A stretch of 8,747 nt of DNA, from IMG/VR virus record IMGVR_UViG_2778261151_000014; one strand, 5' to 3'. How positions within the stretch are numbered: the stretch's first letter is position 1; each line of letters starts with the position of its first letter. The notes under the pieces were generated by a model. That model worked only from the letters and a program-made list of their open reading frames with translations, searched no databases and was not told the DNA's origin. Shown piece after piece: positions 1-8,747 of the stretch. Origin of the DNA: a virus. Lineage: Duplodnaviria; Heunggongvirae; Uroviricota; Caudoviricetes. A program made the translations under genes and the position numbers.

Positions 1-148
1 CATTGAGCGACATAATCTGAATCTGAGACAACATCTGGCAAGGCTGGGACGGAAGTCACTGTCGTTCTCAAAATCGGTGGAGCTGCATGACAAGGTCATC
101 GGGCATTATCTGAACATAAAACACTATCAGTAAGTTGGAGTCATTACC
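1..148 (+). mobile_element. IS1-family insertion sequence, right-hand end (partial; element continues beyond window start)
   Basis: Frame-2 translation of 2..133 ends ...[43 protein letters not shown], which matches the C-terminus of IS1 InsB as I recall it. Terminal sequence 126..148 (revcomp GGTAATGACTCCAACTTACTGAT) is an IS1-type inverted repeat and matches 8671..8693 at 20/23 positions. Several differences from the canonical IS1 I remember suggest an iso-IS1 variant. Confidence 0.8.
2..133 (+). CDS. insB: IS1 transposase InsB, C-terminal fragment (5' end outside window)
   Basis: Open frame from window edge to TAA at 131..133; translation ends ...[32 protein letters not shown]. Not in the ORF track because it is truncated by the window edge. 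Confidence 0.75.
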
Positions 149-181
149 TAACCTCGTAATTAAATTTTGTTTAAACGTTAA

Positions 182-2179
182 TTAAATGGTTTTTTTACGT
201 CTGTTCTGTTCCAGAATATCCAGCGAACGATTCAGATATTCATCACGTTCAGTTTCGTATTCATCATCACGCTCCTGATTCTTCACCCGTTCCGTGTTAC
301 CCACAGGCCGGAAAATACCAACAACCCGTGATTCTGGTGCTTCAGGTTCGGCTATCTGCGGCAGCAGCTCTGCCACTTCCAGTGCATCCATTTGTTTCTG
401 TGCCTTAATCGCTGCTTTCGTCGCAGATTTCAGTTGTTTCTGGCGGCGGCGATATTCACGGCCTGCCGCAGCATCATTAAACGCAACAGGTGCCAGACAT
501 TCCGCTTCACAGATAAACCGACCGTCCAGGGTGTAGCAATAAACCGTGCTGTGTAACTGTTGTGGATCAAATCTGACCACAACTTTTTTCACTCCGGCAT
601 TCATTAACGCCATGTTGTAATAAACGTTTTTCGCGCCTTTAAGGGAGCCGCCAACTTTAAGCGCAAACTCGCCTTTACGTGAAACGTTCACCGCCTCGGC
701 AGGCAGTAACAGCATCCGTTTTTGCTCTTCGGTAGGCTTACGCACAATCGTTCTGGCGTATTCATGCTCAAAAACGTCATCAAACGAAAGTTTGCCTCCG
801 CACATTTCTGTTTCACGGCCTGTTCTGGCATTGAACATCGCCACACCTTCGGCAAGGGTTTTCAGAAACAGCTCTGCATCAACAGCACGGTCGCCATAGT
901 TATCAGGTTTTGCCTGCGGATTTGGCCCCGTATATGCGCCAGCCAGTGCCGGATGCTTATCAACGTATTCCTCAAGCCCACCAACACCGAAAGCACGTTC
1001 AACAGGTTTTGCCTGGCCCCAGCCTTTACCGGCAACAACGCTTGTCCAGTGCATTTTCGCACCCATCAGTAAAAACAACCCCTTTGGATCGTCCTCTTTT
1101 ACCTTAAAGCGGTAGCGATTGGGCGCGCCTCCCGTCAGCCATTTATTCGCAGCACCACGGGTGTTATCAATGGTGATGTGAAAATCCTCCGGGATACCGT
1201 AGCGAGTCACAACATCCATGAACGAGAGGCGAATTGAATCAATGTTCTCGCTCACATCGCAGCGCCAGCCCAGAATTTTTCGGGTTTTCACATCCTGCCA
1301 GAACCATGTTTTCGGGCGGATCACATCACCGTTAAACCAGCGTACAAAGACGTTATGCAGATAACCGTCGCCGTTGATCCACTGCATGGCGTCCAGGTGT
1401 TCCACAGTTCGCTGCTGTGCCGGTATCAGATGCATCAGTGCATGTTCACCTTCACGACAGGCAACAACCATTGCCTCGTCCAGTTGCTGAATCCGGCGAA
1501 ATGCCGTGGCACGGGAGGGAATACTCCAGCCATGCTCGCGGGCTGCCAGTTCCAGACGCTCATAACATTTGCGGAAGGCGGGTTTTTCCGGTCGCAGATA
1601 ATCTGCAATCAGAAACTGCCAGGCATCCTCGTCAAATTCACTTTTGTGAACATTGCGACGAGATGCACCACGTCCATCAACAAGTGCAGCCGCCCAGTCA
1701 GGCTTCGCAAACTTCTGTACCTGGTAATACTTGTCCCGCAAAGTGGATGCGCTGACCTGATAATGTCCTGCAACGGTCGCAAAAGCCGTTTTTGTTGAAA
1801 TCCCCTGGTTCAGCATTTCGTCTGCAGCCTGAACCGCAGGCAACCATTTTTCAGCAAGTCTGCGCTGGGAATCGCTGGCGTTATCCCATTTGCTCCACAG
1901 TGCCTCACGATCGTAATCGTGCGCTTCCAGCGTGGGGCGGGCGATTTCAAAATACCCCTGGCTTGTTTCTATTTGCTCAGATTTTAATAACAACTCAGCA
2001 CGTGCTGCCGCTGGTAGAACTGATATATGAAATTCCAAAGCCTTTGAACCCGTACGCTTGCGACGTAGTTCTGGATGATTGGCTGCAAGCTTTTCAAGAT
2101 TGCGGCGAATACTCACCTCATGTTTAGGAAAGCATGACATTCCTACGCATTCTTGCGCTGTTACCCAATGGGTTAACAT
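182..2179 (-). CDS. A: Mu-family DDE transposase A (D108-type N-terminal domain)
   Basis: Track ORF 182..2209 starts at TTG. The in-frame ATG at 2177..2179 gives [11 protein letters not shown]..., which aligns with the Mu A start MELWVSPKEC and lies just after the ner stop (sequence ATGTTAA). From about residue 70 onward the protein is near-identical to Mu A as I recall it (..[37 protein letters not shown]..). Catalytic DDE contexts are intact ([23 protein letters not shown]) and the C-terminus is ...EQNRRKKTI. The first ~65 residues differ from Mu. Confidence 0.93.
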
Positions 2180-2400
2180 GATGTTTTCTCCATATACCGA
2201 GAAGGCCAAATCTGGGCTGGTTCCATATCCAAATATCTAGCAATGATTGCTTCGTATCGTGGTATATGGCAGCGAAATACGTTACGCATAGTGTCAGGCT
2301 TTAAGCCTGCCTCTCTGGATAATTGAGATAGTGTCTTCCCCTTCATACGAACAGCAGCCTTTATCTGCTCTGCGTGCCAGTCTTGGTTTTTTGCTGACAT
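2173..2400 (-). CDS. ner: Ner-family DNA-binding regulator of early transcription (Ner/Nlp family)
   Basis: 75-aa ORF with ATG at 2398..2400 and RBS AAGGA upstream. Shares motifs with Mu Ner ([18 protein letters not shown]) at roughly half identity. Sits immediately upstream of A on the same strand. Confidence 0.88.
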
Positions 2401-2569
2401 TCTGCGATCCTTACTCTCTTAACGTTTTCGGTAACTGATACCAGCTACCGCTATCGGGAAAAACGATAGCGCAGAAAAATGCGCATTTCAAGAGCTATGC
2501 GCATTTTTATTTTAACCAATGCAAATCAAAGAATTCTGTAAAATTCTTTATATAACAGAGAGATTGAGC
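2401..2569. promoter_or_regulatory. Divergent early/repressor control region (operators, candidate Pe and Pc promoters)
   Basis: Intergenic region between divergent ner (-) and c (+). Contains perfect palindrome AAATGCGCATTT (2477..2488), further copies of GCGCATTT(TTAT) at 2497..2510 and 2603..2614, inverted repeat CGCTATCG-N7-CGATAGCG (2449..2471) and inverted repeat AAAGAATT-N6-AATTCTTT (2528..2549). Candidate Pe on minus strand: -35 TTGAAA (plus 2486..2491), 17-bp spacer, -10 TATCGT (plus 2463..2468). Promoter assignments are inference. Confidence 0.55.
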
Positions 2570-3178
2570 ATGACAGGTGAAAAAGAAAGCAAAAATACAG
2601 AGCGCATTTTTATGCCCTCGGAAATAATGCGTTTCAAGGAACGCCTTGAAGAGGCAATGAATGGAGAATCAAGCCGGGCGTTTGCAGCTAAGTGCGGACT
2701 TTCTGATGGGGTTATCAGAAACTACCTGTCTGGCAAGACATACCCGTCTTTAGATCGATTAGCACAAATAGCCTACGCAACAGGGCGTCCAATAGAGTGG
2801 TTTATCCAAAGTCAGAGCATGCCAATGGTTGAGCATAAAAATACTCAAGAGAATAAAAATCCTCAACCTGACCGCAGCACATTGAAAACTAAACTGATCG
2901 CAATTGTCGAATTGTTAGAGGACAAGGAACTGCATTCTGCGATTGAGTTGTTCAGAAAGAAAGGATTTGAAGCTCTTATGCCTGAGATTTTTTCTTCCGA
3001 TGATTCCATCCAGGCTGATTTGCAAGGTATTTCGCAGCAAACCTTACAAACAGCCAAAATGCTTGAATCATTACCAACAGATACTCGTAAAGAGATTTTG
3101 TCAAAGTATGGTATTTATGAACAGGAAGGTCTTGTAGCTCCTTCACAAGAACCACAAGATGTAAAAAAAGCCGTATAA
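2570..3178 (+). CDS. c: Mu-family immunity repressor c (heteroimmune, non-Mu DNA-binding region)
   Basis: Track ORF starts at ATG 2519, but ATG 2570 (MTGEKESKNTERIFMPSEIM) aligns with the Mu c start (MKSNFIEKNNTEKSIWCSPQEIM as recalled) and has a weak GAGAG upstream. C-terminal ~100 aa resemble Mu c (..KEILSKYGIYEQEGLVAPSQEPQDVKKAV). Central region (..SSRAFAAKCGLSDGVIRNYLSGKTYPSLDRLAQIAYATGRPIEWF..) looks like an HTH and differs from Mu c. Start is uncertain; ATG 2612 is another candidate. Confidence 0.85.
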   Translation: MTGEKESKNTERIFMPSEIMRFKERLEEAMNGESSRAFAAKCGLSDGVIRNYLSGKTYPSLDRLAQIAYATGRPIEWFIQSQSMPMVEHKNTQENKNPQPDRSTLKTKLIAIVELLEDKELHSAIELFRKKGFEALMPEIFSSDDSIQADLQGISQQTLQTAKMLESLPTDTRKEILSKYGIYEQEGLVAPSQEPQDVKKAV

Positions 3179-3344
3179 CAACCATGAACCAGCTAAAACA
3201 TACTTCACCTCACATAATCACACATGTAACATACCTAAACGGCATGAGCTGATTTGTGATATGAGTCATTTGGTTACAGCCTGGTTGTTATCGGTTTTGA
3301 ACGTTTTTTGAAGCTGTTATTGAAATGATTTGCAGTGTTTTTGT

Positions 3345-3750
<406 letters not shown>

Positions 3751-3751
3751 A

Positions 3752-3780
3752 GGTTTTGCCTGCGAATGCAGTAACAATCC
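3752..3780 (-). promoter_or_regulatory. bgl RAT (ribonucleic antiterminator) target of BglG
   Basis: Minus sense GGATTGTTACTGCATTCGCAGGCAAAACC, matching the bgl RAT sequence as I recall it and abutting the terminator 5' arm. Confidence 0.65.
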
Positions 3781-3827
3781 AGTCATTTATTAATGGTTTT
3801 TATAACGAACATCCAGGTTCGGAAATT

Positions 3828-3889
3828 AATTTAATTGCGTGCAGAGAAAATAGCAATGCGCTATTGATAAAAATATGACCATGCTCGCA
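3828..3889 (-). promoter_or_regulatory. bgl operon promoter with upstream CRP site
   Basis: Minus sense -35 TTGCTA (plus 3851..3856), 17-bp spacer, -10 TAAATT (plus 3828..3833), giving a predicted start near 3820 and a ~130-nt leader. CRP-like site TGCGA-N6-TCATA at plus 3874..3889, centred about 61 bp upstream of the predicted start (class I position). Confidence 0.5.
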
Positions 3890-3934
3890 GTTATTAACTT
3901 TGTGTAATTTTAGGAATTTATAAAGTTATATATA

Positions 3935-3967
3935 ACAAATCCCAATAATTAAGTTATTGGGATTTGT
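3935..3967 (-). terminator. phoU/pst operon terminator hairpin
   Basis: Perfect 14-bp inverted repeat ACAAATCCCAATAA / TTATTGGGATTTGT with 5-nt loop, 8 bp downstream of the phoU stop, followed on the minus strand by AT-rich sequence. No strong U-tract, so efficiency is uncertain. Confidence 0.6.
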
Positions 3968-3975
3968 CTGGTGAA

Positions 3976-4701
3976 TTATTTGTCGCTATCTTTCCCCGCC
4001 AGCAGTTTATCCAGCTCATCGCCACCGACGTGACGGAAATCCTGCCCCTTCACGTAGTAGAAGATAAACTCACAAATATTCTGGCAGCGGTCGCCAATAC
4101 GTTCGATAGAACGCGCGCAGAACAGCGCAGTAAGTACGCTCGGAATGGTACGCGAATCTTCCATCATGTAGGTCATCAGTTGACGAACAATACCTTCGTA
4201 TTCCTGATCGACTTTTTTATCTTCACGATAAATACGTACCGCTTCGTCAATGTCCATCCGCGCGAACGCGTCCAGCACGTCGTGCAGCATCTGGATGGTA
4301 TGACGGCCCAGCGACTCCAGACTTACCAGCAACGGCTGATGCTGCTGGGAGAATTTCTCCAGCGCAGTACGGCAGATTTTGTCCGCCACGTCGCCAATAC
4401 GCTCCAGCTCGGCAATGGTTTTACTGATCACCATAACCAGTCGCAGGTCGCTCGCCGTCGGCTGACGTTTGGCGATAATGCGCACGCAGGCTTCATCGAT
4501 CGCCACTTCCATCATGTTGACGTTCTTGTCGCCTTCGATCACGCGCTTCGCCAGATCGCTGTCCTGGTTATGCATCGCGGTGATTGCATCAGAAAGCTGC
4601 TGCTCCACCATGCCGCCCATGGTCATCACCTGCGTGCGGATACTTTCCAGTTCGGCGTTGAACTGGCCGGAAATATGTTTATTAAGATTGAGACTGTCCA
4701 T
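3976..4701 (-). CDS. phoU: PhoU, phosphate signalling/regulatory protein
   Basis: Translation from ATG 4699..4701 is [25 protein letters not shown]... (241 aa), matching E. coli PhoU. AGGAG RBS upstream. Track ORF began 6 codons earlier at a TTG. Confidence 0.97.
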
Positions 4702-4715
4702 AACGCACTCCTGAA

Positions 4716-5575
<860 letters not shown>

Positions 5576-5579
5576 AGTG

Positions 5580-7432
<1,853 letters not shown>

Positions 7433-7444
7433 TTACTCTTCAGT

Positions 7445-7506
7445 TAAACGCGTTTACAAAGTCATTTTGTAATGCCGGATGCGGCGTAAAACACCGTACC
7501 CGGCCT
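7445..7506. repeat. pstS-pstC intergenic palindromes and REP-like element
   Basis: 12-bp palindrome TAAACGCGTTTA (7445..7456), hairpin TTACAAA-N5-TTTGTAA (7454..7472), and REP-like GCCGGATGCGGCGTAAAACACCGTACCCGGCC (7474..7505). Probably a transcript-stabilising or attenuating structure after pstS. Confidence 0.5.
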
Positions 7507-7515
7507 GGAGTTTTA

Positions 7516-8574
<1,059 letters not shown>

Positions 8575-8606
8575 TCATAAAGCATTGTTTGTTGGCTACG
8601 AGAAGC

Positions 8607-8662
8607 AAAATAGGACAAACAGGTGACAGTTATATGTAAGGAATATGACATTTTTATGACAG
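8607..8662 (-). promoter_or_regulatory. pstS promoter with tandem Pho boxes (PhoB binding sites)
   Basis: Minus sense CTGTCATAAAAATGTCAT (plus 8645..8662) and CTTACATATAACTGTCAC (plus 8623..8640): two 18-bp Pho boxes, each with 7-bp direct repeats. -10 TATTTT at plus 8607..8612. Confidence 0.85.
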
Positions 8663-8670
8663 AAAGGAAT

Positions 8671-8747
8671 GGTAATGCTGCCAACTTACTGATTTAGTGT
8701 ATGATGGTGATTTTAAGGTGCTTGCGTGGCTTCCATTTCCATCAGAT
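8671..8747 (+). mobile_element. IS1-family insertion sequence, left-hand end (partial; continues beyond window end)
   Basis: GGTAATGCTGCCAACTTACTGATTTAGTGTATGATGGTG... is an IS1 left inverted repeat and leader. A GTG at 8726 opens MASISIR..., like the InsA start. Same orientation as the IS1 end at 1..148. Confidence 0.8.

Follow-up and report, generated by a model that had tools for sequence, protein, structure and literature searches.

An 8,747-nucleotide stretch of DNA (the window) is an entire short-read Escherichia coli contig with IS1 repeats at both ends, and holds what is left of a natural Mu-like prophage of the E. coli chromosome, namely its left end (attL-c-ner-A). Most probably an IS1 had inserted in bglG, a Mu-like phage then entered the end of this IS1 and the DNA from B to attR was afterwards lost in an IS1-associated, one-step adjacent deletion. 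The event is ordinary genome decay, a known kind of IS-associated deletion in which engineering played no part. A first-pass annotation of the window had weighed an IS1-mediated deletion against a synthetic linker in an engineered mini-Mu-like construct; the deletion alternative holds, and the synthetic-linker alternative falls together with the premise that the A-B spacer of Mu-like phages is very short.

The Prophage Remnant

The Mu-type transposase gene A (182-2179, minus strand) is intact, encoding 665 amino acids followed by a TAA stop at 184-182, and its product contains the domains HTH_Tnp_Mu_1, HTH_Tnp_Mu_2, DDE_2 and Mu-transpos_C, the set specific to Mu. Window positions 149-1972 are 97% identical in DNA to Mu A. 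Upstream lies ner (2173-2400, minus strand), an open reading frame of 75 amino acids in the position of Mu ner, with a PF13693 HTH_35 match in the assembly GCA_900448845.1 (L005; see below), followed by the repressor gene c (2570-3178, plus strand; 202 amino acids), which is a gene call with a weak HTH_3 match in L005. The Mu left end (attL) occupies 3179-3517 on the minus strand with the terminus TGTATTGATTCACTTGAAGTACGAAAAAA ending at 3517; positions 3059-3517 are 94.6% identical to Mu nt 1-458, the terminus reading TGTATTGATTCAC at 3517, and the matches of many natural prophages to the window end at this same base. The divergent c and ner-A early region beside the left end has the gene order of Mu, such that domains, gene order and left end all place the element in the Mu family.

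The immunity module (1974-3058; c, ner and the first ~69 codons of A) had no DNA match to Mu or D108 and is 98.4% identical to the SE11 prophage, being of the SE11 type and not of the Mu or D108 type. It is a third immunity type, differing from those of Mu and D108, in which the N-terminal domain of A has been swapped along with the repressor. Compared with Mu, D108 and the SE11 and W prophages, the early region (c-ner-A-B in these phages) has the same gene order, the A DNA is 97-98% identical and the left end matches. Unlike all four, the remnant stops 5 bp short of the B ATG and has lost all that follows, as far as attR. Where a complete element has B, the late genes, attR and the 5-bp target duplication, the spacer in the window and in L005 is followed by IS1, and the IS1 by bglG. 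The first-pass annotation had reported no B gene at the locus, in keeping with which no B-like open reading frame was found in the list for the window.

The same prophage was also found at another chromosomal site, beside the ycj and psp genes, in two further records (L006 and L007; GCA_012769215.1 and SRR3020572; positions 8660-12031). In these the A protein is identical to that of the window prophage and the DNA is 99.94% identical over 3372 bp. The occurrence at a second site indicates that the phage is or was mobile.

The A-B Spacer and the Rare-Cutter Sites

The 33 bp following the A stop (149-181, minus strand) correspond to Mu nt 3320-3352 and make up all but the last 5 of the 38 bp that separate A from B; every base agrees with Mu and D108 and with the prophages of SE11 and W. 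Read in the minus sense from 181 to 149 they are TTAACGTTTAAACAAAATTTAATTACGAGGTTA, in which there is no ATG, GTG or TTG. The layout described in the first-pass annotation is borne out by the sequence in every coordinate, with the A stop at 182-184, 33 bp without a start codon, the IS1 terminus at 148, a PmeI site (GTTTAAAC) at 169-176 within the wild-type spacer and a PacI site (TTAATTAA) at 178-185, likewise wild-type sequence and overlapping the A stop codon. The accompanying premise, which had B beginning only a few bp past the end of A in the Mu family, was mistaken. The Mu genome annotation puts the end of A at 3319, the ribosome-binding site of B at 3346-3350 and the start of B at 3358, giving a spacer of 38 bp; in D108, where A ends at 3267 and B starts at 3306, the spacing is as in Mu, and the A-B gap of the SE11 and W prophages is also 38 bp.

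Alignment of the window minus strand with Mu, D108, SE11 and W revealed that the 33 bp after the stop are identical in all five sequences, both restriction sites included. Past GAGGTTA the four intact elements continue with TTCAG-ATG (the start of B), whereas the window continues with GGTAATGACTCC (IS1). The break is located at Mu nt 3352/3353, 2 nt past the B ribosome-binding site and 5 nt short of the B ATG, and because it falls before the ATG the lack of a start codon in the 33 bp is to be expected. The GenBank records M11195 and M64097 (wild-type Mu) and SfMu also contain these 33 bp together with the two sites. In a megablast search of window positions 1-4000 against complete E. coli genomes, the matches to natural Mu-like prophages all start at base 149, as do the matches to the window of Mu, D108, SfMu and other Mu-like phage records. 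The A+T content is 79% in the spacer and 54% in the remnant as a whole. The PacI and PmeI sites belong to this AT-rich wild-type Mu spacer and are no feature of the joint.

In favour of a synthetic PacI-PmeI linker belonging to an engineered mini-Mu-like construct stands the presence of two 8-bp rare-cutter sites within 17 bp, each occurring once in the window against a chance expectation of 0.17 (PacI) and 0.20 (PmeI) per window. The finding of the identical 33 bp, sites included, in wild-type Mu, D108 and SfMu and in the SE11 and W chromosomal prophages is the very result that the first-pass annotation had named as making the sites coincidental. In addition, the window contains no vector, marker or attR sequence, the joint occurs in no PLSDB plasmid record, and the neighbouring genes (bglG, phoU and pstBACS) are ordinary chromosome. 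Engineered mini-Mu elements also keep attL-c-ner-A but retain attR together with markers or vector DNA, neither of which is present at this locus, and neither a non-natural linker, nor marker or vector DNA, nor a pair of Mu ends was found. The probability left to a synthetic origin is negligible, and the suspicion of engineering raised by the adjoining sites is removed by their being natural in the Mu A-B spacer.

The Shine-Dalgarno sequence of B, GAGGT (151-155, minus strand), which maps to the Mu ribosome-binding site at 3346-3350, has been orphaned 2 nt from the IS1 end. On the minus strand (window 132-155) it now stands 7 nt upstream of an ATG in the IS1 inverted repeat, from which an open reading frame of 5 codons (MTPTY, then a stop) runs; this is probably meaningless.

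Deleted and Intact Forms of the Prophage

An exact look-up of the A protein identified a 4.37-Mb contig of GCA_900448845.1 (L005) that matches the 8,747-base window with a single mismatch, at window position 2597 in the repressor gene, where the window has A and L005 has G; the resulting repressor variant is known from one contig only, which is 8,747 bp long. The order in L005 is glmS, IS1, a 269-bp fimbrial-gene fragment, IS1, pstSCAB, phoU, the bglG 5′ fragment, the Mu left end, c, ner, A, the 33 bp, IS1 (768 bp) and then the rest of bglG, bglF, bglB and bglH. A 5.05-Mb contig of GCA_900449095.1 (L016) has the same A-IS1 and IS1-bglG joints. These two assemblies bear on the possibility, also raised in the first-pass annotation, that B is truly contiguous with A and that the IS1 end was joined to A by the assembler, for which it can be said that the window is a short-read contig beginning and ending in IS1 repeats and that sibling genomes have B beside A. 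Such a misassembly is very improbable, as two independent contigs (4.37 and 5.05 Mb) from two other assemblies have the very same joint at an internal position, with the rest of bglG following the IS1, and the window itself has 148 bp of IS1 across the joint.

The same bglG-GG-Mu left end junction is present in other assemblies (L008-L012, L017 and L018), several of which end in the same IS1 upstream of pstS. The set of intact siblings comprises at least these seven assemblies and more than 15 similar contigs, which are 99.98-99.99% identical to the window over the stretches covered (L008 covering 149-8747), and in all contigs of the set the sequence stops inside the prophage, short of attR. 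In the intact siblings A is followed by 38 bp and then by B (312 amino acids; AAA_22 and Phage-MuB_C domains), with kil and gam next in the longer contigs, while the A protein is identical between the deleted and intact forms. With deleted and intact forms being nearly identical, the deletion occurred within one clone and is recent. The wild-type spacer and the presence of B in the intact siblings uphold the first reading of the first-pass annotation, in which B and the remaining prophage were removed by an IS1-mediated deletion and the restriction sites are natural AT-rich DNA.

IS1, bglG and the Order of Events

The first 148 bases of the window (1-148, plus strand) are the right end of an IS1 copy, covering the 3′ portion of the transposase reading frame as well as the terminal inverted repeat ending ...GGAGTCATTACC, and are 100% identical to three IS1 copies in L005, each of 768 bp with a PF03400 DDE_Tnp_IS1 gene. 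Base 148 is the final base of the IS1 right end, the contig beginning inside the repeat. The complete copy at the joint (L005 12032-12799) is 768 bp long with a PF03400 gene, and its two ends agree at 20 of the first 23 positions.

On the other side of the prophage, the window carries a 5′ fragment of bglG of 57 codons (3520-3690, minus strand); the reconstructed gene is 100% identical to bglG of K-12 MG1655 and encodes a CAT_RBD domain. To the left of the prophage bglG runs ...AGTCATGAACTG, followed by GG and then by TGTATTGATTC (the Mu left end), while to the right of the joint IS1 the sequence ...CATTACC is followed by ATGAACTGAACGGG. When the GG, the Mu remnant, the IS1 and one copy of ATGAACTG are taken out, the 600-nt stretch that results matches bglG of K-12 MG1655 and others at 100% identity in a single alignment. 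From this unbroken match it follows that ATGAACTG is an 8-bp duplication and that the GG is foreign. One copy of this IS1 target duplication in bglG lies at 3520-3527 (minus strand) and its partner immediately after the IS1 (L005 12800-12807). The two foreign bases (CC at 3518-3519, GG on the minus strand), on whose removal bglG is perfectly restored, equal the first two bases of the IS1 end (GGTAATG...) and are read as a piece of it that became separated on Mu insertion.

The bases flanking the joint IS1 directly (ACGAGGTTA and ATGAACTGA) are not a duplication, the second copy of ATGAACTG being on the far side of the Mu remnant. Duplications of 8 bp are usual for this IS1: a neighbouring identical copy (L005 1705-2472), which is a simple insertion, is flanked by the 8-bp duplication GATAAAGC. 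Adjacent deletions that retain the IS and have no target duplication are a common outcome of IS activity (PMC11708052).

These observations suggest a nested history. In the first step IS1 would have inserted into bglG with the 8-bp target duplication ATGAACTG. In the second, a Mu-like phage would have inserted into this IS1, 2 bp inside its right end, with a 5-bp duplication CTGGG that would have left GG beside attL and, 3 bp past attR, restored the IS1 end in full. The MuA target consensus is 5′-CYSRG, covering eight pentamers, and the putative duplication CTGGG fits it (PMC7350765). In the third step the IS1 would have stayed in place while ~33 kb (CTG, attR, the late genes, the early genes and B) was lost outward from its right end. 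The intact lysogen is predicted to have the right junction ...TTTTTCGTGCGCCGCTTCA-CTGGG-TAATGACTCCAACTTACTG. The attR-CTGGG-IS1 pattern was unmatched in viral contigs, GTDB representative genomes and JGI metagenomes, collections in which the control junctions of the lineage itself are equally absent. The state before Mu insertion, with IS1 in bglG at ATGAACTG, had no example in complete E. coli genomes, where IS1 was found at other bglG positions only.

The joint could also have been produced had the IS1 come last, with Mu inserting into an intact bglG, IS1 inserting into the spacer and a deletion running from the left end of the IS1 through attR into bglG, which would likewise give the arrangement A-spacer-IS1-bglG. 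This order leaves the non-native GG on the attL side of bglG unexplained, together with the exact repeat of ATGAACTG across the IS1; for ten bases to agree by chance at two independent end points, the odds would be about 1 in 10^6. A deletion into bglG is also unable to regenerate sequence from the far side of the prophage. This order of events can hardly be considered a serious contender.

IS1 has repeatedly targeted the beginning of bglG. In E. coli EC6622 (L014, NZ_CP096587.1; 1675-2443) there is an independent bglG::IS1 insertion 24 bp downstream, with the 8-bp duplication AACTCTTA, and in several more complete genomes an IS1 occupies another position within or close to bglG.

The Mechanism of the Deletion

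The break lies in the very AT-rich A-B spacer, 5 bp short of the B start codon, where GAGGTTA was joined to GGTAATGACTCC. IS1 prefers AT-rich targets. In one step, such an adjacent deletion would have come about by intramolecular transposition of the resident IS1 into the spacer, with the attR-IS1 arrangement proposed above for the progenitor. The lost segment would be ~33.3 kb, a size taken from Mu (36,717 bp) and the SE11 prophage (~36.65 kb) and not from this lineage.

A route in two steps, which also starts from an IS1 in bglG next to attR, would have had a second IS1 enter the spacer in the same orientation, after which homologous recombination of this copy with the first removed the DNA from B to attR. 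It yields exactly the observed product, and by its product alone is the same as the one-step route. The IS1 copies of the genome, being identical over 768 bp, are good substrates for recombination, and where target duplications are missing, recombination between copies of an IS is commonly responsible (PMC11708052). Such a route needs two events where one suffices, and in none of the at least seven intact sibling contigs was IS1 present in the A-B spacer. On these two grounds the one-step adjacent deletion is favoured as the probable mechanism, with the two-step route a distinctly less likely one that keeps a minor share of the probability.

Comparison with Other Deletions and Significance

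Adjacent deletions mediated by IS1, IS903, IS10 and IS150 similarly keep the IS and one flank, acquire a new second flank, have no target duplication and lose the intervening DNA (PMC11708052). The deletion described here does not differ from them in principle, its particular feature being the nested history in which Mu lay 2 bp inside the end of the same IS1. The result is a clean nested series, with the states before and after the deletion found in one E. coli clone; this pair may serve as a textbook example or as a sublineage marker for the clone, and has little import beyond annotation.

The laboratory Mu X mutants, reportedly described by Bukhari and colleagues in the 1970s, are said to be defective Mu cts prophages with IS1 in or near B. 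They are non-killing, non-replicating prophages that retain c, ner and A, and are simple laboratory-selected IS1 insertions with both Mu ends. As in these mutants, the early operon has been hit by IS1 at B, but in the present case ~33 kb including attR is gone and the strains are natural or collection isolates. It is conceivable, if rather doubtful, that the deletion was selected as a defusing of the prophage and is a natural counterpart of the Mu X mutants. Were this so, the loss of B, kil and the lytic genes would remove killing on induction, the retained repressor would confer immunity to Mu-like phages of the third immunity type, with an intact A retained too, and selection would account for the near-absence of mutations in c, ner and A of the deleted strains. 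A very recent neutral deletion fits the data equally well.

The IS1 Copies Bracketing the pst Operon

The last bases of the window (8671-8747, plus strand) are the left end of another, identical copy of IS1; it stands 114 bp upstream of pstS, and the contig ends inside the repeat. This IS1 lies 8 bp from the first CTGTCATAAAAATGTCAT, which we take to be a Pho-box-like repeat upstream of pstS. In L005 the IS1 upstream of pstS has no target duplication, and its other end cuts a fimbrial-subunit-like open reading frame (MKRNIIGGAFTLASLMLAGHALAEDGVVHF..., L005 2577-2741), such that the region between glmS and pstS (L005 2473-3509) looks like the site of a second IS1-associated deletion. The IS1 sequences at window positions 1-148 and 8671-8747 (L005 12032-12799 and 2742-3509) are identical direct copies bracketing pstSCAB-phoU-bglG′-Mu′ (8.5 kb). 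The bracketed pst block resembles a composite transposon in its layout, an arrangement in which the pst operon is liable to be deleted or amplified.

Follow-up and report, generated by a model that had tools for sequence, protein, structure and literature searches.

Which immunity does a prophage carry when its DNA is that of phage Mu on both sides of the early control region and unlike Mu within it, and is its repressor still kin to its transposase? In Mu lysogeny, the repressor and the transposase share a DNA-binding domain, and both bind an operator that doubles as the transpositional enhancer. We analyzed a stretch of 8,747 nucleotides of Mu-like prophage DNA (hereafter, the window), and we give a probability of roughly 0.8 to the reading that it holds a Mu-like prophage's cassette for immunity and early control, one that is heteroimmune to Mu and D108 alike, with a chimeric XRE-type repressor c and an operator mechanism deduced from the control region. 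Being heteroimmune to both phages, the cassette would represent a third immunity type.

A divergent cassette between Mu-like flanks

High DNA identity to Mu was identified on both sides of the cassette by blastn, with the flanks matching at 94.6–97.8%. The attL side (3059–3517) corresponds to Mu 1–458 at 94.6% identity, and the body of gene A (150–1972) corresponds to Mu 1529–3351, with 97.1% identity to Mu and 97.8% to D108, so that outside the cassette the prophage has the backbone of a Muvirus. Between these flanks, 1,086 bp (1973–3058) take the place of Mu 459–1528 and in blastn matched none of Mu, D108, SfMu, and Mu_3F6. The cassette extends 200 bp into A and ends 120 bp short of the c stop codon. 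Gene order and orientation are those of Mu, with divergent c and ner-A-B adjoining attL and a control region of ~170–190 bp between them; the start codons of c and ner lie 169 bp apart, as in Mu, and the flanking DNA is 95–97% identical. The ATG of A lies at 2179, one base past the ner stop codon, and each of c, ner, and A has an intact open reading frame in the window. As far as sequence comparison goes, this is a swapped-in control region on a Mu-like prophage, in the same mosaic pattern that D108 shows relative to Mu.

Ner shares its Pfam family with Mu Ner and is 42% identical to the Ner proteins of both Mu and D108. The transposase is 92% identical overall to Mu A and D108 A and is Mu-like downstream of domain I-alpha; in I-alpha itself (~67–69 residues), identity is 31% with Mu and 33% with D108, and it stands at 37% with the D3112-like phage Spike. 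Residues 1–78 of A match PDB 1TNS by sequence (E 4e-7), residues 1–75 alone match PF02316 at 26 bits, and the AF2 model of I-alpha (pLDDT 84.6) has 1TNS and the DNA-binding domain of the Mu repressor (1QPM) as its best Foldseek matches; the modeled I-alpha thus retains the winged-helix fold of Mu. A protein search with residues 1–75 of A gave fragments only.

The A-side junction (1972/1973) corresponds to Mu 1529, D108 1476, and SfMu 1467 and falls in the linker between I-alpha and I-beta, at codon 68 of Mu A, a position common to all 3 immunity types; therefore, I-alpha travels with the control region. That Mu, D108, SfMu, and the present type all pass from divergence to 97% DNA identity at one common junction fits selection keeping I-alpha with the control region. 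The c-side junction differs from that of D108 and SfMu, the last 39 codons of the window c being Mu DNA.

A sequence-only reading of the same DNA had proposed a heteroimmune mosaic on a Mu backbone, with the N-terminal domain of the transposase swapped along with c, the operators, and ner, and both proposals are borne out by the flanks (94.6–97.1% identical to Mu), the unmatched interval between them, and the junction in the I-alpha/I-beta linker. Its bounds for the module (2173–3178) give way to those of the divergent cassette. It had correctly named the attL side and the A body as Mu-like; the C-terminal half of c (98 aa), which it had added to them, is 53% identical to Mu c, and Mu DNA resumes in c at 3059 for the last ~39 codons only. 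Ner and the first ~67–69 residues of A are unlike Mu, as it had stated; the DNA-binding region of c, which it had placed centrally, is N-terminal (residues 16–79). Its comparison with D108 is apt for the mosaic logic relative to Mu and for the A-side junction, which is identical in D108 and SfMu, but not for the content: the cassette DNA has no similarity to either phage, c is 36–38% identical (36% to D108) in its C-terminal half only, and Ner is 42% identical. D108 immunity, under which c, ner, and the operators should closely resemble their D108 counterparts, is not what the cassette encodes.

An IS1 element was observed at 1–148, just before gene B, with the remaining prophage beyond it and outside the window, and because of this insertion the prophage in the window may be defective. 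The window copy of the prophage is located in bglG. Coordinates of all features are collected in Table 1.

Table 1. Features of the cassette and its flanks (window coordinates; a dot marks features without strand)
Feature	Position	Strand	Basis or remark
Transposase A, 665 aa	182..2179	-	Pfam HTH_Tnp_Mu_1, HTH_Tnp_Mu_2, DDE_2, Mu-transpos_C
A domain I-alpha, residues 1-69, putative enhancer-binding winged helix, divergent subtype	1973..2179	-	PDB 1TNS match
Proposed heteroimmune cassette: c codons 1-163, control region, ner, A codons 1-69	1973..3058	.	blastn
ner, 75 aa, third Ner type	2173..2400	-	Pfam HTH_35, E 1.9e-25
22-bp palindrome CGGTAACTG-ATAC-CAGCTACCG, candidate Ner operator	2429..2450	.	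just downstream of Pe start
Candidate early promoter Pe for ner-A, TTGAAA-17-TATCGT	2463..2491	-	consensus scan
Candidate operator unit S1, AAAAATGCGC	2475..2484	+	exact 10-mer within the 17-bp spacer of Pe
Candidate operator unit S2, AAAAATGCGC	2499..2508	-	24 bp from S1, just upstream of the early-promoter -35 hexamer
Repressor gene c, 202 aa	2570..3178	+	ORF; PGAP start in SE11 and N1286 identical
Candidate operator unit S3, AAAAATGCGC	2602..2611	-	103 bp from S2, within c codons 11-14 (ERIF)
XRE/Cro-C1-type DNA-binding domain of c, residues 16-79	2615..2806	+	AF2, Foldseek, and Pfam HTH_3
Degenerate fourth unit, AATAATGCGT	2623..2632	+	flank GCGTTTCAAG repeats GCATTTCAAG of S1
Central helical domain of c, residues ~101-141	2870..2992	+	homologous to the leucine-rich domain in the middle of Mu c
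C-terminal tail of c, residues 164-202, ending ...PSQEPQDVKKAV	3059..3178	+	Mu-backbone DNA
Mu left end, attL side	3059..3517	-	94.6% to Mu vs 80% to D108; Mu nt 1 = window 3517

Candidate operators at the early promoter

A single sigma-70-like site, Pe, was identified by consensus scan in 2300–2750, and a promoter occupies the aligned position in 8 of 8 related loci; the consensus scan of the plus strand found no promoter for c. The exact 10-mer AAAAATGCGC occurs 3 times in the 8.7-kb window, at 2475, 2499, and 2602 (S1, S2, and S3), and 5 of the 11 copies of the shorter AATGCG lie inside 154 bp (Poisson P ~8e-7). Together with GCGCA at 2469–2473, S1 forms the palindrome GCGCA-N6-TGCGC (2469–2484), which fills the Pe spacer, and S1 and S2 form a 12-nt perfect inverted repeat. 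The position of S3 within the 5' end of c resembles that of Mu O1; the units themselves are other than the Mu sites. Repeated and palindromic candidate operators that overlap the lytic promoter, identified here in silico, are what an XRE-type repressor would be expected to use.

We also found that the units co-vary with the repressor. The recognition helix of c, DGVIRNYLS, spans residues 46–54 (nt 2705–2731). Related locus L011 has 3 exact copies of AAAAATTCGC, with strands and 24/103-bp spacing as in the window, and its recognition helix carries a G47T change relative to the window c; the +24/+103 geometry recurs in further loci. S1 is conserved across loci with a co-varying core, and the core of the degenerate fourth unit changes between loci in the same way (TGCG, TTCG, and TACG in alignment A2). 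The operator core base tracks helix residue 47, with G/G in 7 loci, T/T in 3, and A/A in 1, a covariation seen in few lineages and in part confounded with their common ancestry.

The 22-bp palindrome is retained with its 9-4-9 architecture in 8 of 8 loci, with 7–9 of 9 pairs kept and changes on both arms, and Yersinia-type relatives have a different palindrome at its position; we infer that it is bound by Ner. Other candidate elements in the control region were rejected. The palindromes at 2449–2471 (CGCTATCG-N7-CGATAGCG) and 2528–2549 (AAAGAATT-N6-AATTCTTT) are not conserved in relatives, and a 1-mismatch match to an IHF site between the operator groups (2524–2536) is of a kind that occurs at chance frequency in the window.

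From this arrangement, we propose that c would recognize oriented AAAAATGCGC units, of which S1 and S2 lie around the -35 hexamer and take up the Pe spacer, and that it would also bind S3, at a distance of 103 bp within the 5' end of its own gene. Oligomers of c formed through its Mu-like central domain may occupy, and probably bridge, S1 to S3, and this occupancy would turn ner-A transcription off. Ner would bind the palindrome just downstream of Pe, and I-alpha of A is predicted to bind a transpositional enhancer inside the same cassette, which would account for the invariable exchange of I-alpha along with the operators. In Mu, I-alpha binds the enhancer (PMC3362531), and the enhancer overlaps the operators, to judge from the title of Mizuuchi and Mizuuchi 1989 (cited in PMC3362531).

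The last of these steps has an alternative, in which c represses as proposed and I-alpha is co-transferred through linkage to ner and recombination at the conserved flanks, the enhancer being absent, elsewhere, or not specific to I-alpha. Mu I-alpha is dispensable under some assay conditions (PMC3362531), and our repeat and alignment analysis of the control region found no separate repeated motif attributable to I-alpha. Further, related locus L028 has the operator core of the window and a quite different I-alpha helix, so I-alpha may not read the c units. Against linkage alone stand the junction that Mu, D108, SfMu, and the present type share in the I-alpha/I-beta linker, which fits selection, and the overlap of enhancer and operators in Mu that the 1989 title announces, and we regard this alternative as rather unlikely.

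A chimeric repressor unrelated to the transposase

The c protein is chimeric: a five-helix HTH of XRE/Cro-C1 type at the N-terminus is followed by a central domain like that of Mu c and then by a tail derived from Mu. Its N-terminus matches Pfam HTH_3 at 30.6–31 bits (gathering cut-off 23) and does not match the N-terminal part of PF02316, the profile of the Mu-type winged helix (PDB 1QPM). The AF2 model of the domain has 5 helices (pLDDT 85–90), and its Foldseek matches in the PDB, including C.AhdI, P22 c2, 434, lambda, SinR, and DdrO (TM ~0.8, rmsd 1.3–1.5 Å), are all XRE-type, with the Mu repressor and MuA absent from them. No S24 (LexA/CI-type autocleavage) domain was identified in c by Pfam search.

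The central ~60 residues of c share 38% identity with Mu c and 39% with D108 c, and the motif L..KL..I.ELL...E...AIELFR.KGFEALMP is conserved in XRE-type and Mu-type c proteins in the family alignment. Residues 102–141 are helical in the AF2 model (pLDDT ~75), and this domain presumably serves oligomerization. In the same alignment, the tail of c matches the tails of the Mu-type c variants P0016, P0018, and P0020, so c ends in a central domain and tail of Mu-c type. Homology between the C-terminal half of c and the part of A beyond I-alpha was considered after a weak PF02316 match (profile positions 76–133) and was rejected, BLASTP giving just E 0.33 over 12 residues; the match probably arises because Mu c sequences belong to the PF02316 family.

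An XRE protein at the position of c could instead be an unrelated regulator or antitoxin-like gene, or the cassette could be decaying without working immunity. HigA antitoxins are among the weak PDB sequence matches of c, IS1 adjoins A in the window copy, and the cassette copies in Shigella flexneri are visibly decayed. However, the XRE domain lies in one ORF with a central domain and tail homologous to those of Mu c, and this protein takes the position and orientation of c in every related Mu-like prophage. The repeated units on the early promoter co-vary with the recognition helix of c, all 3 genes are intact in the window, and the annotated CI-like repressor of D3112-like phages has an XRE domain 46% identical to that of c. 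We consider it quite improbable that c is anything other than the immunity repressor of the cassette, or that the cassette is a remnant without working immunity.

As the repressor of this cassette, c differs from Mu c, a winged-helix protein, in having a DNA-binding domain that is not homologous to I-alpha. BLASTP of c against A of the window gave no alignment at E <= 100, whereas the corresponding pairs align in Mu (41% identity, E 4e-18) and D108 (55%, E 4e-21); the N-termini of D108 c and A are thus related to each other, and those of the window pair are not. In a Mu/D108-type module, the DNA-binding domain of the repressor is homologous to I-alpha, and the window c does not have the winged-helix fold that this entails. 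The sequence-only reading had pointed to a weak motif shared by c and A and had attributed the co-variation of the 2 proteins to related recognition helices. Both peptides that it quoted are present, each in the recognition helix of its own domain; a shared recognition-helix motif is rejected on the missing alignment, given that the control pairs align. Structure prediction, which it had suggested for detecting a shared fold, separates the 2 domains into an XRE five-helix model and a winged helix of 1TNS/1QPM type, and the absence of c/A similarity that it had named as grounds for dropping the idea is what we found for the recognition-helix part. A D108-type module, in which homologous c and A N-termini would read the same operator/enhancer sites by descent through related recognition helices, is scarcely credible: the mosaic pattern, the A-side junction, and the placement of the 2 peptides agree with it, and the missing c/A alignment, the different folds, the distance from D108 (c 36%, Ner 42%, no DNA match), and an I-R-(R)-N resemblance of the helices that is not maintained across the family speak against it.

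It is conceivable, and in our view doubtful, that the unrelated c (XRE) and I-alpha (winged helix) are rivals for identical or overlapping units of AAAAATGCGC type, with competition retained by convergence and not by ancestry. In that case, the 2 recognition helices could owe their I-R-(R)-N resemblance to base contacts that arose convergently, Mu and D108 with their homologous c and A would represent a derived special case, and the non-homologous pair would be older among transposable phages.

A rare, probable third immunity type and its relatives

The cassette was identified in 2 of 5426 complete Escherichia coli genomes, compared with 27 for Mu immunity and 45 for D108 immunity, and would be a rare third immunity type. 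Up to ~9 E. coli genomes combine a Mu-type A with none of the 3 cassettes. The 2 genomes with the cassette, SE11 and N1286, carry it at 98.9–99.4% identity in complete ner-A-B-kil-gam Mu-like prophages at different chromosomal sites; their genes are annotated merely as 'helix-turn-helix domain-containing protein'. In related prophages, XRE-type c is always found at the left end of the Mu-like order c / ner-A-B-kil-gam. A literature search, with most subscription journals outside its coverage, found no description of this immunity type.

The nearest known system for the front of c is that of the D3112-like Pseudomonas phages (Casadabanvirus, e.g., Spike), whose CI-like repressor matches the XRE domain of the window c at E 2e-18, with the common recognition-helix region LS[DE]..[IL]R.YLSG.T.P.LDRL. 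In these phages, too, the repressor is encoded at the left end in divergent orientation to the early operon and is non-homologous to the transposase N-terminus. In contrast to the window c, with its Mu-c-like central domain and tail, their repressor ends in a LexA-like S24 peptidase domain (GDSMEP), and the remaining phage is unrelated in DNA (Casadabanvirus versus Muvirus). The GDSMEP motif is carried by Spike and by the related loci L028 and L032. A joint origin of the c DNA-binding domain and I-alpha from a D3112-like lineage was considered and rejected: I-alpha of the window is 37% identical to that of Spike, yet Mu I-alpha is 45% identical to it.

Repressor modules are thus shuffled among transposable phages, with an XRE or winged-helix domain in front and a Mu-c-type region or S24 peptidase behind it. 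Here the Mu circuit runs, in a phage otherwise 95–97% Mu, with a repressor DNA-binding domain of a different fold, the Mu central domain and tail being kept, and this offers a natural near-isogenic system in which to ask whether competition between repressor and transposase needs a shared domain. The cassette may also help reveal how I-alpha finds the enhancer, and the way in which the operator core base (G, T, or A) follows helix residue 47 offers a specificity rule that can be tested directly. In practical terms, the Mu-type prophages of E. coli and Shigella would comprise a third immunity group.

Mosaic structure of the prophage end

We compared the window by blastn with the reference phages Mu, D108, SfMu, and Mu_3F6. 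A Mu-like prophage interrupts bglG with its left end, Mu nucleotide 1 falling at position 3517, and runs leftwards from there. Positions 3059-3517 were 94.6% identical to Mu 1-458 but only 80% to D108, and positions 150-1972 were 97.1% identical to Mu 1529-3351 and 97.8% to D108, with the 1086 bp between them (1973-3058, hereafter the cassette) matching none of the 4 phages. The C-terminal half of the repressor c shared 53% identity with Mu c and 36% with D108 c, and its N-terminal half had no match in either; for Ner the identity was 42% to Mu and D108 alike, and the transposase A was 92% identical overall but just 31% (Mu) and 33% (D108) over residues 1-69. From these segments and protein identities, the mosaic on a Mu backbone proposed in the sequence-only reading is real, with flanks of 94.6-97.8% identity, but its limits are 1973-3058 rather than 2173-3178, and the module is neither Mu nor D108 instead of D108-like.

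An IS1 element separates the ribosome-binding site of Mu gene B from its start codon (window 150 = Mu 3351; B start = Mu 3358). The window boundary falls within this element, and any gene B or further prophage DNA would lie past it.

Coordinates of features in the window and in related loci
Feature	Position	Strand	Remarks
pstSCAB-phoU, E. coli-type	3976-8556	-	
bglG 5' part	3518-3690	-	Pfam CAT_RBD
Chimeric 97-aa ORF	3421-3714		First ~57 bglG codons, reading into Mu end sequence
c	2570-3178	+	
ner	2173-2400	-	
A	182-2179	-	ATG one base past ner stop codon
IS1 right end	1-148		InsB C-terminus and terminal inverted repeat; Pfam DDE_Tnp_IS1, E 4e-21
Candidate early promoter, Pe	2491-2463	-	TTGAAA-17-TATCGT
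Candidate operator unit S1	2475	+	
Candidate operator unit S2	2499	-	
Candidate operator unit S3	2602	-	
Spacer palindrome	2469-2484		GCGCA-N6-TGCGC
Candidate Ner site	2429-2450		22-bp palindrome
Palindrome, perfect 8-bp arms	2449-2471		CGCTATCG-N7-CGATAGCG
Palindrome, perfect 8-bp arms	2528-2549		AAAGAATT-N6-AATTCTTT
XRE-S24 repressor, L028 (IMG/VR Mu-like contig)	3462-4205		XRE domain and leader; GDSMEP in place of Mu-c-like half
XRE-S24 repressor, L032 (IMG/VR Mu-like contig)	3453-4217		As L028
Insert between ner and A, L012 (related prophage)	4094-4622		~530 bp
153-aa ORF in L012 insert	4142-4603	opposite	No Pfam match

Repressor and transposase domains

Residues 35-78 of c scored 31 bits with Pfam HTH_3 (cut-off 23), and nothing in c matched PF02316, the Mu DNA-binding family, over its N-terminal half. 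AlphaFold2 modelling from 13 family members gave five helices over residues 16-79 (pLDDT 85-90), and a Foldseek search of the PDB with this model returned exclusively XRE/Cro-C1 domains, namely C.AhdI, P22 c2, 434, lambda, SinR, DdrO, and ImmR (TM ~0.8, rmsd 1.3-1.5 A, 61-66 columns), with neither MuA nor the Mu repressor among them. Among annotated proteins, this domain came closest to CI-like repressors from D3112-like transposable phages of Pseudomonas (46% identity, E 2e-18). C-terminal to it, a helical central domain (residues ~101-141) has a homologue in Mu c and D108 c (38-39% identity, conserved motif ...AIELFR.KGFEALMP), and the tail from residue 164 onward is coded by Mu-backbone DNA; c is therefore a three-part chimera of XRE domain, Mu-c-like center, and Mu-derived tail. 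Domain shuffling goes further in relatives: the majority of XRE-type c proteins carry the Mu-like central domain and a short tail ending KKxG, whereas L028, L032, and the D3112-like phage Spike have that XRE domain joined to an S24 peptidase of the LexA-like kind.

Residues 4-78 of A matched PDB 1TNS (E 4e-7), which is the enhancer-binding I-alpha domain of MuA. The AlphaFold2 model of this N-terminus (pLDDT 84.6; strand-helix-helix-wing-helix) had two significant PDB matches, 1TNS and 1QPM, the latter the Mu repressor DNA-binding domain. A weak motif shared by c and A had been read as consistent with related recognition helices, but the two folds differ, the motif is not kept in relatives, and a BLASTP comparison of c 1-103 with A 1-90 gave no alignment at E <= 100. 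Since the same test aligned c with A in Mu (41% identity, E 4e-18) and D108 (55%, E 4e-21), the motif is a chance resemblance between helices of unlike folds. The repressor and transposase N-terminus of Spike likewise lack homology.

Control region and proposed regulation

The sole sigma-70-like site in 2300-2750 is directed at ner, and a promoter was found at the equivalent aligned position in 8 related loci. Its 17-bp spacer holds a palindrome. A perfect inverted repeat of 12 nt, AAAAATGCGCAT (2475-2486) with ATGCGCATTTTT (2497-2508), flanks the -35 hexamer on both sides, and GCGCATTTTTAT is found again 103 bp on, within c codons 11-14. Exact copies of AAAAATGCGC number 3 in the entire window (S1-S3), and 5 of the 11 window copies of AATGCG fall inside 154 bp (Poisson P ~8e-7). 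The related prophage L011 has 3 exact copies of AAAAATTCGC at 4891 (+), 4915 (-), and 5018 (-), with strands and spacings (24 and 103 bp) identical to those of the window, and L028 retains a pair of AAAAATGCGC copies at the 24-bp spacing.

The core base that varies between loci tracked c residue 47, at position 2 of the recognition helix: helices SDGV or SEGV accompanied TGCGC (window, E. coli genomes SE11 and N1286, L007, L027, L012, and L028), SDTV accompanied TTCGC (L009, L011, and L013), and SEAV accompanied TACGC (L014). The comparison gives good grounds for thinking that the XRE domain recognizes these candidate operator units, though short of proof because the lineages are few and related. 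A leader peptide at the c N-terminus, K-N-x-E-R-I-F, is conserved family-wide (window 2591-2613; alignment A2 columns 196-222); its codons double as S3 and change alongside the operator core in relatives. Conservation of the peptide may be partly due to the DNA being a candidate operator.

The 22-bp palindrome directly downstream of the promoter kept 7-9 of 9 pairs in 8/8 loci with both arms changed, and its position makes it a candidate Ner site. Of two further palindromes, the one overlapping the Pe -10 hexamer and start shows no mismatch in either the window or SE11, the other has one mismatch per arm in SE11, and neither is present in more distant relatives.

Alongside the observed domain make-up, mosaic junctions, and repeated units at the early promoter, we propose that c oligomers, joined via the Mu-like central domain, would occupy S1/S2 at the promoter and S3 103 bp off, silencing ner-A(-B), that Ner would act on the palindrome downstream of the promoter, and that I-alpha would bind a putative enhancer within the cassette. 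Unrelated DNA switches to ~97% identical DNA at one place in Mu, D108, SfMu, and the XRE type (Mu 1529 = D108 1476 = SfMu 1467 = window 1972/1973), and this A-side junction is Mu A codon 68, in the linker beyond the last I-alpha helix; it is from this shared junction that an enhancer inside the cassette is proposed. Mu I-alpha binds the enhancer (PMC3362531), which, going by the title of Mizuuchi and Mizuuchi 1989 (cited in PMC3362531), lies at the operator. With the common junction, this upholds the earlier claim of co-variation between I-alpha and the control region, but the explanation offered there, related recognition helices in c and A, fails. L028 shares the window's operator core yet differs in its I-alpha helix, which argues that I-alpha may not read the same units as c.

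Distribution and novelty of the cassette

In a set of 5426 complete E. coli genomes, a Mu-type A body occurred in 83, the Mu cassette in 27, the D108 cassette in 45, and the XRE-type cassette in only 2 (SE11 and N1286), both times within a full ner-A-B-kil-gam prophage at differing chromosomal sites. Set against the 27 + 45 + 2 genomes with a Mu, D108, or XRE-type cassette, the 83 suggest that up to ~9 may hold further immunity types. Decayed copies (L015 and L016) were identified in Shigella flexneri SFBU1023 and in a genome whose deposited name is E. coli ECMA0423, with a ~1.26-kb insertion in ner (~2311 window), an A stop codon (ETS*GY), and A cut at window 1803, in a prophage at a chromosomal site other than the window's.

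The Mu/D108 mosaic is classical. XRE/CI-like repressors are already known among wider transposable phages, for example, D3112-like phages (PMC4378225 and others). Our literature search, with most subscription journals outside its coverage, found no description of this XRE-type cassette. What is new is a repressor with an XRE front and a Mu-c back in an otherwise Mu phage, a cassette that defines a third immunity group, and the breaking of homology between repressor and transposase against a nearly isogenic background.

Follow-up and report, generated by a model that had tools for sequence, protein, structure and literature searches.

Gene content and mosaic make-up of the locus

The window (the whole 8,747-nucleotide stretch of viral DNA analysed here) covers the left end of a Mu-like prophage whose insertion site is bglG, with the prophage left end at position 3517 (Table 1). 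As in Mu, the c repressor gene and the ner–A–B early genes are divergent and lie about 1 kb from this same end. Domain and sequence matches indicate that c is a Cro/C1-type HTH_3 DNA-binding domain fused to a Mu-c-like C-terminal half. HTH_3 (PF01381) is recognized in residues 35–78 (30.8 bits against a Pfam cut-off of 23), as it is in the c proteins of relatives; the N-terminal ~100 amino acids (aa) give no alignment to the c proteins of Mu, D108 or SfMu, and residues ~108–202 align with Mu c, the last ~40 aa being nearly identical. The solved structures nearest by sequence are weak HTH matches only (E > 0.3) and therefore uninformative. Ner, encoded first in the early operon, is 40–42% identical to its counterparts in Mu and D108. 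In the transposase A, residues 10–144 match HTH_Tnp_Mu_1, so a Mu-type I-alpha domain is kept.

The same mosaic is found in D108, which likewise departs from Mu in c, ner and the first ~70 residues of A and matches it elsewhere. However, a blastn search with window positions 2100..3045, sensitive down to about 65% identity, matched no phage record, and by these comparisons the immunity region is of neither the Mu type nor the D108 type. The searchable literature yielded no description of this Mu immunity type, although that is no more than an absence of evidence. An earlier, sequence-only reading of this DNA had proposed D108 as the reference for operator sites. Its mapped operators are not transferable, because the control region has no DNA similarity to that of D108 and c carries HTH_3 rather than the Mu/D108 winged helix. 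Promoters and sites were called with the very AT-rich loci of Orbaceae (Gilliamella, Orbus and Frischella) set aside; by eye, an intragenic GAAAAAACACGA element recurs in those loci.

Table 1. Genes, promoter elements and candidate sites in the window
Feature	Position	Strand	Description
Transposase A (Mu-type)	182..2179	-	First ~70 aa (I-alpha) a third variant; remainder nearly identical to MuA
ner	2173..2400	-	75 aa; HTH_35 (PF13693, E = 1.9e-25)
Candidate Ner operator	2429..2450		22-bp near-palindrome CGGTAACTGA-TA-CCAGCTACCG; 9/11 pairs
Inverted repeat CGCTATCG-N7-CGATAGCG	2449..2471		Right arm is Pe -10 plus OA edge; left arm unconserved
Pe -10 hexamer TATCGT	2463..2468	-	17 nt from TTGAAA
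OA	2469..2484	-	Dyad GCGCATTTTTCTGCGC; arms GCGCA/TGCGC (GCGCA-N6-TGCGC); 5/5 arm pairs
Pe -35 hexamer TTGAAA	2486..2491	-	Promoter-like; 17-nt spacer to -10
OB	2499..2514	+	GCGCATTTTTATTTTA; inverted relative to OA; right arm degenerate in window
Inverted repeat AAAGAATT-N6-AATTCTTT	2528..2549		Overlaps weak -10-like TAAAAT (2539..2544)
c repressor	2570..3178	+	202 aa; HTH_3 domain, linker, Mu-c-like central domain, Mu-identical tail
OC′	2585..2600	-	CTGTATTTTTGCTTTC; half-site-like, weak in window; 17 bp from OC
OC	2602..2617	+	GCGCATTTTTATGCCC; c codons 11–16 (ERIFMP); 133 bp from OA centre
OD	2831..2846	-	GAGTATTTTTATGCTC; c codons 88–93, linker after HTH domain; 4/5 arm pairs
OD′	2849..2864	-	GAGGATTTTTATTCTC; 4/5 arm pairs; c codons up to 99

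A repeated dyad fills the spacer of the early promoter

The repeated unit of the control region is a 16-bp T5-centred dyad, GCGCATTTTTCTGCGC, of the form 5-N6-5, with the consensus GCGCA-TTTTTn-TGCGC (5-bp arms on either side of a T5-rich 6-bp centre). Its copy OA, together with base 2485, exactly fills the 17-nt spacer of the putative early promoter Pe, from which transcription would start near 2456. A site that fills a promoter spacer occupies a classical repressor position. Relatives have a -35 hexamer at the same place (TTGAAT, TTGCAA, TTTACA, TTGACT or TTGACG) and TATTGT, TATATT, TATAGT or TACAGT as the -10, and the best promoter directed towards ner has the lineage's own dyad as its spacer in 13 of 15 lineages. 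OA is identical at 16/16 positions in the related lineages L076 and L083, against only 22/55 (~40%) for the spacer at 2515..2569.

The sequence-only reading had singled out a perfect 12-bp palindrome, AAATGCGCATTT (2477..2488), overlapping the candidate -35 TTGAAA, a second copy, ATGCGCATTTTTAT (2497..2510), and a third, GCGCATTTTTAT, inside the 5′ end of c, and had put them forward as candidate operators without deciding which serve the repressor. All three are present, with an overlap of 3 bp at the -35 and with the third copy at 2602..2613, one base away from the 2603..2614 originally given. We find it very probable that the repressor uses the GCGCATTT(TT) repeats as its operators, including one that sits on the early promoter; codon identity and offsets argue that the copy in c is a genuine site and no accident of coding. 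Three things had gone unremarked: copies one and two together form a perfect 12-nt inverted repeat, AAAAATGCGCAT-N10-ATGCGCATTTTT; the OA dyad itself was passed over; and OD and OD′ lie outside the interval then considered (2449–2614).

Copies recur at conserved distances and extend into c

The GCGCATTT repeats exceed chance expectation, because shuffled sequences rarely reach the observed counts and matches. The motif occurs four times in the 8.7-kb window, always within 2477..2609 (expected, 0.99; four reached in 2/200 shuffles), and a 10-mer appears three times within 2401..2640 in 6/2000 shuffles. With OA as the probe over 2485..3178, the best match was reached in 0/300 shuffles and the third-best in 1/300. 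We extended this to an unbiased scan of 15 lineages, using each lineage's own OA as the probe. The best matches fell at offsets of +29/30, +105/116 (opposite strand) and +122/123 or +133/134. Distal matches lay at +289/290 in a second group of lineages and, for those of the window type, at +342 to +363. In 14/15 lineages, the third-best match was reached in 0–4/300 shuffles. The dyad sequences differ among the 14 related lineages, and their offsets from OA are nearly fixed.

The centre of OB is 30 bp from OA, beyond the far side of the -35. At this position L076 has a perfect dyad, GAGCATTTTTATGCTC; the offset is +30 or +29 in 14/15 lineages, and L083 has its second site at +19 instead of +30. 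OC′ and OC span c codons 6–16. OC′ has counterparts in close relatives (CTGCATTTTT) and in L083 (GCGCATTTTTGTCAAA), with offsets of +116 (L083, L085, L086 and L088) or +105 (L066 and L009), and is tentative because its three-way conservation is just 7/16. OC, which has 4/5 arm pairs in the window with the mismatch in the right arm, lies at +133/134 in six window-type lineages and at +122/123 in the second group, a difference of one turn (10–11 bp). Further in, OD and OD′ span codons 88–99, the centre of OD being 362 bp from OA. OD reads GAGCATTTTTATGCTC in SE11 and L076. OD′ arose when 18 bp were duplicated in tandem (2831..2848 / 2849..2866); the duplication is confined to the window's own lineage, and OD′ is absent from L076 and L083. 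Relatives show perfect dyads, and the second group has full 5-N6-5 dyads at all four positions, for which reason a model of half-sites GCATTTTT at variable spacing (AAAAATGC-N5-GCATTTTT at OC; N18 at OA/OB) was set aside.

Codon comparisons point to DNA-level constraint on the sites inside c. In the window group, 7/8 codons inside OC and OD are identical, compared with 16/72 outside (p = 0.0005); the corresponding figures in the Photorhabdus/Xenorhabdus/Yersinia group are 5/8 and 13/72 (p = 0.012). All four ERIF codons are identical in L076, against 23/56 same-residue codons overall. OD is the top 16-mer of c among the window, L076 and L083 (15/16 identical, rank 1 of 405, mean 8.9); in the Photorhabdus/Xenorhabdus/Yersinia group it ranks within the first 5 of 564. 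It lies at non-homologous positions of c and in different reading frames in the two groups: one group has it in the linker, where it is read in frame 1 as EHKN(T/A), and the other has it in an HTH helix, where frame 2 gives (L)AEKCE.

Dyad arms co-vary with the c helix

Across lineages, five recognition-helix variants of c pair with five arm variants, which represent few independent specificity groups (about five). The helix SDGVIRNY goes with GCGCA arms, SDTVIRNY with GCGAA or TCGAA, SEAVIRNY with GCGTA, SEAALRTY with TCGTG/TGCGA and SDKTLRDY with GCGGA. The variation falls at helix positions 1 (D/E), 2 (G/T/A/K), 3 (V/A/T) and 6 (N/T/A/D), which in our own alignment correspond to the base-contacting positions of the 434 repressor helix. 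Contrasting lineages separate c from the other DNA-binding proteins of the locus. L084 has the same Ner helix as the window and a different c helix, and its dyads are different; in L083 the I-alpha domain of A is 60% identical to that of the window, yet the c helix is the same and OA is identical.

Given their position, symmetry and co-variation, the GCGCATTTTT repeats are very probably operators of the prophage c repressor. The fuller explanation, in which c represses Pe through these operators, distal sites contribute and Ner has an element of its own, is one that we hold with reasonable confidence.

In L079, c has a Peptidase_S24 C-terminal domain instead of the Mu-c-like one, and the sites are OA and OB only. 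A scan for more S24-type relatives returned L079 alone, so that a single lineage (n = 1) provides the contrast by which distal sites are tied to the Mu-c-like domain.

A separate candidate site for Ner

The 22-bp near-palindrome at 2429..2450 is likely, from its placement and co-variation, to be the Ner operator, separate from the T5 dyads. It would span about +7 to +28 of the Pe transcript, 29–50 nt upstream of the ner ATG, and falls almost wholly outside the interval covered by the sequence-only reading. In 7/8 lineages the best 22-bp palindrome has an offset of 29–30; its score was reached in 0–18/2000 shuffles in six lineages and in 126/2000 in L086. Across lineages it tracks the Ner recognition helix. 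At the equivalent position in D108 we confirmed the inverted repeat CCGTGAGCTAC-N8-GTAGCTCACGG, which we take to be the mapped Ner site (Tolias and DuBow; Kukolj et al.). There, too, the palindrome follows the early promoter and precedes the start of ner (25–54 nt upstream), but with an 11-N8-11 layout in place of the 10-bp arms and 2-bp centre seen here, or 9-N4-9 in relatives. In arms, spacing and letters the palindrome is unlike the Ner sites of both Mu and D108, as expected because the Ner proteins are only about 41% identical.

Scanning the 15 lineages for the integration host factor (IHF) consensus gave no consistent site, including between OB and OC; a bridge between these two, of about 90–100 bp, would need a bend. 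A search for a plus-strand promoter for c returned nothing that recurs among lineages. The candidates are weak: the window has TAAAAT (2539..2544), and only the Photorhabdus loci L008 and L066 have TTCGCA-17-TACAAT, placed back-to-back with Pe. An Rfam scan of 2300..3550 produced sub-threshold chance matches only.

Alternative readings of the repeats

The T5 dyads might also, or instead, be a transposition enhancer bound by the I-alpha domain of A, in the manner of O1/O2 in Mu. OA and OB are 1003–1048 bp from the prophage left end, and the Mu enhancer is ~1 kb from the L end (PMC3145075). Because A keeps a Mu-type I-alpha domain, an enhancer must exist, and no further conserved motif turned up as a candidate for it; moreover, the GCGAA-arm lineages L084, L085 and L086 share the A helix variant (A/E)PNIRRK. 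Against this, L088 combines GCGAA arms with a further A helix, and the window, L076 and L083 have one and the same OA despite A helices that read EVSIRRN, DVNIRRH and AVNVRRH and I-alpha domains that are only 60–80% identical. The dyad symmetry and 11-bp half-site spacing fit an HTH dimer, placement in a promoter spacer is typical of a repressor, and we know of no Mu I-alpha sites that are dyads of the T5 5-N6-5 kind. An enhancer role is therefore unlikely in our judgement.

A different choice of units, suggested by the sequence-only reading on the model of D108, would make operators for c, Ner and IHF of AAATGCGCATTT and of two inverted repeats with 8-bp arms, CGCTATCG-N7-CGATAGCG and AAAGAATT-N6-AATTCTTT. 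All are present and perfect in the window at the places reported (the inverted repeats at 2449..2471 and 2528..2549), the former inverted repeat is identical in the four closest copies, and the latter abuts an IHF-like AATCAAAGAATTC (2524..2536) that is one mismatch from consensus. Yet L076 and L083, with the same c and Ner helices, break AAATGCGCATTT (AAATGCGCAATT in L076), the left arm of the first inverted repeat and all of the second. AAATGCGCATTT is accounted for as a by-product of the right arm of the 16-bp dyad and the -35, and the 2449..2471 repeat is probably no operator. The 2528..2549 repeat is symmetric in the window only, being already asymmetric in SE11, N1286 and L075 (three close copies have C at 2532) and absent from L076. 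At least one perfect inverted repeat with 8-bp arms arises in 107/2000 shuffles (5%) of the 169-bp spacer, a marginal result, and the region lacks similarity to D108. In the related lineages the T5 dyads recur and the two inverted repeats are not conserved, and we consider the units of the earlier reading improbable as operators. Nor is it at all probable that the repeats are no protein sites but products of AT-rich composition, coding constraint (ERIF, EHKN) or recent duplication. OC and OD do lie in coding sequence, an ERIF-like peptide is conserved in many homologues, OD′ stems from a tandem duplication and T-runs are common in the local DNA. This idea is nevertheless largely refuted by the shuffle tests, by codon identity beyond what the protein needs, by the differing frames and protein positions of OD in the two groups, and by lineage-specific arms that match each lineage's own intergenic sites. 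Least probable of all, the dyads could act as terminator- or attenuator-like RNA hairpins with a 5-bp stem and 6-nt loop. A terminator scan does flag GCGCATTTTTCTGCGC followed by TATCGTTTTT on the minus strand, but the stems are 5 bp only, most copies lack a following T-run, copies occur on both strands in a fixed pattern and no RNA family matches. OA would not even be part of the early transcript, because it is upstream of the inferred Pe start.

A model for repression by c

Taking the repeats as c operators, their 16-bp geometry, with half-sites 11 bp apart, would suit a dimer of the HTH_3 N-terminal domain. Repressor bound to OA, in the Pe spacer, and to the inverted OB, past the -35, would exclude RNA polymerase, silencing ner–A(–B) and hence transposition. 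From the distal sites OC′/OC and OD(/OD′), c would probably oligomerize through its Mu-c-like C-terminal half and bridge to OA/OB in a looped complex that strengthens repression of Pe. Such a complex would probably also limit expression of c, because the OC and OD sites are within its transcription unit; this autoregulatory step is conjecture, because the c promoter has not been located. Ner would act at its separate element just downstream of the Pe start.

Relation to known systems

As in Mu, there would be several operator clusters, one on Pe and another reaching into the 5′ end of c; our direct reading of Mu places CTTTTCAGTA-type repeats at ~889..929, inside codons 1–22 of the c open reading frame (196 aa). 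The two C-terminal halves of c are homologous. The operator sequences are unrelated, those here being 16-bp dyads, and the Mu and D108 spacers, read directly, have no T5 dyads of the 5-N6-5 type. Here there is an extra conserved site about 260 bp inside c, and for an IHF site between the clusters, as in Mu, the scan gave only the one-mismatch match at 2524..2536, with nothing consistent across lineages. The Mu enhancer overlaps O1–O3 (PMC3145075). In Mu, c has a winged helix that is shared with the I-alpha domain of MuA; with HTH_3 in c and I-alpha in A, repressor and transposase here would be unable to read sites alike. The c repressor and operators of D108 are likewise unrelated to those described here.

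The closer parallel for the sites is with lambdoid repressors (434, P22 c2 and lambda cI, with 14–18-bp dyads), which have in common with c an HTH_3 domain, operators with short arms and an AT-rich centre, and one operator inside a core promoter. Unlike in those phages, the C-terminal half is Mu-c-like and not S24 (except in L079), the phage replicates by transposition, and the sites extend across about 400 bp, mostly inside the repressor gene, with no tight OR1–3 cluster. Repressors that form loops with distal or intragenic operators include lambda (OL–OR), 186 CI (flanking sites) and TP901-1 CI (OD). Here, similarly, auxiliary operators are about 100–360 bp from the proximal ones at conserved spacing; the differences are that looping is only proposed here and that the distal sites are within the repressor's own coding sequence.

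It is possible, and we offer it tentatively, that a Mu relative has swapped the DNA-binding domain of c for an unrelated Cro/C1 fold and builds a ~290–380-bp repression complex with distal anchors in the repressor gene. This relative keeps the Mu ends, and the Mu transposase beyond residue ~75. Mu is the model for the coupling of immunity and transposition, in which repressor and transposase have a DNA-binding domain in common and are competitors for the same operator/enhancer. If the proposal is true, repressor and transposase would no longer share operator/enhancer reading through homologous domains, and this would be so in a widespread family in which the anchors have arisen anew in other codons and frames from lineage to lineage, at similar distances. 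The predictions comprise a promoter, four to six repressor sites and a Ner site for a third Mu immunity type of E. coli/Shigella, and extend to the relatives in Photorhabdus, Xenorhabdus and Yersinia. The locus would also offer a clear example of regulatory DNA sites that constrain protein-coding sequence, and its combination of near-Mu transposition machinery with a repressor of another fold would be a natural swap that tests the need for a shared DNA-binding domain.

A conserved array of predicted operators running from the c–ner spacer into c

Conservation, fixed offsets and co-variation with the repressor's recognition helix predict an array of c-repressor operators, each a 16-bp dyad with two 5-bp arms and a T5-rich centre, that begins between the divergent c and ner genes. 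The sequence-only reading had proposed operators here on the basis of five elements, namely three copies of a repeat, the first a 12-bp palindrome, and two inverted repeats with 8-bp arms. All five are present, although the third copy, GCGCATTTTTAT, lies at 2602..2613, one base from where it had been placed. The GCGCATTT repeats exceed chance: the window has four copies where 0.99 would be expected, and the four are confined to 133 bp; 6 of 2000 shuffles gave a 10-mer with three occurrences in 240 bp. The two inverted repeats are marginal, at least one such repeat arising in 5% of shuffles.

The c N-terminal domain has homologues, encoded divergently from A and ner as in the window, in E. coli and Shigella (near-identical to the window), in the IMG/VR contig L076 (66% identical), in six assembly contigs, L083–L088 (43–59%), and in Photorhabdus, Xenorhabdus and Yersinia prophages (40–55%; hereafter the Photorhabdus group); N-domain homologues are also found in many Orbaceae genomes. 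Because the c helix-turn-helix and Ner helix of L076 and L083 are identical to those of the window, an element absent from these relatives is a poor operator candidate. The c–ner spacer is mostly scrambled relative to both (22/55 identical at 2515..2569); the dyad at 2469..2484, GCGCA-GAAAAA-TGCGC (OA), is 16/16 identical in both, and the flanking −10 and −35 are retained. The three GCGCATTT copies of the sequence-only reading coincide with OA (which reads better on the minus strand), OB and OC. The core of the earlier proposal, that the repeats are repressor operators, is very probably right. The 12-bp palindrome is not itself the unit: it arises where OA's right arm meets the −35, and L076 does not preserve it. 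The inverted repeat at 2528..2549 has its symmetry in the window only and is absent from L076. That at 2449..2471 is identical in the four close copies but has lost its left arm in L076 and L083, and the right arm is accounted for by the Pe −10 together with the edge of OA. The repeat array is, on this comparative evidence, predicted to be a real regulatory feature; these two of the five elements are not supported.

The OA dyad plus one base forms the exact 17-nt spacer of the region's only promoter-like site, the early promoter Pe. The same arrangement, with a lineage-specific, T-tract-centred dyad filling the spacer of the best ner-directed promoter, recurs in 13 of 15 lineages; examples are Photorhabdus (TTGACT, TCGTGTTTTTATGCGAA, TATATT) and L085 (TTTACA, TGCGAATTTTTATTCGC, TATATT). 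Two Photorhabdus loci (L008 and L066) also carry, at about 2390..2420, a plus-strand promoter-like TTCGCA-17-TACAAT/TATTAT back-to-back with Pe and with its −35 within OA, possibly the promoter for c in that group; the window has no equivalent.

Scanning the stretch between OA and the 3' end of c with each lineage's own promoter-spacer 16-mer as an unbiased probe placed the best matches at nearly fixed offsets; in 14 of 15 lineages, 0–4 of 300 shuffles reached the third-best match. At the OB position, L076 has a perfect GAGCATTTTTATGCTC. The asymmetric T5 centre has the same orientation in every group (OA(−), OB(+), OC'(−), OC(+), OD(−)), which could reflect directed intrinsic bending.

Features of the window, with operator offsets from OA in the two groups
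Feature	Position	Strand	Offset, window-type group	Offset, Photorhabdus group	Remark
Transposase A	182..2179	minus
ner	2173..2400	minus
Palindrome, predicted Ner site	2429..2450
Pe −10, TATCGT	2468..2463	minus
OA	2469..2484
Pe −35, TTGAAA	2491..2486	minus
OB	2499..2514		+30	+29	inverted; right arm degenerate
c	2570..3178	plus			same start annotated by PGAP in two E. coli genomes
OC'	2585..2600		+116	+105	opposite strand; weak
OC	2602..2617		+133/134	+122/123
OD	2831..2846		+342 to +363	+289/290
OD'	2849..2864				from a lineage-specific 18-bp duplication
Prophage left end	3517 (…CGTACTTCAAGTGAATCAATACA)				within bglG, adjoining phoU-pstBACS

Predicted operators conserved within the c coding sequence

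OD is the most conserved 16-mer in the entire c gene among the window, L076 and L083 (15/16, rank 1 of 405, mean 8.9), and sits there in a hypervariable linker; in the Photorhabdus group it ranks in the top 5 of 564 (14/16 versus a mean of 7.1). The two groups place OD at non-homologous protein positions and in different reading frames, encoding EHKN(T/A) in frame 1 in one and (L)AEKCE in frame 2 in the other. Among residues conserved across all compared sequences, identical codons are enriched within OC and OD, both in the window, L076 and L083 (7/8 versus 16/72, p = 0.0005) and in the Photorhabdus group (5/8 versus 13/72, p = 0.012). An 18-bp tandem duplication in the linker (2831..2866; GAGCATAAAAATACTCAA / GAGAATAAAAATCCTCAA, encoding EHKNTQ/ENKNPQ) doubles OD in the window and its close copies, not in L076 or L083.

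In Mu (L003, 863..929), RefSeq starts a 174-aa c at 863, and database homologues (P0020, 196 aa) open with MKSNFIEK…, which would put the start at a TTG at 929. With that start, the leftmost CTTTTCAGTA-type operator repeats of Mu would also lie within the 5' end of c.

Probable binding partners: c for the dyads, Ner for the palindrome

Across lineages the dyad arms follow the c recognition helix: SDGVIRNY accompanies GCGCA, SDTVIRNY GCGAA or TCGAA, SEAVIRNY GCGTA, SEAALRTY TCGTG/TGCGA, and SDKTLRDY GCGGA. Distinct from the dyads is the best 22-bp palindrome 5' of ner, whose distance from the ATG is 29–30 nt in 7 of 8 lineages. It follows the Ner helix; one 10-residue helix sequence is common to the window, L076, L083 and L084, and each of them has CGGTAnCnG…CnGnTACCG. 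Two lineages separate the candidate proteins. L084 matches the window in Ner helix and palindrome type but differs in c helix and dyads, and in L083 the Iα domain of A has diverged (60% identical), yet the c helix is the same and OA identical. From this helix tracking and these lineages, we predict that c binds the dyads and Ner the palindrome. At the equivalent place D108 has a perfect 11-N8-11 inverted repeat, the mapped Ner site of that phage.

An immunity region of neither Mu nor D108 type

D108 had been proposed as the reference phage, a framing that proved wrong: phage records gave zero matches to 2100..3045, even at blastn sensitivity, and c has an HTH_3 domain (Pfam, residues 35–78). 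Matches to Mu DNA begin only at about 3045 (94%), and to D108 only at about 3158 (blastn). Alignment with Mu, D108 and SfMu c left the first ~100 residues of c unmatched; homology to Mu c spans residues ~108–202 and becomes near-identity over the last ~40 aa. The c gene is a mosaic: its DNA 94% identical to Mu includes the C-terminal …QEPQDVKKAV tail, and homologues beyond the window's own clade (L076, L083–L088) have unrelated …KKAG-type tails. Ner (HTH_35) shares 40–42% identity with its Mu and D108 counterparts. Transposase A is a mosaic as well: Pfam shows the domains expected of a Mu transposase, N-terminal HTH_Tnp_Mu_1 among them, and the protein is identical to MuA past residue ~75; its enhancer-binding Iα part (first ~70 residues, window ~1955..2179) is a third variant, unlike Mu and D108. 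The immunity region is of neither Mu nor D108 type. In Mu the enhancer overlaps O1–O3 and is made of MuA-binding clusters (PMC3145075); in contrast to Mu, the window's repressor and transposase share no common DNA-binding fold. We found no description of such Cro/C1-type Mu-like immunity in the searchable literature.

Prophage layout and insertion

The window holds the left end of a Mu-like prophage in reverse orientation. ORF 3421..3714 (minus) is the BglG N-terminus fused to read-through of the Mu end. Only 2 of the 5,426 complete E. coli genomes have the region, and at separate chromosomal positions: next to hisP (SE11) and within the aga PTS operon (N1286). The sites are unrelated, as expected of insertion by transposition. 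The same prophage type in S. flexneri SFBU1023 and E. coli ECMA0423 (L006/L007, about 980..2330) has its ner interrupted by an IS3-family element, whose ORFs contain HTH_Tnp_1 and rve domains; operators and c are intact. In L083 (594..1122), about 500 bp separate ner from A and hold an opposite-strand 153-aa ORF of no known family; the window lacks such an insert.

A proposed looped repression complex

We propose that c dimers on OA and OB would occlude Pe, and that the distal sites probably let oligomers of c form a looped complex by bridging. Mu c, whose C-terminal half is homologous to that of the window's c, oligomerises through that half. OC offsets differ by one helical turn between the two groups, and L079, the only relative with a Peptidase_S24 C-terminus on c, has OA and OB only; both observations are consistent with looping without proving it. 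Scans found no promoter for c in the window or recurring across lineages, no consistent IHF consensus site across the 15 lineages, and no Rfam family in 2300..3550. Negative autoregulation of c is plausible, given that the c transcription unit includes OC and OD. These comparisons predict a c/Ner switch of the Mu type that relies on a Cro/C1-type repressor and has a conserved, partly intragenic operator array.
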